Notes under the pieces: generated by a model
Databases searched by the model: none
What the model was told of the DNA's origin: nothing
The model's input: only the letters and a program-made list of their open reading frames with translations
Made by a program: the position numbers and the translations under genes
Sequence record: OR896830.1
From: Escherichia phage LinBro
Direction: 5' to 3' (one strand)
Length of the DNA stretch: 64,000 nucleotides
Shown here: positions 1-64,000 of the stretch, piece after piece
Position numbering within the stretch: the stretch's first letter is position 1
How the letters are laid out: the number at the start of each line of letters is the position of its first letter

Positions 1-1617
1 TTGCGGAGGTGCTTAATGGACTTAAATGCTGTTAAGCAGAAGCGAGTGGAAGATGTTAGGAAAGTCCTAGCTGGAGAGTTGGGGCTTTCTGATGAAGTAA
101 AAGAAATTATCAAATCATTCGGTAAAGACCCCTCTAAATTCCTTCCAACTCAAATTCTGACTTTATTAAGATACACACCAGACCAAGTTCGCCTTATCTT
201 TAAATTGATGACTGATAAGAACTATGTAGCCCCTCAACCGGGTTCTCAAGAGGTCTTTTTAAACACTAATGCTGACTTGGTTCTTTATGGTGGTGCTGCT
301 GGTGCTGGTAAAACTGCTGCATTGTTAATGGACTCTTTAAGATTTATTGAAGACCCTAACTATAATGCTGTATATTTCCGTCGAAATACAACACAGTTAC
401 AAGGTGGTTTATGGCCTGCTGCAAAGAAACTATTTGGTAAGTTTGGTGGGATTCCTCACGAGCAGAAAATGACTATCACATTCCCTTCTGGGGCGACTAT
501 CAAGTTTACCTACCTAGAACTTGAAAAGCACGCTGAAGGTCATCAGGGTATTGAATACTCAGCTATTTACTTTGACGAAGGTACACACTTCTCTGCTTCA
601 CAGATTTCATACCTACAAACCCGTCTACGTTCTGGTGCTGAAGGTGATTCATACATGAAGATTTCCATGAACCCAGACAGAGACCACTTTATTTATGATT
701 GGGTAGAACCATTCTTAGATGAAGAAGGTTATCCAGACCCTGAAAAGTGTGGTCGTATTCGTTGGTATGTAATGAATGATGGTGTGATGGTTTCTGATTG
801 GGAGAGAGACAAGATTCTTGAAATGTTCCCTCTTGAGATTCCTCAAACATACACCTTCATCTCTGGTACGATTGATGATAACCCAATTCTTGACTTCTTA
901 GAACCAAAGTATCGCGGTAAGTTGGAAAACAACACCCCTGTAAACGTTGCAAGACTTCGTTTCGGTAACTGGAAGGCTCGTGCAGAAGGTTCAAACTACT
1001 GGCAAAGACAATGGTGTGAGATTGTTGATTCACTCCCAGAAGATGTATTTGATGTTAGAGCATGGGACTTAGCAGCAACTTTACCATCTGAGATTAACCC
1101 TAACCCAGACTGGACAGCAGGTGTTAAGATGGGTAAATCTAAAAAAGACGGTTGCTATTATATCATTGATGTAGTAAGATTTAGAGATAGACCCTCTGGA
1201 GTCGAAACACAAATTAATTTGACTGCTGAAAGTGACGGTAAGCGAACTGGTATTTTTATCCCTCAAGACCCAGGCGCTGCTGGTAAATCCTACGCAACAT
1301 CCCTCATCAGGAAACTTGCCGAGAAAGGTTATCGAGCAAGAGCCAAACCAACAAATAAAGATAAAGTTACCCGCTTTGCGGGATTTTCTGCTGCTTCTGA
1401 AGCTGGACTTGTAAAAGTCTTGAGAGGTAGTTGGAACGAAGCTTATTTCCAAGAGCTTGAAGGCTTTTGTGGTGATGGCAAAACTAAAGATGACCAAGTG
1501 GATGCTACCAGTGATGCTTTCAACAGTCTTAACGAAGTTAAATTATTCAAGCCACCATCAATGGGTGCTCACACAGACTTAGTGAGAGGAAACCCATATG
1601 AGGGGCTTAGACGTTGA
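1..1617 (+). CDS. terminase large subunit (probably 5'-truncated by window edge)
   Basis: ORF open from nt 1; Walker A P-loop LVLYGGAAGAGKT near N-terminus; sits directly upstream of portal gene. Confidence 0.75.
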   Translation: MRRCLMDLNAVKQKRVEDVRKVLAGELGLSDEVKEIIKSFGKDPSKFLPTQILTLLRYTPDQVRLIFKLMTDKNYVAPQPGSQEVFLNTNADLVLYGGAAGAGKTAALLMDSLRFIEDPNYNAVYFRRNTTQLQGGLWPAAKKLFGKFGGIPHEQKMTITFPSGATIKFTYLELEKHAEGHQGIEYSAIYFDEGTHFSASQISYLQTRLRSGAEGDSYMKISMNPDRDHFIYDWVEPFLDEEGYPDPEKCGRIRWYVMNDGVMVSDWERDKILEMFPLEIPQTYTFISGTIDDNPILDFLEPKYRGKLENNTPVNVARLRFGNWKARAEGSNYWQRQWCEIVDSLPEDVFDVRAWDLAATLPSEINPNPDWTAGVKMGKSKKDGCYYIIDVVRFRDRPSGVETQINLTAESDGKRTGIFIPQDPGAAGKSYATSLIRKLAEKGYRARAKPTNKDKVTRFAGFSAASEAGLVKVLRGSWNEAYFQELEGFCGDGKTKDDQVDATSDAFNSLNEVKLFKPPSMGAHTDLVRGNPYEGLRR

Positions 1618-1624
1618 TAGCTAG

Positions 1625-3100
1625 GTGAGAAGAATGGCAGATATTACAGAAACACAAGAAAGCTTACCACCATTTAGAATGGGTGAAGTAGGTTCTTTGG
1701 GTCTGAAGGTTAAGAATGGAAGAATCTATGAAGAACCTCGTCAGGCACTAAGGTTCCCTGAAAGTATTAAAACTTTCCAATTAATGATGCGTGACCCTGC
1801 TGTAGCAGCATCTGTAAATATTATTAAGATGTTTGTCAGAAAAGTCAACTGGAGATTCGTACCTCCAAAGGGAAAAGAGCAAGACCCTAAAATGCTTGAA
1901 AGAGCAGACTTCTTTAATTCTTTAATGGATGACATGGAGCATGATTGGGCAGATTTTATTAATTCTGTAATGTCATTCTGCACTTATGGGTTCTGTGTTA
2001 ACGAGAAAGTTTATAAGAAGCGACAGGGTAAAAAAGGAAAGTACCAGTCAAAATTTGATGATGGTCTAATTGGATGGGCTAAATTACCAATCAGAAACCA
2101 ATCAACACTTGATAAGTGGTATTTTGACGAAGACTTTAGAAAAGTTACTGGTGTTAGACAGAATCTGAGAAATGTTTCACATATTGCTGGAGCAATTAAT
2201 CTTGGAGAAAGACCACTAACAAGAAAACTTCCACGAGCTAAATTCATGCTGTTCAAGTATGACGATGAATATGGAAACCCAGAAGGTCGTTCACCATTAC
2301 TTAATGCTTATGTACCGTGGAAATATAAAGTACAGATTGAAGAGTACGAAGCTGTTGGTGTTTCAAGAGACTTGGTTGGTATGCCAAAGATTGGTTTACC
2401 ACCGGACTATCTGGATGAGAATGCAGAACCTGAAAAGAAAGCTTTCGTACAATACTGCAAAACTGTTGTTAATGATATGATTGCAAATGACAGAGCAGGT
2501 TTAATCTGGCCTAGATATATCGACCCAGATACTAAAGAGGATATTTTTGAGTTCTCATTAGTTTCTAGACAGGGTGCTAAAGCATACGACACAGGTTCTA
2601 TTATTGACAGATATTCCAAGCAGATTATGATGGCATTTATGTCAGATGTTCTTGCTATGGGTCAGTCAAAATATGGTTCATTCTCTCTTGCAGATTCTAA
2701 GACAAGCTTACTAGCAATGTCAGTAGATATTCTGCTGAAGCAAATTAAGAACGTAATTAACCGTGATTTAGTTGCACAGACTTATGCTCTTAATATGTGG
2801 GATGATGAAGAACATGTACAAATCACATATGATGATATCGAAACTCCAGACCTTGAAGCAATTGGTTCTTATATTCAGAAGACTGTTGCAGTAGGTGCTT
2901 TGGAAGTTGACAAAGAGCTATCTAACAAGCTTAGAGAGCATATTGGTCTTCCTCCTGCTGATGAGTCTCAACCAGTATCTGAAAAGCTTTCTCCAAATAG
3001 CCAAAGCCGCTCAGGAGATGGTTATAAGACCGCTGGAGAAGGTACTGCAAAGACACCTTCAGCGAAAGACCCAAGCACAGCAAATAAGGCAAATAAATAA
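1625..3100 (+). CDS. portal protein
   Basis: 491 aa ORF immediately after terminase, upstream of protease and capsid genes; canonical position and size. Confidence 0.6.
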   Translation: MRRMADITETQESLPPFRMGEVGSLGLKVKNGRIYEEPRQALRFPESIKTFQLMMRDPAVAASVNIIKMFVRKVNWRFVPPKGKEQDPKMLERADFFNSLMDDMEHDWADFINSVMSFCTYGFCVNEKVYKKRQGKKGKYQSKFDDGLIGWAKLPIRNQSTLDKWYFDEDFRKVTGVRQNLRNVSHIAGAINLGERPLTRKLPRAKFMLFKYDDEYGNPEGRSPLLNAYVPWKYKVQIEEYEAVGVSRDLVGMPKIGLPPDYLDENAEPEKKAFVQYCKTVVNDMIANDRAGLIWPRYIDPDTKEDIFEFSLVSRQGAKAYDTGSIIDRYSKQIMMAFMSDVLAMGQSKYGSFSLADSKTSLLAMSVDILLKQIKNVINRDLVAQTYALNMWDDEEHVQITYDDIETPDLEAIGSYIQKTVAVGALEVDKELSNKLREHIGLPPADESQPVSEKLSPNSQSRSGDGYKTAGEGTAKTPSAKDPSTANKANK

Positions 3101-3600
3101 TGGCTGAAGTTATCTCTATTTCAAATGCTACACGAGTGCATTCGTATAGAGGTGTTCTTATTATCACTGACAAATTATCTGTAGAGGCTGGCTCAAGGGT
3201 CAGCCTTTCAGGTTACGTAAGTGACGGTGGAACCTCTGACGTTTTCACTATTTGTAGGTTACTTGATGCTCCAATGAGTGGAAAACCGTTTATTTCAGAA
3301 AATTGTAGTGAAATTGTTAAAATTCCATTTGACAGTTCATGCCTTTTGGGTGTAAAGTTATATAACTGCGAGAATAAACGTATTAATGTTAACAGCATTG
3401 AAGCCGCTTTCATTACCCTCGACACTGCATTTCAATCTCCAATGACAGTTAATAAAGAAACAAACAGACTTGAATACATTTTTTCAAAAAATGATTACAA
3501 AGTACTTGTCAAAGGTAAAGTATATGATATGATTGTAAATGTGGTAGATGAATCTGGTAACCATTCAACAGTCCTTAAACAAAAAGTAAGGTTTAATTAA
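3100..3600 (+). CDS. hypothetical protein (possibly virion-associated)
   Basis: 166 aa ORF with start overlapping portal stop (ATGG/TAATG coupling); no recognisable motif. Confidence 0.4.
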   Translation: MAEVISISNATRVHSYRGVLIITDKLSVEAGSRVSLSGYVSDGGTSDVFTICRLLDAPMSGKPFISENCSEIVKIPFDSSCLLGVKLYNCENKRINVNSIEAAFITLDTAFQSPMTVNKETNRLEYIFSKNDYKVLVKGKVYDMIVNVVDESGNHSTVLKQKVRFN

Positions 3601-3932
3601 TGGGAACATTAACTATTGATGGTAAGAATAAAATCCTCGCCACGCTAACCCCAACGACTATTATTTTACACAATGTAGACCCAACGGCAGACCCTACAGC
3701 AAATAAGGTTACTCAGCCAGTGGCTATTTATTTTTCTGAACCGGATAATGGCTTAATTGCCTCAGAAGACACAGTTAATATCACTGTTCCAGCTTCTGCA
3801 ACGGTCTCACACTATAGCTTGTGGGATGCTAACGATAAATGCGTGGCAACTGGTGCTCTTAGCAAACCTCAATTCTTTGCTGAAGAAGGTATCTATGTTA
3901 TCTCTTCAGTCTCTGTAGATTTAAACAAATAG
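3600..3932 (+). CDS. hypothetical protein
   Basis: 110 aa ORF translationally coupled (TAATG) to upstream ORF. Confidence 0.4.
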   Translation: MGTLTIDGKNKILATLTPTTIILHNVDPTADPTANKVTQPVAIYFSEPDNGLIASEDTVNITVPASATVSHYSLWDANDKCVATGALSKPQFFAEEGIYVISSVSVDLNK

Positions 3933-3943
3933 GGTGAGTAAAA

Positions 3944-5290
3944 ATGAGTTCGAATATCTTCAGACTTGCTGATAGATTATTCAACCAACCTTTACTAGCC
4001 ACTGAATCATTAGCTCACTCAGCAGCAACTTATGTGAATAACAGATTGCTGGGTGATGTCCAAGCAGCAGTAAACTTTGATAAACCCAAAGGTGAAGCAA
4101 GAAGTCTTTTAAAAGTGAAAGATGACATTGCTATTATCCCTATTATGGGTGGTTTAACCCATCGTATGACATTCATTGATGCAATGTGTACAGGTGGATT
4201 AAGTTCTTATGAAGGTTTGCGTAGAGGCTTTGACGAAGCTTTAGCAGATGAGTCAATCAAGACTATTGTTCTGCACATCGATTCTGGTGGTGGTGAAGCT
4301 TCAGGTTGCTTTGAATTAGCACGTCACATTATGGCTTCAAGAGGCCAAAAGAAAATTATTGCTTATGTAGATGAGTTCGCTTGTTCCGCTGCATACGCTC
4401 TTGCATCTTCTGCTGAAGAAATTATTGCATCACCAGATGCAGATGTTGGTTCTATTGGTGTAATCATGGTTCATCAGGAATTAACTAAGGCATTTGAAAA
4501 GAATGGCGTAACAATTAACGTCATCAAAGCTGGTGAGTTTAAAGGTATGGGTTCACCATTCCAAGCACTTTCAGAAGAAAGCAAAGAAAGACTTCAAAAG
4601 AGAATTAATGATACCTACGCAACCTTTACAGGTTTTGTAGCCGAATCTCGTAATCTCTCTGAAGAAGCTGTAAAGAATACTGAGGCGAATGTTTATTCTG
4701 CTCAGGAAGCTCTTGAACTTGGTTTAATTAACTCAATCATGTCTCAAGATGATTTCTTAAATTACTTACAAGGTTCTGAAGAGGCTCCTGTAAGTTTAAA
4801 CGTTAACAATTCAGGTGAAGAAATGACTGAACAAGAAAAGCAAGAACTAGAAGCTTTGCGTCTTCAGGTTGCTCAAATGAAAGCTAAAGAACAGGAAGCT
4901 GCTTTGTCAGATTTGACTAATAAGATTTCTGCTTCTGCTGAAGCTTTTGGATTTGATGCAAAAGAAGCTGCAACGACTATTTTAGGTGCTGGTCTTGATA
5001 ACCCTCTGAGTGTTCTGTTTATGAATGCTATGGAAGGTGCTAACCAGAAACTTAATGAAACTATCGCGTCCCATGCTTCTGCAATGGAAGAAAAAGAATC
5101 AGAAATTACCAAGCTGAAAGAAACTGCTGGTGCTGTTCTTGAACATTCTAATGCTATGGAAGAAATGGGTAATGACGGCGAAGCTGATTTGGTTGAAGAA
5201 GAAAAAGAACCAGCTAAGAATGCTTCCGAAGACACCGCTGAACAACGCAAACTGGCTCTCCAGAATGCTCTAAAATCTCTTATCAAATAA
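3944..5290 (+). CDS. prohead protease (S49/ClpP-fold) fused to acidic coiled-coil scaffold-like C-terminus
   Basis: N-terminal region resembles the S49 (SppA-like) peptidase fold (IDSGGGEASG, DEFACSAAYALASSA); C-terminal half is Ala/Glu/Lys-rich coiled coil; sits between portal and capsid. Confidence 0.7.
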   Translation: MSSNIFRLADRLFNQPLLATESLAHSAATYVNNRLLGDVQAAVNFDKPKGEARSLLKVKDDIAIIPIMGGLTHRMTFIDAMCTGGLSSYEGLRRGFDEALADESIKTIVLHIDSGGGEASGCFELARHIMASRGQKKIIAYVDEFACSAAYALASSAEEIIASPDADVGSIGVIMVHQELTKAFEKNGVTINVIKAGEFKGMGSPFQALSEESKERLQKRINDTYATFTGFVAESRNLSEEAVKNTEANVYSAQEALELGLINSIMSQDDFLNYLQGSEEAPVSLNVNNSGEEMTEQEKQELEALRLQVAQMKAKEQEAALSDLTNKISASAEAFGFDAKEAATTILGAGLDNPLSVLFMNAMEGANQKLNETIASHASAMEEKESEITKLKETAGAVLEHSNAMEEMGNDGEADLVEEEKEPAKNASEDTAEQRKLALQNALKSLIK

Positions 5291-5301
5291 GGAACACAAT
5301 A

Positions 5302-5679
5302 ATGGCATATCAAGGTTTTACTAAGTTAGGTAACAGAGAACCTCTGAATGATATCATTCTTTGGGAACAGATTACACCAACAGGCCACTCTCGTAAAGAG
5401 TACACTCCAGTTGCTTCAACAGAATACCGCGTAGGTGAAGTTCTGAAAGCAGATGGTACTAAGGTACAAGCTGGAGAAGAAGCCCAAGCAGACTCTGTAT
5501 GTATCGTTAATTTCTACGCAGACCTGCAACTGTCTTATCATGGTCAGTTGAAAGTGGTAGGTATCCACCGTGATGCAGAACTGAAAGACCTGCTAACTCT
5601 TGAATCAAGCGTTGATGCTACTGAAGTCAAGAAAGCTCTGGCTGCTAAAGGTATTGATTTCGTACCAACTGGCCTGTAA
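5302..5679 (+). CDS. putative head decoration/stabilisation protein
   Basis: 125 aa ORF immediately upstream of major capsid gene, same strong codon bias as capsid gene. Confidence 0.35.
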   Translation: MAYQGFTKLGNREPLNDIILWEQITPTGHSRKEYTPVASTEYRVGEVLKADGTKVQAGEEAQADSVCIVNFYADLQLSYHGQLKVVGIHRDAELKDLLTLESSVDATEVKKALAAKGIDFVPTGL

Positions 5680-5712
5680 TAACAATAATAAGACATTCTG
5701 GAGAATTTTACA

Positions 5713-6822
5713 ATGTTGACTAATTCTGAAAAAAGCAGATTTTTCCTTGCTGACCTGACTGGTGAAGTCCAGTCTATCCCTAATACTTATGGGTATATTT
5801 CCAACTTAGGTCTGTTCCGTTCAGCACCAATCACCCAAACTACTTTCCTTATGGACTTGACTGATTGGGATGTTAGCTTGCTTGATGCGGTAGACCGTGA
5901 TAGCCGTAAAGCAGAGACTAGCGCACCTGAGCGTGTTCGTCAAATCAGCTTCCCAATGATGTACTTCAAAGAAGTTGAAAGCATTACTCCTGATGAGATT
6001 CAGGGTGTACGTCAGCCAGGCACTGCAAACGAACTGACTACTGAAGCTGTAGTACGTGCTAAGAAGCTGATGAAGATTCGTACCAAGTTCGATATTACTC
6101 GTGAGTTCTTGTTTATGCAAGCTCTGAAGGGTAAAGTTGTTGATGCTCGTGGTACTCTGTATGCTGACCTGTACAAGCAGTTCGACGTTGAGAAGAAGAC
6201 TATTTACTTCGACCTTGACAACCCTAATGCTGACATCGATGCTGCTATTGAAGAACTGCGTATGCACATGGAAGACGAAGCTAAGACTGGCACTGTAATC
6301 AACGGTGAAGAAATTCACGTAGTTGTTGACCGTGTATTCTTCAGCAAACTGGTTAAGCACCCTAAGATTCGTGACGCTTATCTTGCACAGCAGACTCCAC
6401 TGGCTTGGCAACAGATTACTGGTTCTCTGAGAACTGGTGGTGCTGACGGCGTTCAGGCTCATATGAACACTTTCTACTACGGTGGTGTTAAGTTTGTCCA
6501 GTACAACGGTAAGTTCAAAGACAAGCGTGGTAAGGTTCATACTCTGGTTAGTATTGATGGTGTTACTCAGGATGGAACTGTAGGTGTAGGTCATGCTTTC
6601 CCTAACGTTTCTATGCTGGGTGAAGCAAACAACATCTTCGAAGTGGCATATGGCCCATGTCCTAAGATGGGTTATGCAAATACTCTGGGTCAGGAACTGT
6701 ACGTATTCGAATACGAAAAAGACCGTGACGAAGGTATTGACTTTGAAGCTCACTCTTACATGCTGCCATACTGCACACGTCCTCAGTTGCTGGTAGATGT
6801 TCGTTCTGACGCTCAAGAATAA
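5713..6822 (+). CDS. major capsid protein
   Basis: 369 aa ORF after protease/scaffold; strong RBS; pronounced highly-expressed codon bias (ctg, cgt, ggt, gaa). Confidence 0.7.
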   Translation: MLTNSEKSRFFLADLTGEVQSIPNTYGYISNLGLFRSAPITQTTFLMDLTDWDVSLLDAVDRDSRKAETSAPERVRQISFPMMYFKEVESITPDEIQGVRQPGTANELTTEAVVRAKKLMKIRTKFDITREFLFMQALKGKVVDARGTLYADLYKQFDVEKKTIYFDLDNPNADIDAAIEELRMHMEDEAKTGTVINGEEIHVVVDRVFFSKLVKHPKIRDAYLAQQTPLAWQQITGSLRTGGADGVQAHMNTFYYGGVKFVQYNGKFKDKRGKVHTLVSIDGVTQDGTVGVGHAFPNVSMLGEANNIFEVAYGPCPKMGYANTLGQELYVFEYEKDRDEGIDFEAHSYMLPYCTRPQLLVDVRSDAQE

Positions 6823-6843
6823 TATTCTTAAGGAGGGTTATGA

Positions 6844-7293
6844 ATGTGTTATACAGGCGACCCAGCCAATAACCCTCTTGATAGAGTAAGAATCCTCTGC
6901 ACAGACACCAATAATGATGAAATTCTTATTGAGCAGTCTGTGCTAGAGTGGTTCTATCTAGAATCTGGAAAGGATGAAAAGAAAGCAGCCATCAAAGCTC
7001 TTAAATATTTACTCTTTCAAGTAGCCAAGATGGGAGATGAGAAGGTTGGTGGTGTTTATTTACGTAACTCTTCCAGATTCAAATCTCTGAAAGCTGTTTA
7101 TGACGACCTTGTTAAAAGCTCTGTTTCAGGACTACCCTATGCAGGTGGTATTAATCAGTGTGATATTGACATGCGTCGTCAGAATCCTTGCTCTGTCAAG
7201 AAATACACAGAATATGGTGATGCTGCCAGATACGAAGGCAGAGATTACTGCAACCGTGTTAATGGCGTATTTATTATCGAGCGAGATGAATAA
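6844..7293 (+). CDS. hypothetical head completion/connector protein
   Basis: 149 aa ORF in head-tail joining region, RBS aaggaggg upstream. Confidence 0.35.
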   Translation: MCYTGDPANNPLDRVRILCTDTNNDEILIEQSVLEWFYLESGKDEKKAAIKALKYLLFQVAKMGDEKVGGVYLRNSSRFKSLKAVYDDLVKSSVSGLPYAGGINQCDIDMRRQNPCSVKKYTEYGDAARYEGRDYCNRVNGVFIIERDE

Positions 7294-7775
7294 TGGTTAA
7301 AAGGGTTATTCACCCCGCGAGAGCAAAATTAGTCGGGGCTATGAAGAACTTGCAAACGGCTAATGCTCAAGTTGGGTATTTTCAAGAACAAGGTCAACAT
7401 AGCTCTGGTTTTTCTTATCCTGCTTTAATGTATTTACAAGAAGTTATTGGGGTTCCTTCAGCTTCTGGTAAAGTATATCGTAGGTTGTTTGAAATCACTA
7501 TGATGCTAAACAAACAGACCTTGTTAGAGCAGACTAAGAAGAATCTATATAAGCAACTTAGCAGTCTCAACACAGACCCTTCAAATACCTTAGAAGCATT
7601 TGCAAAGAATGCTCAAAAGGCAATTAAAAGAGGTTTTGGTAATTCTGCTATCCTCCCTCCTAACGCACCTTCCACAGTCAAGAAAAAAGGCTTTAACGCA
7701 CCTCTTGTTGAGACAGGTGACTTAAGAGATAACCTTGCTTATAAAATTTCTACTAAGAAGGGTATTAAGAAATGA
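7293..7775 (+). CDS. hypothetical head-tail connector protein
   Basis: 160 aa ORF, ATGA/TAATG coupling with neighbours. Confidence 0.35.
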   Translation: MVKRVIHPARAKLVGAMKNLQTANAQVGYFQEQGQHSSGFSYPALMYLQEVIGVPSASGKVYRRLFEITMMLNKQTLLEQTKKNLYKQLSSLNTDPSNTLEAFAKNAQKAIKRGFGNSAILPPNAPSTVKKKGFNAPLVETGDLRDNLAYKISTKKGIKK

Positions 7776-8173
7776 GACTCTTAAACAGACACAGCTTTGT
7801 AGTAAAGCGTAAAGTCTCTGAAGACGGTTATTATAATGATGATGGTGATTGGGTAGCTTCACAAGATATTGTAGAGGTTAACTGCAAAGGTAATATCCAG
7901 CCATATATCAAAGGTTCTGTAAAGAATGGTACACAGATTGCTTTACCGGAAGGTATCAGGCTTACCGATACAAGAATCCTGTACACCACATATAAACTTA
8001 GAACTTCAGATGATGTAGAGTGGAATGAGTCTGATATTGTTATGATTGATGGTCATGAGTATGAAGTATTTATGACTATGGATTGGTCACAGCAATTAGC
8101 CCATACATCCCATTATGAATATATCATTATTAGAAGGGATAAAATGAATGCAGTTAGAAACAGCAGAACTTGA
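7772..8173 (+). CDS. hypothetical head-tail joining protein
   Basis: 133 aa ORF overlapping neighbours by 4 and 26 nt. Confidence 0.35.
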   Translation: MRLLNRHSFVVKRKVSEDGYYNDDGDWVASQDIVEVNCKGNIQPYIKGSVKNGTQIALPEGIRLTDTRILYTTYKLRTSDDVEWNESDIVMIDGHEYEVFMTMDWSQQLAHTSHYEYIIIRRDKMNAVRNSRT

Positions 8174-8747
8174 AAAAGGTCTAGTTAGAACCTTAGTGGA
8201 TGTTATTGGTCACAGACTAGCTCGTGATAAAAATAATAGACCAAATGTAATTAGAGCTTACCCTTCTGATAACTCAAATGACAAAGGTTTAAAACCTGAC
8301 CAGCCATTTATTACCGTATATTGTCAAGATGCTGCAACACCTTATGGTTGGGTTCTTGATAAGTTTGTTGAGGATGATGTAGTTTGCTACAGAATTGCTT
8401 TTCAGATTCCAGTATTAATTACGGTGAATGGTAAAGGTGCTCACAGTATTATGCTTGAGCTTAAACAACGATTAGAGATGAGTTCAGTCAGAGATTTAAT
8501 CCTTGAAGAAACAGGAGCTACAGTACTAGACACTGGAGCTATCCCGAATGACTACACTTATCTCAATACAGATTTCGAAAATTCTGCGCCTCTTGTTGTA
8601 ACTCTTGTAAAAAACTCAGTCCTGAAGGATGAACGTGGAAGTATTATTGAGCGTGTCATTGTTGATGGTGAGTTGGTTTATGAAGAAGGACAAGAGCCAC
8701 CAGAATATACTATCCATCTAGATGTAGACTCCAAAGGGGTAAAATAA
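8148..8747 (+). CDS. hypothetical tail completion protein
   Basis: 199 aa ORF directly upstream of sheath gene. Confidence 0.35.
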   Translation: MQLETAELEKGLVRTLVDVIGHRLARDKNNRPNVIRAYPSDNSNDKGLKPDQPFITVYCQDAATPYGWVLDKFVEDDVVCYRIAFQIPVLITVNGKGAHSIMLELKQRLEMSSVRDLILEETGATVLDTGAIPNDYTYLNTDFENSAPLVVTLVKNSVLKDERGSIIERVIVDGELVYEEGQEPPEYTIHLDVDSKGVK

Positions 8748-10100
8748 ATGTGGAATCCAATTGTTAATGTAGATATTACATTGAACACCGCAGGAACTAC
8801 AAGAGAAGGTTTTGGTTTGCCACTATTCTTAGCTTCAACAGATAACTTTGAAGAAAGAGTGCGTGGTTACACTTCCTTAACTGAAGTTGCTGAAGATTTC
8901 GATGAGAATACTGCTGCATATAAGGCTGCTAAACAACTTTGGAGTCAGACTCCTAAAGTAACTCAGCTTTATATCGGTAGACGCGCTATGCAGTACACTG
9001 TATCAATTCCTGATGCCGTTACCGAAAGTACAGACTACTCAATTACTGTAGCTGTTGGCGGTGGAATTTCTCAACCATACCAGTACACAGCACAAGATTC
9101 AGACACTGCTGAGGTAGTGTTGCAACAGTTTAAAACACAGATTGAAGCTGACCCAACAATCAAAGATAAGGTTTCTGTGAATGTAACTGGTAGCAATGGC
9201 TCTGCCACAATGATTATTACCAAAGCTGGTGATAATGACTTTGTGAAAGTAACAACCACAGCACAGACTGTATATATTGCAAGTACAACTGCTGATACAG
9301 CAGCAACTGCTCTGGCAGCTATCGAAGCTTACTCTACTGACTGGTATTTCATTGCAGCAGAAGACAGAACTCAACAGTTTGTCTTAGCAATGGCTTCTGA
9401 GATTCAGGCTCGTAAGAAAATCTTCTTTACGGCTAACTCCGATGTAACAGCCCTACAAGGTACAGAATTAGCCAGTGCAAATGATGTTCCAGCACAGCTT
9501 GCTAAGAATATGTACACTCGTACAGTTTGCTTGTGGCATCACGCAGCAGCAGAAGATTATCCAGAGATGGCATACATTGCTTATGGTGCTCCATATGATG
9601 CAGGCTCAATTGCTTGGGGTAATGCTCAGCTAACTGGCGTAGCAGCTTCTCTACAACCATCTAATCAGAGACCTCTGACAAGTATTCAGAAGTCTGCTTT
9701 AGATGTACGTCACTGTAACTTTATTGACCTTGATGGTGGTGTTCCAGTGGTTCGTAGAGGGATTACTTCTGGTGGGGAATGGATTGATATCGTCCGTGGT
9801 GTTGACTGGTTAGAATCAGACCTGAAAACTTCTCTGAGAGACTTGCTAATTAACCAGAAGGGTGGTAAGATTACTTATGATGATACTGGTATTACCCGTA
9901 TTCGTCAAGTCATTGAAACCTCTCTGCAAAGAGCAGTCAACAGAAACTTCCTGTCATCTTACACAGTTAATGTTCCTAAAGCCTCTCAAGTTGCTTTAGC
10001 AGACAAGAAAGCACGTATCCTGAAAGATGTTACCTTCGCAGGTATCTTAGCAGGGGCTATCTTGGATGTTGACTTGAAAGGTACAGTGGCTTACGAATAA
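8748..10100 (+). CDS. tail sheath protein
   Basis: 450 aa ORF immediately upstream of a ~150 aa tube-sized ORF, chaperone pair and tape measure: the contractile-tail gene order. Confidence 0.55.
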   Translation: MWNPIVNVDITLNTAGTTREGFGLPLFLASTDNFEERVRGYTSLTEVAEDFDENTAAYKAAKQLWSQTPKVTQLYIGRRAMQYTVSIPDAVTESTDYSITVAVGGGISQPYQYTAQDSDTAEVVLQQFKTQIEADPTIKDKVSVNVTGSNGSATMIITKAGDNDFVKVTTTAQTVYIASTTADTAATALAAIEAYSTDWYFIAAEDRTQQFVLAMASEIQARKKIFFTANSDVTALQGTELASANDVPAQLAKNMYTRTVCLWHHAAAEDYPEMAYIAYGAPYDAGSIAWGNAQLTGVAASLQPSNQRPLTSIQKSALDVRHCNFIDLDGGVPVVRRGITSGGEWIDIVRGVDWLESDLKTSLRDLLINQKGGKITYDDTGITRIRQVIETSLQRAVNRNFLSSYTVNVPKASQVALADKKARILKDVTFAGILAGAILDVDLKGTVAYE

Positions 10101-10115
10101 TAGAGGTAAATTGGA

Positions 10116-10562
10116 ATGGCTATGTATCAGCAATATTCCCCTAAAGACGTTGTATGTAGCTGGAATGGTATTGCCATTGAAGGCTTTGCCCCAGACTCAT
10201 TCTTGCGTCTACAGAGAACATCACCACTCGTGACACCAGTTGTTGGTGCAGGTGGTCAAGTTGCTCTGACAAGAAATGCAGACAAGACAGGTACTATTGA
10301 GATTGAGTTAATGCAGACTTCTCTCTCTAACCAGATGCTTTCTGCAATTCAAGCTAAACAAGACAATATGGAACTTGAAGAAGATATCTCTTCTAACTTC
10401 GTAATCTACGACCCATCAGGCTCTGTTCTGGCAACTGGTATTAACGCTTGGTTGCAGGAGTTACCGCAGATTGAACTTGGTCGTGACCAGAACTCTAAAA
10501 CTTGGATTTTTGGTTGTGAGAAGTTAGACTACACTTCTACAATTCCAGCGTCAAGTGTTTAA
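10116..10562 (+). CDS. tail tube protein
   Basis: 148 aa ORF between sheath and chaperone genes, followed by strong terminator. Confidence 0.55.
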   Translation: MAMYQQYSPKDVVCSWNGIAIEGFAPDSFLRLQRTSPLVTPVVGAGGQVALTRNADKTGTIEIELMQTSLSNQMLSAIQAKQDNMELEEDISSNFVIYDPSGSVLATGINAWLQELPQIELGRDQNSKTWIFGCEKLDYTSTIPASSV

Positions 10563-10574
10563 TAAATCCTATAA

Positions 10575-10607
10575 GGGGGAGACTTTAAAAGGTCTTCCCC
10601 TTTTTTG
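10575..10607 (+). terminator. rho-independent terminator after tail tube gene
   Basis: 9-bp GC-rich stem GGGGGAGAC/GTCTTCCCC (one G-U pair) with 8-nt loop, followed by TTTTTTT. Confidence 0.7.
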
Positions 10608-10635
10608 TTTCTTTTAAAAGTATTAAGGAATCACA

Positions 10636-11034
10636 ATGAAAACAGAATCTAGAGTAATTAATGGTAAGAAAGTAAATATCATCCTGCTTGGGGCAAGAGA
10701 TGGTATTAAGATGTCTATGAAGTTGGGTAAAATTGTTGTTCCAACATTTGCACAGATGCTGTCAAGTCTTACGGATAAAGATAAGAAAGAAGCTCCAATG
10801 GTTCCATTTAAAGAACTTGTTGAAGCTTGTTTTGACAGAATTGAAGAAATTAACCTTGAAGAGATGGCTACCCTGCTGTTTCAAGGGGCAACTGTTGATG
10901 ACTTCCCACTTAATATTGATACGTACTTCCAAGCAAACTACGGTGAGTTTATTGATTACTTAGCATTTGCGCTGGAGGCAAACTTCGGAAGTTTTTTCGA
11001 AGCAAGCATTTTCAAAAGCCTAACTTCTCAGTAA
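10636..11034 (+). CDS. tail assembly chaperone (upstream frame)
   Basis: 132 aa ORF between tube and tape measure; contains slippery heptamer near its 3' end. Confidence 0.55.
   Translation: MKTESRVINGKKVNIILLGARDGIKMSMKLGKIVVPTFAQMLSSLTDKDKKEAPMVPFKELVEACFDRIEEINLEEMATLLFQGATVDDFPLNIDTYFQANYGEFIDYLAFALEANFGSFFEASIFKSLTSQ
10992..10998 (+). other. candidate programmed -1 ribosomal frameshift site (T_TTT_TTC)
   Basis: Heptamer TTTTTTC in X_XXY_YYZ register relative to ORF 10636-11034; -1 frame is open from here through ORF 11037-11276. Confidence 0.5.
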
Positions 11035-11036
11035 AC

Positions 11037-11275
11037 ATGGGTAACACTCTACAGACACCACTAACTGATGCTGCTGTAGAGGCAACCTATGAAGAAGCAG
11101 ACGAGATGAAATTTGTGCTTGCTATTTATGGTATGGAAGGGTGTAAAGAAACACTTGACCAACTCTTTGCTATGACATTCTCTGATTTATTATCATTGAG
11201 ACAATTTCTTGAAATTCAGAGGTCGTATAAAGAGGAAATTGCTTACAACGAACTTAGAAGAGCAGGAAAAATGTA

Positions 11276-11276
<1 letters not shown>
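11037..11276 (+). CDS. tail assembly chaperone frameshift extension (-1 frame)
   Basis: 79 aa ORF in -1 frame relative to upstream chaperone, immediately before tape measure gene (ATGG overlap). Confidence 0.5.
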
Positions 11277-19274
<7,998 letters not shown>

Positions 19275-19276
19275 TA

Positions 19277-20425
19277 ATGGCAGTAGGTGAAATTCAAATT
19301 AGTGCCTTGCCTCAAGCAGCCTTACCAATTGACCTTAGTGATATCTTCCATCTTAAACAGGGTATCGAGGATAAGAGATGTACTCTTGAGCAATTACTTG
19401 CTCCACACTCAAGCCTAAGAAATAACCCACATGGTGTTACTAAGACACAAATTGGTTTAGATAACGTTATTAATGCTCTCCAGTTAGTTGCTGAAAATAA
19501 CTTATCAGATATTGTTAATGTAGCTGAGGCAAGAGCAAATCTACAGATTATGTCTTCAGAAGAGGTTAATAATCTTATTCAACAGCATATTGATGATAAG
19601 AGCAACCCACACAATACTACTAAGGCACAGGTTGGGTTAAGCAATGTTCAGAACTGGGTGACATCTAACCTTTATAATGAGGATGCAGATAAGTATGCTA
19701 CAGCAAGAGCAGTAAATAACTTGTACAAGGCTGTTCAGGCTTCTTATCCAGTAGGTACTATCCATCTCTCTATGAATCCTGCAAACCCTTCTACATATTT
19801 AATTTGTGGAGGTACTTGGGAGTTAGTTTCAAAAGGAAGAGCACTTGTAGGTTATGATAGTGCTTCTAGGCCAGTTGGTTCAACGTTTGGTTCGCAGACT
19901 ACTGCACTGACAGTTAACAACATTCCTGCACATACTCACTCAGTATACGTCACTGGTGGTGGTCACACACACGGTGCAACGGCCTCTATCAGTGCTTTTG
20001 ACTACGGTACTAAAGGGACTACAACGTTTGACTATGGAACAAAGACTGTATCTACTTATGACTATGGTAACAGAACAACCAGTGCTGCTGGTTTAACACA
20101 AACAACATTCATTAATCGTGGTTATGCTGATGGTGGTTGGAGAGGTTTATCAGTTGAGGGGGCAAGCTATGACCCAAGAGCTACGCTGACAACAGCTAAC
20201 AACCACACTCACTCTGTAGCAATTGGTGCGCATAATCACACAGTGGGGATTGGTGCTCACAGCCATTCTGTTGCAATTGGTTCCCACAACCACTCAGCAA
20301 CAGTAACAGTAACCGGAGCAGGTGAGCATTCGCACTCTGGCACAACTGGCACAACTGGTTCTGGTCAAGCGTTTAGCGTTGAACAGCCATCCTTCGTATT
20401 GTATGTATGGCAGAGAACAGCTTAA
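19277..20425 (+). CDS. tail fibre protein with His-rich (HxH) C-terminal tip
   Basis: 382 aa; C-terminal ~150 aa contain repeated HTHS/HNHT/HSHS motifs and a terminal motif shared with the next gene. Confidence 0.6.
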   Translation: MAVGEIQISALPQAALPIDLSDIFHLKQGIEDKRCTLEQLLAPHSSLRNNPHGVTKTQIGLDNVINALQLVAENNLSDIVNVAEARANLQIMSSEEVNNLIQQHIDDKSNPHNTTKAQVGLSNVQNWVTSNLYNEDADKYATARAVNNLYKAVQASYPVGTIHLSMNPANPSTYLICGGTWELVSKGRALVGYDSASRPVGSTFGSQTTALTVNNIPAHTHSVYVTGGGHTHGATASISAFDYGTKGTTTFDYGTKTVSTYDYGNRTTSAAGLTQTTFINRGYADGGWRGLSVEGASYDPRATLTTANNHTHSVAIGAHNHTVGIGAHSHSVAIGSHNHSATVTVTGAGEHSHSGTTGTTGSGQAFSVEQPSFVLYVWQRTA

Positions 20426-20435
20426 TTTCTTTACA

Positions 20436-20455
20436 GGGGCTGTATAGCCCCTTTT
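20436..20455 (+). terminator. putative terminator/attenuator between tail fibre genes
   Basis: GGGGC-tgtata-GCCCC hairpin followed by TTTT. Confidence 0.5.
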
Positions 20456-20471
20456 AAGAGGAAAATTTATA

Positions 20472-22805
20472 ATGGCAGATTACAAGTTGAGTGAATTAAA
20501 CTCAATTGATACAATTCGTTCAGACGACCTCCTTCATGTCAGGGTTAAAAAGAGACCTGAAATGCTGGGTGATGAAGACCGTCGAATGACCTATCAAGAC
20601 TTCTTAGCGTCTTTTAAACTAGAAAGATTTGTTCAGATTGCTGGTAGCACTATGACGGGCGACTTAGGGATTGTTAAGTTACTTTATGGTGGTAAGGCAG
20701 TCTTTGACCCTACAGGTTCTTCTGAGATTACTATGGGGGATGTTTTAAAGACTTTTAAAATTAATGCAAATGGTCTTAAACTAACTATTGCAGATGCTTC
20801 AAGGTCTGCAACTGTTTATCATACTCTTAATAAGCCAAGCCCTAATGAACTTGGGATGAGAACTAATGCTGAGAATGATGCTAGATATGCTAGATTAGAA
20901 GTACTAAATACTTTTAAGTCTAGGCAGACAATTGTAGCAGATGGTCAAGCACTGTTGTTAAGAAGTGCAACTGATAGCCCTTCTCTCTATGTTAGAGGTC
21001 AAGACCCATCTGGAACTAATAAATGGTATGTTGGATTTAATACTTCAAATGTTCTTGGATTATCAAATGAAGCCTCTGGCACGACATTGACATTGGATTC
21101 AGCAGGTATTAATTCTAATAAGAATTTAAATATCACTGGTCAGGTTAAACCTTCAGACTGGTCTAACCTAGATGATAGATACTTTACCCAAACATTGGCT
21201 AATCAAAGATTTGCACAGTTGGCTGGTAATAACACTTTTAACGGCACTAATACATTCAACCAACTGAGTGTTTTCAAAAAAGATGGTGAAGCAATTAGGC
21301 TACAGAATGCCAATGCTGCACAACCATTGTACATTAAAGCAATTGATAGCACAGGTGTCAACAGATGGTACATTGGTAATAGTAACGAAGGTGATAACGT
21401 AGCTCTAGAAAACTACAAAACTAGTGGCAAGATTACTGTAGGGACAAGTGTTAATATCAATAAAACACTAACTGTAACTGGTCAAGTTCAACCTTCAGAT
21501 TGGACTAACATTGACTCTAGATATATTCCGGCAGCAACATTAAGTACAATTGCAAGAACTAATGCTAAGAATACTTTTTCTCAAGGTCAGATTATTAAGG
21601 CTGATGGAGAGGGTATTAGACTTCAGGGGGTAAATGATACTGGTGGTTTGTTCTTGCAAGGTTATACTTCTGATGGTGCTAAAAAGTGGTTTATGGGTAC
21701 TAATGCTTCAGGAAACTTTACTATCAGGGAGATGGTGTTAGGTACTGAACTGTCTCTTAGAGAGAACTATATCCAGTTTAATAAGAATGTAACAATCACT
21801 GGGCAGGTTCAACCATCAGACTGGACTAACCTAGATAAAAGGTACTATACCGGTTCAGCATCAAACGCCAGATACATGTATGCAGGAAAAACTGGTGAAG
21901 GTGATAATGATGCTGCTATTGCTTGGGATGCTAAGACAGGGCTGTATAATGTCAAGACTGGAGCTACATCATCAAATCTTTTACTTCAGTTATATCAGGG
22001 GTCTGAGTCATCTACACCGTCTGCGCAGCTAAGATTTAAATGGGCGAATGGTGGTATGTGGTATAGGACATCAAGAGATGGTAATGGCTTTGAGAAAAGT
22101 TGGGCTATGGTGTACACAACTGCACAGAAGCCAACCCCTTCAGATATTGGTGCATACACTAAAGCAGAAACTGACCAGAAGATTGCACAGGCAGTAAGTG
22201 ATTCAACAGACCTTAATAAAATCTACCCTGTTGGTATTGTAACGTGGTTTAACAGTAACGTTAACCCTAATACAGCACTGCCTGGTCTAACTTGGACGTA
22301 CCTTAACAATGGTGTAGGTAGAACAATCAGGATTGCAGCAGCTAACGGTTCAGATGTTGCTACAACTGGTGGTTCAGATTCTGTAACGTTATCTGTTGGT
22401 AACTTACCTTCACACACACACAGTTTTTCTGCTACTACTTCGTCTTTTGACTACGGAACAAAAAACACTAACACGACTGGTGCTCACACCCACTCTGTAA
22501 GTGGTTCTACTTCATCTGCTGGTAACCACAGCCACTCTATTTCGTGGATTGGTCAGAACTCACAGCACTATTCCGGTGGTGGTGGTGGTTACATTGGTAC
22601 AGGGCCGGGTTACACCGATGCTAACGGTGCTCACACCCACTCTGTAAGTGGTACTGCCGCTTCTGCTGGTAACCATGCTCACAGTGTTGGTATTGGTGCT
22701 CACAGTCATACAGTTAGTGGTAACACTGGTGGTACAGGTTCTGGTTCAGCATTTAGTGTTACTAACCAGTTCTATAAGTTAATGGCTTGGGTGAGGACTG
22801 CTTAA
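20472..22805 (+). CDS. long tail fibre protein with three internal tandem repeats and His-rich C-terminal tip
   Basis: 777 aa; three ~110 aa repeats each ending TGQV(K/Q)PSDW(S/T)N(L/I)D.RY; C-terminal HTHS/HSHS/HAHS motifs paralogous to the upstream fibre. Confidence 0.65.
21000..21850 (+). repeat. three tandem ~330-nt coding repeats inside long tail fibre gene
   Basis: Repeat units at approx 21008-21190, 21351-21530, 21671-21850 encode ..(K/R)W(Y/F)(V/I/M)G..(T/N)(G)QV.PSDW.N.D.RY. Confidence 0.55.
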
Positions 22806-22812
22806 TCCCTTA

Positions 22813-22841
22813 TTGACTGATTGTTAAGATGGTGTTAATAT
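22813..22841 (+). promoter_or_regulatory. putative sigma70-type promoter (TTGACT-N17-TAATAT)
   Basis: Read directly; overlaps a 9-bp inverted repeat AAGATGGTG...CACCATCTT. Confidence 0.4.
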
Positions 22842-22884
22842 TCTTTATAGGTATTCTCACCATCTTGGCTGATGAGGTGATTAA

Positions 22885-23079
22885 ATGCCTACAATCCTAG
22901 CAATTCTCCTAAAAAATCTAGGTAGTTTCTTCTGGAAACTCATTTTATCTCTTCTAAGTGAATACATGATTGAGAAAGTGTTCTTTAAGCTTGCAAGATA
23001 CCTTGCGGGTAAGACAGACACCCCTATTGATGATGAATTCGTAGATAACTTAGAAAAAGCTTTTAAGGGGGAGAAATAA
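22885..23079 (+). CDS. small membrane protein (holin-like candidate)
   Basis: 64 aa, N-terminal hydrophobic helix ILAILLKNLGSFFWKLILSLL, charged C-terminus. Confidence 0.3.
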   Translation: MPTILAILLKNLGSFFWKLILSLLSEYMIEKVFFKLARYLAGKTDTPIDDEFVDNLEKAFKGEK

Positions 23080-23451
23080 ATGAAGTGGATAGAGGAAGCT
23101 TTTAAAAATAATATTGGTGCAATTGTTGTTGGTATTTTTAGTGTTATTGGGATGTATACCACGATGCAAGTTTCAAGTGGTAAGCAAGAGGTGTCTGTCA
23201 CAACAAAATTACAGCAGCTAGATAATTATAGCAAATCTAATTACTCAGCTATTCGTGATTTACAGTCTGACATAAGACTTATTCAGTTAGGGATGGAGAA
23301 CCAGAAAGTTCAGTTAGAGAATGTTAAGGGTGAGAATGCAAAACTTACCAAAACTCTTGATAAATTCTCTGACAGTGTGAATAATCTGGCTCAATCAGTA
23401 TCAGCCCTCCAAGCTATTACTGAAAAGAACACAAAGAATACTGAAAAATAA
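23080..23451 (+). CDS. membrane-anchored coiled-coil protein (lysis-related candidate)
   Basis: 123 aa, N-terminal TM segment GAIVVGIFSVIGMY followed by coiled-coil heptads. Confidence 0.3.
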   Translation: MKWIEEAFKNNIGAIVVGIFSVIGMYTTMQVSSGKQEVSVTTKLQQLDNYSKSNYSAIRDLQSDIRLIQLGMENQKVQLENVKGENAKLTKTLDKFSDSVNNLAQSVSALQAITEKNTKNTEK

Positions 23452-23456
23452 AATTT

Positions 23457-23490
23457 AAGGCTCCTTTTTACGGGAGCCTTTTTTTTTTTT
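23457..23490. terminator. bidirectional rho-independent terminator between convergent gene blocks
   Basis: 8-bp stem AAGGCTCC/GGAGCCTT, 8-nt loop, followed by T12; A/T-rich on the other side. Confidence 0.7.
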
Positions 23491-23493
23491 GTT

Positions 23494-24393
23494 TTACTTA
23501 CCTACTGACAGAGGTGCTTCAATCTTTCCTGCATGTTGGTAGTTGCTAATACCACCAATAAAATCACTTGCGGTAAGGTGTTTTAGGTCACTTAGCGTGT
23601 TAAGCTGCACACCAATCTCAAAAGTAGGCGCATGGAACTCTTTATTGTTCATCAGTTCATAAACCTGCTTCATATGGTTCTGATAAATCTGAGTATCCCC
23701 AAAGACACCTATCAAGTACCGTGGAGTATATCCAGTCATCTTGCAAAGTACTTCCAGAATAAAACCATAAGATGCAATGTTAAATGGAAGACCTAAAAAG
23801 GTGTCTACAGAACGTTGATACCATTGTAAGTCAACCTCACCTTCGTTAGTGATATAAATCTGAAACAGAACATGACAAGGTGCTAAAGCCATTGAGTTAG
23901 CTGCAATATCTGCTGCATTCCAAGCATTAACAAGCATGTAACGGTCTGTGATATCACCTTTCATCTTCGTTACTAAGGTCTCTAACTGGTCTACAACACA
24001 ACCGTTATGACCTTCAAAGTTTCTCCACTGAACCCCGTAGATTCTCCCACCTGCATCTTCTAACCAGTCTTGCTCAGAAGAATAGTTAGAGCTTAACCAG
24101 CGTTTAAAATCATCTGACCAGATAGTCCAACGTTCCCCATCATTTTCACCCCAAGTACGGTAACGGAGTTCACCAAGTTTATTCTCACCATTCAGGAACC
24201 ATAAAGCTTCCCCAATAACTTGCCGTGTAAACACCTGTTTAGATGTTAAGAGTGGGAAACCAGTACGCATATCAAAACGAAATTTTGGTGGAGCAAATGC
24301 AGAGATAACATCTCCAGTTCGTGTAGTACGCAGTTCACCAACGGATAAAACATGGTTCAGGATATTTTTGTAACTCAAATCAGCTTGTGACAT
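23494..24393 (-). CDS. thyA: thymidylate synthase
   Basis: Motifs ALAPCH, LQWYQRSVDTFLGLPFNIASY and DTQIYQNH align with the ThyA active-site regions. Confidence 0.9.
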   Translation of the reverse strand: MSQADLSYKNILNHVLSVGELRTTRTGDVISAFAPPKFRFDMRTGFPLLTSKQVFTRQVIGEALWFLNGENKLGELRYRTWGENDGERWTIWSDDFKRWLSSNYSSEQDWLEDAGGRIYGVQWRNFEGHNGCVVDQLETLVTKMKGDITDRYMLVNAWNAADIAANSMALAPCHVLFQIYITNEGEVDLQWYQRSVDTFLGLPFNIASYGFILEVLCKMTGYTPRYLIGVFGDTQIYQNHMKQVYELMNNKEFHAPTFEIGVQLNTLSDLKHLTASDFIGGISNYQHAGKIEAPLSVGK

Positions 24394-24394
24394 A

Positions 24395-24940
24395 TCAAAA
24401 GTGTCCTTTTACTTGTGGAACATAGATTTCAAAGGTTGCTTTACCATCATCTGAAGGTCTCGACTGCACCTTTGCAAATACACGGTTATCATACAGCTTA
24501 TCAAAGAAGTTTTCAAAAGGTAAATACACAGTGGCCTCTTCAGTAACTTTATGGAAAACTGTATGGAAAACTACACCAGCATATGGTAAAGCATCGACAA
24601 GAACACCTGCACCACCAATTACAAAGACATCTTCATCAATAGAGCTATCAAGATACTTCAAAAATGCTCCAAAGGACTCTTTGCTGGCCTTAGCATACAT
24701 TACATCTTCTTTACCAAAGTCTATACCATAATAAGGTACAGAGTTTGTTAAGATAAGGTTTTCACGTTCTGGTAAAGGCTTACTACCCAGAGTCTTGAAA
24801 GTCTCGTTACCCATAACTACTAAGTTATCTTTAGTAAGTCTCTTAAACTCTTGCATATCCTGTTTATGTCGAGGCCACGGCATACCAGTTGGAGTGCCAA
24901 ATTCACCGTTTTCACCACTTGCAAATATTAGTTTAATCAT
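24395..24940 (-). CDS. folA: dihydrofolate reductase
   Basis: N-terminal IFASGENGEFG..GMPW and VMGNETFKTLG..PLPER.N and VIGGAGV motifs typical of DHFR; adjacent to thyA. Confidence 0.8.
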   Translation of the reverse strand: MIKLIFASGENGEFGTPTGMPWPRHKQDMQEFKRLTKDNLVVMGNETFKTLGSKPLPERENLILTNSVPYYGIDFGKEDVMYAKASKESFGAFLKYLDSSIDEDVFVIGGAGVLVDALPYAGVVFHTVFHKVTEEATVYLPFENFFDKLYDNRVFAKVQSRPSDDGKATFEIYVPQVKGHF

Positions 24941-25197
24941 TTTGTAAACCCTTTCTTAATGAACCAGTTGATGACACTCTTCACAACTTTACTACGATGG
25001 TAGATAAAATGTGGAGAGGGTTGGTATGAACCATAAGCCCAGAAAGCGATAATTTCATTACACCCTGTACATCGGGTACTTTCTTCAGCAATATGACCGT
25101 TGACTATTTCACTTACCTCACCTTGTAAGTCTGTACACCCACAATGTGGACATCGGATAGGTGTTCCATCAGACTCATAGCAGTGTTCAATTTTCAT
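24937..25197 (-). CDS. small zinc-ribbon protein
   Basis: 86 aa, CPHCGC...CTGC cysteine pairs. Confidence 0.4.
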   Translation of the reverse strand: MKIEHCYESDGTPIRCPHCGCTDLQGEVSEIVNGHIAEESTRCTGCNEIIAFWAYGSYQPSPHFIYHRSKVVKSVINWFIKKGFTK

Positions 25198-25713
25198 TTA
25201 CTTAACCTCAAAAACTGGCTCAAGAACCAATATAAAGTCTACACAGTCATCTTCTTCATCCAGAATACCATCAAAGTTCTTAGGAACGAAGTCGAAGAGG
25301 CTCATAACAAAACAGTCAGAAGTGACCCTGATAGTTCCTCCCATGTTCTCTACAGTTAACACTGTACGACTTTCTTTTACCTCCCTCAGAAGATTACTCA
25401 CAAAGTCATCTAAGAAGTACTTCATCAGTGACTTGAAACCTTTAGGATAATCTGTACCAGAGTATGTTTCAATCTGTGGTACAAGCTTAACATTTATACT
25501 AGTCTTTGTTAAGAACGTTTTAGAGAACATACTATCAGGTAACTTACAAACAGTCTTTCCAGTACCTTCATGCTCAATCTCAACAAAACCAGCTTCATCG
25601 CCACATGTAACTATTTTAAAAGATGCTTCATTCTCATACTGTGAAGCCATAAACTTTTTAAGCATTTCTTTAAGGAAATCTGCATGAGCATCCTGTAAGA
25701 AGATATCAATCAT
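25198..25713 (-). CDS. hypothetical protein
   Basis: 171 aa ORF, tightly packed with neighbours. Confidence 0.4.
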   Translation of the reverse strand: MIDIFLQDAHADFLKEMLKKFMASQYENEASFKIVTCGDEAGFVEIEHEGTGKTVCKLPDSMFSKTFLTKTSINVKLVPQIETYSGTDYPKGFKSLMKYFLDDFVSNLLREVKESRTVLTVENMGGTIRVTSDCFVMSLFDFVPKNFDGILDEEDDCVDFILVLEPVFEVK

Positions 25714-25726
25714 AGTTAATCACCTA

Positions 25727-26086
25727 TTATGGGAACAGACACTTAATGTCATCGTTTTTGAAAACAAAACTTGTGTAGTTATGACCATCAACATCCAACC
25801 AAACAGCCTGAACATCTACACCATCAAGATTCTGGTAAAGCTCTTTGATGAAGTGGTCTTTTACAATCTGACTGCTAGTTGTTTCCAGCTTAATGTTCGA
25901 GATTGCTGAACCTACAGCCATATAGCCCATGACACGTTTCTTCTCAGTATGCTTAATCTTACCATCTTTGTAAGCCATAATGAGATTGGAAAGAATCTTT
26001 ACACCATAATACTTTTCAAGGTGAGTAGGCACACCATAAAAGCCTAATGCGAAGTTTTCAGAGTGGATAATGTTTTCACGTTTCAT
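25727..26086 (-). CDS. hypothetical protein
   Basis: 119 aa ORF. Confidence 0.4.
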   Translation of the reverse strand: MKRENIIHSENFALGFYGVPTHLEKYYGVKILSNLIMAYKDGKIKHTEKKRVMGYMAVGSAISNIKLETTSSQIVKDHFIKELYQNLDGVDVQAVWLDVDGHNYTSFVFKNDDIKCLFP

Positions 26087-26087
26087 A

Positions 26088-26417
26088 TTAATCTGCCAAC
26101 CTTAAATTGAAATTAACACCAAATTTTTCGCATACTTCCAACATATACTCAAGGGAGACGTTACCAGTGAGGTGGATTATGTTGGATACACGAGCCTGAG
26201 AGATACCACAAATTTTAGCGACTTGCTCTTGAGAAAGACCTCTGGATTTAATCTCTCTCTTAAAACGATGTGCAACGAAGTCTCTCATTTCGTCTACATC
26301 CATTGGACAAATATAACTCTCCATTTCAGCCTCTCTATCAGCCTCCCAATCATCTTGTGGAGCATAAGGGTCAAAAACCTCATTCATCTTTCTTCTTCCG
26401 TTTGCGTGAAGTGTCAA
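26088..26417 (-). CDS. helix-turn-helix DNA-binding protein (XRE-like)
   Basis: C-terminal LSQEQVAKICGISQARVSNI helix-turn-helix; true start may be the internal ATG at 26387. Confidence 0.5.
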   Translation of the reverse strand: MTLHANGRRKMNEVFDPYAPQDDWEADREAEMESYICPMDVDEMRDFVAHRFKREIKSRGLSQEQVAKICGISQARVSNIIHLTGNVSLEYMLEVCEKFGVNFNLRLAD

Positions 26418-26592
26418 TCAATGAATCTATGTTTGTAGCCCTAACCTTTTCACGTTCATCGTTAAGATAATCATCAAGAGCCTTTTCAATCTGTGAATCA
26501 TCTTGACAGATAACTGTAAAGACTGTAAAGCCGTCTGTATCGTCAATTATCTTACCATAACCGCTTCTGGGATGTAACTTTTTAAGAGCCAT
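26380..26592 (-). CDS. hypothetical small protein
   Basis: 70 aa ORF with basic C-terminal tail RKRKKKDE. Confidence 0.3.
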   Translation of the reverse strand: MALKKLHPRSGYGKIIDDTDGFTVFTVICQDDSQIEKALDDYLNDEREKVRATNIDSLIDTSRKRKKKDE

Positions 26593-26593
26593 A

Positions 26594-26977
26594 TCAAATA
26601 CCTGTGCAGCTTCTGTTTTCTAAGAAATACTCAACACCGTACATAGCTTTTTGCATCAAATCTTCTTTAAACTGGATACGGTGGTTGAGCATAGACTGTA
26701 CATCAATATCATCACGGTGTTTCTCTTTAATGTTTGCAGATTGCAGGAAATACTCTGCAAGAACACGATACTGGTAGTCAGTCACCTTATCAGTCATCTC
26801 TGTTAAAGACTCTTCAGAGATTGGTTTAAGTAGCTCACCATTCGCTAGAGCAACACCCTTTACAATCTGACAAGTATCCTCTTGGACGCCTGATAAGTTC
26901 ACATTTGGTAGTTCTGTTGAATGAACTGGTAAACTCATTGTCATAACCATTGCAGCAGCTAATAAAATCTTTTTCAT
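26594..26977 (-). CDS. secreted/periplasmic protein with signal peptide
   Basis: N-terminal MKKILLAAAMVMTMSLPVHS signal-like sequence; RBS GAGG upstream. Confidence 0.5.
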   Translation of the reverse strand: MKKILLAAAMVMTMSLPVHSTELPNVNLSGVQEDTCQIVKGVALANGELLKPISEESLTEMTDKVTDYQYRVLAEYFLQSANIKEKHRDDIDVQSMLNHRIQFKEDLMQKAMYGVEYFLENRSCTGI

Positions 26978-27249
26978 AATGACCTCAAAGTTATATTAAA
27001 TTTTGTATTACGTTGAGTATAAAAATAAGCTATAACACCTGACTTGTCAACAGATTTTATAGCTTATTTGGCAGATTTTTTATAAGGCTACTGCCATCCT
27101 TCCATGCTAGACTACGCCATGCCAAACCAGACTTCACATCACCTTACCGTGCAATACATCACTTAAAAACCCTCTTAGAAGACTCTTAAGTGATACTGGT
27201 GAGTACCCGTTGGTTTATGCTGCTCAGTATACTCACCAAATTTTCTATG

Positions 27250-27438
27250 TCAACAACTTTCTAATAAAGTTTTATGAAGATTTTGCTTAACGACCCGCCT
27301 CACATGCCTATGCTCTTTCTTGATAAAGAGTGACCTCTTCTTAACAGAGCGCCTATTCTTGTAAGTATTACTAGGATACTTATCATGAACCGGACAACAA
27401 CTCCCCGGATTTGTAAACTTGATAATCTCTCTTTTCAC
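27250..27438 (-). CDS. small basic protein (hypothetical)
   Basis: 62 aa Lys/Arg-rich ORF directly downstream of ligase gene. Confidence 0.25.
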   Translation of the reverse strand: MKREIIKFTNPGSCCPVHDKYPSNTYKNRRSVKKRSLFIKKEHRHVRRVVKQNLHKTLLESC

Positions 27439-28577
27439 TATTCATAATCCCTAATAACTAACCCAACAGGGAACAGCAGAGACCCCTTACGAGTCATCTT
27501 CTGGAACTGAACCGTTAAAGGCTTTCCGATAAACTCATCAGGGTGCTCAGCAAGATACTGTTTTTTCTCATGAGTAGTCTTCCATGAGACATCTACAAAG
27601 ACGTTAGGAAGAGTCTCTACAACGAACTTACCATGACCACGTTTATCGGTCTTGACACCAGTAACTTTAAACTCTTCAGTGTGCATCTTCTTGTGCTTAA
27701 TCAAGAAGTATGAACGGTGACCACACTCATAGAAGGAGTCTTCAGAGATTGAACGGTACATTGCACCTTCAAACTTAGCTTCAACCCACTTATCATGAGC
27801 TTCATCAAACTCTTCCCAAGAATTTACACGACGAGATTTAACAGGAACAACTTTACAGCCGTCTCTAAAATCATTCAATGGTGAAGTCTCAATAATATCT
27901 CTACGCTCAGGCCACGTCTTAGTACTGTCACAGATATCGTACCAGTAAAACTTGAGTAGATGTCGGTCAGGATTGTCTTCATTTTTAATCATAGAGACAA
28001 TATCTTCTAAGTCCCACCCATGAGCATAAATCTCACCATCAAATTCATCAACATCTTTATGAATCCTCAACATTGCCATAATGTCAGGTATTAGCTCAGT
28101 AGGAATTTTATAAACAGTATTCTCACGAGAGTATGCTGTAAATACACTACCAATACTCAAGCGTCTTGAAATTCTACAACGAACACCATCAAACTTCGGT
28201 TGAGCATCAGCAGGGAATTTCAAATACTTTGCATGACTAACCTTTGAAGCATCATGAGCAAGCTGTACACCTACCTTCTCAGTATTCTGTGCAGACTCTT
28301 TTGTGTAAGCATAACCTTTACGGTCAACTTGCTTTTTATACTTAGCAGCAACTTCAAAGAGAGCTTGCTGTTCAGCGTTACGCTCATTCTTTTTACCGAT
28401 GTTTTTAGGTTCTGCTGTATACTCTTCAAACATCATCTTGCCATTTTCTTTACCATAGGTTGTAATAACTTTGTCACCTACAGCAACGCATGACCAGACG
28501 TTGAAAGAGCCATCTTTATTTTGTTTGTATAGGATTGTCATTTTATTCCTCTGAGTGATACCAAGTGTTGCAAGCAT
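27438..28577 (-). CDS. ATP-dependent DNA ligase
   Basis: Nucleotidyltransferase motif I KFDGVRC (KxDG) at ~aa 128; 379 aa, T7-ligase-like size. Confidence 0.75.
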   Translation of the reverse strand: MLATLGITQRNKMTILYKQNKDGSFNVWSCVAVGDKVITTYGKENGKMMFEEYTAEPKNIGKKNERNAEQQALFEVAAKYKKQVDRKGYAYTKESAQNTEKVGVQLAHDASKVSHAKYLKFPADAQPKFDGVRCRISRRLSIGSVFTAYSRENTVYKIPTELIPDIMAMLRIHKDVDEFDGEIYAHGWDLEDIVSMIKNEDNPDRHLLKFYWYDICDSTKTWPERRDIIETSPLNDFRDGCKVVPVKSRRVNSWEEFDEAHDKWVEAKFEGAMYRSISEDSFYECGHRSYFLIKHKKMHTEEFKVTGVKTDKRGHGKFVVETLPNVFVDVSWKTTHEKKQYLAEHPDEFIGKPLTVQFQKMTRKGSLLFPVGLVIRDYE

Positions 28578-28734
28578 TACATGCGTAAAGCTCTAAGTCA
28601 TTTTTATCCGGTTTATGAAAACAGTTTGCTCCGCAGTGGCAACGAAATGGCTTTCCACCAACTGTCAGGACGAAGGACTGAATCTTTCCATCAGGAGTTC
28701 GTACAGCATTTTTATGCTTATCTTCTTTGTTCAT
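28543..28734 (-). CDS. small zinc-ribbon protein
   Basis: 63 aa, CHCGANC...CNAC. Confidence 0.35.
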   Translation of the reverse strand: MNKEDKHKNAVRTPDGKIQSFVLTVGGKPFRCHCGANCFHKPDKNDLELYACNACNTWYHSEE

Positions 28735-29036
28735 TTCCTCTTGCCACCAATTTCTACGTCAATAACTTGAACATCACCAGCAACATCAAACTTATGAATG
28801 ATGCTTTCCACAGTGTAAGTCCAACCATCAATGCGAACCAACTCACCTTCTCGTGGGACGATTGGGTTACGTTGAGCTACCGTTGTAGTAGAGTGAACAA
28901 CATCATAACAATAGATATAGTTTACTAGGACTTCCATCGTGAAACCCTCACTCAATAACCGTAGTGTGTGATTGACCATTTTTGCCATAGCTATAAGATG
29001 TTGTTGTTTGGGAGTTTGGACATCTGACAACAACAA
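28731..29036 (-). CDS. hypothetical protein
   Basis: 101 aa ORF. Confidence 0.35.
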   Translation of the reverse strand: MLLSDVQTPKQQHLIAMAKMVNHTLRLLSEGFTMEVLVNYIYCYDVVHSTTTVAQRNPIVPREGELVRIDGWTYTVESIIHKFDVAGDVQVIDVEIGGKRK

Positions 29037-29208
29037 TATCTCTGCTTATAGCATCACCATGTAACTTGTATACTCTGCAATCTTGCATCTCTGGTGGGAG
29101 GCTGTAAGAAGCATTTTTATCTTCATAAGAAGGGTTGCAGCCAGATAGAAAAATAACACCAAGCGCAATTACTGATTTCCACATAATACACCCCTGTTTA
29201 CTGTTCAC
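28948..29208 (-). CDS. putative lipoprotein
   Basis: Signal peptide with lipobox-like FLSGC; likely true start at internal Met MWKSV. Confidence 0.4.
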   Translation of the reverse strand: MNSKQGCIMWKSVIALGVIFLSGCNPSYEDKNASYSLPPEMQDCRVYKLHGDAISRDIVVVRCPNSQTTTSYSYGKNGQSHTTVIE

Positions 29209-29353
29209 GATGCTCTACTTCTCTGTATGTACGTCGATAATGAATGATAAGTGGTGCTAATTCATTGCTTTTAACATTTGAGCGTAACAGTTGCCAGTCA
29301 AAACCTTTACCAACTCTTCCATATAAATTAAAAAACTTAACTTTGCGTTTCAT
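29198..29353 (-). CDS. small basic hypothetical protein
   Basis: 51 aa ORF (MKRKVKFFNLYGRVGKGFDW...) below the ORF-track cutoff, preceded by GGAGATACC RBS-like sequence. Confidence 0.25.
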   Translation of the reverse strand: MKRKVKFFNLYGRVGKGFDWQLLRSNVKSNELAPLIIHYRRTYREVEHREQ

Positions 29354-29371
29354 TTTCGGTATCTCCAATAT

Positions 29372-29599
29372 TCAGAGGTTAATATTAATACGTTCGCCCT
29401 TAAGGACTCCAGTACGGTCCCTTGCAATCTTACCATCAACAATAAGGATATGCACAGACCTTAAAGAGTCATTATTAAAACCTTTTACGAACTTACTAGG
29501 CATCACTACAATAAGCATCTCCTGAATCAACTCTGGAGTATAGCAGTTATCATGAAGTTGTTGGATAACGTCTGCAAGTGTCATTTTTGATGTCTCCAA
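29372..29599 (-). CDS. hypothetical protein
   Basis: 75 aa ORF. Confidence 0.35.
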   Translation of the reverse strand: METSKMTLADVIQQLHDNCYTPELIQEMLIVVMPSKFVKGFNNDSLRSVHILIVDGKIARDRTGVLKGERININL

Positions 29600-29790
29600 T
29601 ACTCAATGTCAATAAGTTCTTGTGCAATGCTTTTCAGATTACCTTTCAAGAAAACCTTCTCAGAACCTGAAAGAGATGAATTGTCAATTAACCTGTTCAT
29701 TCTCTCAAACAACTTCTGCTTACGGTTCTTGATAGTTTCCTTTGAAGCGCCTTTCATCATCGCTGCATGGGTTCTTCCACGATGGCTCAT
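29581..29790 (-). CDS. hypothetical protein
   Basis: 69 aa ORF with GGAGGA RBS 7 nt upstream. Confidence 0.4.
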   Translation of the reverse strand: MSHRGRTHAAMMKGASKETIKNRKQKLFERMNRLIDNSSLSGSEKVFLKGNLKSIAQELIDIEYWRHQK

Positions 29791-29851
29791 AAGTCCTCCT
29801 ATACAAGATATTGTATAAGGTACTCTTCCCTGAGCACCTTGTCAATACTAA

Positions 29852-30408
29852 TTAGTGTACTTCAAGCCAATTCTTACCAACTTTACCAGTACCAGTTACA
29901 AGCGTTTCCTCCTTAAGTCCTAAGTTTCTTGATGCCTGACCATACATCCAGTCAATCACTGCTTTAACATCTTGTGTCATCTCTTCTGGGCACTCCCAAC
30001 TGTTCTCATCGTGGTATGCTAGAAGCAATCTAGCACCAATAGCTGGTTTTCGACCATTCAGCTTTGTAAGACCCTCTTCACAAGTTCTTCTACAAGCGAG
30101 GTTGATGGCTTCATTCTGAACCTGACTTTCCGAACCCATGAGCAGATAATTCAATAGTTTGTGTGGAGATTTACACCACAACCATGCACCAGCAACCTTT
30201 ACAAAACCACCTTTAGAGATTGCAGCAGTCTTACCAAATACCTCTTCAAGAGCCTTCTTAGTGGCTTTGAAGTCAGCTTCCAAATTATCTATCAACTTTT
30301 TAATCTTAGGGAGGCGTACAAAGTAAGTTTGCTTAGTTAAAGCACCTTCTTCGGTTGTTGATGCTTTAATCGTCTTGGCAAACTTCTCATCACCTGCCCC
30401 AAACAATA
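29852..30408 (-). CDS. DNA polymerase (family A), exon 2
   Basis: Begins LFGAGDEK (end of O-helix/motif B) and contains motif C LLLAYHDE; joined in frame to exon 1 by predicted splicing. Confidence 0.7.
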
Positions 30409-31209
30409 CATCTGGTCAATACACTCGCAAGGTGTACCAGTTCTCTTATGAACTTCTCCGCATTTCTACGGAGTGTCGGACTATATCACGTAGTAGTAAT
30501 ACTACCGTTGCACTTGGGAATGGTCATTAGCTTACCACCCTACTCTACTCAGTTCATACATTAAGTATGCTTTTCGATAGTCTCTGAACGTTTCTCTGTT
30601 AGGAACTCTAAAATACTATTGTTTACTAAGGTATGCAATTGCTCTCTGCATATTATCAACGCTATCTGCAAGCAACCCCAAAGCCCTATTGCAATTGTGG
30701 CACAACATACCTCTTACTTTTCCGGTTTTGTGGTCATGGTCAACGACAAGTTTAGCCTTATGCCGTGAACTATTCATGATAAAACCTTCACCGCCACAAA
30801 TTTGACATTTGTAATCACAGTTACGAAGTAGGGTTTCAACCTCTTCTCTTTCTAAACCATATGTTCTCAGGTAGTAATTCTTAACTCTACCTTTCTCTCC
30901 GCAATGCGAAGAACAATAAACTTGCCTTGCTGTTCTAGGCATGAACACCTTCTCACAGCTAGGACATTTCTTAGTAAGAACCCTATGTTCTGCTCTTCTG
31001 TCAAATTTTAATACGCAACTTCTGCACCGTTTTTGATTGTATTGGTATGGTTTAAACTCTGCACCACACTCAGTACACAATCTCTCTTTGTAACCTGCCA
31101 TTGTCTCTCTCCTTTGCTTTAGGAGTCCTAACAGAGACTTCGCTGCTGATTACCATATCTTTACAGACTTAGGCTTCCAGCAATTCACAACGTTTTACAT
31201 GCGCCACTG
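30409..31209 (-). mobile_element. group I intron interrupting the DNA polymerase gene (carries an HNH ORF)
   Basis: Exon 1 ends in U (31210) and intron ends in G (30409); P1 helix exon UAUGCGU with guide GCGCAUG (31204-31198); core elements GTTCAGAGACTA (30589-30578) and GATATAGTCC (30487-30478) on - strand; exon lengths sum in frame (2173+557=2730). Confidence 0.75.
30616..31101 (-). CDS. intron-encoded HNH / endonuclease VII-family homing endonuclease
   Basis: Cys-rich zinc ribbons (CTECG, CRSC, CPSC, CQIC) and VVDHDHKTGKVRGMLCHNCNRALG catalytic motif. Confidence 0.7.
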   Translation of the reverse strand: MAGYKERLCTECGAEFKPYQYNQKRCRSCVLKFDRRAEHRVLTKKCPSCEKVFMPRTARQVYCSSHCGEKGRVKNYYLRTYGLEREEVETLLRNCDYKCQICGGEGFIMNSSRHKAKLVVDHDHKTGKVRGMLCHNCNRALGLLADSVDNMQRAIAYLSKQ

Positions 31210-33382
31210 ACGCATAAATGCCATTCTTGGCTTTCTTACGACCCTTACTAATTTCTTGAAGAAGGTTTGTATCCTGAGTAGCTCGACAAGTCAAGATATC
31301 TTCCTCTTTATTAAGGCTGAAGTAGATGCTATTTAAAGTATGCGCATCAGTTCCTGAGTACACCACGTACAAGTCATTTTCAGAATCATAATGCAAATAC
31401 TTGTCAATCTCTGGGTTTAGATACTGGTCAAAATGTTTGCAATAGTATCTGCCATCCTCTTGTTTGACAAACTCAACTTCTTCTTTACCCTCTGTCACTG
31501 CTTTGGTGAACTCTTTATCACCCATAAAGTTACACAGCAGTACAAGTTGCGCGCTATTCATATCTGCTGAAACAATATTAGTTCCTTCTTCACAAGTCCA
31601 CACCTCCCTCATAGGTGCTCCATAGACAGCAGCACCAGACGGTACGTTTACAATACCATATTGTGTCATACGTCCAGTTGAAGTACCAAACACCATTGCA
31701 CCAGCACTAAGGCGACCATCAGGACGAATCTGGTTCAACCAACCTTTTTCATCATCTTTTGAGTTCTCAATAGTTCTGCGTCGGTGCATTAAAGTATAGT
31801 ACTTAGCAATCTTCTGTCCAAGCTCACCTTCAATCGTATCATAAGATGATTCAGTAAGTTTTGGTGAAGTACGGATTAAGCAAGGCTCAAGCAAATCTGT
31901 GTACTTCTTCACAGACCAGTTATGCTCAATGTACTGTACACCTTCATGTTCAACATAACTCAAACCACACCGCTCAACCATTTCCTGCCACTTAGGATGC
32001 TTTGTAATCATCTTTTTATTGTCTTTGAAACGACAAACTTTAACAGGGCGACCATCTGAGTCTTTCTTGTAGTTCCAGTCATCTGGAATCCAACCAACTG
32101 ATTTCAAGTAGTCTTTAACAACTGCTACCTGAGTCATACGAGAAACTTCGAACTCAATTGGTGTATATGGTGCATCAATCAAACCTGTGTAGCGACTTGA
32201 CTCAAGTTCAAAGTGATTGACAACGTGACTGTTATAGTACTTCACAGTCTTGACTGTTTTTACTGGTTTCCAGTCTTTGCATTTTTTGCCAATCTTTGCA
32301 TTCAACTCGTTGCAGATTGCACGAGCATCCTTCATCGCTACAAAACCCTCTTTGTACTCTTCACCAGTTACAGAGTTGGTTGGTGTATAGCAATTTCTCT
32401 TTTCAATGTTAAAAATCTTTGTAGTTGGCTTACCAAATGGTTTGATTTCATAAGTCTGCATCTCACCATTACGTACCTGCTGACGGTACTTTGTCTTAGG
32501 GTACTTGGTAATTCTCTTCAGTCCATCTGCATGACCAAATGTTTCAACATACTCATTCCAAGCTTTTGCAAACTCTTCTCCAGTCACTTTACCTTTGGTC
32601 TTAATAGTTGGAGGTAGATGTGGTTCAACCTCTGAAGCAAGCTCATTAGTCAACTTGTCAAGTTCCTTTACATGGAACTCCATAAGCTCCTTATCAGCTT
32701 TCCAACCATTGATAGCTTGTTGACTCATCCAGAAAGATGTTTCTTTAGCTCGCATATAGGTTTCATAAGTATCTATGCCACACTTCTTAAGCTTGAGATA
32801 CTCATTATCAAGTGCCCGTTTAGTTTTGGCGTTAATACGGATATCTTCTACAACACGAGTGAAGATTTCTGCATTCCACACACCCCAATGTTCAATCTCT
32901 GGTTTACGGACACCAACACGAGCACCCCATGCAGCCAAACCATGAGCACCTTTATAACCCTTTGGGGTTGGCCTATCCATCCACTGAACACGAGACTGGA
33001 TAAGAGAATCCTGAAAGAAATTACTCCACGGCTTACATTTTGGATTATCAAAGTTCCATAAATCAGGCGCAATGTGATTGAAAACCCACCAGTCATAGCC
33101 GAGACCATTATGGATGCAAAGACGTTTTGCCTTTAACGCAAATTCAACACCTTCACGTAAGCCGCCCTTGATGTACTTAGTGTACTTGTGACCGAGGATA
33201 GGTTCATCTGTAAAGACCCATACAGGTGGCTCTTCATCATCAGATTTATAGTCTGCGAAAGCCATTACGTGCACTTTAGTGAACTCAAGGAGTAAACCAT
33301 CAGTTTCTGTATCACCAACCAAATGTAAGTTTTTAAAATCTACGTTTTCCATTTTTACTCCCTCTAAAATCATTAACCTCAT
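31210..33382 (-). CDS. DNA polymerase (family A), exon 1 with 3'-5' exonuclease domain
   Basis: Exo I motif HLVGDTETDGL near N-terminus; motif A-like IVSADMNSAQL; motif B start RKKAKNGIY just before the splice site; the track ORF continues 41 nt into the intron to stop at 31169. Confidence 0.75.
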
Positions 33383-33547
33383 ACATTACTGCAAAAAATT
33401 ATAAAAAGCAAGTTGACAATGCACTTGACAAGGTGTTAATCTTTGCGAAGTGGGTTTTTACTTAAAAGGTTACTTAACAGTTTAACTATACAGATACTTT
33501 AAAACTCTTAAAAGATTATTTAATAGCTTTTAAAAAGCTTTAAAGTA

Positions 33548-33566
33548 TAACGTATAGAATACGTTA
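33548..33566. promoter_or_regulatory. perfect 8-3-8 palindrome (TAACGTAT-aga-ATACGTTA), candidate operator
   Basis: Read directly; ~45 bp upstream of first rightward early gene in AT-rich divergent intergenic region. Confidence 0.4.
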
Positions 33567-33609
33567 AGATAAAAGATTAAAACTTAATAGCTACTTAAAA
33601 GAGGCTTAC

Positions 33610-34032
33610 ATGCAGAAAATGTTTGTTCACCCAGACATAGCTGACTTTGTTAGAGCTTTGCAGAAGTTGGAAGAACTTGACATTGCTGCTCAACGGGAAT
33701 ATGCTCACCATCACAGGAGAATGGTTGATATACAACATGAAATAGAGTTGTCTGAAGACTATGAAGATGACTTAAAATGCTCTGTATTTGAGCATATGAA
33801 AGATGTTGCTACAGCGAGACGTAAAGCTAAAGACACAGTTGCTTTACTAGATTCTCTTAAAAAGAGGTTGCAAAGTGGTACAGACCTGTGTAATCTAGCA
33901 TCACTGATTAACGATGTTGAAACTTCTTGGGATAGGCACTATTATCCACGTTCTGAAAAGACACTTGACTTTTCTTCATCCGAAAACTTAAAATGTTCTA
34001 GAAAGAAACTTAACCAACTGAGAGAGAAATAA
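33610..34032 (+). CDS. hypothetical early protein
   Basis: 140 aa ORF, first gene of rightward block, RBS aaaagagg. Confidence 0.4.
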   Translation: MQKMFVHPDIADFVRALQKLEELDIAAQREYAHHHRRMVDIQHEIELSEDYEDDLKCSVFEHMKDVATARRKAKDTVALLDSLKKRLQSGTDLCNLASLINDVETSWDRHYYPRSEKTLDFSSSENLKCSRKKLNQLREK

Positions 34033-34033
34033 T

Positions 34034-34834
34034 ATGAATATCGATGTAGAAAAGATGCTTGAAGAGAAAGGTGTTGATGAAGCATTCTTAATCAATGCCG
34101 TAGAAAGCATGGCTATGATTCTTCGTGGCAACAACTACACAGAACAGTTTATGCCTGCAAGCTATAACTTGCCTGAAGACAAGTCTGATAACGGTGCTTT
34201 TGCAGAACAGGTTAATATGATGTTGACAGACACTACACTTGCTCTGGCATCTATTGCGGTTGGTGTTGATGCACTTGCTGAGTTCATTTTTTATGAAATG
34301 CAAAAGAATGACTATATCAGGATGTCAGACGAAGATAAGGAACTGTTGCTGACTAAGGACACTGATTTCATTATTGATACGCTTATCTCATCAACGAGTG
34401 CTGTTATGGCTGTTCTTGAGAAGCGTATGGAAGAGAAACTTTCACGATATGAAAAACTTGATTGGGGCGTAGAAGAATTAAACCCACGAATCAAAGAGAT
34501 TATCCAGCAAACTAAAGAGTCTTTGGAAGAAGCTGTTGAAAATGACTCTGTAGCTGACATTGAACCACTTCAGGTGAAAGTTGCACTGATGATTCCAGCT
34601 ATATCTACGATGATGAATATCGTTGCACTAATCCAACTGTCACAGATGATGGGTGTGAGTATTGAGTTCATTGAGGAAATGACTGGTGGCGTTAGTATGC
34701 AAGCAATCAATGATGTTTTGGTGAACATTGGTGCTTCAATCATTGAAGAGAAACTACGCATTAACTTCGGTGATGATTTTGTGAAGCAAATCTCAGCTAT
34801 GGCTGAAAAAGAGGCTGCTGAGCAACTGCACTAA
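34034..34834 (+). CDS. highly acidic early protein (hypothetical)
   Basis: 266 aa with strong excess of Asp/Glu over Lys/Arg. Confidence 0.4.
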   Translation: MNIDVEKMLEEKGVDEAFLINAVESMAMILRGNNYTEQFMPASYNLPEDKSDNGAFAEQVNMMLTDTTLALASIAVGVDALAEFIFYEMQKNDYIRMSDEDKELLLTKDTDFIIDTLISSTSAVMAVLEKRMEEKLSRYEKLDWGVEELNPRIKEIIQQTKESLEEAVENDSVADIEPLQVKVALMIPAISTMMNIVALIQLSQMMGVSIEFIEEMTGGVSMQAINDVLVNIGASIIEEKLRINFGDDFVKQISAMAEKEAAEQLH

Positions 34835-34852
34835 GTCTTTATAAATCTTACA

Positions 34853-34876
34853 AGCCTCCTTAGTTGGGGGCTTTTT
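34853..34876 (+). terminator. rho-independent terminator
   Basis: AGCCTCC-ttagtt-GGGGGCT hairpin (one G-U pair) followed by TTTTT. Confidence 0.55.
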
Positions 34877-34895
34877 AGTAATTAAGGGAGATAAA

Positions 34896-35639
34896 ATGAG
34901 TAATATTATCGCATTTACTGGAAAGGCACGTTCTGGAAAAGACACCTCATGTTCTATTGTGAAGAACATCTTAGAGGATGAGTATGGCTACAATGTTGCT
35001 GTAATGGCCTTTGCAGACAACCTTAAACTATCTGCATCAAAGATATTTGACTTGACTTGGAATGACCTGTACGGTGAAACTAAAGAGACTCCACAGGTTT
35101 TTGACTTATCATACTCTGAACTGATGTTTAAAGTTACGGAAGCTATGGAGTTCACCTTCAGAGATGAACGTTACCATATGGACTTCAAGCTTATGTCAGA
35201 GTTAACCGGACGATTAATCATGGAGCTTAAGAAGGTTGCTAAACCGACTCTATTGACACGTCTGGGGTTTAGTAAAAAGTATAAATTCTCATCAAGACAA
35301 ATTCAACAGGTTTGGGGTACTGAAGTTGTCCGTAAAGTAATGGGCGACAAGTTCTGGTCTAAAGACCTTGAAAAAAGAATGGTTAGATTCCATGAAATGT
35401 GCTCACTTAGAAACCAATATGGTTTTGTCTTAATCAGTGATTTAAGATTTGACTCTGAAGCTGAATGGCTGAGTAGATTTGCACACCAAACTATTGAAGT
35501 AAAAAGAGACAATGTGGACAAAGTTTCATCACATGTTTCAGAAAATGGGATTTCTACAAAATATGAGCGTGACATTATTCATAATAATGGTACTCTTGCA
35601 GACCTTGAGAACAAGCTAAGAGCCATCATTAAAGTTTAA
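34896..35639 (+). CDS. deoxynucleoside monophosphate kinase
   Basis: N-terminal IIAFTGKARSGKDT P-loop matching the T4 gp1 dNMP kinase N-terminus (recalled from memory); 247 aa. Confidence 0.55.
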   Translation: MSNIIAFTGKARSGKDTSCSIVKNILEDEYGYNVAVMAFADNLKLSASKIFDLTWNDLYGETKETPQVFDLSYSELMFKVTEAMEFTFRDERYHMDFKLMSELTGRLIMELKKVAKPTLLTRLGFSKKYKFSSRQIQQVWGTEVVRKVMGDKFWSKDLEKRMVRFHEMCSLRNQYGFVLISDLRFDSEAEWLSRFAHQTIEVKRDNVDKVSSHVSENGISTKYERDIIHNNGTLADLENKLRAIIKV

Positions 35640-35647
35640 AAGAGAGA

Positions 35648-35848
35648 ATGAAGATGAGAGTAAAAGACAATTTTAAAGTTATTGACCACCGTTTAGTGGA
35701 ACTCTCATCTCTTTCCAATGAGGTAATGATTGAACGTCTTAAGAGGGTTGAATCACGAAGGAAAGAGATTGCAGATGAAATTCATGAACTGGACAAGATT
35801 GAAAATGGATTGAAGGAAGAACTACAACGAAGAGGTGCTAATGTCTAA
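35648..35848 (+). CDS. hypothetical coiled-coil protein
   Basis: 66 aa ORF. Confidence 0.3.
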   Translation: MKMRVKDNFKVIDHRLVELSSLSNEVMIERLKRVESRRKEIADEIHELDKIENGLKEELQRRGANV

Positions 35849-37826
35849 AGGTCGTAAATTGAAAGAGGCTGGTCAGTTTGTTGGTCATTGCGCATGTCCA
35901 CGTTGTGGTTCATCAGATGCTGGTTCAATCTATCATCATGACGATGGTTCTTATTCAATGACTTGCTTTAGTTGTAACAAAGGTTTCCCAGAGTGGGATT
36001 TTGATAAAGGACAAATCGTGAGCACTTATTCTACTGGTTCAGACAATAAAAACCGTACTTTCCGTGGAATGGATTTAGACGATGTGAAAGAAAACCTTGA
36101 AGCAATGGACTTAAAGGATAGGAAGATTCCTGCAAAAGTCCTTGAACGCTTAGGTATCAAGGTTGACATTGACAGTGACGGTGAAATTGATGCGCACTTC
36201 TATCCAACTTACAAACGTAATGAAGATGGTAAGCTGGAACATGTTGGCTACCGTGTTCGTCACCGTTACCCAGAAGACCATCCAAAAGAGCACCTACGTG
36301 GTAAGCTAAAAGACTTTTCTGGTGGTGTTGGAGACATTAAAGGTGAACTAGCAATGTTCGGTTCATGGATTGCTCCAGAAGGTGGTAACCGTCTATTCAT
36401 CTGGGAAGGTGAGATGGAATGTGCGACAGCAATCTATATGACTTCTCTTGCGATTAAGGACAAGTCTCGTCGTAAGAATTACTGTCACGTATCTGTTCCA
36501 TCAGGTGCAAACATTAAGTCTATCAAAGACAACTATCAGTACATCACATCATTTGATGAGATTTACTTGTGCTTTGATAACGATGAAGCAGGTGCTAAAG
36601 CCACTAAAGAGGCTGCTGGCATTCTCCCTATCGAGAAGGTTCGTTTATTCCAGTATCCAGAAGGTGTAAAAGACCTTAACGAATGGTGGACAAAGTTCTA
36701 TAAAGAGAAAGATACAGTTCTTGAAGGGTTTAAGCAGCGTATATACAATGCACCCCGTTACTGCCCTGCTGGTATCAAGAACTTCGCAGATGGTTTTGAG
36801 GCAATGAAGAATCGTGGTCAGATTCCATTGATTCCTTTCCCAGAATCATTCGGAGATTTGAACAGACTGACTTATGGCGGTTATGGTTTAGGTGAGATTA
36901 CAACTCTGGCAGCACCCTCTTCAGTGGGTAAATCTGCATACACTCGTGAAATGATTTACACAGCTTGGAAAGAAACCGATTACAATATTGGTGTAATTCC
37001 TGTAGAAGATACCTATGAAGAGTTGATGGAGATGCTTTGTGCAATCCACCTTAGCAAGCAGATTTCTGAGATTCCTTATGACGAACGCGATTGGGATGAA
37101 TTGAAGGAAGCACACGCAGAACTGTCTAAAGGTCGTCGTATCCACATCGTAGACCATCAAGGGGCAATTGACCAAGATAACTTGCTGGAGTTTGTTGACT
37201 ATCTTGTTAATAGCTTAGACTGTAAGATTATTATTCTTGACCCTATTACGTTGGCTCTGTCACGTTCAGATACGGATGAAGAGGAAGTTTTGTCTGAGCT
37301 ATTGCGTCGTTGCAAACGCTACCAGTATGCACAAGTGAACGTCTGTCACGTTCGTAAGAGTGCAGGTGGTCAGAAGGCTAACTCTGAAGGTGGGGATATC
37401 TCTGAAGAGGATATTAAAGGCTCTGGTGCGTATTTCCAGATTTCTATGAACAACATTCTGTTAATGCGTAACAAGGTTGACCCAGACCCTGTTAAGAAAA
37501 ACTTGACAAAAATCAAGCTAACTAAATGTCGTCGTCACGGTAAGTCAACGGGTATTGCTGGTCATACTTGGTACAATCCAGATACAGGACGCCTCATCAA
37601 AGCATCTGGTTGCGGAGTTGACATTGATGGTGCAGCAGAAAATATTCGCCAACAGTTTGGTATTGGTGAAGCTGAAGACCATTACGATGACTCTTTGCCA
37701 CATTATGAGGATGAAGTGTTTGACCGTGAGACTGGTGAAGTCTATGCTGAAGAGCAGCGCCAAAGCTCAACGATTCCACCTGTATTAAGTGAGGATGCAG
37801 ATGACTGCCCATTCGAAACTGAGTGA
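35835..37826 (+). CDS. bifunctional DNA primase/helicase
   Basis: N-terminal zinc ribbon CACPRCGSSD...CFSC, central TOPRIM-like region, C-terminal DnaB-like Walker A LAAPSSVGKSAYT. Confidence 0.7.
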   Translation: MLMSKGRKLKEAGQFVGHCACPRCGSSDAGSIYHHDDGSYSMTCFSCNKGFPEWDFDKGQIVSTYSTGSDNKNRTFRGMDLDDVKENLEAMDLKDRKIPAKVLERLGIKVDIDSDGEIDAHFYPTYKRNEDGKLEHVGYRVRHRYPEDHPKEHLRGKLKDFSGGVGDIKGELAMFGSWIAPEGGNRLFIWEGEMECATAIYMTSLAIKDKSRRKNYCHVSVPSGANIKSIKDNYQYITSFDEIYLCFDNDEAGAKATKEAAGILPIEKVRLFQYPEGVKDLNEWWTKFYKEKDTVLEGFKQRIYNAPRYCPAGIKNFADGFEAMKNRGQIPLIPFPESFGDLNRLTYGGYGLGEITTLAAPSSVGKSAYTREMIYTAWKETDYNIGVIPVEDTYEELMEMLCAIHLSKQISEIPYDERDWDELKEAHAELSKGRRIHIVDHQGAIDQDNLLEFVDYLVNSLDCKIIILDPITLALSRSDTDEEEVLSELLRRCKRYQYAQVNVCHVRKSAGGQKANSEGGDISEEDIKGSGAYFQISMNNILLMRNKVDPDPVKKNLTKIKLTKCRRHGKSTGIAGHTWYNPDTGRLIKASGCGVDIDGAAENIRQQFGIGEAEDHYDDSLPHYEDEVFDRETGEVYAEEQRQSSTIPPVLSEDADDCPFETE

Positions 37827-38082
37827 TAGTTATAAAAGAGAGGGGTTCACACCCTTCTTTGAAGAAAAAAGTTTAAATAAATTTCAGGAAGAGTGTTTGA
37901 CAAAGATTGATAGACTCTATAGAATGCTCCTCATGAAATGCGATGGAGAGGTTGAGATAAAAGAAGATTTTCACCAGAGCATGATTACAGTCATCATTGC
38001 GCTGCCTCAGCATAATATTAGTTGGCTGTTTATAATTAAAGAAAATGTGTTTGAATATCAAGTATATCGGAGAATATCATGA
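37789..38082 (+). CDS. hypothetical protein
   Basis: 97 aa ORF overlapping the end of the primase-helicase gene; start uncertain. Confidence 0.3.
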   Translation: MRMQMTAHSKLSDSYKREGFTPFFEEKSLNKFQEECLTKIDRLYRMLLMKCDGEVEIKEDFHQSMITVIIALPQHNISWLFIIKENVFEYQVYRRIS

Positions 38083-38228
38083 AACACTCTAAAGCATTTG
38101 AAAAAGTTTTTGGGGATTCCTTAAAAGCCACTGCTGGAAAACCAGCAAAATACTATGAAGAAAAACGTGTAAGAACTGGAAAAACTGCACGTAAAGCAGC
38201 TTCTAAAGATAAGCACAACTTCCAGTAA
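38079..38228 (+). CDS. small basic protein (hypothetical)
   Basis: 49 aa ORF (MKHSKAFEKVFGDSLKATAGKPAKYYEEKRVRTGKTARKAASKDKHNFQ) below track cutoff; ATGA overlap with upstream stop. Confidence 0.3.
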   Translation: MKHSKAFEKVFGDSLKATAGKPAKYYEEKRVRTGKTARKAASKDKHNFQ

Positions 38229-38235
38229 TTAGTAT

Positions 38236-38264
38236 TTGACAATAGAGTATCAACAAACTAGAAT
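38236..38264 (+). promoter_or_regulatory. strong sigma70-type promoter (TTGACA-N17-TAGAAT)
   Basis: Read directly; 37 bp upstream of SSB-like gene. Confidence 0.6.
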
Positions 38265-38300
38265 TGGTACTCTTCATAAATTGAGATAGAGGTTTAAATA

Positions 38301-39158
38301 ATGTCTAAAGTTGTTAAAATGAAAGCTCCGGTAGAGAAATACAATGGTACTGAACGCCAAACTCTGCGATACCTGCTGAAAGATGTCTGGTTTTATTACC
38401 TGAACACTTCACCACGTCCGGGAAAAGGTAAGTCTATTGATAAGAAATTCCCAGGCAAAGACTGTAACTACAGCGTATCAATTCTGGCAGAAGACGGTAA
38501 CAAACTGTTTAAAGAGTTTACTAAGTCTAAGAAAAATCCAGAAGGCTGGGATAAAGTCACTACTGAAGCAGTTGATGCAGATGACTTCGAAGAGAAGTTT
38601 GGTTGTAAACCACCTTTTGAAGCAGACACTTACTACATCTTGAAAGTAAGTCGTGCAGCAGCTTATAAAGATGGTGCTGTGTGGACAGCTAAACAGTCAT
38701 TCCCTGTAATGCTGATTGAAGAAGTAAATGGTAAGCGTGTAGCTGTTAAACAGCCGATGAAGAAAATCAAAGCTCAAGCATCTGACAAACATGAAGATGA
38801 TAAGAACTATGATGTAATTCATCCAGATATTGCAGTTGGTAACGGTTCTTTTGGTAGTGTGATTCTTTCTACTCACTTCTACACTTTTGAGAACAATGTC
38901 CTGACAAAACCTATTCAGGAACAGTTTATCATTGACACTCTTGTACCTTACACTGGTGGTAACGGTACTAATGGTGAACCTGAACTGGATGAAGATGAAC
39001 TGGCTATGCTTGGTCTTGATGGTGTCGAAGATAACGGTGAAATCACTGAAGAAGACGCAACAGACCATAAATCTTCGAATGATTCTGATGATGGTGACGA
39101 TGAAGACTTGCCAGACCCAGATGACGAAGAAGATGAAGACTTCGATACAGAAGACTAA
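38301..39158 (+). CDS. single-stranded DNA-binding protein (candidate)
   Basis: 285 aa with extremely acidic C-terminal tail DDGDDEDLPDPDDEEDEDFDTED as in phage SSBs; sits between primase-helicase and exonuclease; strong promoter. Confidence 0.45.
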   Translation: MSKVVKMKAPVEKYNGTERQTLRYLLKDVWFYYLNTSPRPGKGKSIDKKFPGKDCNYSVSILAEDGNKLFKEFTKSKKNPEGWDKVTTEAVDADDFEEKFGCKPPFEADTYYILKVSRAAAYKDGAVWTAKQSFPVMLIEEVNGKRVAVKQPMKKIKAQASDKHEDDKNYDVIHPDIAVGNGSFGSVILSTHFYTFENNVLTKPIQEQFIIDTLVPYTGGNGTNGEPELDEDELAMLGLDGVEDNGEITEEDATDHKSSNDSDDGDDEDLPDPDDEEDEDFDTED

Positions 39159-39176
39159 TCTCTAAAAGTTACTTTA

Positions 39177-39205
39177 AAGCCCTGTACTTAGTATGGGGCT
39201 TTTTC
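39177..39205 (+). terminator. putative terminator
   Basis: AAGCCC / GGGCTT stem with 13-nt loop followed by TTTT. Confidence 0.4.
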
Positions 39206-39220
39206 ATATGGAGAGCCATA

Positions 39221-40261
39221 ATGGAGAAGTACACATTAACAAAGCTTCCCGATTCAGTTACACATGTCTTTATTGACTCTGACAGCATTGCCTATAAAGG
39301 TGCTTGTGTAGTTGAGAAAGCAAAGTATAAATACGTTAATAAACTCACCGCAGAAGAATCTGAGCCATTTGATAATGCAAAAGATGCTGCAAGATGGTTA
39401 GCAGACCAGAGAATCCTTGTAGAAGAGCTTGGCCTAGCATTTGATGAAGATGAATGGGAAAGACAGACTTGGAAAGAAGCTAAGAGTGAAAAAGAAGCTA
39501 TCATGGCTACTCAGCAGGTTCTTCAGGAATGGCTTAAGGTTGTTGGTAAAGAAAGAACTTGGGTAGGTTATTTAACAGAGAAGGGCGTGCATAAACATAA
39601 AGACATTAAAGGTCTTGAGCACCAATATCAAGGTAACCGTAAAGATGCTGTCACACCAACACACTTAGTTGCTTGTCGTGAATACCTTCTGTCAAGACCA
39701 GAGTTCAAACTGATTCTTGATGGATTTGAAGCCGACTCTATCGTTATTGCTAAAGCTGAAAAGATGGGTAAAAAGGCTGCCTTGATGAGTATTGATAAAG
39801 ACCTTCGCCAAGCTGAAGGGACTTACTGCATTGATATGACCTATGAGAAGTCACCTTTGATTTTCATTGCTGACAACAACGTAGGTGAAATTTGGGATTG
39901 CCCAATAAAATCAACACCAAAAGCTAAGAAGACAGTTGGTGTAGGTTTTAAATTCCTTTGTTATCAAGCTGTGGCTGGTGACAATGCTGATAATTATTTT
40001 GGTTTAAAGGGCGTTGGTAAGGCTACTGTAATGAAAGCCCTTGAAGGTAAAACCACTTACAAAGAGTGTCTTGATGCAATTTATGAGCTTTATGCTAAGA
40101 AAGAGTCATACACTTATGTCTCGTGGGATGGTCAAACAATTACCAGAACACCTTTAGAGTTAATGCAGCAACACTTTTTCTTAGCTTATCAGGAAAGAAA
40201 CAAGAAAGACGATTTCACTTTTAAGAAATATAATTGGGAGCCGTGTATGAATGAAGATTAA
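39221..40261 (+). CDS. 5'-3' exonuclease / flap endonuclease (FEN family)
   Basis: N-terminal VFIDSDSIAYK and helix-3-turn-helix-like YFGLKGVGKATVMKAL. Confidence 0.5.
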   Translation: MEKYTLTKLPDSVTHVFIDSDSIAYKGACVVEKAKYKYVNKLTAEESEPFDNAKDAARWLADQRILVEELGLAFDEDEWERQTWKEAKSEKEAIMATQQVLQEWLKVVGKERTWVGYLTEKGVHKHKDIKGLEHQYQGNRKDAVTPTHLVACREYLLSRPEFKLILDGFEADSIVIAKAEKMGKKAALMSIDKDLRQAEGTYCIDMTYEKSPLIFIADNNVGEIWDCPIKSTPKAKKTVGVGFKFLCYQAVAGDNADNYFGLKGVGKATVMKALEGKTTYKECLDAIYELYAKKESYTYVSWDGQTITRTPLELMQQHFFLAYQERNKKDDFTFKKYNWEPCMNED

Positions 40262-40748
40262 AGGATTTGGCAATTGCCCCACCTACGGTCATTGGGTATC
40301 TTTATGTGGGGAAGTTGACCCCACTAAACATTTTGGCTTTGTCTACCTAGTGTACTGCAAAAAGACTGGACAGTATTATTTGGGTAAAAAACAGCTTAAC
40401 AGTGTGACCAAAAGAAAAGTTGCTGGGAAGACTCGGAAGAAGGTAGTCACTAAGGAGAGTGATTGGATGACTTACGAGACTTCTTCTGAGTATATTAAAA
40501 AAGATATTGAGAGTTTTGGAAAAGAATTTTTTGACTTTTACATTATTCAGACCTACTACACAAAAGGTGGCCTAGTCTATGGTGAAGCAAACCTTCAACA
40601 TAAATTCGATGTAATGACAAAAAGGATTGACTCTAAGCTCAGACTCTTCTACAATGCCAATATTGCAGCAATTAAGTTTATCACTAAAGAAACTTATGAA
40701 GATGCTGAAAAAAGAATCCATAAGGTCATGAAAGCAAATTGTGCTTGA
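40251..40748 (+). CDS. GIY-YIG domain protein (candidate)
   Basis: GFVYLVYCKKTGQYYLGKK resembles the GIY...YIG motif; only 165 aa, no DNA-binding extension. Confidence 0.35.
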   Translation: MKIKGFGNCPTYGHWVSLCGEVDPTKHFGFVYLVYCKKTGQYYLGKKQLNSVTKRKVAGKTRKKVVTKESDWMTYETSSEYIKKDIESFGKEFFDFYIIQTYYTKGGLVYGEANLQHKFDVMTKRIDSKLRLFYNANIAAIKFITKETYEDAEKRIHKVMKANCA

Positions 40749-40754
40749 TAACTA

Positions 40755-41018
40755 TTGAGAGAGAATAAAATGTTTAACAAAAGTAAAGCTGTGAGTCATG
40801 TAGCAAAAGTTGACAGCAAGATTGAAGAACTTGAGCGCATTCTTGCAAATGCTAGAGAATCAATAATTAAAGAAGTTGAAGCTGTTGAATCACAAATGCA
40901 GCACCTAATGCTTAAACGCCAAGAGCTACGTGAGCATCTAGAATATATTGAAACACGAGAGCTAAAGGTTAACAGATATTTTAAGGAGTCCAAATGTTTA
41001 ACTCAAGAGAATCAGTAA
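40755..41018 (+). CDS. hypothetical coiled-coil protein
   Basis: 87 aa ORF. Confidence 0.3.
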   Translation: MRENKMFNKSKAVSHVAKVDSKIEELERILANARESIIKEVEAVESQMQHLMLKRQELREHLEYIETRELKVNRYFKESKCLTQENQ

Positions 41019-41749
41019 AAAACTGGAATCTTCGTTGTGGAAACACTCAAAAACAACCTTACAGTAATGAGTATTGGGAATCTTTGAAATCTCAATCTCT
41101 GTGTATGCTTGAAGAAGCAAAAGAGCTTGTAAAAGCAATTGAAGAGAAAGACCCCATTGAGACACTGGATGCTCAGGCAGATTTGCAATATGTTCTTGAC
41201 GGTTTGATTTACCTGTCACAACATGACCATAACGGTGCTATGAAAGCTGTTTGCCATAATAATGACCTGAAATACACAGATGACTATGAAGAGGCTTTAA
41301 AACGTCTTGCAGACATTGAAAAGCGTACTGGTCAAGAGTGTATTATCAGAATGTCAGTAGTTGATGGTAAAGAGTGGTATGTGATTGTTCGTGCAGCCGA
41401 TGGGAAGATTATGAAGCAATCAAATCTCCCTAAAGTACAGCTTGGTGAATACATTGTAGAACTTGAAAGCCAAGAACTTTTTGTGGTAGTATCTGAGACA
41501 TGCGTTATCTGCAAAGGTATTGTAGGTAGCTTAAAGGATTTGGGTGTAGATGGTTTTGTAGAAGTTAATCCAATTACCTCTAAAGCAGATAAAGACTTCT
41601 GTAAAGAGAATGGACTATGGATTGCAGATATTGTCTATTATGATGGTGAGCAGTTCCATGTAACCTCATACCCGAAACTGAATTATGATGCTAATAACCT
41701 GAAGTGCTGGTTAAAAGGGGTTGGTTATAATGGATTCACAGAACATTAA
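40994..41749 (+). CDS. MazG-like NTP pyrophosphohydrolase domain protein (candidate) with C-terminal extension
   Basis: EEAKELVKAIEEKD...ETLDAQADLQYVLDG resembles the EExxE...ExxD metal-binding pattern of all-alpha NTP-PPases. Confidence 0.3.
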   Translation: MFNSRESVKNWNLRCGNTQKQPYSNEYWESLKSQSLCMLEEAKELVKAIEEKDPIETLDAQADLQYVLDGLIYLSQHDHNGAMKAVCHNNDLKYTDDYEEALKRLADIEKRTGQECIIRMSVVDGKEWYVIVRAADGKIMKQSNLPKVQLGEYIVELESQELFVVVSETCVICKGIVGSLKDLGVDGFVEVNPITSKADKDFCKENGLWIADIVYYDGEQFHVTSYPKLNYDANNLKCWLKGVGYNGFTEH

Positions 41750-42053
41750 TAAAGAGGGTGTGGCTCAGAAGAGCCACTTCTCAAACTACAATATTTCTAT
41801 GACGGTGTTTATGAATGACCCGTTACTAGAAAAATATGGTGAGACTCCAGATACACTTCTGGACAATGAACAAGTTTTAAAAGCAGTCCTGTACAAATAT
41901 GGGATTGATATTGAGAAAGAGTATTCCTTTGAAATCTGCCAACACAGAAATACTTTCGGTAAAGTTGTGATGGCTCCGCTCTTTATGGGTGTAGAAAGGA
42001 CTGACTATGGTTGGTTGTATCTGAAAAGAAACTTGGAGAAATACCGTGTCTAA
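41721..42053 (+). CDS. hypothetical protein
   Basis: 110 aa ORF. Confidence 0.3.
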   Translation: MVIMDSQNINKEGVAQKSHFSNYNISMTVFMNDPLLEKYGETPDTLLDNEQVLKAVLYKYGIDIEKEYSFEICQHRNTFGKVVMAPLFMGVERTDYGWLYLKRNLEKYRV

Positions 42054-42381
42054 AGCAAAAAAGCTATCTTATGATGACATTATCTCAGGTGCTAAGTTAG
42101 GTGTTGATAGTATCGGACAAGATGTTAAGCACGGAGACACAGTCATGTACTGTGATGACCGAAGAGGTAGAAGTGCAATCTTGTTTGGAAGAATTGTTTG
42201 CAAGATGAGAGGTAATTACGTTGTTGCAGACATGGATGTGAACGTTACACAAAAACTTGAAACAATTATGGATGCTATCGCACCATCATGGTTCCTAAAT
42301 TGTATGCACACCTCGTCAGTCACAAAAGTAAGTGATAAGTTTTACGATATGTGGCAGAATGAGCAAATTTTCAAGATTTAA
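42046..42381 (+). CDS. hypothetical protein
   Basis: 111 aa ORF. Confidence 0.3.
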   Translation: MSKAKKLSYDDIISGAKLGVDSIGQDVKHGDTVMYCDDRRGRSAILFGRIVCKMRGNYVVADMDVNVTQKLETIMDAIAPSWFLNCMHTSSVTKVSDKFYDMWQNEQIFKI

Positions 42382-42387
42382 ACTATG

Positions 42388-42409
42388 GAGCCTCTTCGGA
42401 GGCTCTTTT
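42388..42409 (+). terminator. rho-independent terminator
   Basis: GAGCCTC-ttcg-GAGGCTC hairpin followed by TTTT. Confidence 0.65.
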
Positions 42410-42427
42410 CATCTGTAGGATTCAAAA

Positions 42428-44662
42428 ATGATTAAGACAATTAAAAAATCAAACGGTACAGTAGTAAGCTTTGACCCAGAAAGACTGAATAAGTGGGCAT
42501 CATGGGCAGATAAACGTGGGATTATCTGGTCAGAAGTCACTATGGAAGCCATGAAACGTGTTTATGAGGGTTGCACTACAAAAGAGATGCACCAAGCCAT
42601 GATTGATGTTTGTGTTGATAAACAAACTCAAGAGTACTCAGATATGGCTGGACGACTGCTTTTGGGTATTATCTACAAAGAAGCCTTTGGAGGCTTTACT
42701 AAGGTTCCTACGCTGGTTACCTTCGTTAAAAATATGGAGAGAGCAGGACTTTGGGAGAAGATGGATTATTCACAGGAAGAGCTTGAATACCTGCAAGGTT
42801 ACATCGTACACTCAAAAGATATCTCTTACGGTTATGCAGTCTTGAAACAGTTCAGAGACAAGTATGGTATCCGTGATATTAAAACGGGAAGACTTTTTGA
42901 GTCACCACAATTTATGTTTATGGGTATGGCTATGAAAGCTTTTGAGAAGCAACCAAAGCACCGTAGACTGCAAGATGTTATCAAGCTGTACACTTATCTA
43001 TCTGACCTGAAGATTAATGCTCCCACACCTTATTTAAACGGTTTAAGAGCTACTAAATCAGGTTATGCGTCATGCTGTTTGATTAAGGCGAATGATACTG
43101 CTGAATCTCTAGGTATTGCTGCAAAGGTTGCCTATGACATGACCACAAAGCAAGCTGGTATTGGGATGCTGATGGAGACTCGCACTATTGGTGATGGCAT
43201 CCGTCAAAATACTATTGAACACATGGGTAAGCTGCCTTATTATAAGCTTGTACGTTCATCTGTAGAGGCAAACAAACAGAAGAGTCGTGGTGGTTCAGCT
43301 AATAACTTCTACACTGCTCTAGACCCGCAGATTGAAGATTTACTGCGTTTGAAGCACCCTACAACGGTTCCTTCTAAACGTATTAATGAGATGGACTACT
43401 CATTCGGCACAAACGATTATTTCTGGCAGTGTGTTCAGTATGATACAGATTGGTTGCTATTCTCTTACAAAGATGCACCAAAACTCTATGACATGTTCTA
43501 CACAGCATCTGCTGATGAGTTTGCTATGGCAGTTGGTCACGCAGTACATACAGGAGTTAAGCACAGACGAGTAAAGGCTCGTGAAATTGCTAAGCTGTTT
43601 ATTCAACAGCGTTATGCTACAGGTCGTGTGTATCCATTCTTCACTAACAATGCAAACACACATACACCATTTAAAGAACCATTGAAGATGTCAAATCTTT
43701 GTATGGAAATTGTATTGCCAGTGTATGGTTTTGAGAAAGAGACAGACCTTTACAGAGACGATGCTGTGAAAGAGGATGGTGAGGTGGCTCTTTGCTTCCT
43801 AGCTAGTTTGGTTGCAGGGAGAATTTCAGAAGATGAATACGCTGACGTTGCTTATTATGCTCTTGCAATGGTTGACTCCGTTATTGACCTTATGGATTAT
43901 CCGTATCCGTCGATGCGTAACCATGTTCAGAAGCGTCGTTCTGTTGGGATTGGCCTTACAAATGTGGCTCATTACCTTGCGAAGAACTACGTGAACTACT
44001 CTTCACGAGCAGGTAAAACGAAACTTCATGAACTTGCAGAGATGCACTCTTACTATCTGCATGAAGCCTCTCTGAGACTTGCTAAAGAGCGTGGCGTTCC
44101 AGAGTACATGAAGTTCACTAAGTATCCTGAAGGCTGGGTTCCTCCAAAGACAGCTAACAAGAAGATTGATGAAAAGCATGATGCAAAACTACGATATGAT
44201 TGGGATGACTTAGCACAACGTATCAAAGAAAATGGTGGAATCCGAAACTCTGTATTAGAAGCTTACATGCCTAATGAGAGTTCTTCACTAGCAACTAATA
44301 CGACAAACGGCTTGTACCCAATTCGTGACTTTATTTTAACTAAAAAGTCTGCAACCGGTAACGTACTGTTTATTGTTCCAGATTATGAAGAACTGAAGTA
44401 TGTCTATGAAATTGCTTGGGATATTGACACCTTTGATATGATTGATTGTTATGCAATTGTTCAAAAGTTCACTGGTCAGGCTATCTCTTCAGACTTCTAT
44501 GTTGACTATGCAAAGTCTAAGAAGGTATCATTGGCTCAAGCTTTGAAGTACATGATTTATGCCAACTCGGTAGGTATGAAAACCATGTACTACCTTAACA
44601 GTCGCATTGGTGTAGGTAAATCTGCACTGCAAGATGCTTATTGCGAGGGTTGTGGTGTTTAG
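42428..44662 (+). CDS. nrdA: ribonucleotide reductase class I large subunit
   Basis: N-terminal ATP-cone-like segment; active-site motif NLCMEI; 744 aa; followed by nrdB. Confidence 0.85.
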   Translation: MIKTIKKSNGTVVSFDPERLNKWASWADKRGIIWSEVTMEAMKRVYEGCTTKEMHQAMIDVCVDKQTQEYSDMAGRLLLGIIYKEAFGGFTKVPTLVTFVKNMERAGLWEKMDYSQEELEYLQGYIVHSKDISYGYAVLKQFRDKYGIRDIKTGRLFESPQFMFMGMAMKAFEKQPKHRRLQDVIKLYTYLSDLKINAPTPYLNGLRATKSGYASCCLIKANDTAESLGIAAKVAYDMTTKQAGIGMLMETRTIGDGIRQNTIEHMGKLPYYKLVRSSVEANKQKSRGGSANNFYTALDPQIEDLLRLKHPTTVPSKRINEMDYSFGTNDYFWQCVQYDTDWLLFSYKDAPKLYDMFYTASADEFAMAVGHAVHTGVKHRRVKAREIAKLFIQQRYATGRVYPFFTNNANTHTPFKEPLKMSNLCMEIVLPVYGFEKETDLYRDDAVKEDGEVALCFLASLVAGRISEDEYADVAYYALAMVDSVIDLMDYPYPSMRNHVQKRRSVGIGLTNVAHYLAKNYVNYSSRAGKTKLHELAEMHSYYLHEASLRLAKERGVPEYMKFTKYPEGWVPPKTANKKIDEKHDAKLRYDWDDLAQRIKENGGIRNSVLEAYMPNESSSLATNTTNGLYPIRDFILTKKSATGNVLFIVPDYEELKYVYEIAWDIDTFDMIDCYAIVQKFTGQAISSDFYVDYAKSKKVSLAQALKYMIYANSVGMKTMYYLNSRIGVGKSALQDAYCEGCGV

Positions 44663-44975
44663 TTTTAATAACTATGAGGGTCGTAAAAGACCCTCTAAAA
44701 ATAACTTTGGAGAGACCATGAAAGATTTAATAGAAAAACATGAGCGGCCTATATACTTGCTCCACAAGCCTCGGAAAACGATGTACTATGTTAGTAGCAC
44801 AGATATGATGATAAAACAAAATGATGACTCATGGGTTGCTGGTATCTCTTACATCTCTACAGCAGATGGTAAAATATACGCAAGACCTTATGAGATGTTC
44901 AATGAAGAAAATTGGGAAGTTTTAGACAGAAAACAAGCCTTAGAAATGATAAAGAAAGGAGAAATCACACTATGA
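44634..44975 (+). CDS. hypothetical protein
   Basis: 113 aa ORF between nrdA and nrdB, ATGA overlap with nrdB start. Confidence 0.35.
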   Translation: MLIARVVVFSFNNYEGRKRPSKNNFGETMKDLIEKHERPIYLLHKPRKTMYYVSSTDMMIKQNDDSWVAGISYISTADGKIYARPYEMFNEENWEVLDRKQALEMIKKGEITL

Positions 44976-46045
44976 TTAACCAGCACCCAATCTTTTTAGG
45001 TGGTGAGAGAAAAACTTTTGACTCACTTAATAAACACTACCCAAAAATCTTTGAGCTTTATAAGCAACAAAAAGCACAAGACTGGTCAGAAGATGAGTTC
45101 CCTTTTGAACAATCACGTCTTGATTTTGAGAGTGTCCCAGCATCAATGTCAGGTGTAATGCTTGAGATTCTTAAGTGGCAGTGGGAAGCAGATACCCAAG
45201 TTGCTAAGAGCTTGGCATTTGCCTTCGCACCATTTATCTCTGATGACATCTATGCAACTGCAATTATGAAGCAGTCTGAGATTGAAAACCTACATGCTCT
45301 TACTTACTCAGAGATTGTAAGGCAATGTATTAAAAACCCTGAAACAATCTTAGATGAGATTAACCAGAATGTTGCTGTGCAAGACCGATTAAAAACTGTG
45401 AATCGTGTTCTTGAAGAATTACTGGATGAAGGTATAAACTATCGTCTGAATTATGTTCGTGATTCACTTCTGGACAAAGACCCTTTACACTTCCATAAAG
45501 TGATTCTGAAAGGGCTGTTTGCAGTGACTGCACTTGAAGGTATATCTTTTATGGCATCATTTGCATGTACTTTTGCACTTGATGCTCAAGATAAATTTCA
45601 GGGTATTGCTCAAGCTGTCCAGAAAATTATGCTTGATGAAATCCTTCACACTAAAATTGATATTGAAGTTTTAAAAGAAACTTTAAGAGATGATGAGTGG
45701 CAGAAAGCTTTTCAACAGATTCTTCCAGAGATTAAAGTAATCTTAGATGAAGTAGTTGAAAGCGAAGAAAAATGGTCGTATTATATCTTCTCTGAAGGAC
45801 GTGCTGTAGTTGGTTTAAATACAAAGCTTCTTCATGAGTGGGTTTACTATAATGCCGCCCCACTGTACGATATGTTTGGCATTCCCAGAGATTTTGTAGC
45901 TCCTAAAGAACCACCTTTGAAATATATGATTAAAAAGATGGAAATTGATAAAGAGCAGAATGCTAATCAGGAGCAACAGAACGGTGCGTATTTATTGAAT
46001 ACTGTTGTAGATGACTTAAATAGTGGATTTTTAGAGGTTCCTTAA
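44972..46045 (+). CDS. nrdB: ribonucleotide reductase class I small subunit
   Basis: Ferritin-like di-iron protein with E..H ligand motifs (EILHTKIDIE); start placed at ATG 44972 after RBS aaggag rather than the upstream track start 44912. Confidence 0.8.
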   Translation: MINQHPIFLGGERKTFDSLNKHYPKIFELYKQQKAQDWSEDEFPFEQSRLDFESVPASMSGVMLEILKWQWEADTQVAKSLAFAFAPFISDDIYATAIMKQSEIENLHALTYSEIVRQCIKNPETILDEINQNVAVQDRLKTVNRVLEELLDEGINYRLNYVRDSLLDKDPLHFHKVILKGLFAVTALEGISFMASFACTFALDAQDKFQGIAQAVQKIMLDEILHTKIDIEVLKETLRDDEWQKAFQQILPEIKVILDEVVESEEKWSYYIFSEGRAVVGLNTKLLHEWVYYNAAPLYDMFGIPRDFVAPKEPPLKYMIKKMEIDKEQNANQEQQNGAYLLNTVVDDLNSGFLEVP

Positions 46046-46287
46046 TGACTTATGTAATTTACTCCAAAACTGGATGCCCTCAGTGTGAGACTGCAAAGAA
46101 TTTTGCAAAAGCTCGTGGTATTGACCATGTTGTGAGAATGTTAGGGCAGGATTATGAACTATCAGACCTGATAGATATTGCACAGATGCCAGTTCGCCAG
46201 ATGCCATTCATCATGAAAACGGATGGTCAAAATCTAAAACCTGTTGGAACGCTACAGAATTTTATGACAGAGGTGAATAATGCTTAA
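46045..46287 (+). CDS. nrdH: glutaredoxin-like protein (NrdH-type redoxin)
   Basis: 80 aa with CPQC redox motif at N-terminus, coupled to nrdB. Confidence 0.65.
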   Translation: MTYVIYSKTGCPQCETAKNFAKARGIDHVVRMLGQDYELSDLIDIAQMPVRQMPFIMKTDGQNLKPVGTLQNFMTEVNNA

Positions 46288-46486
46288 ACGCATTTGGGAA
46301 GGTTTGGTTATTGATGCACCAGCCATTGTGATTGGTATGCTTGTTGTTAACCTATTTACTGATTTTGAACAAGGTTCATTGTTTGGAGCCATGTTACTAT
46401 GGGTTATCTTTGAAATATTAGAGATACAACTAGGCATCACTGAAAAACTAAGAAAACTCGTTTCAAAGTTTTCTAAAAAGATTTAA
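46280..46486 (+). CDS. small membrane protein
   Basis: 68 aa with two hydrophobic segments. Confidence 0.3.
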   Translation: MLKRIWEGLVIDAPAIVIGMLVVNLFTDFEQGSLFGAMLLWVIFEILEIQLGITEKLRKLVSKFSKKI

Positions 46487-46494
46487 AATGAAAG

Positions 46495-46515
46495 GGTCTC
46501 TTCGGAGACCTTTTT
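46495..46515 (+). terminator. rho-independent terminator
   Basis: GGTCTC-ttcg-GAGACC hairpin followed by TTTTT. Confidence 0.65.
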
Positions 46516-46534
46516 AGCATGTAAAGGGGTAATA

Positions 46535-47731
46535 ATGAACAAAGTACAGATTATTAAAAAGAATGGCTCACTTGAAGAACCCGATATCAAAAAAGTTTTA
46601 GCAGCAGTAACTAAGTCAGCTAACAGGGTTGGATATAAAGAACTTCCACCAGATGTTACCCAAGCTCTTGAGTCAGCATTTATGAGGATTCTGGTAAAGT
46701 CCACTAAGCAGAATAATTTGCTCATCTCGGTAAATGATATTCACAGTATTGTTGAGGGTGCTTTGGCAGAAGTCAATCACGAGATTTATGAGTCTTACTC
46801 AACATATAGAAATTACCGTAAAGAGGTTGCTCAAAATTGGGACGAGCTTTACCAAAAGACTAGGGATACACTCTTCTTAGGTGACCGTGAAAATGCTAAC
46901 TTTGACAGTAGTTTAATTTCTACAAAAGGCTCAATTATTCGTGGTTACTTGACTAAAGAAATCTTTAAACAGTACCATTTAACACCAGAGGAACTTGAAG
47001 CCATTGAAAAAGGGTTTATCTACATCCATGACTTAAGAGACCTAATTTTTGGTGGTATCAACTGTTGCCTGTTTGACATCGGCAAAGTACTGAAAGGTGG
47101 CTTTGAAATGTCTGGTATCGAATACTGTGAACCAAAGTCTGTGCTGTCAGCCTTACAGGTTATTGGTGATGTAGTTCTTTCAGCAACTGCACAGCAATTT
47201 GGTGGCTTTACTTTAGCAGAGATTGATAAGGTACTTGTGCCGTATGCTAAAAAATCTTTAGTGTACCACTCAGAGAAAGCTGAAGAGTACGGAATCCCTA
47301 AAGAGCAACACTATAATTACGTAATGGAGCAATTACAGAATGAGTTAACACAAGGTTTCCAATCTCTTGAAATGAAACTCAACACTGTTCCTTGCAGTCG
47401 CGGTGATTTTGCATTTACTACTCTGACATTTGGCCTGTTGGAACCAGATATGCACAATGAAGATAACCGTCTTCAGTTTATGATTGCTAATACAATCCTT
47501 AATGTAAGGATGAACGGGCAAGGGAAAAGCAAAAAACCTGTTGTTTTTCCTAAACTTGTGTATATCTATGAAGAGACAAGACATAAACTTGATGTATGCC
47601 AAGCAAGGTTGTTTGAAAAAGCTATTGAGTGTTGCTCTAAAGCGATGTATCCAGATTTCTTAAGTGTATCTGGTCATGGTGCTGTAGCAGATGCTTTTGA
47701 GCGTTCTGGTAAGGTGATTTCACCGATGGGT
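46535..47731 (+). CDS. nrdD: anaerobic ribonucleotide reductase (class III), exon 1
   Basis: N-terminal ATP-cone; exon ends ...KVISPMG with final nt U at 47731, before the in-frame stop at 47732-47734 that lies in the intron. Confidence 0.75.
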
Positions 47732-48473
47732 TAACAAGCTCTATAGCTCATCTAAAACGTGCCTAAACAGGGAAACTCTACAGATGTAGACAATCCTGTG
47801 CTAAATGATGTACGATGTAAGAAACTATACAACATAGGAGTCTTACATGCCAAACTATCACGTCACTGAAGATGGAAAAGTCTTTAGGGAAAATGGTGTA
47901 GAGCTTACGCAGTGGAAATCCAACACTGGGTATATGAAAGTGAGGTTTTACGGTAAGAAGAATCGTGACATGTATGTCCACAGGTTAGTTGCTGAGAAAT
48001 ATGTACCTAACCCGAACAATCTTCCAATTGTAAAACATAAGGACGATAACAAACTAAATAACCACGTATCTAACTTAGAATGGGGTACTCATTCTGATAA
48101 TGCTAAAGAAGGTTATGAGAATGGATGTTACAAGTTCCACAAGCGTTCATATGCCGTGAAAGCCACACACAAAGTGACAAAGGAAGTTATTGTTACTAAG
48201 TCAATACGAGAGTTATCCAATATACTTGGATACAATCGCAAGACCATCTCTTCAATATTGAAGGGTGTAAAAGAGCATAATAACTTCGAATATGAGTTTG
48301 AATACATCTAAATGCCGAACGACTAACCGTGATGAATGTAGCGGTGTAGGGTCAAGCGACTCGAAATGGTACGCTACTTAGAAATAAGTAGAAGATATAG
48401 TCTGGACTTACTGGCGACAGTAAGCAGCTTGAATAAAGCGGGGTAAGCTTAGCGAACTTACCTGAACAATAAG
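47732..48473 (+). mobile_element. group I intron interrupting nrdD (carries an HNH ORF)
   Basis: Exon 1 ends in U, intron ends in G (aag at 48471-48473); P1 helix exon GATGGGT with guide GCTCATC (47746-47752); core elements GAACGACTAA (48317-48326) and AAGATATAGTC (48391-48401); join gives ISPMG|CRAFLSP. Confidence 0.75.
47847..48311 (+). CDS. intron-encoded HNH homing endonuclease
   Basis: 154 aa; VHRLVAEKY...HKDDNKLNNHVSNLEWGTHSDN typical of the HNH_3-type family. Confidence 0.7.
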   Translation: MPNYHVTEDGKVFRENGVELTQWKSNTGYMKVRFYGKKNRDMYVHRLVAEKYVPNPNNLPIVKHKDDNKLNNHVSNLEWGTHSDNAKEGYENGCYKFHKRSYAVKATHKVTKEVIVTKSIRELSNILGYNRKTISSILKGVKEHNNFEYEFEYI

Positions 48474-49421
48474 TGTAGAGCATTTTTATCACCATACCAT
48501 AACGAATATGGTGAAGAGTTTTATGTAGGTCGTGCTAACATTGGTGCTGTATCTTTGAACTTACCAATGATTTACCAGTATTCTAAAGAGAATGGTTTAG
48601 ATTTCTGGAAAGAGCTTGATAAGTACCTAGAGATGATTCGCAGCTTCCACAAGAAACGCTACGAAATGATTGCTAATATGCCAGCAAGCTCTAACCCTCT
48701 TGCATTCACACAAGGTGGCCTGTACAAAGGGACTAAGAAATCTACCGACAAGGTTGGCTGGGATATCGTGAAGTCCTTCACAGCTTCTTTTGGAGTTACT
48801 GCGCTTGATGAGCTATCTGTTCTTGCTGAAGGTAAACGACTTCATGAAGTTGGGAGCTATAGTTTTGCATACGATGTTCTGGCATACATCAACATGAAAA
48901 CTGAAGAGTTTAAAAATGAAGATGGCTTCTTATATGCTGTCTATGGTACTCCAGCAGAATCACTTTGTGGAACTCAACTAAAACAGTTCAGAGAAATGTT
49001 TGGTGTTATCAAAGGTGTTTCTGACAAGGAATACTTTACAAACAGTTTCCATATGAATGTTGCAGCAGACATCTCACCATTTGAGAAGCAGGACTTAGAA
49101 GAGCCATTCTTCCATATCTGTAGAGGTGGCAGAATCCAGTATGTCAGGGTAGCTAACCCAGAAAACTTAACAGCACTTAAGAGTTGTATTACAAGAGGGA
49201 TGTTGAAAGGTTTTTATCAGGGACTTAACTTTGACCTAGCAATTTGTGAGCATTGTGGTAGCAGACCAAAGGCTGATGTTGAAGAATGTGAGGTTTGCCA
49301 TTCACATGACATCTCTGTGATTAACAGGGTGTGCGGATATCTGGGATGGACTAAGATTAAAGGTGAATCCCGAATGAATGATGCAAAAATCGCTGAGATT
49401 CGTGACAGGATTTCTATGTAA
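48474..49421 (+). CDS. nrdD: anaerobic ribonucleotide reductase (class III), exon 2
   Basis: Begins CRAFLSP...GRANIGAVSLNLP; C-terminal CxxC zinc site and glycyl-radical motif RVCGYLG. Confidence 0.75.
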   Translation, partial: CRAFLSPYHNEYGEEFYVGRANIGAVSLNLPMIYQYSKENGLDFWKELDKYLEMIRSFHKKRYEMIANMPASSNPLAFTQGGLYKGTKKSTDKVGWDIVKSFTASFGVTALDELSVLAEGKRLHEVGSYSFAYDVLAYINMKTEEFKNEDGFLYAVYGTPAESLCGTQLKQFREMFGVIKGVSDKEYFTNSFHMNVAADISPFEKQDLEEPFFHICRGGRIQYVRVANPENLTALKSCITRGMLKGFYQGLNFDLAICEHCGSRPKADVEECEVCHSHDISVINRVCGYLGWTKIKGESRMNDAKIAEIRDRISM

Positions 49422-49430
49422 AACTTGACA

Positions 49431-49469
49431 AGGTGATGTGGGTCTTGATAGGCTTACATCACCTTTTTT
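49431..49469 (+). terminator. rho-independent terminator after nrdD
   Basis: 9-bp stem AGGTGATGT/ACATCACCT with 16-nt loop followed by TTTTTT. Confidence 0.55.
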
Positions 49470-49473
49470 ATTG

Positions 49474-49590
49474 GATGTCAGACATGGCAGAGAGTATTAT
49501 CGGTTTGTTCATAGGTTCTGTCTTACTAGGATTCTTTTTAGGACTTTCTTATTGTGAATTGAGAGATAAGTTAAAATGTTTAAAATATCA
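49474..49590 (+). CDS. very small hydrophobic peptide (speculative)
   Basis: 38 aa ORF MAESIIGLFIGSVLLGFFLGLSYCELRDKLKCLKYQKR, single predicted TM helix. Confidence 0.2.
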
Positions 49591-49776
49591 AAAACGTTGA
49601 TATACATACTCCACATTCTAATCTTCTTCTTTGGGGTTAGTGTTATGGTATGGGGTTTTTCAGACCCACAATGGAGTTTATCATATCACGGACAAATGGA
49701 TTTATGGTCATGCTTCAAACCATTTTTAGGGTTAGCTATAGCATTCAGTGCATTACCAACTAGGGTGAAATTATGA
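49576..49776 (+). CDS. small membrane protein
   Basis: 66 aa with two hydrophobic segments. Confidence 0.3.
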   Translation: MFKISKTLIYILHILIFFFGVSVMVWGFSDPQWSLSYHGQMDLWSCFKPFLGLAIAFSALPTRVKL

Positions 49777-50168
49777 TTAAGTTGAACCAAAAACAGTTAG
49801 AGTGGGTTAAAGACTACACCTCAGAGTGTGGCTCTTGCGAAAAGAATCACGTAAAATACTCAACATTCCATACAGTCTTCACATTGTACATCAGCGACAA
49901 TGTTCTAAGCGACTCCGTAGAAGACGGTGTAGCGTTGCCTAATGAGTTACTTGATAAATTAGCTGTAGTCACTGGAACTTGGTCTGAAGAAGATGGTCAT
50001 GAATTATCTGATGATGTTGTCTTCTACACCCTTGAAAACATCATGAATCCAGAGTACATTATGCTAATGACTTGCGCGCAAGACTGTGTTCCATTACAAG
50101 ACTTTATTAAAGAACACTGTGAAGAGTTTATTACTAAACAGGTTCCTTGTGAGGTGGTGTTTGAATGA
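49773..50168 (+). CDS. hypothetical acidic protein
   Basis: 131 aa ORF, ATGA coupling. Confidence 0.3.
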   Translation: MIKLNQKQLEWVKDYTSECGSCEKNHVKYSTFHTVFTLYISDNVLSDSVEDGVALPNELLDKLAVVTGTWSEEDGHELSDDVVFYTLENIMNPEYIMLMTCAQDCVPLQDFIKEHCEEFITKQVPCEVVFE

Positions 50169-50227
50169 GTAAAACAATTCGAAGAAAAGGTTTAAAGAAC
50201 ATTTATATTTATTGGTGAGGTAACTAG

Positions 50228-50713
50228 ATGAATTACATGGAGATTAGACCATTTGACACAGCTAATGGTGAAGGGGTTCGTGTAAGCCTCTTCGTAGCTG
50301 GCTGTAAACATCACTGTGAAGGCTGCTTTAACAGGGAGTCTTGGAAGTTTAATGCTGGTAAAGTATTTACTTATGCAAACCTCTACGGCATCATTAAGTT
50401 AATGGATGATGAGGCCATCAGTGGGTTGTCAATACTTGGTGGGGAGCCTCTGGATGATAGAAACATTCAAGAGGTCACCAACATATGCAAACGTATTAAA
50501 ACTGTTTATCCAGAAAAGTCTATATGGCTTTGGACAGGTTTTCAGTTACACGAAAAAATTCACTTAGATGTGATGAAATATGTTGACGTAGTGATTGATG
50601 GTAAGTATGATTCATCTAAACCAACAGTTAAACCTTATCGTGGTTCTGATAACCAAAACCTCTGGAGAAAAGAGTATGGGTGGCAAGGTGATTGTCAATG
50701 GCGAGCAGAATGA
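50228..50713 (+). CDS. nrdG: anaerobic ribonucleotide reductase activating protein (radical SAM)
   Basis: CKHHCEGC (Cx3Cx2C) radical-SAM cluster motif near N-terminus; 161 aa; near nrdD. Confidence 0.75.
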   Translation: MNYMEIRPFDTANGEGVRVSLFVAGCKHHCEGCFNRESWKFNAGKVFTYANLYGIIKLMDDEAISGLSILGGEPLDDRNIQEVTNICKRIKTVYPEKSIWLWTGFQLHEKIHLDVMKYVDVVIDGKYDSSKPTVKPYRGSDNQNLWRKEYGWQGDCQWRAE

Positions 50714-50951
50714 TTATTCTGGCAAGTGGACTTACGACATCAACAAGTTAGATGCTTGGATGATTTATACAAGAGAAAAATTTGGCGAACGTTCATTATG
50801 TGCTCTTGCAACAATGGTGAAGAACGTTGCCTTTGTCATTCATGAATCAGATAAGTTTGGAGACTTCTACAGGATTCAAAACATTAGAGAAGGTATAACT
50901 CCAATCGGTATCACTGAAGAAGAACTCCATAAGTTCTGTATTAAACTTTAA
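50676..50951 (+). CDS. hypothetical protein
   Basis: Track ORF 50595-50951 trimmed to in-frame ATG at 50676; overlaps nrdG 3' end. Confidence 0.3.
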   Translation: MGGKVIVNGEQNDYSGKWTYDINKLDAWMIYTREKFGERSLCALATMVKNVAFVIHESDKFGDFYRIQNIREGITPIGITEEELHKFCIKL

Positions 50952-50966
50952 TGAGAGAGACTAAAA

Positions 50967-51233
50967 ATGGGAATTTTAGGTAATATGAAAGCTGGCTTCT
51001 TGAAGGCACTGGCAAAAGCAGCAGCAATCATTTCTATGACTGGAAAGCAGGTTGGTGTAGATGCTTCAGCAATTGCACAGGTTCTTGCAAGCCAAATTGA
51101 ACAGCAGCCTTACATCCACGTTGGACGTGGCAAAGGTGGTAAGAAACAAGCACATCGACCAACTGGTGCAGCAGCAATTAAACGTGCAGCTAAAAAAGCT
51201 CGTAACCGTAAACGTAATAAGAAGGCTAAATAA
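50967..51233 (+). CDS. small protein with amphipathic N-terminus and highly basic C-terminal tail
   Basis: 88 aa; C-terminus GRGKGGKKQAHRPTGAAAIKRAAKKARNRKRNKKAK. Confidence 0.35.
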   Translation: MGILGNMKAGFLKALAKAAAIISMTGKQVGVDASAIAQVLASQIEQQPYIHVGRGKGGKKQAHRPTGAAAIKRAAKKARNRKRNKKAK

Positions 51234-51235
51234 TC

Positions 51236-51556
51236 ATGAGCAAAGTTTATAACACTCGTAAATTACAGATTTTCGTACTGTGCCAGTTTATGGCTAAAGA
51301 GTATAACTACTACTACTGTGGTACAGGGTTCATCAGCGATGATGACGGTTCATACCTACCATTTAAAGAAGCTGTGAAGCTCTTTAATGAAGAGAAAAAC
51401 TCTAAGAAAGATATTGAAAAGGTTAAGCTAACCTACAGCAAGAAAGATAAGAAGATTATCTGCCTAGATAACTTTGTAAAAGTTACTGGAGAAGCAAAAG
51501 AGTTTATGGATGAGAGTGAGATTTCATTCACAAGCATCTTGAAAGTAGCTCAGTAA
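51236..51556 (+). CDS. hypothetical protein
   Basis: 106 aa ORF. Confidence 0.3.
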   Translation: MSKVYNTRKLQIFVLCQFMAKEYNYYYCGTGFISDDDGSYLPFKEAVKLFNEEKNSKKDIEKVKLTYSKKDKKIICLDNFVKVTGEAKEFMDESEISFTSILKVAQ

Positions 51557-51567
51557 ACAGATACTAT

Positions 51568-51598
51568 AAGGGAACTGTAAAGGTTCCCTTTTTATTTT
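51568..51598 (+). terminator. rho-independent terminator
   Basis: AAGGGAAC-tgtaaag-GTTCCCTT hairpin followed by TTTATTTT. Confidence 0.65.
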
Positions 51599-51607
51599 GG
51601 AGATAAT

Positions 51608-52123
51608 ATGTACCTGTCAAATCTGAAACGTTCTGCTGCAATGTCAGTGTTAAGACTCAGTTTTGAGGAACGTCAAGAGTTCATTGACTCCCACCAATAC
51701 GACCCTTCTAACTCCAATCACATGATTCTCTGGAATCGTGACAGTACTCGTGAAAGAGCACTATTCCGTTACTACCCACATTACACCATAGACAACTTGT
51801 ATGAATGTTTTGTTGTGAAGAACACCATTACAGTACTCAATAAACTTTGCAGATACACAGGTAGTCAATCCTTCACATTAGGCCACCACAAACCCGTTAC
51901 AAAGGGTGGTGAGCATCACTGTGCAAACTGGTTTATCCAGACTAAACTTGATAACCAGAAGCAAGGGGATAACCTCCTAAGCACACCTAAGATGACCTAT
52001 GAAGAGCAAGAGAAATATATCAAAAATAATATGCCAGATGTGCTTGACAACAACTATACAGATTTGGCAATATCTCTCCTGTTGAAGTTCGAGACAGTTT
52101 ATAGGGCAACTTACAATGGCTAA
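51608..52123 (+). CDS. HNH-like nuclease domain protein (candidate)
   Basis: GHHKPVTKGGEHHCANWFIQTKLDNQKQ resembles the HH..P...GG.....N HNH signature. Confidence 0.3.
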   Translation: MYLSNLKRSAAMSVLRLSFEERQEFIDSHQYDPSNSNHMILWNRDSTRERALFRYYPHYTIDNLYECFVVKNTITVLNKLCRYTGSQSFTLGHHKPVTKGGEHHCANWFIQTKLDNQKQGDNLLSTPKMTYEEQEKYIKNNMPDVLDNNYTDLAISLLLKFETVYRATYNG

Positions 52124-52394
52124 AGAGAAGTGGGAGATTTTACCATTAGTCAGTGAAGGCGGTAATGGTTGTGAAATGTACATGATACGTGGGCATGTTC
52201 CAGAACCAATTGCACTTGAGATGGTAAACAACTTTACAGATGGCTCTTACAAAGACTTAGGGGAGCCAAATATAAAGCAGCAATGGGTAAAGCCTGTACC
52301 AGACAGCACAGGTAACTGTAGTGTACTTTATCACGTTGTAGACCCTGCAAAATGCAAATCTGCAATGGCAGTAACAAACGTAACTTTTGATTGA
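52116..52394 (+). CDS. hypothetical protein
   Basis: 92 aa ORF. Confidence 0.3.
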   Translation: MAKEKWEILPLVSEGGNGCEMYMIRGHVPEPIALEMVNNFTDGSYKDLGEPNIKQQWVKPVPDSTGNCSVLYHVVDPAKCKSAMAVTNVTFD

Positions 52395-53287
52395 GAGAGA
52401 AAACTATGAAAACTGTTATTGAAGCCGTCGTCACCGCTCAAGAGAAATTCTTCCACACAGAAAAATTTAATATCATTCAATTCCCATCTGGAGAAATTGG
52501 TGGAAACTTCTCTGAAGATTTTGTTAAGTTTACTGAGCGTAATGCTGGTAAGATTGATAATGTTATAATTACTGTACAGGGATATGACAAAGATACACTG
52601 TTTGCATTAGCTTTGGCTAAGGATGCCGTTGACAGTCTTGTTCCCCAGAAATCAGCGATGAAAACCGTTGTTTTCGGGTTCTTACCAAATGCTCGATATG
52701 ACCGCCACATGTTCAAAGGTGATGCAGCAGCACTGAAAGCCTTTGCCAACCTAGTTAATGCAATGGGTTTTGATGCAGTATGTGCTCTTGACCCTCACAG
52801 TAATGTTGCAGAAAACTTATTTAAGTGCTTTCAAAGCATGAAGCAAAAAGATGTGGCAGTACACTTTGCAAGTGACCCACGCATTGATTTCTTGGTAGCC
52901 CCAGATGCAGGTGCAGCTAAGAAGACTGAAGATACCGCTAAAGAGGTGGATAAGCCGTATATCACAATGTCTAAGGTGCGCAATCTTAAGACTGGAGAAA
53001 TCACTGGTATGCGAATCCTTGACGATGTTGATTTGACCGATAAAACTGTCATGATTCTTGATGATATCTGTGATGGTGGTCGAACATTCGTAGAGGCAGC
53101 TAAACACCTACGTGAAGCAGGTGCAAAACGTGTGGAACTCTATGTAACTCATGGTATTTTCTCTAAAGGTGTTGAAAACTTACTTGACAACGGTATTGAC
53201 CATATCTACACTACAAACACTTTAGGCGAAGCTAAAGACCGTGGCTTAACACATTATGGTCAAGTTACTGTAGCAAACATTGATTAG
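52391..53287 (+). CDS. ribose-phosphate pyrophosphokinase (Prs)-like phosphoribosyltransferase-fold protein
   Basis: PRPP-binding loop VMILDDICDGGRTF near the C-terminal third; ~300 aa as for Prs. Confidence 0.6.
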   Translation: MREKTMKTVIEAVVTAQEKFFHTEKFNIIQFPSGEIGGNFSEDFVKFTERNAGKIDNVIITVQGYDKDTLFALALAKDAVDSLVPQKSAMKTVVFGFLPNARYDRHMFKGDAAALKAFANLVNAMGFDAVCALDPHSNVAENLFKCFQSMKQKDVAVHFASDPRIDFLVAPDAGAAKKTEDTAKEVDKPYITMSKVRNLKTGEITGMRILDDVDLTDKTVMILDDICDGGRTFVEAAKHLREAGAKRVELYVTHGIFSKGVENLLDNGIDHIYTTNTLGEAKDRGLTHYGQVTVANID

Positions 53288-53295
53288 GTAACAGT

Positions 53296-53787
53296 ATGAA
53301 TAAGGGTTATTTTGAAAGATACCTAATATATGAACCAGATACAGGTTTATTAATTTGGAGAGTAACCCTTTGCAGTACCGCTATTGCTGGTAATGTGGCT
53401 GGCACAAGGTCTAAGAAGGGTTATATCCAAGTCCAGATAAATAAGAAGAGGTACTATGCACATAATATTGCATGGATTATGTCTGGAGGTGAGATACCAA
53501 GTGGATATGAGATAGACCACATAGACCTTGATAAATCTAATAATAAGTTGGAGAATTTAAGACTTAGCACAAAGTCACAAAATCAGAGGAATAGGGGTAT
53601 ATACAAGAATAATAAAACTGGTGTGAAGGGTGTAAGTTTTTGTAAACAAACAGGTCTTTACAAAGCAAGAGTCATGCTTTACCATAAAGAATACTTTTGT
53701 GGAAGATTTAAAACGGTAGAAGAAGCAAAAGAAGCTGTAATTAAAAAGCGAATAGAACTTCATGGTGAGTTTGCAAGACATAACTAA
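53296..53787 (+). CDS. free-standing HNH homing endonuclease with AP2-like DNA-binding domain
   Basis: YEIDHIDLDKSNNKLENLRLSTKSQN HNH_3-like motif followed by GVKGVSF...GLYKARV...FKTVEEAKEA AP2-like segment. Confidence 0.65.
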   Translation: MNKGYFERYLIYEPDTGLLIWRVTLCSTAIAGNVAGTRSKKGYIQVQINKKRYYAHNIAWIMSGGEIPSGYEIDHIDLDKSNNKLENLRLSTKSQNQRNRGIYKNNKTGVKGVSFCKQTGLYKARVMLYHKEYFCGRFKTVEEAKEAVIKKRIELHGEFARHN

Positions 53788-53801
53788 GAGAGAGGTAAAA
53801 T

Positions 53802-55583
53802 ATGAGTAAGTCACTTTACGCAGTACCAGCAGGTCTTAATGCAGATGCTTACAAGGCATCACATATATATCAGTATCCAGATGCTACGCAATATCTTATG
53901 TTGAACCTGACACCACGTAGTGATAAATGGTTTAACAGCCCCTTAGCAATTGACGGTGTAGTAGCTTTTGGTATTCAACGTTTCGTTAAAGATTACTTGA
54001 TAGACCATTGGAATGCTACGTTCTTTGAACGTGACAAAAAAGAAGCAATTGACGAAATCTTAGAAGTCATGAATGGTGTTCTGGGCAAAGATGCTATCGG
54101 TCGAGAGCATTGGGAGGCACTTCACGACTTAGGTTATCTACCAGTTGAAGTATACGCTGTAGAAGAAGGCACAGTTGTCCCTATGCGTGTTCCGATGATT
54201 GTTTTCCAGAACACTGTTTCAGGTTTCCATTGGGTAGCAGGTTATCTGGAAGATGCTTTCTCTGCTGAGATTTGGAAGGCTTGTACCATTGCAACTATTG
54301 CATTGCACTACAAACGTATCTGTAAGAAGTGGGCTGACCTTACTTGTGACAACGACTTGCATTTGCCTTATCAGTGCCATGACTTTGCTATGCGTGGTAT
54401 GTCCGGCTTTACTGATGACGCATTTAACGCTGTAGGCCACTTAACCAGCTTTAAAGGAACTGATAGCTTCCCTGCTGTGTATACGGCTAAACGAATCTAT
54501 GGACAGTCCTACCCAATCTCTGATATTGGTAGCTCTGTACCAGCCACTGAGCACTCTGTAATGTGTGCAAACATTGCTTGGGAAGGTGGTAATGAGTTGA
54601 TTGAAGAAGAAAGACGCTTTAAAGGTGAGTTACAGACCTTCCGTCGTTTCTTAACAGAAACTTACCCAACTGGTATTGCAAGTATTGTTTCAGACACTTA
54701 TAACTTCTGGAGAACTGTGTCAGAAATCTTACCAGCACTTCGTAAAGAAATTATGGAACGTGATGGTAAGCTGGTAATTCGCCCTGACTCTGGAGACCCT
54801 GTACATATTGTCACAGGCTATAAAGCAATCCACTTAGAGTGTGCTAAGAAGGCTTATTATGAGCACCTAAGCAAGCTGGAAGCTAGTGACACAATGTTGA
54901 ATGCTGTTCTGAACATGAAGCTTGAAAACATCAACTATGGTATTGCTGGATGGCTACTGTCAGAAGGCTACGAAATGGTTGTTGACAGAGAAGACTTTGA
55001 AGTTGCTGATACAGTGATGTTGAAAAATGCTTATATGGTTGGCTCTGCAAACGTTGTAACACGTCCTGTAGCAGAGATTGATGGAGCTATTAAGACCCTG
55101 TACAACATCTTCGGAGGGACTATTAACTCTAAAGGGTTTAAGGTACTGGATGAGCACATCGGCCTTATCTATGGTGACTCTATCACGCTGGAACGTGCAA
55201 ACGAAATCCTGAAGCGTCTGTATGAAATGGGTTTTGCAAGCTCTAACGTAGTGTTTGGTGTAGGCTCTTACACTTACCAGTACATGACTCGCGACACCTT
55301 TGCATTTGCTGTCAAAGCAACTCTTGCAAGCATTGGTGGTAAAGAGATTATGCTTGCAAAAGACCCTAAAACAGATAGTGGTGTTAAGAAATCTGCCTTT
55401 GGTGGTGTAGCACCTATGTGGGATGGTGATAAGCTGAAAGCTGTAGATGGCTATGGATTCCAGAGTTTTGCAGATGTACTTGACCACCAAGCTTGTGCTT
55501 TACGTTTAGTCTTTAGCGACTCTGAGCAGTTCGGTTATACAACTCTTGGAGATATTCGAAATAATATTGACAAGCAGCTTTAA
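53802..55583 (+). CDS. nicotinamide phosphoribosyltransferase (NAMPT/NadV)-like protein
   Basis: N-terminal ADAYKASHIYQYPDAT resembles the NAMPT signature (DxYK..H..QYP); 593 aa. Confidence 0.65.
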   Translation: MSKSLYAVPAGLNADAYKASHIYQYPDATQYLMLNLTPRSDKWFNSPLAIDGVVAFGIQRFVKDYLIDHWNATFFERDKKEAIDEILEVMNGVLGKDAIGREHWEALHDLGYLPVEVYAVEEGTVVPMRVPMIVFQNTVSGFHWVAGYLEDAFSAEIWKACTIATIALHYKRICKKWADLTCDNDLHLPYQCHDFAMRGMSGFTDDAFNAVGHLTSFKGTDSFPAVYTAKRIYGQSYPISDIGSSVPATEHSVMCANIAWEGGNELIEEERRFKGELQTFRRFLTETYPTGIASIVSDTYNFWRTVSEILPALRKEIMERDGKLVIRPDSGDPVHIVTGYKAIHLECAKKAYYEHLSKLEASDTMLNAVLNMKLENINYGIAGWLLSEGYEMVVDREDFEVADTVMLKNAYMVGSANVVTRPVAEIDGAIKTLYNIFGGTINSKGFKVLDEHIGLIYGDSITLERANEILKRLYEMGFASSNVVFGVGSYTYQYMTRDTFAFAVKATLASIGGKEIMLAKDPKTDSGVKKSAFGGVAPMWDGDKLKAVDGYGFQSFADVLDHQACALRLVFSDSEQFGYTTLGDIRNNIDKQL

Positions 55584-55597
55584 AAGTATATGATAAG

Positions 55598-55619
55598 AGG
55601 CTCCTACGGGAGCCTTTTT
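55598..55619 (+). terminator. rho-independent terminator
   Basis: AGGCTCC-tacg-GGAGCCT hairpin followed by TTTTT. Confidence 0.65.
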
Positions 55620-55636
55620 AATTTCTGGAGAAGATT

Positions 55637-55972
55637 ATGAAAATCAAAGAAATGAACATTAACGTTGTCCTAGAAGAACGTTGGGAGAACATTAAGAAAC
55701 CTGAAGATGGTAAAAAGTTCCTTAACAAAATTTTAGTAGCAGCTAAAGAAGAACTGACTGGCAAGATTGCAGCAGCAATCACAATAAAAATCTGTGTAAA
55801 AGGTCTTCCACAACATCACCAATTTGCACTTGACGAGTTTAAAGAAAGCTTCTACAATCCAAACAAACAGATGCTTGAAAGTAACTTTGCAGTGTCTACA
55901 AGTATCGTCCATGACAGAAGCTTTATCCTTTACAAGAATATGAGAGGTGAGTCATGCAAGCATATTGGATAG
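55637..55972 (+). CDS. hypothetical protein
   Basis: 111 aa ORF. Confidence 0.3.
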   Translation: MKIKEMNINVVLEERWENIKKPEDGKKFLNKILVAAKEELTGKIAAAITIKICVKGLPQHHQFALDEFKESFYNPNKQMLESNFAVSTSIVHDRSFILYKNMRGESCKHIG

Positions 55973-56130
55973 AAATTTTACTGTCACTTGGTAGTGTAGC
56001 AGTATTTGTTTACCTTCTTTGCAAGTACTATGCAGAGCACAAGAAGTGTGATTACTGCAACGGGGAAGGGTACACAAGAGCAGGTTGTTGCCCTATTTGT
56101 GGTGGTTCTGGTAAAATGTTTAATAAGTAA
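55954..56130 (+). CDS. small membrane protein with DnaJ-type zinc finger (CxxCxGxG x2)
   Basis: 58 aa ORF below track cutoff: N-terminal TM helix then CDYCNGEG...CPICGGSG. Confidence 0.35.
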   Translation: MQAYWIEILLSLGSVAVFVYLLCKYYAEHKKCDYCNGEGYTRAGCCPICGGSGKMFNK

Positions 56131-56158
56131 TTTAACAGTAAACTAAGAGGAAAGTATT

Positions 56159-58525
56159 ATGCGCATGGTAAATGACCACGCAGAAGTGATTAAGAGTTCA
56201 ACTTCTTTGGAGACATCTCAAGCACAGATTACAATGACACCTGAAATGTTCAGCCTTCTGAGTTCTGGTGTATACACATTCAAAGAAAGGGCAGTGATTC
56301 GTGAACTGTCATGTAATGCAGTAGATGCTCAGAAAGAAGCTGGAAAAGAGAACATCCCATTCCATGTGCATTTACCTACTCGATTTGAGCCTTACTTTGA
56401 AGTCCGTGACTTTGGAACTGGTTTAACCCATGACAAAGTAATGAGTTTGTACCTGAACTATGGGGCTTCTACGAAGAATGACTCTAATGATTACATTGGT
56501 GCAATGGGTATCGGCTCAAAATCACCATTTGCAATTGCTCAGTCATTCACAGTGTCTAGCTATGTTGATGGTGTTGTTAATAAGTACTCTGTTTACCTTG
56601 AGAATGGTATACCTCAAGTAACTAAGCTTACTACTAACCCAACAAATGAACCCAATGGTTTAGCTGTACGTGTGGCAGTTGCTGACCACCGTATTTCAAA
56701 GTTCTTTGAAGAGGCTGGTCATGTATACTCATACTTTGCTGTAAAACCAGAAAGTAACATTGTATATGATGATGTGTTAGCAGATATGAACGTCATTGCT
56801 CGTGAAGAAGGTGTTTATGATGCCATGATTCATAAGCAAAGCTGGCGTTCTAGTGGTAACAGGACGGAGTTTAATGTGGTGATGGGTAATATTGCCTATC
56901 CAGTGAACATGGAAGCATTACTTGGTGATGATTTCTTCAAAGTCTTGCCAGAGTTTTTCCGTAGGAGCGTAGACCTTGTAAACATTTACATGCCTATTGG
57001 TTCAGTCGCTATTGCAGCTTCTCGTGAAGCATTGCAGATGAATGATACGACAAAAAATGTTATCATTGAGGCTACTAAAAAGATAACTGAAGCAATTACA
57101 AAGGATGTTATCAAGAAAGTTAATAGCCAACCTACACTCATGGATGCTGCACAGGCTTATGCTGAGTTACGTTTGAACTCACGAGAGATGTTTAATGCTG
57201 TGTGTCCAAAGTTAGAGTGGGGAGGCGTTAAGCTTGATTCTTTGGAAGAAGAATTACTAAACATTCGTCGTGGGATTATCTACGCAGAAGACGGCTCAGT
57301 CATTTATGAACGTGACGGCAAAGGTAATATTAAGGTTGACAGTAAAGGAAACAACATTCCTAAAGTGGACTACCTATACAATCCAGTTGCTTATGTTAAG
57401 TTCAACTCTTTAGAGAGTAAGATTCGTGCAACAGCACTTTCCTACACTCAAGAGGCGAGCATGTTCAATATCTTTGGTGCAATGCGTAAAAGCCAAATTG
57501 AACAGTTTTTGTTCGTGATTAATGACCGTCGCAATAAAAACGGTACTGAAAAGACTGTAGGCCGCAATCAGATTCTGCGTGGTGCATGTCGAGACTACGC
57601 CAGTGAGTCAAGTCTGTTTCACAGATATAATGGTATTGTGTTTGTATTCTCGACTGAAAAAGAGTTAGACGACCTAATCAATCTACACAAACTTGATAAA
57701 AGCTTGTTAAAGATTGTGAAAATGTCTGATAAGGAGCACCATTACCAGCGCAAAGAAGCTGTAAGGGGTGTTGTAAAACTCTGGAAAGCTGTTCCAGCAG
57801 AAGGTGTAGCTTCCTATAAAGAGGTTTCAGAGGACTTTGATACAATTGAAGAACCTCAGCTTTACATTAAGGCAGTTGGTGACACAGTTGATGGCGAATG
57901 TTTTTGCTCATCTCCAGAAGATGTAGCTAAGTCAGTCGCTAATGTTCTAGGGAAGACAGTCTATGTTTTCCGAAAAGCAAATTGGAAAAAGATACCAGAA
58001 GACTGGATTGAAGTAGATGAGAAGCTCTTGAACGACAGCTTAACTGATGTTCACTGGATTAATCATAACAGGTATATGACACGTATCTATATGAATGGTG
58101 TTCTTGACCTTACAAGCAGTTGGATTATCACCAGAAACTTTACATTCAATAACAGGAAGATTTCTCGTGGTTATTGCTATTCACGAGATACTAACAAAAC
58201 TATCTTCCTAGAAGGCAATGAAGATGCTGTAGAGGCAATGTTCGGTAAAATCCAATACGTTGCTGCACCATTTGCATACACTTATACTGTTAGTGTATTG
58301 AAAACTTTGAAAGACTGTCTTGACAATGATACAAAGCTTTACAAGAAAATTAAGAAAGCTGGTGACCGCATGGTCATTAAGGTGACAAACTACCTTTCAA
58401 AAAGAAAACAAGAAAACTTCTTGCTTTCTCATTTAGATTGGAATAAAGTGTCGCCTATCGAAGTGAGTAAGTTCTTAGGCTTTGATGTGAAGTGTGTTCC
58501 AGAAGGGACTACAATTTACGATTAA
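56159..58525 (+). CDS. rIIA: rIIA-like protein with N-terminal GHKL (Bergerat-fold) ATPase domain
   Basis: ATPase motifs IRELSCNAVDA (N box), VRDFGTGL (G1), GAMGIGSKS (G2); 788 aa followed by rIIB-sized ORF. Confidence 0.6.
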   Translation: MRMVNDHAEVIKSSTSLETSQAQITMTPEMFSLLSSGVYTFKERAVIRELSCNAVDAQKEAGKENIPFHVHLPTRFEPYFEVRDFGTGLTHDKVMSLYLNYGASTKNDSNDYIGAMGIGSKSPFAIAQSFTVSSYVDGVVNKYSVYLENGIPQVTKLTTNPTNEPNGLAVRVAVADHRISKFFEEAGHVYSYFAVKPESNIVYDDVLADMNVIAREEGVYDAMIHKQSWRSSGNRTEFNVVMGNIAYPVNMEALLGDDFFKVLPEFFRRSVDLVNIYMPIGSVAIAASREALQMNDTTKNVIIEATKKITEAITKDVIKKVNSQPTLMDAAQAYAELRLNSREMFNAVCPKLEWGGVKLDSLEEELLNIRRGIIYAEDGSVIYERDGKGNIKVDSKGNNIPKVDYLYNPVAYVKFNSLESKIRATALSYTQEASMFNIFGAMRKSQIEQFLFVINDRRNKNGTEKTVGRNQILRGACRDYASESSLFHRYNGIVFVFSTEKELDDLINLHKLDKSLLKIVKMSDKEHHYQRKEAVRGVVKLWKAVPAEGVASYKEVSEDFDTIEEPQLYIKAVGDTVDGECFCSSPEDVAKSVANVLGKTVYVFRKANWKKIPEDWIEVDEKLLNDSLTDVHWINHNRYMTRIYMNGVLDLTSSWIITRNFTFNNRKISRGYCYSRDTNKTIFLEGNEDAVEAMFGKIQYVAAPFAYTYTVSVLKTLKDCLDNDTKLYKKIKKAGDRMVIKVTNYLSKRKQENFLLSHLDWNKVSPIEVSKFLGFDVKCVPEGTTIYD

Positions 58526-58530
58526 AGTGT

Positions 58531-58560
58531 TTGACAAGGGGCTTTGAAGCCCCTTAGAAT
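58531..58560 (+). promoter_or_regulatory. sigma70-type promoter (TTGACA-N17/18-TAGAAT) with hairpin in spacer
   Basis: Read directly; spacer contains GGGGCT-ttga-AGCCCC hairpin; between rIIA and rIIB. Confidence 0.5.
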
Positions 58561-58604
58561 AGCATCACAAAATGATTTATTAACTAACAAGAGAGAGTAA
58601 TAAG

Positions 58605-59714
58605 ATGACTACTAAAACTAAAGCACAGATTGACGCAGAAATTTACAAACTGGTTAAAGAAGGTAAGCTGACTAAAACAGCTATTGCACAGAAATTTAAT
58701 ACTTCAACCCGTTCAGTTGGTCGTGCTGTAGAGCGTCATGAAGCAACTTTAAAAGGGGATAAGAAGGCAACTTCTACACCAGCTACGAAGACTTTGAAGC
58801 AAGTTGCTAAGACATTTAAAAAGAAAGCTGACAAACCAGTTGAAAAGGTCGTTAAAGATGCTGTACAGAAAGCTCCGGTAAATAAACTGCATGAAGCTAT
58901 GCAGAAAGATGACAAGATTGAGTACATGATTACTGGTGACTCTGTAATTATGACTTATGGTTCAGAATCTGAAATTGTTGAGTCTACTCATCCGAACTAT
59001 CAAGAGATTGTAGTTCATGTTGTGAAAGGTGAGTTCAAAAAAGCCTTTGAATTGATGAACATTCGTAAGTCTATCGAAAACTTCACTCAGGGCGCTATCA
59101 CAATCAAAGGTGACAAGTTATTCTACGGTGCTGTTGAGATGCGTTCTACTCTGGTTGACCGTATTCTTCACATGATGAAGACTGGAGATAAAGGTTTCGA
59201 ACGCCTTGTGATGTTCTTCGAAAAACTGATGGAAAACCCATCTAAAGACTCTGTAGAACAACTTTGGGGCTTCGTATCTCACCTTGATGTTGAAATTGAT
59301 GAAGAAGGCTACATCATTGGTTGGAAGAAAGTATCTACTCGTGAAGGCAAGCTGGTTGACTCCCACACCTACAGAGTACCTAATGATTTGGGTAACATTG
59401 TAGAAATGCCACGTTGGATGGTTGATAATAACCGTAACGTGACTTGCTCTCAAGGTCTTCATGTTGGTGCTTGGGATTATGTTCGTTGCTTCTCAGGTGA
59501 TACAATTCTGAAGGTTCGTGTCCATCCACGAGACGTTGTATCCGTACCAACTGATTACAACGATATGAAGATGCGCTCGTCTCGTTATGAAGTTGCAGCA
59601 ATCGTTGATAATCAACGTAAAGTACTGAAAGCATGGGATGGCAAGACTGAAGCTTTGCATGTCATCGTTGGCACTGCTGGGGAACTTATCTCTCAGCGTA
59701 AACGTGAAATCTAA
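58605..59714 (+). CDS. rIIB: rIIB-like protein
   Basis: 369 aa ORF immediately downstream of the rIIA-like gene (conserved pairing); no independent motif. Confidence 0.45.
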   Translation: MTTKTKAQIDAEIYKLVKEGKLTKTAIAQKFNTSTRSVGRAVERHEATLKGDKKATSTPATKTLKQVAKTFKKKADKPVEKVVKDAVQKAPVNKLHEAMQKDDKIEYMITGDSVIMTYGSESEIVESTHPNYQEIVVHVVKGEFKKAFELMNIRKSIENFTQGAITIKGDKLFYGAVEMRSTLVDRILHMMKTGDKGFERLVMFFEKLMENPSKDSVEQLWGFVSHLDVEIDEEGYIIGWKKVSTREGKLVDSHTYRVPNDLGNIVEMPRWMVDNNRNVTCSQGLHVGAWDYVRCFSGDTILKVRVHPRDVVSVPTDYNDMKMRSSRYEVAAIVDNQRKVLKAWDGKTEALHVIVGTAGELISQRKREI

Positions 59715-59730
59715 TAAGTAATTTCTTAAA

Positions 59731-59753
59731 AGGCTGCTTCGGCGGCCTTTTTT
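59731..59753 (+). terminator. rho-independent terminator
   Basis: AGGCTGC-ttcg-GCGGCCT hairpin (one G-U pair) followed by TTTTTT. Confidence 0.6.
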
Positions 59754-59754
59754 A

Positions 59755-59783
59755 TTTGTATTTTGTGCAGAGTGCTGTATAAT
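59755..59783 (+). promoter_or_regulatory. putative promoter (TTTGTA-N17-TATAAT)
   Basis: Consensus -10 TATAAT at 59778-59783 with weak -35; upstream of secreted transglycosylase gene. Confidence 0.35.
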
Positions 59784-59814
59784 TGTTTTCACGATAAACT
59801 AAACAGGAGAACCA

Positions 59815-60363
59815 ATGAAGAAATTGATTCTAGGTTTGTGCTTAATGTTTACAGCACACTTATCTTATGCAGTTGACTGCCCAGAGCTATCAATTAGCCA
59901 AAAAGTAAACATGTTAAAAGCTTACCAGTATGGTGAGAATAACATGGGTAAAGGTTGGGGTATCACTCTAGCTGCTATAGCCTTACAAGAGTCAGAGTTA
60001 GGTCTGAAGGTAGAGAATAAAAAGACCCATGACTATGGTATCTTCCAGAATCACTTGAAGACTGTTGTAAAGCGTAACAAAATTAGTCCTAATGTGGCTA
60101 AAAAGAAACTCTTAAAAGACTTTGACTATGCTGCGAAGGAAACTCACAAAGAGCTTGAGTTTTGGACAAAGGTGCATGGTCAGCCAAAGTCAAAGAAGAC
60201 TTTACAAAAAGTTTTAGCATCATATAATGCTGGGTATTCGTACAGAATCCCTAAAGCTAAGAAATATTCTCAAGATGTCTATAACAACATGAAAGTTATT
60301 GCTCAATGTGAATTTGCAACAAACATTTCTAAGGTAAACCATGAAAAAATTAAAAAAGTCTGA
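59815..60363 (+). CDS. secreted lytic transglycosylase (SLT domain) with signal peptide
   Basis: Signal peptide MKKLILGLCLMFTAHLSYA; SLT motifs ALQESELG (catalytic E-S), GIFQ, SYNAGYS. Confidence 0.55.
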   Translation: MKKLILGLCLMFTAHLSYAVDCPELSISQKVNMLKAYQYGENNMGKGWGITLAAIALQESELGLKVENKKTHDYGIFQNHLKTVVKRNKISPNVAKKKLLKDFDYAAKETHKELEFWTKVHGQPKSKKTLQKVLASYNAGYSYRIPKAKKYSQDVYNNMKVIAQCEFATNISKVNHEKIKKV

Positions 60364-61036
60364 TGAAGTACTGTGTCATGCTTACGACTTACATCCTCAT
60401 GAGTTAGGTCTTGATTCCTGTGTATGGACTCCAGAACAGTGTAGGGATTTTGAAGACACTGCAAGAGAAGTTGTATGTTCACTCGAAGAGTTCCACACAT
60501 CAGAACCAATTGTGAATGTTGTAGATAAAGAGACTGGACAAACTATAGGTGTAAGTCGTGATAGCTTAGTCATAGTCAATAAAGACCTTGTAGAAAAAGG
60601 GAATCTCATCTTAGCAGATATTGATGGTGTTCTTACAAATTTTAATCACGAAGATTGTTCAACGGAATTGACTGACGGTTCATTCTCGCAGTACACTAAT
60701 CTTCTTGACTCTGTAAGAGCAAAACCAACGTATGTTTTCAATATCATTGATGCAATTGCTAATCATGCTGCTGTTGGACTCTTGACAGCGAGAGGTGAAT
60801 CTCAGAGAATACCTACTGAGATGTTTTTAAGGCATAACACAGAGCATGACTACATGCTTTTTATGCGTGGTTTTGGGACTAACTCTATAAGCGCAGAAAG
60901 TTTGAAAGTGAGGATGATTCAGTCTTGCATTCTGCCTTACTTTAATATAGTATGTTTTATAGAAGACACAGAGAAGAATGTGCAGAAGGTGAACAGAATC
61001 CTTCCACACATTAAAACCATGTTAGTTAAACATTGA
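60341..61036 (+). CDS. HAD-like hydrolase (candidate phosphatase/nucleotidase)
   Basis: LILADIDGVLTN resembles HAD motif I (DxDG); GLLTARGES motif II-like. Confidence 0.35.
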   Translation: MKKLKKSDEVLCHAYDLHPHELGLDSCVWTPEQCRDFEDTAREVVCSLEEFHTSEPIVNVVDKETGQTIGVSRDSLVIVNKDLVEKGNLILADIDGVLTNFNHEDCSTELTDGSFSQYTNLLDSVRAKPTYVFNIIDAIANHAAVGLLTARGESQRIPTEMFLRHNTEHDYMLFMRGFGTNSISAESLKVRMIQSCILPYFNIVCFIEDTEKNVQKVNRILPHIKTMLVKH

Positions 61037-61046
61037 GAGAAAACTT

Positions 61047-61511
61047 ATGAACAATATCATTACGGTAGCACTGGACGATACGGTAAACAAATCTGCAATA
61101 GTTCGTAAAATGATTCAAGGTAACTTTGAAGGTAAAATTTTTCGTGCTGTTAATGTAAAAGCTGATGGCAGCATTCGTGAATATCGTGCATTATTGAATG
61201 TTAAAAAACACGTAAAAGGTGCTGGTTCAACGACTGCACACAAAGAAAACCTGATGACTATCTATGATATGGGTAAGGCTTCAGAGTTAGGTGCTGAAGG
61301 TATCGTTAAAGAAGGTGCTCCGTATCGCTCTTTCAATCTGGAAACTACTCTTATGCTTTCCTTTACAAGTGGTTCTAAAACAATCACTTACCTCTTTACT
61401 GATGCTGCAACGGTATCTGCTATTAAGGATAGCACTGTCAAAGCTGGCGTAGTTGCTGCTGCAAAAGCTTCTTCGATGGCTGCGAATATCCTTGCTAAAG
61501 TCCTCGGTTAA
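61047..61511 (+). CDS. hypothetical protein
   Basis: 154 aa ORF followed by terminator. Confidence 0.35.
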   Translation: MNNIITVALDDTVNKSAIVRKMIQGNFEGKIFRAVNVKADGSIREYRALLNVKKHVKGAGSTTAHKENLMTIYDMGKASELGAEGIVKEGAPYRSFNLETTLMLSFTSGSKTITYLFTDAATVSAIKDSTVKAGVVAAAKASSMAANILAKVLG

Positions 61512-61523
61512 GGTTAAGATACA

Positions 61524-61544
61524 GGCTCCTTCGGGAGCCTTTTT
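61524..61544 (+). terminator. rho-independent terminator
   Basis: GGCTCC-ttcg-GGAGCC hairpin followed by TTTTT. Confidence 0.65.
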
Positions 61545-61563
61545 CATTTTAGGAGATTGTTAA

Positions 61564-61911
61564 ATGACATTTAAAGAGTTCTGTCAAGCTACTTTCATAA
61601 TTGTTTTCTTAGTTGGGGCAGGTGTCTGGGGAGGATACTCTTACAGAGACTACCAAGTTGCTGAAACTGAGCTAAACAATCAAAAGCTCATAAGTGTTGC
61701 TAAAGATGCTTATCAGGAAGGATTAGTCACACTGAGCACCAATTACAAAAATGATTTGAAAGACGTGCTTGCTAAGAATAAGCACACAAAAGAGGTACTA
61801 ACATATGAAAAGACTAAGCCAGAGTTTTATAATGTTTGTGTTACTGATAATTATGTCAGGGTGTTCAACGAACAAAGTGAGCAGTACATTCAAAAACTCC
61901 CAAGTAAGTGA
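61564..61911 (+). CDS. i-spanin-like protein (N-terminal TM, periplasmic domain)
   Basis: 115 aa; TM helix FIIVFLVGAGVWGG then charged coiled-coil-like region; overlapped by lipoprotein ORF in +1 frame. Confidence 0.35.
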   Translation: MTFKEFCQATFIIVFLVGAGVWGGYSYRDYQVAETELNNQKLISVAKDAYQEGLVTLSTNYKNDLKDVLAKNKHTKEVLTYEKTKPEFYNVCVTDNYVRVFNEQSEQYIQKLPSK

Positions 61912-62074
61912 GAGTGATAAGTACACCCAAGAAGAATCACGGTATATCATCAAAGGCAACACAGGCAGCGATGTAGCAGCAGCCCTTGAGTTCTATCGTG
62001 ACGGCTTTTACCAGTGCACAATCAAAGCTAACAACCTTATTGACATGATTTTATTAGGGAATAAGCAGCAATGA
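61805..62074 (+). CDS. o-spanin-like lipoprotein overlapping upstream gene
   Basis: 89 aa; signal peptide with lipobox-like IIMSGC; starts inside the 3' end of the i-spanin-like ORF in a different frame. Confidence 0.35.
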   Translation: MKRLSQSFIMFVLLIIMSGCSTNKVSSTFKNSQVSESDKYTQEESRYIIKGNTGSDVAAALEFYRDGFYQCTIKANNLIDMILLGNKQQ

Positions 62075-62340
62075 CAGAGAATCAAGATACTTTTTACGTA
62101 GAAGGGTACTTACTGTTACCACGACCAAAAGAGACTTATATGCGAATTGATTTCTCACCAACCATTATGGATAATGTGATGTGCCATATCTTTATGCAAG
62201 GTGTCACAGCACAGCTTAAACATGTTGGTAAAGAGTGCAAAATAAAGGTTGACACTCATCCAGAAATCAAAGAGAATCACTACACATGGTTCTTACCAGA
62301 TTCTAAAGAAATCTTAGCAGTTCTTAAAACGAGGAAGTAA
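62071..62340 (+). CDS. hypothetical protein
   Basis: 89 aa ORF, ATGA coupling. Confidence 0.3.
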   Translation: MTENQDTFYVEGYLLLPRPKETYMRIDFSPTIMDNVMCHIFMQGVTAQLKHVGKECKIKVDTHPEIKENHYTWFLPDSKEILAVLKTRK

Positions 62341-62342
62341 CT

Positions 62343-62669
62343 ATGCAGATTAATGGAAGAGACTTTGTAGCCGTTTACTATGAGAAAGGTAAAGAAGTTG
62401 GCGTAGCACAAGTATCTTATGGCAATGGTAAGTGGCTATATGGAACAATCGCAGTAGTTGGAACAAGAAGTGATACAAAAACTTTTAAAGACTGTGTTGA
62501 CCTTCTTGAAGAATCCATCCATAATCATTGGTGTCTGATATGGATGACTGACAACGAAGTGATAGAACGCTTCAAAAAGATTGGTATCAACATTGATAGT
62601 ATTGAGCATGTTGATTTATATGAACTAACTGAGAAGGTAAACTATGAAAGTAATACTAGCCAGAGATAA
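62343..62669 (+). CDS. hypothetical protein
   Basis: 108 aa ORF. Confidence 0.3.
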   Translation: MQINGRDFVAVYYEKGKEVGVAQVSYGNGKWLYGTIAVVGTRSDTKTFKDCVDLLEESIHNHWCLIWMTDNEVIERFKKIGINIDSIEHVDLYELTEKVNYESNTSQR

Positions 62670-62871
62670 AAAGACACGGAAAATTATCCGGTCAGCAGTA
62701 TTTATTGGAAGAAATGAAGTGATTCCTTTTACAGCAAATGATGTGATAGTCTACAGGAAAAAATTAGCATTCAGTTATTGCTTACGTGGCTTTATCTCCC
62801 AGCCATTAGAAGATTTTAAAAATCGTTGTGGTAAAGGCATCATCATTCAAGAGGCAATTATTCATGGCTGA
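62644..62871 (+). CDS. hypothetical protein
   Basis: 75 aa ORF. Confidence 0.25.
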   Translation: MKVILARDKKTRKIIRSAVFIGRNEVIPFTANDVIVYRKKLAFSYCLRGFISQPLEDFKNRCGKGIIIQEAIIHG

Positions 62872-63064
62872 CTTCTGCAAAGACTGTGCTATCGAGATGT
62901 TTGGGCGTGATACAGGTGATTTAAAAGGTCTTATCACTGAAGATGACTTTAAAGCTGGCTACGCAATGCCAGTAATCTGTGAAGGTTGTGGGTGCATCTG
63001 GGTAGACCACGAAGGACAGCGTGTAAAACCTTCAGAAGATAAAGAGTCTTGGGAGAGATGTTAA
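62828..63064 (+). CDS. small cysteine-rich (zinc-binding) protein
   Basis: CKDC...CEGCGC; true start probably internal Met (MADFCKDC). Confidence 0.3.
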   Translation: MVKASSFKRQLFMADFCKDCAIEMFGRDTGDLKGLITEDDFKAGYAMPVICEGCGCIWVDHEGQRVKPSEDKESWERC

Positions 63065-63850
63065 ATGGGTATTGTAAAAATAATCAATGGTGATATCTTT
63101 GCCGCATTTGATAAAGGTAAGTTTGACATCATCGGTCACGGTTGCAACTGTATGAATTTAATGGGTGCAGGTATCGCTGACAAGATTTCTAAACTTTACC
63201 CAAAAGCATATGAGACCGATACAGAAGTTTATCTATATGCAGGTGGTATAGGACACAAGCCCTGTGAAAATTTACTAGGCAATTTCTCTGTAGCACGTTT
63301 AGAACAAGGCCGTATAGCTAACCTTTACACTCAGCTTAAGACTGGTAAAGATGCCCGATACAGTGCTTTAGAATCATCTTTGAAACAGCTTAACAGATAC
63401 TGTGAAGTTAACCAGTTGAAGAAAGTTGGTCTACCTATGATTGGTGCAGGTATCGGTGGGCTAGACCCTCAAGCCGTCACAGTTATCATTAATCAGGTGA
63501 TGAAGAGTGTAGATGTGTATCTGTATGTCTATGAAGGAGAGATGTACCACAAGTTACGCTCAGGTTGGAAGAACTACTGTGAACCAGAATACTTTGCAGG
63601 TGTAGTAACGTTCACAGACAATACAGTTACCCTCTTCAGACGAAGAAAAGGTAAGATACATCAAAGTAACCCTCCGGTTGAAAAGATGTCTCTGAGTAAC
63701 GCTCTAGTTACCCACCTGTCGAAGAGCAATCACAGAATTGCAGTAACATTTGGCAGTGATGCAGATACTTATATCTATGCAAGGACTGATGAGGGTATTG
63801 AGTTAATCTTCTCTTCACCAGAGCTTACCTTCTTAGACGCAAAGAACTAA
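63065..63850 (+). CDS. macro-domain (ADP-ribose-binding/processing) protein with C-terminal extension
   Basis: IINGDIF...DIIGHGCNCMNLMGAGIADKI and PMIGAGIGGLDP match the two glycine-rich ADP-ribose-binding loops of macro domains; 261 aa. Confidence 0.55.
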   Translation: MGIVKIINGDIFAAFDKGKFDIIGHGCNCMNLMGAGIADKISKLYPKAYETDTEVYLYAGGIGHKPCENLLGNFSVARLEQGRIANLYTQLKTGKDARYSALESSLKQLNRYCEVNQLKKVGLPMIGAGIGGLDPQAVTVIINQVMKSVDVYLYVYEGEMYHKLRSGWKNYCEPEYFAGVVTFTDNTVTLFRRRKGKIHQSNPPVEKMSLSNALVTHLSKSNHRIAVTFGSDADTYIYARTDEGIELIFSSPELTFLDAKN

Positions 63851-64000
63851 GAAATTTCGTAGTATATTCACAATAGACTAAGCCTTTCTTATCTGGTAAA
63901 TTTTTCAGGTAAGGAGGGCTTTTTCATTTCAGATTTGTGCAGGTAGAGTTCTGTAGAGAAATCTGTAGAGAGAATTTTAAACTCCAAAGAGAAAATTCAT

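Follow-up and report, generated by a model that had tools for sequence, protein, structure and literature searches.

In bacteriophage T4, the free-standing HNH endonucleases MobA and MobE, and also SegF and SegG, are encoded by genes that lie between conserved genes. Intronless homing in T4 has been inferred or shown to spread these genes by gene conversion, in which the flanks are co-converted, the cleavage site lies apart from the insertion site and alleles carrying the homing endonuclease gene are protected by polymorphism (PMC2988022; PMC2790892). MobA and MobE nick their targets (PMC2988022). I-HmuI (1U3E), a nicking HNH enzyme of the Bacillus phage SPO1, is intron-encoded and is an extended monomer in which an N-terminal His-Me finger is followed by DNA-binding modules, with a helix-turn-helix at the C-terminus. 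Felix O1 has been described as containing six HNH-like sequences and no introns (PMC3185647), and a Felix 01 HNH endonuclease is placed among the AP2-containing homing endonucleases of Magnani et al. 2004 where that work is cited in PMC5318435.

The homing endonuclease gene (HEG) described here lies between prs and nadV in Escherichia phage LinBro (OR896830.1), of which a stretch of 64,000 nucleotides, hereafter the window, was analysed. LinBro belongs to Felixounavirus. A 4.7-kb region centred on the HEG locus matches 257 phage records, mostly from the Ounavirinae (the Felix O1 subfamily) and mainly from Felixounavirus, the best match being Escherichia phage ekra (96.9%). The HEG is the ortholog of Felix O1 ORF128 (NP_945017), to which it is 89.8% identical in nucleotide sequence, and it is 100% identical to the genes of VpaE1 (YP_009147398) and Si3 (YP_009600329). 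These orthologs also lie between prs and nadV and encode 163 amino acids; they are the same gene, with no difference of substance, and dozens of relatives' records annotate it as an HNH or homing endonuclease. The gene, its family and its HNH-AP2 architecture are therefore already known, and movement as a cassette is a familiar trait of homing endonucleases in phages. A population-level homing signature and a candidate target for this gene were not found in the accessible literature.

Like the mob and seg genes of T4, the HEG is free-standing between conserved genes. Its predicted DNA-binding module has the AP2 fold, whereas Mob proteins have other C-terminal domains and the catalytic domain of Seg enzymes is GIY-YIG. 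The distance from cut to insertion point would be about 50-80 bp here, as against hundreds to thousands of bp in T4. The modelled HEG protein shares with I-HmuI an extended, monomeric layout, with the His-Me finger at the N-terminus and DNA-binding modules after it; the two proteins are 18% identical, and in the HEG protein AP2 takes the place of the helix-turn-helix.

The endonuclease gene and other nuclease genes of the window

The gene and its two domains are located as follows:

53296-53787, plus strand: free-standing homing endonuclease gene (HEG), ATG to TAA, 163 amino acids
53452-53589, plus strand: HNH_3 nuclease domain, residues 53-98, with the D74-H75 codons at 53515-53520
53617-53766, plus strand: predicted AP2/ERF-fold DNA-binding domain, residues 108-157

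The initial annotation described a 163-amino-acid ORF with HNH_3 and AP2-like parts, and the intact ORF, Pfam, PHROGs and fold comparison all agree with that description. The HNH_3 match (PF13392; 69.6 bits, E 1.7e-19, cut-off 24.8) spans the whole 46-position profile, and the product belongs to phrog_99 (HNH endonuclease, E 2.9e-68). The AP2 match (PF00847; 20.9 bits, E 4.5e-4) is below the Pfam gathering score of 33.3; many HEG homologs at 40-60% identity have precomputed PF00847 hits. Residues D74, H75, N87, R89 and N99 are invariant in an alignment of 43 homologs (the HEG protein with 42 others at 33-80% identity), and N83, N96 and H56 reach at least 90% conservation there. These residues are the His/Asn set of a beta-beta-alpha-metal finger. 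Concern that the ORF might lack catalytic His and Asn residues is dispelled by the invariance of D74, H75, N87 and N99.

An AlphaFold2 model of the protein, built on the homolog alignment, has a mean pLDDT of 92.6. In its nuclease part, strands 71-75 and 88-92 are followed by a helix at 93-97. The C-terminal part (pLDDT about 92-96) is predicted to have the AP2 fold, in which an antiparallel sheet of three strands (113-116, 121-128, 131-138) packs against a single helix (141-159). No relative of the HEG protein was found among PDB sequences by phmmer, and fold comparison was needed. The top Foldseek match in the PDB is I-HmuI (1u3e; E 1.9e-4, prob 1.00). The C-terminal 50 residues resemble AtERF1 (1gcc; rmsd 1.4 Å over 49 columns, prob 1.00) and also match TEM1 AP2, ERF96 and WRI1, with 7et4 and 7et5 at prob 1.00; overall, the rmsd of AP2-fold matches with 1gcc, 7et4 and 7et5 is 1.2-2.8 Å. 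Plant AP2/ERF domains (AtERF1, TEM1, ERF96, WRI1) and the HEG C-terminus thus share one fold (rmsd 1.2-1.4 Å over 47-49 columns, prob 1.00). They differ in sequence (22-26% identity) and in setting, since the HEG domain has a nuclease as its fusion partner and does not belong to a transcription factor.

Pairwise dN/dS among HEG alleles of Felixounavirus, Mooglevirus and Suspvirus is 0.10-0.21, which indicates purifying selection on the HEG. At 34.6%, its GC content is below those of prs (40.6%) and nadV (42.4%). The gene is best regarded as a functional, free-standing HNH homing endonuclease gene with a C-terminal AP2-fold domain; its product is presumably active as an enzyme, and homing, taken as a whole, is considered probable.

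A tblastn search with the HEG protein found no paralog in the 64-kb window. Four other genes were of interest:

30616-31101, minus strand: Endonuclease VII-family (Endonuclease_7) ORF, carried by a 762-nt insert (30407-31168) that interrupts the gene for the family A DNA polymerase
40251-40748, plus strand: SegE-type GIY-YIG endonuclease ORF (Pfam SegE_GIY-YIG, E 9.4e-27), after the 5'-3' exonuclease gene
47847-48311, plus strand: HNH_3+NUMOD1 ORF, carried by an 820-nt insert (47735-48554) that interrupts nrdD
51608-52123, plus strand: core gene with an HNH-like motif (phrog_3500)

The other nucleases lie within 23 kb of the HEG. The initial annotation had counted two intron-encoded HNH enzymes among them. 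The one in the nrdD insert is indeed of the HNH_3 type (with NUMOD1), and no BLAST-level relationship between it and the HEG is detectable, but the one in the polymerase insert belongs to the Endonuclease VII family. Nothing in the whole 64-kb window reached the Rfam gathering threshold. Local searches gave group I intron matches for the nrdD insert (33.1 bits, E 2e-6) and the polymerase insert (28.1 bits, E 6e-5), against a gathering score of 50; at these sub-threshold scores, the two inserts are putative rather than proven introns. The nrdD insert is present at full length in only 60 records and the polymerase insert in only 40, and in ekra both genes are uninterrupted. The mosaicism anticipated at nuclease loci is thus real for these two inserts. 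An extra HNH gene lies beside the GIY-YIG gene in ekra.

The block was also said to be unusually dense in selfish nucleases. The HEG, the Endonuclease VII-family ORF, the HNH_3+NUMOD1 ORF and the GIY-YIG ORF all lie within 23 kb; the ORF at 51608-52123 is not a mobile element and is HNH-like by motif only. A gene of its size is annotated at this position in 12/12 annotated related loci from three genera (mostly 171 amino acids; 177 in JH2). It aligns at 89-100% identity in the unannotated LNA1, and its counterpart in Pectobacterium phage Arno162 is 39% identical. A homing element is ruled out for this ORF by its presence in 14/14 related loci annotated or aligned there.

The motif of this ORF reads FTLGH-x-x-P..GG.HH..NW.IQ...DNQ, in which H93-x-x-P96, G100-G101, N107 and N116 are invariant. 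There is no Pfam HNH match even at E ≤ 10, profile searches against the PDB were negative or non-significant, and in Foldseek no HNH protein scores better than E > 2; the match to phrog_2214 has an E of only 2.4e-4. The structural model (pLDDT 65) has a beta-beta-alpha arrangement at 89-122. The ORF is a core gene and not a homing element, and is described as HNH-like on the strength of the motif.

Empty and filled prs-nadV junctions

The junctions of the HEG with its neighbours comprise the following features:

52406-53287, plus strand: prs, ribose-phosphate pyrophosphokinase-like, upstream neighbour (Pfam Pribosyltran/Pribosyl_synth, phrog_619), intact
53288-53295, plus strand: 8-nt spacer, left junction of the insertion, GTAACAGT
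53788-53801, plus strand: 14-nt spacer, right junction, with the nadV ribosome-binding region, GAGAGAGG; sequence common to empty sites
53802-55583, plus strand: nadV, nicotinamide phosphoribosyltransferase, downstream neighbour (Pfam NAPRTase/NAMPT_N, phrog_448), intact

The prs start at 52406 fits the 882-nt annotation in relatives; the ORF listing gives a TTG at 52391. Gaps of 8 nt and 14 nt separate the HEG from the end of prs and from the nadV ATG at 53802, respectively, and both neighbours are full length, in line with the initial annotation of a gene placed in short gaps without interrupting either of them. It is free-standing (intronless): it is intergenic, the stop and start codons of its neighbours are intact and the empty site is a spacer. 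No Rfam match to a ribozyme was found at the gathering threshold in 53-54 kb, around the junction. The prs stop codon TAG (53285-53287) and the following GT form a Shine-Dalgarno-like element, AGGT, and alignment of filled with empty sites places the left boundary of the insertion at the prs stop codon.

In HEG- phages, the spacer between prs and nadV is 44-48 nt long (typically 45 nt). The prs stop is followed by about 10 nt, a stem, A(T/C)TTT, then GAGAGAGAT and, further on, the ATG of nadV. The stem GGGGCT/AGCCCC, with a variable 4-nt loop and a stability of about -12 kcal/mol, is invariant in every HEG- phage across three genera. In HEG+ phages, GTAACAGT and the 492-nt ORF stand in place of the hairpin part, and the GAGAGAG ribosome-binding region is kept. 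The hairpin was also considered as a terminator and was not called by a consensus scan, as its tail has only 4 T; it is described here, from its sequence, as a conserved GC hairpin and not as a proven terminator.

The junction sample consisted of 15 annotated loci and 29 IMG/VR loci, giving 37 unique junctions, out of approximately 250 Ounavirinae genomes. HEG DNA is present in 63 phage records and the nadV-internal segment 53904-54695 in 224. The prs-nadV junction is carried by about 224-250 records, so that about a quarter have the HEG. A query spanning the junction matched 295 records, only 61 of which cover at least 80% of it; among the matches listed, the remaining Ounavirinae align in two pieces that span about 1232 bp rather than 1701 bp, which is the empty site.

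Both states occur in Felixounavirus. In Mooglevirus, Moogle is HEG+ and Mordin, Sf13 and Sf14 are HEG-; in Suspvirus, phiSUSP1 is HEG+ and mistaenkt is HEG-. The boundaries of the HEG are identical across the three genera. The presence/absence polymorphism expected of a mobile element at this junction is therefore seen, and comparison of relatives shows that the gene is not universally present and syntenic, since all three genera have HEG- members. More distant orthologs occupy the same junction in Arno162 (56% identical in amino acid sequence) and in the metagenomic Ounavirinae contig L045 (80% identical). A homolog that is 44% identical sits in an unrelated context.

Between LinBro and VpaE1/Si3, the HEG is 100% identical over 492 nt, prs is 81-82% identical and nadV about 96%. 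Between Felix O1 and phiSUSP1, the corresponding values are 94.7% for the HEG, 78.6% for prs and 74.8% for nadV. When the 10-11 HEG+ taxa are placed on neighbour-joining trees built from prs or from the distal part of nadV, Fitch parsimony requires 8-11 state changes. By identity matrices and parsimony, the HEG is thus incongruent with its flanking genes and more conserved than they are. Complete identity of the gene across diverged backgrounds points to very recent, repeated transfer of exactly this cassette.

Linked nadV sequence and a proposed homing model

Comparison of HEG+ with HEG- junctions revealed three further features, each nested around the start of nadV:

53257-54695, plus strand: conversion/recombination-like tract carrying the HEG, 1.44 kb, which differs from HEG- phage LNA1
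53806-53897, plus strand: linkage block, nadV 5' segment travelling with the HEG, containing 18/18 HEG-associated SNP columns
53852-53882, plus strand: candidate target/immunity core, the shortest HEG+-type patch common to three HEG-less recombinants

Association mapping was performed on 26 unique Felixounavirus junctions, 8 of them HEG+, with HEG linkage set at an allele-frequency difference of at least 0.7. All 18 HEG-linked columns fall in 53806-53897 (nadV nucleotides 5-96), and the block ends sharply near 53900. In the same 26 junctions, there are no HEG-linked SNPs in the last 400 nt of prs, except for the stop-codon base at 53287, and none in 53902-54401. When identity is measured in bins of 100 nt, the window and HEG- LNA1 agree at 99-100% across prs and at 74% in the first 100 nt of nadV (bin 53800). 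In that bin, the window is 100% identical to HEG+ VpaE1/Si3. The HEG+ phages Moogle and phiSUSP1, of other genera, are 93-94% identical to the window in the 53800 bin and 77-78% in the next.

Within the block, nadV codon 20 (53859-53861) separates the two states across all genera: 9/9 unique sequences with the HEG read TCA, and 21 unique ones from HEG- phages read GGY. It is GCT in L045, which has the 80%-identical HEG, and GGT in Arno162, which has the 56%-identical one. An HEG+-type patch around codon 20 also occurs in three phages that lack the HEG, namely EC6 (L020), L021 and L033, in which the hairpin is still present and nadV starts with HEG--type sequence.

The window and LNA1 (L002) are 99.5-99.9% identical outside the 1.44-kb tract, with 7 mismatches in 51996-53256 and 2 in 54696-56208. 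Inside it they differ by the HEG, by 26 mismatches in 53806-53903 and by 39 in 53904-54695. The sampled genomes do not polarise this difference as gain or loss of the HEG. No sampled sequence matches 53904-54695 at more than 98.2%; HEG+ phages account for 6/11 of the top matches to this segment, an enrichment that is only suggestive. The linkage block and the 1.44-kb patch together form the pattern of co-conversion, here in natural genomes and not in an observed cross.

From these comparisons, the mobile unit is about 610 bp (53288 to about 53900), made up of the HEG and the first ~100 nt of nadV, and the cassette replaces about 30 nt of the ancestral 45-nt spacer, including the GC hairpin. 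Homing would begin when HEG+ and HEG- Ounavirinae phages co-infect one cell, whereupon the enzyme would bind the HEG- allele and then nick or cut it. The cut most likely falls in nadV codons ~17-27, which lie some 50-80 bp further downstream than the insertion point, and HEG+ alleles would be protected by their diverged codons 18-20 (AAG NCA TCA instead of AAA NCT GGY). Repair from the HEG+ genome would copy the resistant nadV segment, and the HEG as well if the tract reaches prs; a long repair tract would thus result in gain of the HEG and a short one in gain of the resistant site only. A break inside nadV is suggested by the one-sided block, which ends about 40 nt past codon 20, in combination with the internal patches of the HEG-less phages. 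By analogy with intronless homing in T4, we infer that both the cleavage site and the immunity site lie inside nadV. Enzymatic activity, cut position and direction of transfer are all presumed in this scheme, which as a whole we regard as likely to be correct. No experimental report of cleavage or of preferential (super-Mendelian) inheritance for this protein was found in the literature.

Several observations count against the homing model. Linkage of the nadV 5' allele could reflect ancestry, with one insertion and later recombination, rather than target-site immunity, and the three patch-bearing HEG-less phages could retain a pre-insertion allele or have lost the HEG precisely. The GGT of Arno162 means that an altered codon 20 is not universal among HEG carriers, but an enzyme this diverged may have another specificity, and the AP2 match is, as given above, below the gathering score. 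Three states of a homing cycle may be sampled at this one locus in three genera, namely HEG+ resistant, HEG- sensitive (GGY) and HEG- resistant (EC6-type, with the TCA patch), a reading that is held tentatively and with slightly less than even confidence.

Cleavage inside nadV has to be weighed against cleavage of the insertion site itself, and both of the alternatives considered are ranked as less likely than the homing model. A mobile HEG might cut the GC hairpin or spacer; insertion would then delete the site and confer immunity, as in intron and intein homing, and the linkage with nadV would be ordinary co-conversion. Plant AP2/ERF domains bind GC-rich boxes. The GGGGCT-N4-AGCCCC stem, the sole GC-rich element of the spacer, is in exactly the part that the HEG precisely replaces, and it is invariant in every HEG- phage. 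Cleavage close to the insertion point would also resemble that by intron-encoded endonucleases, whose cuts lie no more than about 25 bp from the insertion site (PMC2988022). A cut in the spacer should, however, leave roughly symmetric and variable tracts, whereas the linkage is strongly one-sided, with 0 SNPs in 400 nt of prs and 18 in nadV nucleotides 5-96. Furthermore, the codon-20 patch of the three HEG-less recombinants stands in genomes that still have the hairpin and the HEG- start of nadV, as would be expected of short-patch repair inside nadV. We consider a cut at the insertion site unlikely.

It is very improbable that the HEG is no longer active and is merely domesticated or hitch-hiking, its patchiness being due to homologous recombination and repeated deletion in mosaic Ounavirinae: the region is mosaic independently of the HEG (there are two prs allele classes about 81% identical, and segments between 50.2 and 51.2 kb also differ among close relatives), purifying selection is expected of a domesticated protein too and loss of the hairpin between prs and nadV could alter nadV expression, but the HEG stays 100% identical along its 492 nt in phages whose adjacent genes are 4-19% diverged, it has the same boundaries in three genera, and its low GC, fixed insertion point and tightly linked nadV patch are hallmarks of homing and not of random mosaicism.

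Consequences for Ounavirinae phages

The homing model, with its break in nadV, makes a testable prediction: the cut should fall in nadV codons ~17-27, and a change of codon 20 from GGY to TCA or GCT should confer resistance, with EC6-type phages as natural resistant controls. If the 31-nt patch at 53852-53882 is the recognition/immunity determinant, it would be a rare natural read-out of the DNA specificity of an AP2 domain in its presumed ancestral, nuclease-linked context. The locus would then also be a tractable coliphage system for the dynamics of intronless homing, as each of the two alleles is found among phages that infect E. coli K-12.

What is added to the known gene is a mapped cassette, a candidate target/immunity site and putative natural resistant alleles; the known biology of these phages is unchanged. 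The unit of exchange at prs/nadV is the cassette of ~610 bp, which extends beyond the ORF, and this explains local mosaicism that could otherwise confuse Felixounavirus phylogeny and typing. As phage-therapy cocktails often mix Felix O1-like phages, co-infection will, under the homing model, move the cassette and the adjacent nadV sequence between their members.

Allele classes of prs and the 5' end of nadV

The prs gene (window 52406-53287, + strand) lies upstream of the free-standing HNH-AP2 homing endonuclease gene (HEG; 53296-53787, + strand). Two deeply diverged allele classes of prs occur in Felixounavirus, as seen in the 5' half of the gene (window 52400-52900), where identity between classes is 60-66% in 100-nt bins (about 81% across the whole gene). 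Allele class was independent of HEG status: class one comprises VpaE1 and Si3, both of which carry the HEG, and wV8, which lacks it, while class two comprises the window, LNA1 and Felix O1.

In phage ekra, the closest relative, an (AT)n run at codons 21-23 of nadV (window 53802-55583, + strand) carries a 2-nt (AT) insertion (L001 22303-22400, corresponding to window 53862-53870), which falls exactly within the inferred target patch (window 53852-53882). The insertion frameshifts the 5' end of ekra nadV, whose start is annotated about 100 nt further downstream. Either a sequencing error or a true lesion at a site that has been broken repeatedly could account for it.

Inserts in nrdD and the DNA polymerase gene, and ORF 51608-52123

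The inserts that split nrdD (window 47735-48554) and the family A DNA polymerase gene (30407-31168) gave only sub-threshold matches to Rfam group I models (33 and 28 bits, respectively; gathering score 50 bits). The nrdD insert, used as a query, also matched 630 phage records, among them T4-like phages and phages of Pseudomonas and Vibrio, which suggests that its intron core or an exon-edge sequence is widely shared. Felix O1 itself was described as free of introns in its genome paper (PMC3185647).

ORF 51608-52123 is a core gene with an HNH-like motif. Its family profile weakly and repeatedly matches the three-helix IgG-binding domains of staphylococcal protein A at residues 11-53 (VLRLsFEERqEFIdShqYDPSnS aligned with 23 residues of protein A), with a summed E of 3e-7 and no single repeat significant alone. 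This likeness probably reflects a common helical motif rather than homology.

Local mosaicism and the GIY-YIG locus

Citrobacter phage Mordin (L007 1742-2670) has two additional 450-nt ORFs, gp060 and gp059, inserted between prs and the homolog of window ORF 52116-52394; neither the window nor any other relative examined has them. Across the same ORF, JH2 shows 0-37% identity to the window (52100-52400). LNA1 has an insertion of ~240 nt near 50200 and is strongly diverged at 50700-51200. These local replacements between close relatives show dense small-scale mosaicism, unconnected with recognisable nuclease genes.

In ekra, an HNH homing endonuclease gene (ekra_48) lies directly upstream of the GIY-YIG gene (L001 8984-9993), whereas at the same locus in the window the 5'-3' exonuclease gene is followed only by the GIY-YIG ORF (40251-40748; SegE-type). 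This locus is a further presence/absence polymorphism of a nuclease gene.

Follow-up and report, generated by a model that had tools for sequence, protein, structure and literature searches.

Organization of the locus

The window, a 64-kb stretch of DNA assigned to a Felixounavirus genome, encodes a 58-residue protein on the plus strand directly upstream of the rIIA gene. This protein combines a hydrophobic N-terminal segment with two CxxCxGxG motifs. The features at the locus are listed below.

55567..55594, plus strand: promoter-like sequence TTGACA-16-TATGAT between nadV and the 111-residue gene (consensus scan only)
55595..55618, plus strand: terminator-like hairpin directly 3' of the promoter-like site (consensus scan only)
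55637..55972, plus strand: gene for a 111-residue protein (phrog_4262), the upstream neighbour, conserved with the zinc-finger ORF in Ounavirinae
55942..55951, plus strand: Shine-Dalgarno-like sequence GAGAGGTGAG, with the end of its GAGGT core 5 nt 5' of the ATG
55954..56130, plus strand: 58-residue zinc-finger ORF, ATG at 55954 and TAA at 56128-56130 (stop included in the range)
55966..56022, plus strand: transmembrane segment WIEILLSLGSVAVFVYLLC, codons 5-23, the best 19-residue window (mean Kyte-Doolittle 2.11)
56047..56112, plus strand: CDYCNGEG and CPICGGSG, codons 32-53, one predicted Zn(Cys)4 knuckle hairpin (C32, C35, C46, C49)
56159..58525, plus strand: rIIA (phrog_612, E 6e-189), 28 nt downstream of the zinc-finger ORF
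58605..59714, plus strand: rIIB (phrog_609, E 1e-88), last gene of the unit
59728..59751, plus strand: terminator-like hairpin after rIIB (consensus scan only)

The ORF translates as MQAYWIEILLSLGSVAVFVYLLCKYYAEHKKCDYCNGEGYTRAGCCPICGGSGKMFNK (58 aa) and includes the peptides YYAEHK and AGCCPICGGSGK. Both its extent and its overlap with the end of the preceding gene had been proposed in an original prediction made from the sequence, and both were confirmed: the frame runs from ATG to TAA and shares 19 nt with the 111-residue ORF. A strong ribosome-binding site precedes the start codon and is located within the 3' end of the upstream gene, an arrangement that suggests translational coupling of the two ORFs. 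The same GAGAGGTGAG sequence is found in phages warpig and Mushroom, and the Mushroom record carries an annotated ribosome-binding site at the equivalent place.

The unit probably begins at the promoter-like site with its adjoining hairpin (55567..55618) and probably ends at the hairpin at 59728..59751. Between them, the zinc-finger gene is probably co-transcribed with the 111-residue gene and then rIIA and rIIB. On one side of the gene lie NAD-salvage genes, and on the other the rII genes, which counter Rex.

Prior annotation and genomic context

The gene is already catalogued as ORF131 of phage Felix O1 (Felix01p243; NP_945023.1) and belongs to phrog_3931, whose profile is matched over its full length (E 1.8e-33; all 58 residues aligned to positions 1-59 of 59). 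The Felix O1 gene is the same in every respect, with 58 residues and the same site between ORF130 and rIIA. Annotations are present in Felix O1 ("hypothetical membrane protein"), Mushroom ("DnaJ-like, contains cysteine-rich domain"), Bas63, SUSP1, Moogle and Pistou, and the GenBank records of Mushroom and Pistou carry labels such as "heat shock protein" and "chaperone protein DnaJ". Dune and warpig, the closest relatives, have an intact ORF, but their records omit the gene. The description of the gene as unannotated therefore holds for dune and warpig, but not for the annotated phages named above. No functional study emerged from literature searches covering the locus tags, DUF5351 and transmembrane DnaJ-like zinc fingers of phages, and a search on Felixounavirus transcriptomics returned unrelated papers only. 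The main value of the present analysis lies in annotation, as a conserved 58-residue gene is dropped by several gene callers and consistent annotation is warranted.

The gene follows phrog_4262 and directly precedes rIIA in the window and in Mushroom, Bas63, Moogle, SUSP1, Pistou and Felix O1. The pair formed with the 111-residue gene recurs in Moogle, SUSP1, Pistou, Felix O1 and one metagenomic contig. In Wc4 the gene precedes a large gene in the rIIA position, with no gene of ~111 residues annotated and the neighbours unlabelled. The three RB49-type homologues examined instead follow a glutaredoxin (NrdH) gene, and the one in Phi1 lies far from rII. The position upstream of rIIA, which the original prediction had called unusual, is thus as described, but all Ounavirinae genera examined share it as a fixed arrangement. 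The T4 rIIA.1 gene was considered as a positional counterpart and rejected; its product is an unrelated soluble helical protein without cysteines.

The 111-residue neighbour has few diverse homologues and no match in Pfam or NCBIfam, and its AlphaFold2 model (pLDDT 53) is too poor for fold comparison. In Felix O1, RT-PCR placed the flanking ORF130 and ORF1 (rIIA) at a 25-min peak (PMC3185647). From this peak of its neighbours we infer that ORF131 is expressed in the middle period.

Coding potential and conservation

Across 22 distinct nucleotide versions of the ORF, pN/pS was 0.09 in the reading frame but 2.08 and 0.93 in the two alternative frames, and the variable columns were distributed 7/5/29 over the three codon positions. 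The ORF was intact in all of the 24 related loci read, so a check for its disruption in close relatives did not refute the original prediction. The main clusters at 90% identity contain 262 and 5 sequences, and five frameshifted or truncated entries each form a single-member cluster.

The CxxCxGxG motif occurs three times in the window, twice in the 58-residue ORF and once in an endonuclease VII-type HNH gene. The chance frequency was evaluated over the six frames of the window (926 stop-free segments, 60,824 residues); 50 block shuffles yielded a mean of 0.04 segments with one motif and no segment with two. The pair of motifs in this ORF is far above chance.

These data establish the ORF as a genuine, conserved gene under purifying selection. 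That it might be a chance ORF or a non-coding overlap, as its short length, its overlap with the previous gene, its omission from the records of the nearest GenBank relatives and the five defective database entries could suggest, is a negligible possibility already refuted by the conservation data, given the in-frame pN/pS with its codon-position pattern, an architecture that persists in other phage genera and a second phage family at identities as low as 37%, a motif pair absent from the shuffles and a strong ribosome-binding site.

Identity across Felixounavirus is 90-100%. More distant homologues, at 37-55% identity, are found in Mooglevirus, Suspvirus, EcSzw-2, Kolesnikvirus, Wc4/Arno162 and RB49-type Krischvirus, and all retain the transmembrane segment and the four cysteines. 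A word-indexed homologue search recovered close relatives only. An exhaustive profile search gave 1180 matches, the majority of them multi-repeat DnaJ-like proteins matched via the knuckle alone; the architecture of a small transmembrane protein with a single knuckle was represented by only about ten clusters at 50% identity. The viral-contig matches L025-L031 and those in Synechococcus S-RIM2 and Pbunavirus are long proteins with an embedded knuckle and were not accepted as family members.

The predicted zinc-knuckle module

The two motifs named in the original prediction, CDYCNGEG and CPICGGSG, are both present, beginning at C32 and C46, and their four cysteines are invariant in all homologues, comprising every Ounavirinae genus examined and the RB49-type T4-like phages. 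The spacing between the second and third cysteines is 11-13 residues among the homologues and 11 in most. Only five residues follow the second motif, forming a basic tail (KMFNK; KKFKK in relatives).

AlphaFold2 models the protein as a helix followed by a zinc-knuckle hairpin (pLDDT 82). The best Foldseek matches of this model in the PDB are anti-TRAP, followed by DnaJA2, BSD2 and DnaJ cysteine-rich domains. The predicted model superimposes on anti-TRAP with an rmsd of 1.1-1.3 Å over 29-31 residues (probability 1.0; E 0.04 for the match at 1.1 Å over 31 residues), and the alignment with 3lcz has no gaps and places both cysteine pairs in the same register. Sequence similarity to DnaJ is weak, with E 0.025 for DnaJ_CXXCXGXG and E 0.011 for the DnaJ cysteine-rich structure 1exk, the top PDB sequence match. 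The motif, the invariant cysteines and the model together point to zinc binding by C32, C35, C46 and C49.

None of the curated thresholds was reached. The DnaJ cysteine-rich family PF00684 scored 15.3 bits against a gathering threshold of 32.7 and matched only at profile positions 37-65 of 65, and the DnaJ model TIGR02349 scored 16.9 bits against 377. The corresponding values were 19 bits against 27 (E 0.0017) for DUF5351 (PF17302), 10.2 bits against 32 (E 0.78) for PF15777 and 10.1 bits against 65 for the RtpA model NF058604.

The CxxCxGxG pattern and its conserved glycines are common to the phage protein and the DnaJ cysteine-rich domain (PF00684). In DnaJ, four repeats form two zinc centres through the pairing of non-adjacent repeats (1exk), and the cysteine-rich domain is flanked on one side by the J domain and G/F region and on the other by the substrate-binding domains. 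The phage protein differs in having two adjacent repeats, which allow one Zn(Cys)4 site, in lacking the other parts of DnaJ and in being anchored to the membrane. Its soluble part is half of a DnaJ cysteine-rich domain, with one zinc site and no J domain, and since all curated thresholds are also missed, the protein is "DnaJ-like" but not a DnaJ. The proposal of a DnaJ-type zinc centre stands in this restricted sense, as the motif, the weak sequence matches and the predicted fold agree with it while only half of the domain is present.

Anti-TRAP (RtpA of Bacillus; PDB 2bx9, 3lcz and 3ld0) matches the model best in structure and has the same cysteine spacing. It is a stand-alone protein of about 53 residues that acts purely through binding another protein. 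Anti-TRAP is soluble, whereas the phage protein has an N-terminal transmembrane helix and a five-residue tail. The C-terminal helix of anti-TRAP drives its assembly into trimers and dodecamers. A dodecamer is mentioned in the title of PDB entry 3lcz.

The architecture of the phage protein is also resembled by that of the plant thylakoid protein FIP (At5g02160), which after removal of its transit peptide consists of a hydrophobic anchor and a C4 finger of two CxxCxGxG motifs without a J domain (PMC5915565). FIP is eukaryotic, plastid-targeted and reported only in land plants, and the likeness, taken from the published description, is one of resemblance only. The same zinc-knuckle module is common in phage genomes, occurring in small stand-alone DnaJ-like proteins such as phi92 gp070 and many "uncharacterized" BFVD entries, and in inserts of HMO-2011-type DNA polymerases. 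The listed BFVD knuckle entries carry no functional name beyond "DnaJ-like".

Membrane segment and predicted topology

The single N-terminal transmembrane helix claimed in the original prediction was upheld by the hydrophobicity of residues 5-23 and by the AlphaFold2 model, in which residues 3-28 form a helix with pLDDT 76-89. In 14 of 14 family members the residues preceding the hydrophobic window include no lysine or arginine, and those following it include at least one. This distribution predicts an N-out/C-in topology, a call that is not decisive because the post-helix segment of Mooglevirus-type members is net acidic (one K/R against five D/E) and Wc4 has a lysine close to the N-terminus (K4), within the hydrophobic window.

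Proposed function

We consider it reasonably probable that the protein serves Felix O1-type phages (Ounavirinae) as an accessory module that binds other proteins on the cytoplasmic side of the inner membrane. The protein would be bitopic, with a periplasmic N-terminus of four residues, one spanning helix and about 35 cytoplasmic residues, in which a single zinc ion would be coordinated by C32/C35 and C46/C49 within a knuckle hairpin. This knuckle would be equivalent to one of the two zinc centres in the DnaJ cysteine-rich domain, with its closest likeness in the zinc module of anti-TRAP, and may attach to a partner protein on the cytoplasmic side in order to hold, recruit or block it. Action by partner binding is likely because the protein has neither a J domain nor catalytic features. 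Precedents for protein binding are provided by anti-TRAP, whose binding of TRAP is stated in the titles of PDB entries 2zp9 and 3ld0, and by FIP, a binder of FtsH5 with a transmembrane segment and two CxxCxGxG motifs (PMC5915565).

In a published CRISPRi-ART screen, knockdown of the SUSP1 homologue gp080 gave a value of 1.05 (p 0.11, "Not Fit"; PMC11879866 supplement). This homologue is therefore dispensable in the laboratory as judged by knockdown, not deletion. Because the gene is dispensable on a laboratory strain of E. coli, its role is probably a conditional one, in host takeover or counter-defence. Presence in all Ounavirinae genera examined, strong purifying selection, a site between NAD-salvage and rII genes and yet dispensability in the laboratory together make up the profile of a conditional factor in host interaction or counter-defence. 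The PADLOC defence-system models gave no meaningful match.

A more specific reading, which we regard as unlikely, makes the protein a third component of the Ounavirinae rII module, perhaps together with the 111-residue protein. It would serve as a membrane anchor, its cytoplasmic knuckle recruiting or regulating the otherwise anchorless RIIA and RIIB at the inner membrane, or would directly neutralise a membrane-bound abortive-infection effector such as RexB. Such a role would explain both the fixed site upstream of rIIA and the dispensability on a defence-poor laboratory strain. If true, a partnership with RIIA/RIIB would bear on the long-unsolved rII mechanism.

It is quite unlikely that the protein is a redox-active thiol protein that performs CxxC disulfide exchange or acts as a zinc-thiolate switch at the membrane together with a phage glutaredoxin. 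The divergent T4-like homologues Phi1 ORF046, P0046 and P0082 overlap the end of the glutaredoxin/NrdH gene by 11 nt, which would fit such a function, but adjacency of small genes in phage early regions is weak functional evidence, and in Ounavirinae the gene lies far from the phage glutaredoxin gene (46045..46287, compared with 55954). Disulfide isomerase activity has been reported for the plant DnaJ-like zinc-finger membrane proteins LQY1 and CYO1. An extra cysteine beside C46 is frequent among the homologues; however, it is not conserved, being replaced by I in Wc4 and by P in P0009, P0082 and P0126, and both the glycine pattern of the CxxCxGxG motifs and the modelled fold correspond to those of knuckles that bind zinc.

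A function as a holin or other lysis-timing protein, permeabilising the inner membrane or regulating a holin, is very unlikely, although its proximity to the "rapid lysis" genes rIIA and rIIB would fit and the spanin genes lie just 5.4 kb downstream. The strictly conserved part of the protein is the zinc knuckle, and we know of no described holin with this feature. Homologues are also present in RB49-type T4-like phages, which carry their own t-type holin. Felix O1 has no holin gene adjoining its lysin, and gp131 (= ORF131) was among the five holin candidates of Whichard et al. 2010 (PMC3185647). The small size, single transmembrane segment and basic tail agree with a holin, but as a criterion these properties are very unspecific, and the orientation expected from the K/R distribution is the reverse, N-out/C-in. 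The absence of a fitness cost on knockdown of the SUSP1 homologue (a homologue, and not a deletion) weighs against this function, because a sole holin should be needed for plaques. In the annotation of Mushroom the holin is a different gene (class III, N-in/C-out) and this one is called DnaJ-like; that holin gene was not found in the first 30 kb of Mushroom or in 20-66 kb of Bas63, and the case against a holin draws on the other evidence. A suitable name for the product would be "membrane-anchored zinc-knuckle protein", and the terms "DnaJ", "heat shock protein" and "holin" should be avoided.

The GenBank labels in Mushroom and Pistou and the weak DnaJ model matches would imply a DnaJ-type co-chaperone that delivers substrates to DnaK, a function that requires a J domain for DnaK stimulation; this is exceedingly improbable and already contradicted by the domain content, with no J domain bearing the HPD motif, no G/F region, no C-terminal substrate-binding domains, only two of the four repeats, and PF00684 and TIGR02349 scores far below threshold.

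Coding potential of the zinc-knuckle ORF

The original prediction of a 58-codon open reading frame that overlaps the preceding gene and encodes an N-terminal transmembrane segment followed by two CxxCxGxG motifs proved correct in each of these respects. The window is a Felixounavirus genome, and this region, in which the NAD salvage genes prs and nadV lie upstream and the rII genes downstream, is 99% identical to Escherichia phages dune and bumzen.

Features surrounding the zinc-knuckle gene
55567-55594, +: near-consensus promoter-like site TTGACA-16-TATGAT, between nadV and the 111-aa gene
55595-55618, +: strong terminator-like hairpin abutting the promoter-like site, between the same two genes
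55637-55972, +: 111-aa gene upstream of the zinc-knuckle ORF, family phrog_4262 (E 9e-68, function not assigned)
55942-55951, +: purine-rich GAGAGGTGAG, whose GAGGT core ends 5 bases 5' of the zinc-knuckle ATG
55954-56130, +: zinc-knuckle ORF, 58 codons (ATG 55954, TAA 56128-56130), product MQAYWIEILLSLGSVAVFVYLLCKYYAEHKKCDYCNGEGYTRAGCCPICGGSGKMFNK
56159-58525, +: rIIA, the next gene, 28 nt 3' of the zinc-knuckle ORF
58605-59714, +: rIIB, after rIIA
59728-59751, +: terminator-like hairpin 3' of rIIB

The start codon is located 19 nt within the 3' end of the 111-aa ORF, the top-scoring hydrophobic 19-residue window of the product spans residues 5-23 (mean Kyte-Doolittle 2.1), and the CxxCxGxG motifs begin at C32 and C46. 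Across all six frames of the window this motif occurs three times, twice within this ORF and once in a free-standing, homing-type endonuclease VII-type HNH gene beside the DNA polymerase gene (30616-31101, -). Block shuffles (n=50) produced no stop-free segment with two motifs and a mean of 0.04 with one.

The ORF is intact, at unchanged length, in 24 related loci. Among its 22 distinct nucleotide versions pN/pS was 0.09 in the zinc-knuckle frame versus 2.08 and 0.93 in the two other frames, with 7, 5 and 29 variable columns at codon positions 1, 2 and 3, respectively; by region, the ratio was 0.12 for the transmembrane part and 0.08 for the zinc-finger part. The ORF is thus a protein-coding gene under strong purifying selection, and the selection and conservation data together exclude a chance ORF.

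An alternative open frame of 46 codons (56006-56146, +) lies in the +1 frame of the gene and, because its pN/pS is 2.1, is not coding. In five database entries (P0003-P0007) the ORF shifts to the +1 frame or is cut short, the sites differing between entries, and four of them (P0003 and P0005-P0007, 63 aa) run into this alternative frame. Each is a single-member cluster, versus 262 and 5 members in the intact clusters, and they may represent sequencing errors or occasional real losses.

The hairpins and the promoter-like site, all matches from consensus scans only, bracket a four-gene unit of the 111-aa gene, the zinc-knuckle gene, rIIA and rIIB, with a second promoter-like site 5' of rIIB. In Felix O1, RT-PCR places the peak of ORF130 (the 111-aa gene) and ORF1 (rIIA) at 25 min (PMC3185647). 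The Felix O1 counterpart of the zinc-knuckle gene, ORF131, is missing from that timing table (PMC3185647), so we infer that the gene is co-transcribed with its neighbours and translationally coupled.

Family distribution and gene neighbourhood

Over its full length the protein aligns with phrog_3931 (E 1.8e-33), a family whose function is not assigned, and translated and profile searches recovered its architecture in another six Ounavirinae groups.

Ounavirinae homologues
Mooglevirus: Moogle and Sf13-Sf19, ~52% identity
Suspvirus: SUSP1 gp080
EcSzw-2
Kolesnikvirus of Erwinia: phiEa21-4 and Pistou
Pectobacterium phages Wc4 and Arno162, 37%
Metagenomic relatives

A second lineage comprises RB49-type T4-like phages (Krischvirus), represented by Phi1 ORF046, RB49 Q7Y3T0 and the more distant entries P0046 and P0082. 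All four motif cysteines (C32, C35, C46 and C49) are unchanged in every homologue compared from both lineages, as are G37, G51 and G53. SUSP1 has Asp in place of G39; the additional Cys at position 45 varies among members, and the second-to-third Cys distance is 11 in most of them, 12-13 in a few. When 1.8 billion representatives were searched exhaustively with the profile, 1180 matched at E<0.001, most of which are multi-repeat DnaJ-like proteins aligned via the knuckle alone, while the small layout of a transmembrane segment plus single knuckle accounts for ~10 clusters at 50% identity. Weaker matches in cyanophages, Pbunavirus and several viral contigs were large proteins with an embedded knuckle and were rejected as members.

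Wherever neighbours are annotated in Ounavirinae, the gene lies directly 5' of rIIA and follows a ~111-aa phrog_4262-type gene, usually with the 19-nt overlap. The two small genes are conserved as a pair in the genera checked, although the 111-aa gene is not annotated in Wc4, where the zinc-knuckle gene directly precedes a large gene in the rIIA position and the neighbours carry no functional labels. The metagenomic contig of entry P0015 stops within the downstream gene, itself unnamed. The 111-aa protein had no Pfam or NCBIfam matches, and its AlphaFold2 model (pLDDT 53) was unusable.

In the three divergent RB49-type loci examined (L033, which is Phi1, L044 and L046) the start of the zinc-knuckle gene and the 3' end of a glutaredoxin (NrdH) gene overlap by 11 nt, a tight coupling that is conserved in all three, and in Phi1 the homologue is far from rII. 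In the two longer loci, L033 and L044, it precedes a 55.2-type gene, so named in Phi1; a 95-aa gene occupies this position in L044.

Predicted structure and membrane topology

AlphaFold2, run with a nine-sequence alignment, gave a model of mean pLDDT 82 with a helix at residues 3-28 and, after it, short strands and turns. The best PDB matches were Bacillus anti-TRAP (3ld0, 2bx9 and 3lcz; rmsd 1.1-1.3 A over 29-31 residues, probability 0.99-1.0, E 0.04-0.25), together with DnaJA2, the BSD2 zinc-finger protein and the E. coli DnaJ cysteine-rich domain. None reached E<0.001, in keeping with a compared part of ~30 residues. By sequence, the top PDB match was the DnaJ Cys-rich domain 1exk (E 0.011), anti-TRAP aligned without gaps, and Pfam and NCBIfam matches were all sub-threshold (DUF5351, E 0.0017; TIGR02349, E 0.003; DnaJ_CXXCXGXG, E 0.025; anti-TRAP, E 0.78). 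The four repeats of DnaJ (1exk) hold two zinc ions; like anti-TRAP, the phage protein has two adjacent repeats able to hold one. Its soluble part is therefore a predicted DnaJ-type zinc knuckle, half of a DnaJ cysteine-rich domain. The DnaJ-type zinc centre originally proposed is upheld in motif and predicted fold, but as a half domain only and with no J domain.

In none of the 14 family members considered does a Lys or Arg precede the hydrophobic window; each has one or more within the 15 residues after it, and many carry Glu or Asp at its N-terminal edge. By the positive-inside rule, the charge pattern suggests a short N-terminus outside and the knuckle in the cytoplasm, a compartment in which Zn-thiolate sites are stable. 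For two kinds of member the assignment is weak: those of Mooglevirus type, with a net acidic linker, and Wc4, with K4 near the N-terminus, inside the hydrophobic window.

Prior annotation and likely role

The description of the ORF as unannotated holds for its closest relatives, dune (MN850636) and warpig (MN850637), whose records omit the intact ORF and account for that description. It does not hold for Felix O1 (ORF131/Felix01p243, 'hypothetical membrane protein'), Bas63 ('putative membrane protein'), Mushroom (KP143762, 'DnaJ-like, contains cysteine-rich domain', labelled 'heat shock protein') or Pistou (OQ818706, 'chaperone protein DnaJ'). The gene is thus already catalogued rather than new, uncharacterised, and shared by all Ounavirinae genera examined; in practical terms, it calls for a corrected annotation and offers a modest lead for experiments. 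The Mushroom and Pistou labels overstate a two-repeat motif match.

Our literature search found no paper on the function of this family and one functional datum, a CRISPRi-ART screen of SUSP1 in which the homologue AVU07_agp080 scored 1.05 (p 0.11, 'Not Fit'), meaning that the phage can do without it on the E. coli cloning strain of that study (PMC11879866). In the same screen rIIA was 'Semi-Fit' and rIIB 'Not Fit', and the paper also shows that SUSP1 RIIA and RIIB matter solely when RexAB is present (PMC11879866).

An enzyme role is ruled out because the ~35-residue cytoplasmic tail is essentially one zinc knuckle. The DnaJ cysteine-rich domain acts in substrate and DnaK handling, and PDB entry titles describe anti-TRAP bound to TRAP and BSD2 to RbcL. 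Plant FIP, with an equal anchor-plus-two-repeat layout, binds the membrane protease FtsH5 (PMC5915565). Since these knuckles act by protein binding, we read the phage protein as a putative protein-binding module that, by analogy, would hold, recruit or block a partner on the cytoplasmic side of the inner membrane. Core replication or assembly is a less fitting role than conditional host interaction or counter-defence, because the gene occurs in every Ounavirinae genus examined, is dispensable in the laboratory and lies among accessory genes, with prs and nadV upstream and rIIA, rIIB and a DarG-like gene downstream. Given the gene's constant place ahead of rIIA, the most interesting candidate partner is RIIA/RIIB or the membrane target that these protect, albeit an improbable one: the RB49-type homologues examined adjoin nrdH, and T4 rIIA.1 is unrelated.

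In the T4-like lineage, the coupling to nrdH would point instead to a redox-active thiol protein. Against this, 9.7 kb separates the gene from the phage glutaredoxin gene (46045-46287, +) in Ounavirinae, the additional Cys varies among members, and the Gly residues follow the zinc-knuckle pattern. A holin is disfavoured. Whichard et al. 2010 listed gp131 among five possible holins purely by size and membrane character, but knockdown of the SUSP1 homologue carried no fitness cost, the Mushroom annotators assigned a class III N-in/C-out holin to another gene, and the orientation predicted here is the opposite. Moreover, it is the knuckle, not the helix, that is conserved, and homologues occur in T4-like phages, which carry a t-type holin. 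Domain content excludes a DnaJ co-chaperone.

Other genes of the region

A 68-aa ORF (46280-46486, +), apparently with two hydrophobic segments, overlaps the end of the glutaredoxin gene by 8 nt, a pair that echoes the RB49-type arrangement of nrdH and the zinc-knuckle gene; the 68-aa and zinc-knuckle proteins are not similar.

Additional features
53296-53787, +: HNH/AP2-type free-standing homing-type endonuclease, inserted between prs and nadV
62828-63064, +: small Cys-rich ORF, 78 aa from GTG, with CKDC ... CEGCGC
63065-63850, +: 261-aa protein with an N-terminal part of ~160 residues resembling the DarG antitoxin macro domain (ADP-ribosyl glycohydrolase)

The 261-aa protein, labelled 'phosphatase' in relatives, matches NF048014 at E 1.3e-12, under the curated cut-off; encoded 7 kb downstream of the zinc-knuckle gene and near prs and nadV, it may be a counter-defence enzyme. 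The Cys-rich ORF, of which Bas63 annotates a shorter version, may encode a second small zinc-binding protein.

Follow-up and report, generated by a model that had tools for sequence, protein, structure and literature searches.

PeSLs, which combine sigma70 promoters with stem-loops, have been reported for the T4-like phages RB49/phi1, PST, and nt-1/KVP40 (Arbiol et al. 2010, PMC2839356; Comeau et al. 2014, PMC4122927). In RB49/phi1, the stem-loops are of the form Gn-loop-Cn and are mostly situated between the -35 and -10 hexamers (PMC2839356). Both promoter and terminator activity of PeSLs have been demonstrated in reporters (PMC2839356; PMC4122927), and a stem-loop analogous to the one described below reduced the expression of a downstream reporter as strongly as rrnB T1 (PMC2839356). 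Concerning the rII genes, rIIA of T4 is described as membrane-associated (PMC4837284). When rIIA or rIIB is knocked down, SUSP1 (Ounavirinae) and four further phages plate less well on hosts with RexAB, the SUSP1 case concerning lambda RexAB (PMC11879866), and genes 85/84 of Bas63 (Felixounavirus), a RIIA/B pair, were found in a knockout screen to counter QatABCD (PMC11482910).

The locus studied here belongs to a Felixounavirus, i.e., a Felix O1-like myophage of the Ounavirinae, and was analysed within a window of 64 kb, the whole stretch of DNA available. We consider it, with a probability of about 0.7, a Felix O1-like rII module in which the rIIB promoter and an attenuating hairpin in the promoter spacer form one signal.

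Gene content of the locus and the rII proteins

The rII region is 95-97% identical at the nucleotide level to many annotated phage genomes in GenBank with rIIA and rIIB; a nucleotide search covered at least 80% of the region in 210 records, the closest cited match being rIIA/rIIB of vB_EcoM-VpaE1 (97.3% identity). The gene order (NAMPT, two small ORFs, rIIA, rIIB, SLT-like protein, PseT kinase) is shared with Felix O1-like phages, and the locus is materially the same as in the other Felixounaviruses vB_EcoM-VpaE1, Felix O1, UAB_Phi87, and Bas63. Both predicted ORFs are found exactly where they had been placed (Table 1). They are adjacent in every relative retrieved and, in contrast to rIIA/rIIB of T4, are parted here by a regulatory gap of 79 nt.

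Table 1. Positions of the features of the rII locus within the window.
Feature	Position	Strand	Description
Upstream composite signal	55567..55618	+	Promoter, then terminator hairpin directly
rIIA gene	56159..58525	+	788 aa, ATG start; stop codon 58523-58525
Bergerat-fold ATP-binding motifs together	56303..56521	+	N-box, G1, G2
N-box	56303-56326	+	E49-L-S-C-N53-A-V-D56, read from translation
G1 motif	56408-56422	+	D84-F-G86-T-G88, read from translation
G2 motif	56498-56521	+	G114-A-M-G117-I-G119-S-K121, read from translation
rIIB promoter, sigma70-type (predicted)	58531..58560	+	-35 TTGACA 58531-58536, -10 TAGAAT 58555-58560
GC-rich hairpin	58536..58555	+	AAGGGGCT-TTGA-AGCCCCTT, 8-bp stem filling the promoter spacer
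Shine-Dalgarno-like purine-rich tract	58589..58597	+	AAGAGAGAG, 7 nt upstream of rIIB ATG
rIIB gene	58605..59714	+	369 aa, ATG start
rIIB N-terminal three-helix HTH	58620-58754	+	Residues 6-50, AF2 model
rIIB disordered K/A-rich linker			Residues 53-91, followed by conserved rIIB domain
Intrinsic terminator closing the rII unit	59728..59757	+	AAAAGGCTGC-TTCG-GCGGCCTTTT and T-run, terminator scan

The larger protein matches PHROG 612 (RIIA) with E=6e-189, residues 1-770 being aligned to positions 1-716 of the 725 of the profile, such that the profile search bears out its original assignment to rIIA. The three motifs that had been recognised in it are all present, and their key residues show conservation of at least 90%, up to invariance, in an alignment of 38 homologues reaching down to 23% identity. 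A profile built from the homologues matches the N-domain of TRAP1/Hsp90 (E=2e-5), with N-box and G1 aligned to the TRAP1 motifs IRELISNGSDA and DTGVGM. Pfam HATPase_c_3 is matched by 15 of the 38 homologues; the rIIA protein alone remained below the threshold in the Pfam search (HATPase_c E=0.22). For the AF2 model of rIIA (pLDDT 85), the 50 best matches listed by Foldseek against the PDB all belong to the Hsp90 family (E 2e-15 to 3e-12), with TRAP1/Hsp90 on top (E=2e-15) and alignments spanning 557-776 columns. As modelled, rIIA thus consists of a Bergerat fold with an Hsp90-type middle domain behind it, which places it in the Hsp90-like branch of the GHKL proteins. A different GHKL family lacking rIIB homology downstream is ruled out by the PHROG 612 match together with the rIIB matches given below. 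The catalytic-type residues are present, and binding and hydrolysis of ATP by rIIA are putative activities.

Despite the alignment of N-box and G1 and the full-length match in predicted fold, there are differences from the Hsp90 family (TRAP1, HtpG, Hsc82, Grp94): Identity amounts to only 10-14%, and with low global TM-scores (about 0.3), the domain arrangement of rIIA differs or is uncertain. Chaperone function is a trait of Hsp90, the likeness of rIIA being confined to sequence profile and predicted fold, and, unlike the Hsp90 family, rIIA works with rIIB.

The downstream ORF, originally described as rIIB-sized, is indeed rIIB: It matches PHROG 609 (E=1e-88) and, along residues 11-339, shares 36.5% identity with T4-type rIIB (tblastn, E about 1e-50). 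PF26926 (Phage_T4_rIIB) is carried by rIIB homologues, including cluster representatives of 98% identity; a Pfam search with the phage's own rIIB protein gave no PF26926 match. Compared to T4-type rIIB (312 aa in the relative L034), the protein is longer owing to its K/A-rich linker. The AF2 model of rIIB (pLDDT 83 overall, above 90 in the HTH) shows an HTH resembling the DNA-binding domains of DeoR, KorA, and NarL, although with weak statistical support (E about 1). The HTH recurs throughout the family, T4 included, and R40 is invariant in it; some rIIB homologues match HTH families of Pfam. The C-terminal domain gave no significant match to PDB structures. All related loci keep the Shine-Dalgarno-like tract in front of rIIB, either as AAGAGAGAG or as AAAGAGAGA.

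The proposal of a candidate anti-defence locus proves right through SUSP1 and Bas63; however, this role has already been published for these close relatives (PMC11879866, PMC11482910) and is putative for the present phage.

The predicted promoter and the hairpin between rIIA and rIIB

The predicted rIIB promoter matches the sigma70 consensus at 11 of 12 positions; its spacer, for which 17 or 18 nt had been offered, measures 18 nt (58537-58554), which, being also GC-rich, is sub-optimal for sigma70. In the related loci from IMG/VR and GenBank, both hexamers are kept throughout (30/30), invariant or nearly so, where flanking non-coding bases vary. Even in lineages at only 48-59% protein identity, TTGACA-N17-TAGAAT/TAAACT/TTAAAT/TCTAAT is found, also where the hairpin has moved, and at least one GenBank record (MZ726791) annotates this site as a promoter. 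The signature AGTRT-TTGACA-N17-TAGAAT occurs at two more intergenic sites (37897 and 38236), and all three TTGACA...TAGAAT sites of the window fall between genes, each in front of a plus-strand gene. Sequence and conservation of the hexamers thus argue for an active promoter, with a start site predicted near A58567, about 38 nt before the ATG, and a rIIB transcript that would therefore begin downstream of the hairpin.

It has to be considered whether the hexamers are unused, rIIA and rIIB being co-transcribed and hexamers and hairpin together constituting a degenerate terminator retained solely for attenuation. In this AT-rich genome, sequences resembling promoters are frequent (46 in 14 kb vs. 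an expectation of 35), the paper on the Felix O1 genome lists no promoter at the rIIA/rIIB junction (PMC3185647), and a clear TTGACA is absent from the junction in the relatives L037, L038, and L040. Nevertheless, perfect retention of the hexamers amid varying neighbours, their recurrence with N17 in the distant lineages, and the same hexamer pair with AGTRT prefix at two other intergenic gene starts make this highly improbable. Furthermore, RT-PCR in Felix O1 places the peak of ORF2 (rIIB) at 10 min and that of ORF1 (rIIA) at 25 min (PMC3185647, Table 3), a timing that, as end-point RT-PCR, is coarse. Transcript mapping for this phage group was not found in the literature searched.

The GGGGCT/AGCCCC hairpin reported in the spacer is confirmed, with GGGGCT at 58538-58543, AGCCCC at 58548-58553, and a longer stem than anticipated: it extends to 8 bp, such that the outer pairs reach into the hexamers, taking in the final base of the -35 and the initial base of the -10. 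Stem stability (dG -12.5 kcal/mol) lies inside the range of the phage's canonical terminators, and in a context of 45 nt the hairpin reaches dG -16 (z = -2.9). Among 135 promoter-like sites in the window, it is the sole spacer hairpin of at least 7 bp, the runner-up having 6 bp. Allowing up to 3 mismatches, a search for the 18-mer yielded 4 matches over the two strands, where shuffles give an expectation of about 0.02; they fall into two loci, namely the rIIB promoter spacer and a related terminator hairpin (20435-20452), which has the near-identical stem AGGGGCT/AGCCCCT followed by a T-run and lies outside any promoter.

In length and stability of its GC-rich stem, the spacer hairpin is similar to the phage's own intrinsic terminators (59728-59757, 55595-55618, and 20435-20452), but it has the -10 hexamer in place of their T-run. 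Its tail UUAGAAUAG offers just UU ahead of AGAAU, and the T-tail score is 1.8, as compared to 3.1-6.8 among those T-run terminators of the window that were scored. The hairpin thus has the stem of an intrinsic terminator but not the U-tract, and the terminator scan did not call it. As a U-tract is missing, attenuation of rIIA read-through is predicted, with a start of its own for rIIB, and appears more likely than full termination; given the poor T-tail and the missing call, termination may even be negligible. The hairpin is also predicted to stabilise the 3' end of rIIA read-through transcripts. As to the originally suggested coupling between termination of rIIA and initiation of rIIB transcription, it is plausible: the conserved design and the match to PeSLs (PMC2839356) speak in its favour, the missing U-tract and the low T-tail score against it.

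Like a PeSL, the element combines a near-consensus sigma70 promoter (TTGACA-N17/18-TAnAAT), here predicted, with a Gn-loop-Cn stem-loop, and it is intergenic, bounded by the rIIA stop codon and by the Shine-Dalgarno-like tract and ATG of rIIB. As in the commonest PeSL subclass, the stem-loop sits between -35 and -10; in relatives, the other PeSL registers are found, where the hairpin covers the -10 or comes behind it. From its terminator-like stability, attenuation of upstream transcription as in PeSLs is a putative function, the T-tail being weak. Besides the phage subfamily (Ounavirinae vs. T4-like phages), there are further differences: PeSLs occur in about 50 copies per genome that are alike over about 100 bp, whereas only one spacer-type copy exists in the 64 kb. 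Blastn-short of the rIIA/rIIB intergenic region found no second copy beyond 12-nt promoter words, and the two or three promoter-plus-terminator junctions of the window have unrelated sequences. PeSLs adjoin ORFans in hyperplastic regions and act as recombination points at which genes are shuffled, whereas the rII element occupies a conserved, core-like junction and is flanked by conserved genes on both sides in every relative. No recombination was detected at the rII junction, the identity profiles to its left and right giving gene-specific rates without discordant mosaics. The element is thus PeSL-like in design but a single conserved element, not a repeated mobile cassette.

Variation of the hairpin among relatives

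The combination of promoter and hairpin is conserved in all 30 related loci (IMG/VR and GenBank). The stem reads identically in these Felixounavirus-like loci and in L035, while loop and flanks vary. Since the stem never varies in Felixounavirus and close genera, this clade gives no compensatory changes, and the covariation argument rests on more distant lineages, the positional homology of whose hairpins is assumed. A stable junction hairpin is kept in 9 of 10 lineages compared, as well as in L031, down to about 35-40% rIIA identity, with differing stem sequences and register relative to the promoter. At least five other stem sequences with pairing kept are found (L031, L033, L036, L037, L038, and L039). 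The hairpin lies in the spacer, around the -10, or, as in L037 and L038, at junctions with no clear promoter. Almost all of the wobble pairs (5 lineages) are of the G.T type on the plus strand, in line with a structure in RNA transcribed from the direction of rIIA. The corresponding hairpin of L039 has TTTT directly behind it, suggesting terminator ancestry.

An invariant stem with varying loop and flanks would also be expected from sequence-specific recognition, and a promoter spacer is a classic repressor site. The palindrome AAGGGGCT-N4-AGCCCCTT might hence be an operator in double-stranded DNA, at which a dimeric protein represses the rIIB promoter, possibly rIIB itself via its HTH, which is confidently modelled, conserved, and matched to HTH Pfam families in some homologues. 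If so, autoregulation or temporal shut-off of rIIB would result. This is quite improbable, as distant relatives change the stem sequence and keep the pairing, which fits a folded RNA better; as the hairpin shifts relative to the hexamers or persists without a clear promoter; as the mismatches consist of sense-strand G.T pairs, to which an RNA would be indifferent but a symmetric duplex operator would not; and as the near-identical hairpin at 20435-20452 has a T-run and lies outside a promoter. For 70 years, rIIB has been known only as the membrane-associated partner of rIIA; we know of no DNA-binding activity of the protein, and the structural matches of its HTH are weak. An even slimmer chance is given to recognition by rIIB's own HTH, by which rIIB would also be a DNA-binding autoregulator and hairpin and operator two readings of one sequence.

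Protective 3' hairpins are common on phage mRNAs. With a working promoter, the hairpin might therefore be merely post-transcriptional in its role (3'-end stabiliser or RNase III/E site), or a GC-rich spacer tuning promoter strength. The poor U-tail and the missing terminator call are in line with this, and stability and sense-strand wobbles argue for a role as RNA, not for termination specifically. Given the strength of the analogous PeSL stem-loop in the reporter (PMC2839356) and the TTTT following the hairpin of L039, we regard it as rather unlikely compared to attenuation.

Neighbouring signals and expression of the locus

Upstream of the two small ORFs, a sigma70-like promoter (TTGACA-16 nt-TATGAT, 55567-55594, 11/12) passes directly into a canonical terminator hairpin with T-run (55595-55618; dG -16.6, z = -3.6), which the scan that gave the promoter likewise called. 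This order of promoter and hairpin after the NAMPT gene is kept in L033, L035, L037, L038, L039, and L041. The signal is likely the start of the orf111-orf58-rIIA unit and the stop for NAMPT transcripts, and would thus serve as rIIA promoter; no usable promoter was found between it and rIIA, where a match at 56132-56160 overlaps the start codon. The terminator behind rIIB (dG -14.7, z = -4.7, T-tail score 5.25) equals t2 of Felix O1 (PMC3185647, Table 2).

In the attenuation model, the intergenic gap would act as one compact bifunctional signal. Its promoter would start the rIIB transcript, and the hairpin would be transcribed solely by polymerases from the upstream unit, i.e., those having passed from the promoter at 55567 through the two small ORFs and rIIA. 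On this read-through RNA, it would be a leaky terminator or attenuator as well as a protective 3' end, and we infer that it insulates the rIIB promoter from upstream transcription. Expression of rIIB would be partly independent of rIIA, the unit ending at the strong terminator behind rIIB.

The finding is correct but ordinary, since the locus is the well-known rIIA/rIIB pair and its promoter-hairpin a type of signal already described in T4-like phages. As in related phages, the pair would protect the infection against abortive-infection or membrane-depolarising defences such as RexAB and QatABCD.

The rII locus and its two proteins

The two ORFs described originally are both present in the ORF list, on the plus strand at 56159-58525 and 58605-59714, and the region comprising both (56159-59714) is matched in megablast by 277 phage records, 210 of them over at least 80% of the query length. 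Identities are mostly 90-99% (best: vB_EcoM-VpaE1, 97.3%), and the records belong nearly all to Felixounavirus-type phages of Escherichia, Salmonella, Shigella or Citrobacter, in which rIIA and rIIB are annotated under the match. The gene order is the standard one of the genus: PRPP-synthetase-like gene, NAMPT, two small ORFs, rIIA, rIIB, SLT-like protein, and PseT kinase. Between the first two of these, a 163-aa ORF (53296-53787) with HNH_3 (E=2e-19) and AP2-like endonuclease similarity probably represents the insertion of a mobile homing endonuclease; in phage Tribble, the PRPP-synthetase-like gene adjoins NAMPT without it.

Since Pfam searches with the window's proteins gave only sub-threshold matches (HATPase_c, E=0.22, for rIIA; HTH_Tnp_ISL3, E=1.3e-3), the genes were identified via PHROGs, homologue profiles, and structure prediction. 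In the profile search proposed originally, the large protein matches PHROG 612 "RIIA" nearly end to end (E=6e-189), and the protein downstream matches PHROG 609 "RIIB" (E=1e-88). T4-type rIIB aligns with residues 11-339 of the latter in tblastn (36.5% identity, E about 1e-50). PF26926 (Phage_T4_rIIB) is carried by a 98%-identical cluster representative and by all other homologues; the local Pfam copy gave no PF26926 match for the window's rIIB itself. The locus is a textbook gene pair, already annotated in hundreds of genomes and functionally studied. In the PHROG 609 profile (1055 positions), the N-terminal part (31-299) matches the rIIA GHKL domain and the C-terminal part (755-1048) matches rIIB, a layout suggesting that fused rIIA-N/rIIB proteins exist in some phages.

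Features of the rII locus and its transcription signals (nucleotide positions in the window, or residues of rIIB)
Feature	Position	Strand	Remarks
Nearest promoter upstream of rIIA	55567-55594	+	TTGACA-16-TATGAT
NAMPT terminator hairpin	55595-55618	+	adjoins the 55567-55594 promoter
rIIA	56159-58525	+	788 aa; ORF list, PHROG 612 "RIIA"
rIIB promoter	-35 TTGACA 58531-58536, -10 TAGAAT 58555-58560	+	consensus scan 11/12
rIIB	58605-59714	+	369 aa; ORF list, PHROG 609 "RIIB"
rIIB three-helix HTH	N-terminal, residues 6-50	+	AF2 pLDDT >90, invariant R40 (rIIB alignment)
rIIB disordered K/A-rich linker, roughly 40 residues	residues 53-91	+	AF2 and rIIB alignment
rIIB conserved domain	C-terminal	+	AF2 and rIIB alignment
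Terminator closing the rII unit	59728-59757	+	strong; matches Felix O1 t2 (PMC3185647)

Concerning rIIA, the predicted N box, G1 and G2 motifs of Bergerat-fold ATPases were recovered in an alignment of 38 homologues reaching down to 23% identity, in which E49, N53 and D56 (N box), D84, G86 and G88 (G1), and G114, G117, G119 and K121 (G2) are conserved. The profile of this alignment matches the N-domains of TRAP1/Hsp90/HtpG (E=2e-5; IRELSCNAVDA aligned to IRELISNGSDA, DFGTGL to DTGVGM), and Pfam HATPase_c_3 is matched by 15 of the 38 aligned proteins; a single-sequence search found no PDB relative. For the AlphaFold2 model built from the alignment (mean pLDDT 85), the best 50 PDB matches in Foldseek are all Hsp90-family structures, full-length or N+middle-domain (E 2e-15 to 3e-12, about 560-780 aligned columns). 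The model aligns to full-length TRAP1, HtpG, Hsc82 and Grp94, beyond the ATPase domain (E=2e-15, some 600-750 columns), at a global TM-score of only about 0.3. Because of the conserved motifs, the TRAP1/Hsp90 profile match, and the model's structural matches, rIIA is assigned to the Bergerat-fold proteins, with a predicted Hsp90-like architecture. It is accordingly not placed with the MORC-like or topoisomerase-like proteins, the families under which the original prediction would have failed had no rIIB followed; rIIB does follow.

The rIIB model (pLDDT 83) has an N-terminal HTH resembling the DNA-binding domains of DeoR, KorA and NarL (Foldseek probabilities 0.8-0.97, but E about 1), and several homologues match HTH Pfam families. 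The predicted HTH, encoded with the linker at 58620-58877, is shared by the whole family, T4-type phages included. For the C-terminal domain, Foldseek found nothing significant in the PDB, and a single-sequence PDB search with rIIB gave only chance-level matches. Together with the HTH, the predicted Hsp90-like architecture of rIIA offers concrete handles on the biochemical mechanism of the rII proteins.

The proposal of a candidate anti-defence locus is right by published work on relatives, and is not new. Knockdown of rIIA or rIIB in SUSP1 and four other phages lowered plating on hosts expressing lambda RexAB; the authors call SUSP1 a relative of Salmonella phage Felix O1 (PMC11879866), and it is presumably a member of the Ounavirinae. 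A genome-wide knockout screen identified RIIA/B (genes 85/84) of the Felixounavirus Bas63 as QatABCD counters (PMC11482910), and transposon screens of T4 and Bas37 found the same conditional essentiality of rII (bioRxiv 10.1101/2025.11.20.689424). With the genes annotated and the anti-defence role already put to the test in a phage of this genus and in one of this subfamily, the discovery value of the locus is small.

Promoter and hairpin at the rIIA/rIIB junction

The 79-nt gap between the genes reads TAA-AGTGT-TTGACA-AGGGGCTTTGAAGCCCCT-TAGAAT-..., and the promoter predicted as TTGACA-N17/18-TAGAAT was found at the expected site and coordinates, the spacer being 18 nt. Exact TTGACA...TAGAAT pairs occur three times in the window (37897, 38236, 58531), each preceded by AGTRT and situated between genes, ahead of one on the plus strand; such AGTRT-TTGACA-N17/18-TAGAAT sites (37892-37925, 38231-38264, 58526-58560) may be a separate class of strong promoters in phage LinBro. 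One GenBank record (MZ726791) annotates the 58531-58560 site as a promoter by pattern, and the Felix O1 genome paper lists none at the rIIA/rIIB gap (PMC3185647). By RT-PCR in Felix O1, expression is maximal at 10 min for ORF2 (rIIB) and at 25 min for ORF1 (rIIA) (PMC3185647), peak times consistent with separate control of the two genes.

The inverted repeat given originally as GGGGCT/AGCCCC does lie in the promoter spacer and is longer, extending to AAGGGGCT/AGCCCCTT (58536-58555; 8-bp stem, loop TTGA), so that the hairpin touches both hexamers. Of the 135 promoter-like sites that the 64-kb window contains, only that at 58531-58560 has a spacer hairpin of at least 7 bp. Its 18-mer, with up to 3 mismatches, has four matches on the two strands, i.e., two loci (about 0.02 expected from shuffles), the second being a related terminator hairpin at 20435-20452. 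The predicted rIIB transcript start near A58567 leaves a 38-nt leader with a conserved Shine-Dalgarno-like tract, AAGAGAGAG, and places the beginning of the transcript downstream of the hairpin.

Stem energies of the window's intergenic hairpins run from -11.7 to -23.1, and this hairpin, at -12.5 kcal/mol, falls among them. The GC core is followed 3' by UUAGAAUAG, with a d'Aubenton-Carafa-type T-tail score of 1.8 (3.1-6.8 for the window's hairpins followed by T-runs), and the terminator scan did not call the hairpin; on both grounds a classical terminator was rejected. As the -10 hexamer takes the place of the U-tract, leaky termination, not a full stop, is expected, and the hairpin would act by such attenuation and/or by protecting the 3' end of rIIA RNA. 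A role in RNA stability or processing only, without attenuation, seems unlikely. An Rfam search of 55500-60000 (E<=1) gave four sub-threshold matches, none at the hairpin; it is not a described RNA family.

No usable promoter was found directly upstream of rIIA; a promoter-like match at 56132-56160 was excluded, as it overlaps the start codon. The promoter-then-terminator arrangement after NAMPT, whose -35 lies in the NAMPT coding end, is kept in seven relatives (including the related rII loci L033, L035, L037, L038, L039 and L041), and a similar junction is situated at 51539-51590. Since in both cases (55567-55618 and 51539-51590) the sigma70-like promoter ends where the terminator hairpin begins, transcripts would start inside the hairpin and escape it. 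In L041 (63% rIIA identity), TTGACA-N18-TATAGT upstream of rIIA (1738-1801) is enclosed by a long hairpin, GTGGCA...TGCCAC, another promoter-in-hairpin composite at another junction. Composites of promoter and stem-loop thus recur within the early region of the Felix O1-like phage group. At 49425-49465, a 16-bp terminator hairpin with a T-run comes immediately after a perfect TTGACA, and no -10 could be recognised where one would be expected; this may be a decayed composite, or chance. "Terminators" annotated in phage Tribble inside the rIIA 3' end (about 58399-58428 of the window) are weak AT-rich stems in coding sequence and were not regarded as functional.

The junction in related phages

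Across 30 loci from IMG/VR and GenBank (rIIB identity 76-100%), the -35 is TTGACA in 29 and TTGACT in the other, and the -10 is TAGAAT or TAAAAT; the more distant clade (Mooglevirus, Suspvirus-like) has one A fewer, giving the optimal 17-nt spacer. That this promoter-like site is not used appears highly improbable. The stem GGGGCT/AGCCCC is invariant but for a single G-to-A in two loci.

The 4-nt loop (58544-58547; L001-L032) is dimorphic in Felixounaviruses, being TTGA (16 loci) or TCAA (10 loci). Both states, exact reverse complements of each other, are present on three different flanking haplotypes, and single-substitution intermediates are absent, which looks like recurrent inversion by hairpin-mediated template switching, not point mutation.

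In more distant relatives, the junction reads TTGACA-AGGGGCTGCAAAGCCCC-TAGAAT in L035 (53% rIIA identity) and TTGACA-AGGGGTGTAAAAGCCCC-TAAACT in L036 (48%). L031 (rIIB 59%) has TTGACA-N17-TCTAAT with a different hairpin, AAGTGGTC...GGCCACTT, over the -10, and Yersinia phage P778 (L033) has TTGACA-N17-TTAAAT with the -10 enclosed by an 11-15-bp stem, GTGGCTGAGGG/CTCTCAGTCAC. Stable hairpins with a weak or absent -35 are found in L037, L038 and L039 (GGTGGTC/GGCCACC, GTGGTGGC/GCCACCAT and GGGGTG/CACCCC, respectively); at the L040 junction, the hairpin is absent. Nearly every lineage thus keeps a GC-rich hairpin at this junction, at least five further stem sequences being represented, and a sigma70 promoter overlaps it in varying register. 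Non-Watson-Crick stem pairs are G.T on the plus strand in five lineages, the reverse wobble type being confined to a recent variant seen in L002 and L030. As stem sequences vary with pairing kept and the wobbles are G.T on the plus strand, the pattern fits a hairpin that matters in sense RNA, i.e., in transcripts from rIIA.

Alternatively, the palindrome could serve as the operator of a dimeric HTH protein, perhaps of rIIB, as the stem is invariant within the genus and rIIB has a predicted HTH; however, stem changes are compensated and the hairpin register shifts in distant relatives, and a near-identical true terminator hairpin exists at 20435, so that we consider an operator very unlikely. 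Binding of rIIB to the palindrome in its own promoter, the sole reading with real novelty, is likewise very unlikely. The hairpin acting in rIIA RNA remains the preferred reading, and the original prediction was accurate in its finding and largely right in its interpretation.

Comparison with promoter-early stem-loops

The design of the junction signal matches that of the promoter-early stem-loops (PeSLs) of the T4-like phages RB49/phi1, for which reporter assays demonstrated termination as well as strong promoter activity (PMC2839356); PeSL variants are present in PST/T4 and nt-1/KVP40 (PMC4122927). Despite this likeness, there are several differences: PeSLs number about 50, whereas the 64-kb window holds one spacer-type copy; PeSL copies share extended similarity, which was not found for the rIIA/rIIB element in the window, where blastn-short for a second copy of the junction gave only 10-12-nt promoter words; and PeSLs lie beside ORFans, whereas this element is situated between two conserved genes. 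Unlike the mobile-cassette PeSLs, the junction has no mosaic boundary: comparing the rIIA 3' 1.2 kb with rIIB across 30 loci, rIIA evolves faster, and no discordance indicating a recombination boundary was seen. By this comparison, the element would be PeSL-like in its working, yet a fixed, vertically inherited junction signal.

In the literature that could be searched, no paper describing a PeSL-like signal in Felix O1-like phages was found; the rIIA/rIIB signal is a new case of a type of regulatory element described before. Composites of PeSL design are not confined to T4-like phages, as Felix O1-like phages also have them, conserved at junctions that are fixed. This is of use for operon annotation and for engineering these therapeutic phages, for instance through the knowledge of a putative promoter belonging to rIIB alone.

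What the first reader, a model, noticed from the sequence alone, without database searches (positions are those of the whole stretch)
59815..62074. Secreted lytic transglycosylase and an overlapped spanin-like gene pair located far from the holin-like genes
The SLT-domain protein has a cleavable signal peptide rather than depending on a holin, and 1.2 kb downstream a TM protein gene is overlapped in another frame by a lipoprotein gene, the embedded i-spanin/o-spanin architecture. The only holin-like candidates are 37 kb away after the tail fibres, so the lysis functions appear dispersed, or the SLT protein has a non-lytic periplasmic role.
Basis: partly seen in the sequence, partly recalled or inferred. 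Interest (0 to 1): 0.4.

Follow-up and report, generated by a model that had tools for sequence, protein, structure and literature searches.

The report
Felix O1-type spanins and exported transglycosylase
This stretch of a Felix O1-like phage genome carries an already catalogued overlapping spanin gene pair and an exported cell-wall-cutting enzyme related to the uncharacterised phage T4 protein Vs.1, so it is largely ordinary, and only the biological role of that enzyme is still open.

Summary
The window is a Felixounavirus, about 97% identical to phages LF82P5, VpaE1 and ekra.

- **Spanins.** 61564-61911 encodes a 115-aa protein with an N-terminal membrane helix. 61805-62074 encodes an 89-aa lipoprotein in the +1 frame. 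The arrangement is overlapped, not embedded. The pair belongs to the "JH2" overlapped spanin family of Kongari 2018, which lists Felix O1 and FSL SP-010/-107. The lipoprotein ORF is intact in 313 phage records. In Pectobacterium phage Wc4 and Proteus phage 2207-N35 the homologous pair directly follows an endolysin gene.
- **SLT-like protein.** 59815-60363 is a real GH23/SLT-type protein. The catalytic Glu59-Ser60 and the GxxQ and YNxG motifs are invariant, and it has a signal peptide. It is a homologue of T4 Vs.1 (32% identity), a family found in about 2100 phage records and already noted as SLT-like, with no known function.
- **Endolysin.** The canonical GH24 endolysin lies outside the window. 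Scattered lysis genes in Felix O1-like phages were published in 2010 and 2015.

The SLT protein is probably an accessory periplasmic enzyme, not the endolysin. Already known; low interest.

The parts
59728..59751 (+). Intrinsic terminator after rIIB (stem AAAAGGCTGC-TTCG-GCGGCCTTTT, then a T-run)
   Evidence: Terminator scan. The same site is annotated as a terminator in phage ASO1A.
59756..59783 (+). Sigma-70-like promoter candidate: TTGTAT, 16-nt spacer, TATAAT (perfect -10, weak -35)
   Evidence: Read from the sequence. It falls below the scanner's 4/6 rule for the -35 hexamer. The equivalent site is annotated as a promoter with 3 mismatches in ASO1A. Function is inferred, not shown.
59815..60363 (+). 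Vs.1-family exported GH23/SLT-type murein transglycosylase (182 aa). Signal peptide is residues 1-19, predicted cleavage SYA|VD, catalytic E59-S60, G75-x-F-Q78, S136-Y-N-A-G140, Y151, and a Cys22/Cys165 pair.
   Evidence: PHROG 600 at 1e-57. Invariant motifs. PF01464 hit in 12/12 family members. Profile versus PDB: best hits EtgA and goose lysozyme. AF2 model pLDDT 84.7 with GH23 fold matches. T4 Vs.1: 32% identity, E 2e-16.
60341..61036 (+). PseT-like protein (231 aa), co-transcribed neighbour. Only the HAD-type phosphatase part matches T4-type polynucleotide kinase/phosphatase profiles. Context, not a lysis gene.
   Evidence: PHROG 3970 at 1e-134. Weaker hits to PNK families cover only residues 84-219. 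HAD_PNKP hit (marked faint) recorded for the gene in the corresponding position of a distant relative (L020), homology not tested.
61047..61511 (+). Conserved protein of unknown function (154 aa), last gene before the terminator. Context.
   Evidence: PHROG 2267 at 5.6e-49. Conserved in Moogle and Erwinia phage.
61523..61540 (+). Intrinsic terminator (AGGCTCC-TTCG-GGAGCCT, then TTTTTC), ending 24 nt before the i-spanin start codon
   Evidence: Terminator scan. Annotated as a terminator in ASO1A.
61564..61911 (+). i-spanin (115 aa): N-terminal TM helix at about residues 9-25, a periplasmic domain with a single conserved Cys92, and a conserved C-terminal motif P-x-F-x-N-x-C-V-T/S-D-x-Y-x-x-x-F-N-E
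   Evidence: PHROG 1152 'Rz-like spanin' at 1e-41. Hydropathy. Homologues in Moogle, Erwinia, Pectobacterium and Proteus phages. JH2 i-spanin family in Kongari 2018.
61805..62074 (+). o-spanin (89 aa precursor): signal peptide plus lipobox IMSG|C20, Ser at +2, conserved Cys71, +1 frame. It overlaps the last 107 nt of the i-spanin gene and extends 163 nt beyond it.
   Evidence: PHROG 4180 at 1e-50, and a weak hit to PHROG 456 'Rz-like spanin' at 1.9e-4. ORF intact in 313 records. Lipobox and second Cys kept in five diverged homologues. Substitution density versus Moogle is 11% in the overlap against 25-30% in the flanks, and 34 of 49 differences fall at third positions in the o-only part.
23080..23451 (+). 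Putative holin (123 aa, one N-terminal TM helix, long polar C-terminal part) after the tail-fibre genes. Its identity as the holin is unproven.
   Evidence: ORF list. PHROG 4038, unknown function. Annotated 'holin' or 'putative holin' by similarity only, and confined to 262 Felix O1-like records.
22885..23079 (+). Small hydrophobic protein (64 aa) immediately upstream of the putative holin. A possible holin/antiholin partner, untested.
   Evidence: ORF list. PHROG 402, unknown function. Hydropathy.

Best explanation
The window is a Felix O1-like myophage (Felixounavirus), and its lysis genes are scattered as in T4.

Spanins. The pair at 61564-62074 is an overlapped two-component spanin of the published JH2 family. 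The i-spanin is anchored in the inner membrane by its N-terminal helix. The o-spanin is lipidated at Cys20 and, with Ser at +2, is sorted to the outer membrane. The two proteins are expected to join across the periplasm. Once the murein has been destroyed they would fuse the inner and outer membranes as the last step of lysis. This mechanism is inferred from lambda Rz/Rz1.

Murein destruction. This is the job of a cytoplasmic GH24 lysozyme encoded in the roughly 20 kb of genome not in the window. It would be let out by a holin, for which 23080-23451 is the candidate.

SLT-like protein. The protein at 59815-60363 is not that endolysin. It is the counterpart of T4 Vs.1: a small GH23 (SLT/goose-lysozyme fold) enzyme with an intact catalytic Glu. 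It is exported by a cleavable Sec signal peptide, and it starts a three-gene unit (SLT-like gene, PseT-like gene, unknown) that sits between two terminators behind its own sigma-70-like promoter. It most likely nicks or remodels murein in the periplasm during infection, as an accessory function that is not sufficient for lysis.

Shown here: the ORFs, the motifs, the homology, the conservation and the synteny. Inferred: export, enzymatic activity, timing of expression and biological role.
For: Identity of the phage: 97% nucleotide identity over 4 kb to LF82P5, VpaE1 and ekra. The window is collinear with ekra from the terminase gene to gene 14.

Spanins:
- PHROG 1152 'Rz-like spanin' at 1e-41 for the i-spanin.
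- TM helix and lipobox present.
- Annotated i-/o-spanin in dozens of relatives, including the Center for Phage Technology annotation of Moogle with the same 270-nt o-spanin ORF and a ribosome-binding site.
- Felix01, FO1a, FSL_SP-010, -012, -107, UAB_phi87, WV8, Moogle and Mushroom are listed as the JH2 overlapped family (PMC6139136). The window's o-spanin is 100% identical to that of FSL SP-107.
- Homologous pairs lie immediately after an endolysin gene in Pectobacterium phage Wc4 and Proteus phage 2207-N35.
- The lipobox Cys, a second periplasmic Cys in each partner, and the C-terminal motifs are conserved at 27-31% identity.
- Signature of dual coding: 11% substitutions in the overlap against 25% and 30% in the flanks, and third-position bias in the o-only part.

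SLT/Vs.1:
- Invariant E59, Q78, Y137, N138, G140 and Y151.
- PF01464 hit in 12/12 family members.
- EtgA and goose lysozyme are the best PDB hits by profile.
- AF2 model at pLDDT 84.7 matches g-type lysozymes, a GH23 chitinase, EtgA and Cj0843 Slt, and phage SLT proteins at TM about 0.7.
- T4 Vs.1: same length, 32% identity, E 2e-16.
- 2142 phage records hold homologues.
- Every aligned full-length homologue has an N-terminal signal-like segment. Cys22 and Cys165 are present together or absent together, as expected for a periplasmic disulfide.
- The Acinetobacter phage AM101 homologue is annotated 'putative lytic murein transglycosylase, putative periplasmic secretion signal; Vs.1'.

Endolysin elsewhere: GH24 ekra_112 has no match in the window and is present at 98% identity in LF82P5. 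Felix O1 gp35 is a Phage_lysozyme with no adjacent holin (PMC3185647). Lysis genes are described as 'scattered around the genome' (PMC4319497).

From established knowledge, not tested here: T4 mutants lacking the e lysozyme fail to lyse although they carry vs.1.
Against: - No experiment on any Felix O1-type spanin or on any Vs.1-family protein was found in the held literature.
- The SLT match of this protein alone is below Pfam's gathering score. There was no direct PDB sequence hit, and Foldseek E-values against PDB are weak (best 6.7e-3, TM about 0.5).
- Signal-peptide cleavage was judged by eye, because no SignalP-type tool was available.
- The i-spanin gene starts 24 nt after an intrinsic terminator with no recognisable promoter in between, so how and when the spanins are expressed is unknown.
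- The single-sequence AF2 model of the i-spanin is unreliable (pLDDT 46.9).
- The o-spanin has no proline, unlike lambda Rz1, and shows no similarity to characterised spanins beyond a weak PHROG 456 hit.
- The holin is only a candidate.
Confidence: 0.8

Rival explanations
1. The SLT-like protein is a Sec-exported, holin-independent endolysin that contributes directly to host lysis or is sufficient for it. It would be kept in check until membrane depolarisation, as proposed for signal-peptide endolysins such as Lys44 of Oenococcus phage fOg44.
For: Signal peptide plus an intact GH23 catalytic motif set. Annotated 'putative lysin' or 'lysozyme' in some relatives. It lies 1.2 kb from the spanins and next to rIIA/rIIB.
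Against: A canonical soluble GH24 endolysin is encoded elsewhere in the genome of close relatives. The homologue T4 Vs.1 coexists with the essential endolysin gpe, and T4 e mutants do not lyse (established knowledge). The gene sits behind a sigma-70-like promoter in what appears to be an early-gene block (timing inferred, not shown), not with late or lysis genes. In no phage examined was a Vs.1 homologue adjacent to spanins as part of a lysis cassette.
Confidence: 0.12
2. The N-terminal hydrophobic segment is a signal-anchor-release (SAR) domain rather than a cleaved signal peptide. The enzyme would be tethered inactive in the inner membrane and released when a pinholin collapses the membrane potential.
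For: The hydrophobic core contains Gly, Cys, Thr, Ala and His (LILGLCLMFTAHL), so it is only moderately hydrophobic (KD 19-residue mean 1.64).
Against: The core is only about 13 residues, too short for a membrane helix. It is followed by a classical small-x-small site (S-Y-A|V). Homologues have varied but typical signal peptides with A-x-A-like ends. No pinholin-like gene is adjacent. A conserved Cys pair suggests a folded, disulfide-bonded periplasmic protein.
Confidence: 0.04
3. The SLT-like protein is a virion-associated murein hydrolase used to pierce the wall during DNA injection, like T7 gp16, PRD1 P7 or tail-associated SLT domains.
For: Many phage SLT/GH23 domains are virion proteins. 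Several Foldseek matches in BFVD are tape-measure or tail lysozyme proteins.
Against: A Sec signal peptide would remove it from the cytoplasm, where virions assemble. It lies in the rII/nucleotide-metabolism block, not among the structural genes. The Felix O1 structural proteome lists gp23, 36, 49, 53-59, 63-77, none of them from this part of the genome.
Confidence: 0.03
4. The TM/lipoprotein pair is not a spanin. Instead it would be, for example, a superinfection-exclusion or receptor-blocking lipoprotein (like T5 Llp or Cor) with a membrane partner.
For: The pair is not in a lysis cassette here. It is preceded by a terminator and sits in a block that looks early. No experimental test exists. 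The o-spanin family PHROG 4180 is labelled 'unknown function'.
Against: Homologous pairs directly follow endolysin genes in two other phage lineages. Overlapped +1 architecture, conserved periplasmic Cys in both partners and OM-sorting signal all fit the spanin definition. Membership in a curated spanin family. T4 spanins are likewise outside any cassette.
Confidence: 0.05

Closest known systems
JH2 family of overlapped two-component spanins (Kongari et al. 2018, SpaninDB), which includes Felix O1, FO1a, wV8, UAB_Phi87, FSL SP-010/-012/-107, Moogle and Mushroom. The i-spanin family also includes phiEco32 and KBNP1711.
   Same: Same genes. The o-spanin is 100% identical to that of FSL SP-107. 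The architecture is overlapped in the +1 frame, with an N-terminal TM i-spanin and a lipobox o-spanin. A short nucleotide match of the overlap region to phiEco32-type spanin genes agrees with the published family composition.
   Different: Nothing of substance. This is another isolate of the same family. No Felix O1-type member has been tested experimentally, as far as the held literature shows.
Lambda Rz/Rz1 and T4 PseT.3/PseT.2 spanins
   Same: The same two-component logic: a type-II inner-membrane protein plus an outer-membrane lipoprotein, with periplasmic Cys residues available for intermolecular disulfides. As in T4, the genes lie outside any lysis cassette and close to a pseT-type gene.
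   Different: No detectable sequence similarity to T4 PseT.3. Overlapped rather than embedded (lambda) or separated (T4). The i-spanin is shorter than Rz (115 aa). The mature o-spanin is 69 aa with no proline, whereas lambda Rz1 is 40 aa with 10 Pro.
Phage T4 Vs.1 (conserved ORF between regB and vs; 181 aa) and its orthologues in T4-like, Vi1-like and other large virulent myophages
   Same: Same length, 32% identity, E 2e-16. N-terminal signal peptide, the same invariant Glu-Ser, GxxQ and YNxG motifs. Marginal to clear Pfam SLT matches. Located among early/accessory genes rather than with lysis genes. Function unknown in both.
   Different: The Felix O1-type proteins carry a Cys22/Cys165 pair that T4 Vs.1 lacks. 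The neighbours differ: rIIB and the PseT-like gene here, regB and vs in T4.
Specialised periplasmic lytic transglycosylases of secretion systems (EtgA of the EPEC type III system; IagB, IpgF, VirB1 and P19 by recollection)
   Same: Small (150-190 aa), Sec-exported, single GH23 domain. EtgA is the best PDB hit for the family profile (E 6.9e-4) and is among the Foldseek hits.
   Different: No secretion-system context. Similarity is remote (17% identity in the structural alignment). Those enzymes are recruited and activated by a partner of the apparatus, and no such partner is known here.
Signal-peptide and SAR endolysins (fOg44 Lys44; P1 Lyz, phage 21 R21)
   Same: A muralytic enzyme that reaches the periplasm through the Sec system without a holin.
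   Different: Those are the phage's only endolysin and sit beside a holin or pinholin. Here a separate GH24 endolysin exists and no holin is adjacent.

Membership tests
Two-component spanin (overlapped architecture) | i-spanin: a single N-terminal transmembrane domain with the bulk of the protein in the periplasm | tested here: met
   One hydrophobic segment, KD 19-residue mean 1.75 at residues 6-24, none elsewhere. The same layout is found in four diverged homologues.
Two-component spanin (overlapped architecture) | o-spanin: SPase II signal with lipobox Cys and no Asp at +2 (outer-membrane sorting) | tested here: met
   MKRLSQSFIMFVLLIIMSG|C20-S-T. The lipobox is kept as ISGC, TASC, ISAC and IAGC in Moogle, Erwinia, Pectobacterium and Proteus phages. 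One of only two such signals in the whole window. No LipoP/SignalP run was possible.
Two-component spanin (overlapped architecture) | o-spanin gene starts inside the i-spanin gene in another frame and ends beyond it | tested here: met
   61805 lies inside 61564-61911 in the +1 frame, and the gene ends at 62074. The arrangement is conserved in all homologues examined.
Two-component spanin (overlapped architecture) | Both reading frames under selection | tested here: met
   313 records keep the ORF at >=80% coverage, down to 29% identity. Versus Moogle, substitutions are 11% in the overlap against 25% and 30% in the flanks, and 34 of 49 o-only differences are at third codon positions.
Two-component spanin (overlapped architecture) | Periplasmic Cys residues available for intermolecular disulfides | tested here: met
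   i-spanin Cys92 and o-spanin Cys71 are conserved in all five diverged pairs. Disulfide formation itself is not testable here.
Two-component spanin (overlapped architecture) | Helical / coiled-coil periplasmic domain of the i-spanin | tested here: inconclusive
   The single-sequence AF2 model is all-helical but has pLDDT 46.9. Kongari 2018 notes that this feature varies widely among spanins.
Two-component spanin (overlapped architecture) | Genetic linkage to endolysin/holin (lysis cassette) | tested here: not met
   Not linked in this phage. It is linked in homologues of Pectobacterium phage Wc4 and Proteus phage 2207-N35. This is not a strict requirement: T4 spanins are also unlinked.
Two-component spanin (overlapped architecture) | Required for outer-membrane disruption; complements lambda RzRz1 mutants | not testable with these tools
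   Needs genetics. No published test of a Felix O1-type pair was found.
SLT / GH23 family-1 lytic transglycosylase (PF01464) | Pfam SLT score above the gathering threshold | tested here: not met
   19.2 bits against a cut-off of 21.3 for this protein alone. At family level, 12/12 aligned homologues hit PF01464 at E<=0.01, best 3.5e-10. Several database homologues carry a precomputed PF01464 hit.
SLT / GH23 family-1 lytic transglycosylase (PF01464) | Catalytic Glu in an E-S motif, followed by G-x-x-Q and (A/S)-Y-N-x-G motifs and a conserved Tyr | tested here: met
   E59-S60, G75-I-F-Q78, S136-Y-N-A-G140 and Y151. E59, Q78, Y137, N138, G140 and Y151 are invariant in 15- and 12-sequence alignments that reach T4, Vibrio, Acinetobacter and jumbo-phage homologues.
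SLT / GH23 family-1 lytic transglycosylase (PF01464) | Goose-lysozyme-like all-alpha fold | tested here: met
   AF2 pLDDT 84.7 / pTM 0.79. Top PDB matches are g-type lysozymes, a GH23 chitinase, EtgA, Cj0843 and Slt70-type enzymes, at probability 1.0 but TM about 0.5. BFVD matches to phage SLT proteins have TM 0.66-0.76.
SLT / GH23 family-1 lytic transglycosylase (PF01464) | Produces 1,6-anhydro-MurNAc ends (transglycosylase rather than hydrolase) | not testable with these tools
   Needs muropeptide analysis. Sequence alone does not separate a lytic transglycosylase from a g-type lysozyme here.
T4 Vs.1 family | Significant full-length similarity to T4 Vs.1, with the same size and an N-terminal signal peptide | tested here: met
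   tblastn hit to the T4 vs.1 locus. BLASTP E 2e-16, 32% identity over 174 columns, 182 aa against 181 aa.
Sec-exported or SAR endolysin | Is the phage's lysis enzyme and is genetically coupled to a holin or pinholin | tested here: not met
   A separate GH24 endolysin is present in close relatives and absent from the window. No holin-like gene is adjacent. Whether it is needed for lysis is not testable here.

The most novel reading that the evidence does not exclude
The Vs.1-type exported transglycosylase is not an endolysin. It would be a conserved periplasmic effector of rII-carrying virulent myophages (T4-like, Vi1-like and Felix O1-like). Secreted from early in infection, it would pre-condition the murein. 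It might widen the mesh so that spanin complexes can assemble through it, permit cell enlargement during delayed lysis, or interfere with superinfecting phages. That would make it an unrecognised extra component of lysis or envelope control shared by about 2000 sequenced phages.
Probability: 0.15. Interest if true: 0.55.

Novelty: already known. Interest (0 to 1): 0.15.

Why it matters
For the finding as stated, very little. The spanin pair is in the published spanin catalogue. The scattered layout of Felix O1-type lysis genes has been in print since 2010. The window simply re-samples that biology.

The useful residue is a pointer. The 'SLT protein' is the Felix O1 counterpart of T4 Vs.1. This family is present in more than 2000 phage genome records, keeps a catalytic glutamate and an export signal, and has been noted as SLT-like since at least 2006. 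No function for it was found in the held literature. A simple knockout and biochemical study in T4 or a Felixounavirus would settle what a secreted murein-cutting enzyme is doing in phages that already have a holin-controlled endolysin.

Tried and rejected
- phmmer of the SLT protein against PDB sequences found nothing, even at E<=10. Only the family profile reached EtgA and goose lysozyme.
- NCBIfam gave no meaningful hit for the SLT protein, the spanins or the holin candidates.
- Pfam gave nothing above threshold for the spanins or the 154-aa protein.
- T4 PseT.3 against the i-spanin showed no BLASTP similarity. The shared pseT linkage is therefore not evidence of homology.
- The single-sequence AF2 model of the i-spanin was too poor to use.
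- Literature searches for a function of T4 Vs.1 and for 'LysO1' found nothing useful. The Bas63 cryo-EM paper mentions transglycosylase only for a different system.
- I looked for a lysis cassette around the Vs.1 homologue of Ackermannviridae phage Maynard. Apart from a small ORF annotated 'holin' four genes upstream, there are no spanin-like neighbours.
- The 'Campylobacter coli' homologue P0020, checked as a possible cellular relative, sits on a chimallin-encoding, jumbo-phage-like contig. No bacterial-chromosome context was obtained.
- The scanner's sigma-70 hits inside coding sequence (for example 60201-60228 and 61805-61833) were not taken as promoters. The number found (29) is about 1.7 sd above the shuffled expectation (21.8 +/- 4.2), not a clear excess.

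Full report
**What the window is.** A 4-kb query around the finding matches 277 phage records. The best are Felixounavirus LF82P5, VpaE1 and ekra at about 97% identity. The window is collinear, in reverse orientation, with phage ekra from its terminase gene (ekra about 72.5 kb) to gene 14 (ekra about 7.4 kb). It therefore covers about three quarters of a genome of roughly 85 kb. The annotated neighbours upstream of the finding are rIIA (56159-58525) and rIIB (58605-59714).

**Check of the observation.**
- 59815-60363 encodes 182 aa beginning MKKLILGLCLMFTAHLSYA|VDCPEL. This is a basic n-region, a 13-residue hydrophobic core and small residues at -3/-1. AGGAG lies at 59805-59809, 5 nt upstream of the ATG.
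- 61564-61911 encodes 115 aa with one N-terminal hydrophobic helix.
- 61805-62074 is in the +1 frame. It encodes 89 aa beginning MKRLSQSFIMFVLLIIMSG|CSTNK. This is a lipobox with Ser at +2, preceded by AAGAGG.
- The lipoprotein gene shares 107 nt with the TM gene and runs 163 nt past it. The arrangement is therefore 'overlapped' in the terminology of Summer 2007 and Kongari 2018, not 'embedded'.
- A strict lipoprotein-signal filter applied to all 1394 start/ORF combinations of >=40 aa in six frames passes only two loci, and this is one of them. It is not a chance pattern.

**The spanin pair.**
- The TM protein falls in PHROG 1152 'Rz-like spanin' (1e-41). The lipoprotein falls in PHROG 4180 (unknown function, 1e-50), with a weak hit to the spanin family PHROG 456.
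- Many relatives annotate the two genes as i-spanin and o-spanin. The Center for Phage Technology annotation of Citrobacter phage Moogle uses exactly the same 270-nt ORF and marks its ribosome-binding site.
- tblastn finds the lipoprotein ORF over at least 80% of its length in all 313 matching records. These include Erwinia, Pectobacterium and Proteus phages at 29-34% identity.
- In those distant phages the TM gene, the +1 overlap, the lipobox (TASC, ISAC, IAGC), a second Cys near the C-terminus of the lipoprotein, and a Cys in the conserved C-terminal motif of the TM protein are all retained.
- In Pectobacterium phage Wc4 and Proteus phage 2207-N35 the pair directly follows a P22-type endolysin gene, which is a classical lysis cassette.
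- Against Moogle, substitution density is 25% in the i-only part, 11% in the overlap and 30% in the o-only part. In the o-only part, 34 of 49 differences are at third positions of the o-spanin frame. Both frames are therefore under purifying selection.
- Kongari et al. 2018 list Felix01, FO1a, FSL_SP-010, -012, -107, UAB_phi87, WV8, JH2, EC6, Moogle and Mushroom as the 'JH2' family of overlapped two-component spanins. PhiEco32 and KBNP1711 share the i-spanin family.
- That membership explains the short 80-85% nucleotide match of 61804-61871 to phiEco32-type phages. The window's o-spanin is 100% identical to that of FSL SP-107.
- The pair is therefore an already catalogued, though experimentally untested, spanin.

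**The SLT-like protein.**
- *Sequence evidence.* Alone it scores 19.2 bits on Pfam SLT, just under the 21.3 cut-off, and it falls in PHROG 600, 'unknown function' (1e-57). A database search returned 21 clusters, the more distant ones carrying PF01464. In alignments of 15 and 12 sequences, E59, Q78, Y137, N138, G140 and Y151 are invariant and S60 and G75 nearly so. These are the E-S, G-x-x-Q and (A/S)-Y-N-x-G signatures of family-1 lytic transglycosylases. All 12 members of the broader alignment hit PF01464 at E<=0.01.
- *Structure evidence.* The family profile finds EtgA, the type III secretion transglycosylase (E 6.9e-4), and goose lysozyme in the PDB. An AlphaFold model has pLDDT 84.7, with low confidence only in the signal peptide and the last 11 residues. 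It matches g-type lysozymes, a GH23 chitinase, EtgA and Campylobacter Slt, and matches phage SLT proteins with TM about 0.7. The enzyme class is therefore secure. Whether it is a transglycosylase or a hydrolase cannot be told from sequence.
- *The key identification.* tblastn finds homologues in 2142 phage records, mostly T4-like, Vi1-like, Vibrio, Aeromonas and Acinetobacter myophages. The T4 hit is gene vs.1, between regB and vs. It is 181 aa against 182 aa, 32% identical, E 2e-16, and also has an N-terminal signal-like segment.
- *Prior knowledge of vs.1.* Nolan et al. [quoted passage not shown] The Acinetobacter phage AM101 record calls its copy 'putative lytic murein transglycosylase, putative periplasmic secretion signal; Vs.1'. 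I found no paper assigning a function.
- *Support for a periplasmic location.* Every aligned full-length homologue has a signal-like N-terminus. Cys22 and Cys165 are either both present (Ounavirinae, Ackermannviridae, a Vibrio schizo-T4 phage and others) or both absent (T4, Shewanella and Acinetobacter phages, jumbo-phage homologues). That is the pattern expected of a disulfide.

**Is it the endolysin?** Probably not.
- Phage ekra encodes a 154-aa GH24 lysozyme (ekra_112) beyond the tRNA cluster. It has no match in the window.
- It is present at 98% identity in the closest relative, LF82P5, in the part of that genome the window does not cover.
- Whichard et al. 2010 described this lysin (gp35, Phage_lysozyme) in Felix O1. 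They noted that, 'as with coliphage T4', no holin is adjacent and no holin-lysin cassette exists. Nguyen et al. 2015 state that in Felix O1-like phages the endolysin, spanins and putative holin 'are scattered around the genome'.
- From established T4 genetics, not tested here, loss of the e lysozyme blocks lysis even though vs.1 is intact. A Vs.1-type enzyme is therefore not sufficient for lysis in T4.

**Transcription layout.** The SLT gene starts a three-gene unit (SLT-like gene, PseT-like HAD phosphatase, unknown 154-aa protein). The unit is bracketed by intrinsic terminators at 59728-59751 and 61523-61540 and preceded by TTGTAT-N16-TATAAT. The same promoter and terminators are annotated in phage ASO1A. 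This looks like host-polymerase (early) expression, but that is an inference. The synteny rIIA-rIIB-SLT-PNKP(HAD)-unknown is kept in Moogle, in Erwinia Kolesnikvirus and in a 39%-identical metagenomic relative.

**How it most likely works.**
- *Lysis.* It follows the T4-like dispersed scheme. A holin opens the inner membrane; the candidate is 23080-23451, a 123-aa single-TM protein called 'putative holin' only by similarity and confined to 262 Felix O1-type records. The cytoplasmic GH24 endolysin then degrades murein. The i-spanin/o-spanin complex, now free of the murein cage, fuses the inner and outer membranes.
- *The Vs.1-type enzyme.* It is exported independently of the holin and acts on murein in a limited way during infection. 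Its purpose is unknown. Possibilities include murein remodelling, help for envelope-spanning complexes, or effects on superinfection.
- *Shown and inferred.* Shown: genes, motifs, homology, conservation and synteny. Inferred: export, activity, timing and role.

**Open point.** The i-spanin start codon lies 24 nt after the terminator T-run, with no recognisable promoter between them. Spanin expression must come from read-through or from a phage-specific promoter that these tools cannot recognise.

**Verdict.** Both the spanin pair and the dispersal are published, and identical proteins are in public records. The only open biology is the function of the Vs.1 family, which is a general question and not specific to this window. 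Novelty: already known. Interest: low (0.15).

Noticed in passing
window 28948-29184 (- strand): A second lipoprotein-type ORF (78 aa, MWKSVIALGVIFLSG|CNPSYE...) lies among the early genes between the DNA ligase and DNA polymerase genes. It is the only other locus in the window that passes the strict lipobox filter. It belongs to PHROG 902, unknown function, at 1.9e-16. No CDS is annotated at the corresponding place in phage ekra (about 41643-41879). It could be a superinfection-exclusion type lipoprotein.
   Followed up: partly
window 61804-61871: The dual-coding stretch (i-spanin C-terminal motif together with the o-spanin signal peptide and lipobox) matches phiEco32-type podophage spanin genes at 79-85% nucleotide identity, although the rest of the genes do not match. 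This is consistent with phiEco32 sharing the JH2 i-spanin family.
   Followed up: partly
L001 5826-6047 (phage ekra o-spanin) versus window 61805-62074: The ekra record starts its o-spanin 48 nt late, at the Met of ...IIMSGC. That removes the signal peptide. VpaE1 and Moogle use the full 270-nt ORF. ASO1A does not annotate the o-spanin at all. These are typical o-spanin annotation errors of the kind described by Kongari 2018.
   Followed up: yes
window 61523-61563: An intrinsic terminator ends 24 nt before the i-spanin ATG, with only a Shine-Dalgarno sequence in between and no sigma-70-like promoter. How the spanin operon (61564 to about 63850, next terminator at 63880-63921) is transcribed is unexplained.
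   Followed up: partly
L007 2794-3261 (Pectobacterium phage Wc4) versus window 61047-61511: In Wc4 a P22-type endolysin of 155 aa sits immediately upstream of the homologous spanin pair. That is the slot occupied in the window by the unrelated 154-aa protein of unknown function (PHROG 2267, weak WYL_2/Sm-like hit).
   Followed up: partly
window 60341-61036: The 'polynucleotide kinase' of the annotations matches T4-type PNK profiles only over residues 84-219, which include a DIDGVL motif typical of HAD phosphatases. The gene in the corresponding position of a distant relative (L020) carries a faint HAD_PNKP hit. No P-loop kinase domain match was seen, so the protein may be a 3'-phosphatase only. 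Its start overlaps the end of the SLT gene by 23 nt.
   Followed up: partly
window 63065-63850; L010 3883-4350: The 261-aa 'phosphatase' at the end of the spanin operon is annotated in Moogle as containing a Macro domain. In T4, vs.1 is followed two genes later by Tk.4, which has an A1pp (macro) phosphatase motif. T4 spanins also sit next to pseT. T4 and Felix O1-type phages thus share loose linkage among the Vs.1, PseT, macro-domain and spanin genes, but in a different order.
   Followed up: no
L020 8272-8975: In a metagenomic relative (SLT protein 39% identical) the rIIA-rIIB-SLT-PNKP-unknown synteny is kept. The next two genes, however, encode small multi-TM proteins (105 aa and 85 aa) rather than a TM/lipoprotein pair. 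These may be holin-like genes in the spanin slot.
   Followed up: no
L018 6001-6582: The homologue labelled 'Campylobacter coli transglycosylase SLT domain-containing protein' (P0020) lies on a 215-kb contig next to a chimallin (PhiKZ nucleus-shell) gene. It is probably jumbo-phage DNA inside a bacterial assembly.
   Followed up: partly
public records GU169904.1 (Staphylococcus phage SA1) and records named Campylobacter phage: Records named for Gram-positive or unrelated hosts carry Felix O1-type genes at about 96% identity. One example is the putative holin in 'Staphylococcus phage SA1'. This suggests chimeric or mislabelled deposits.
   Followed up: no
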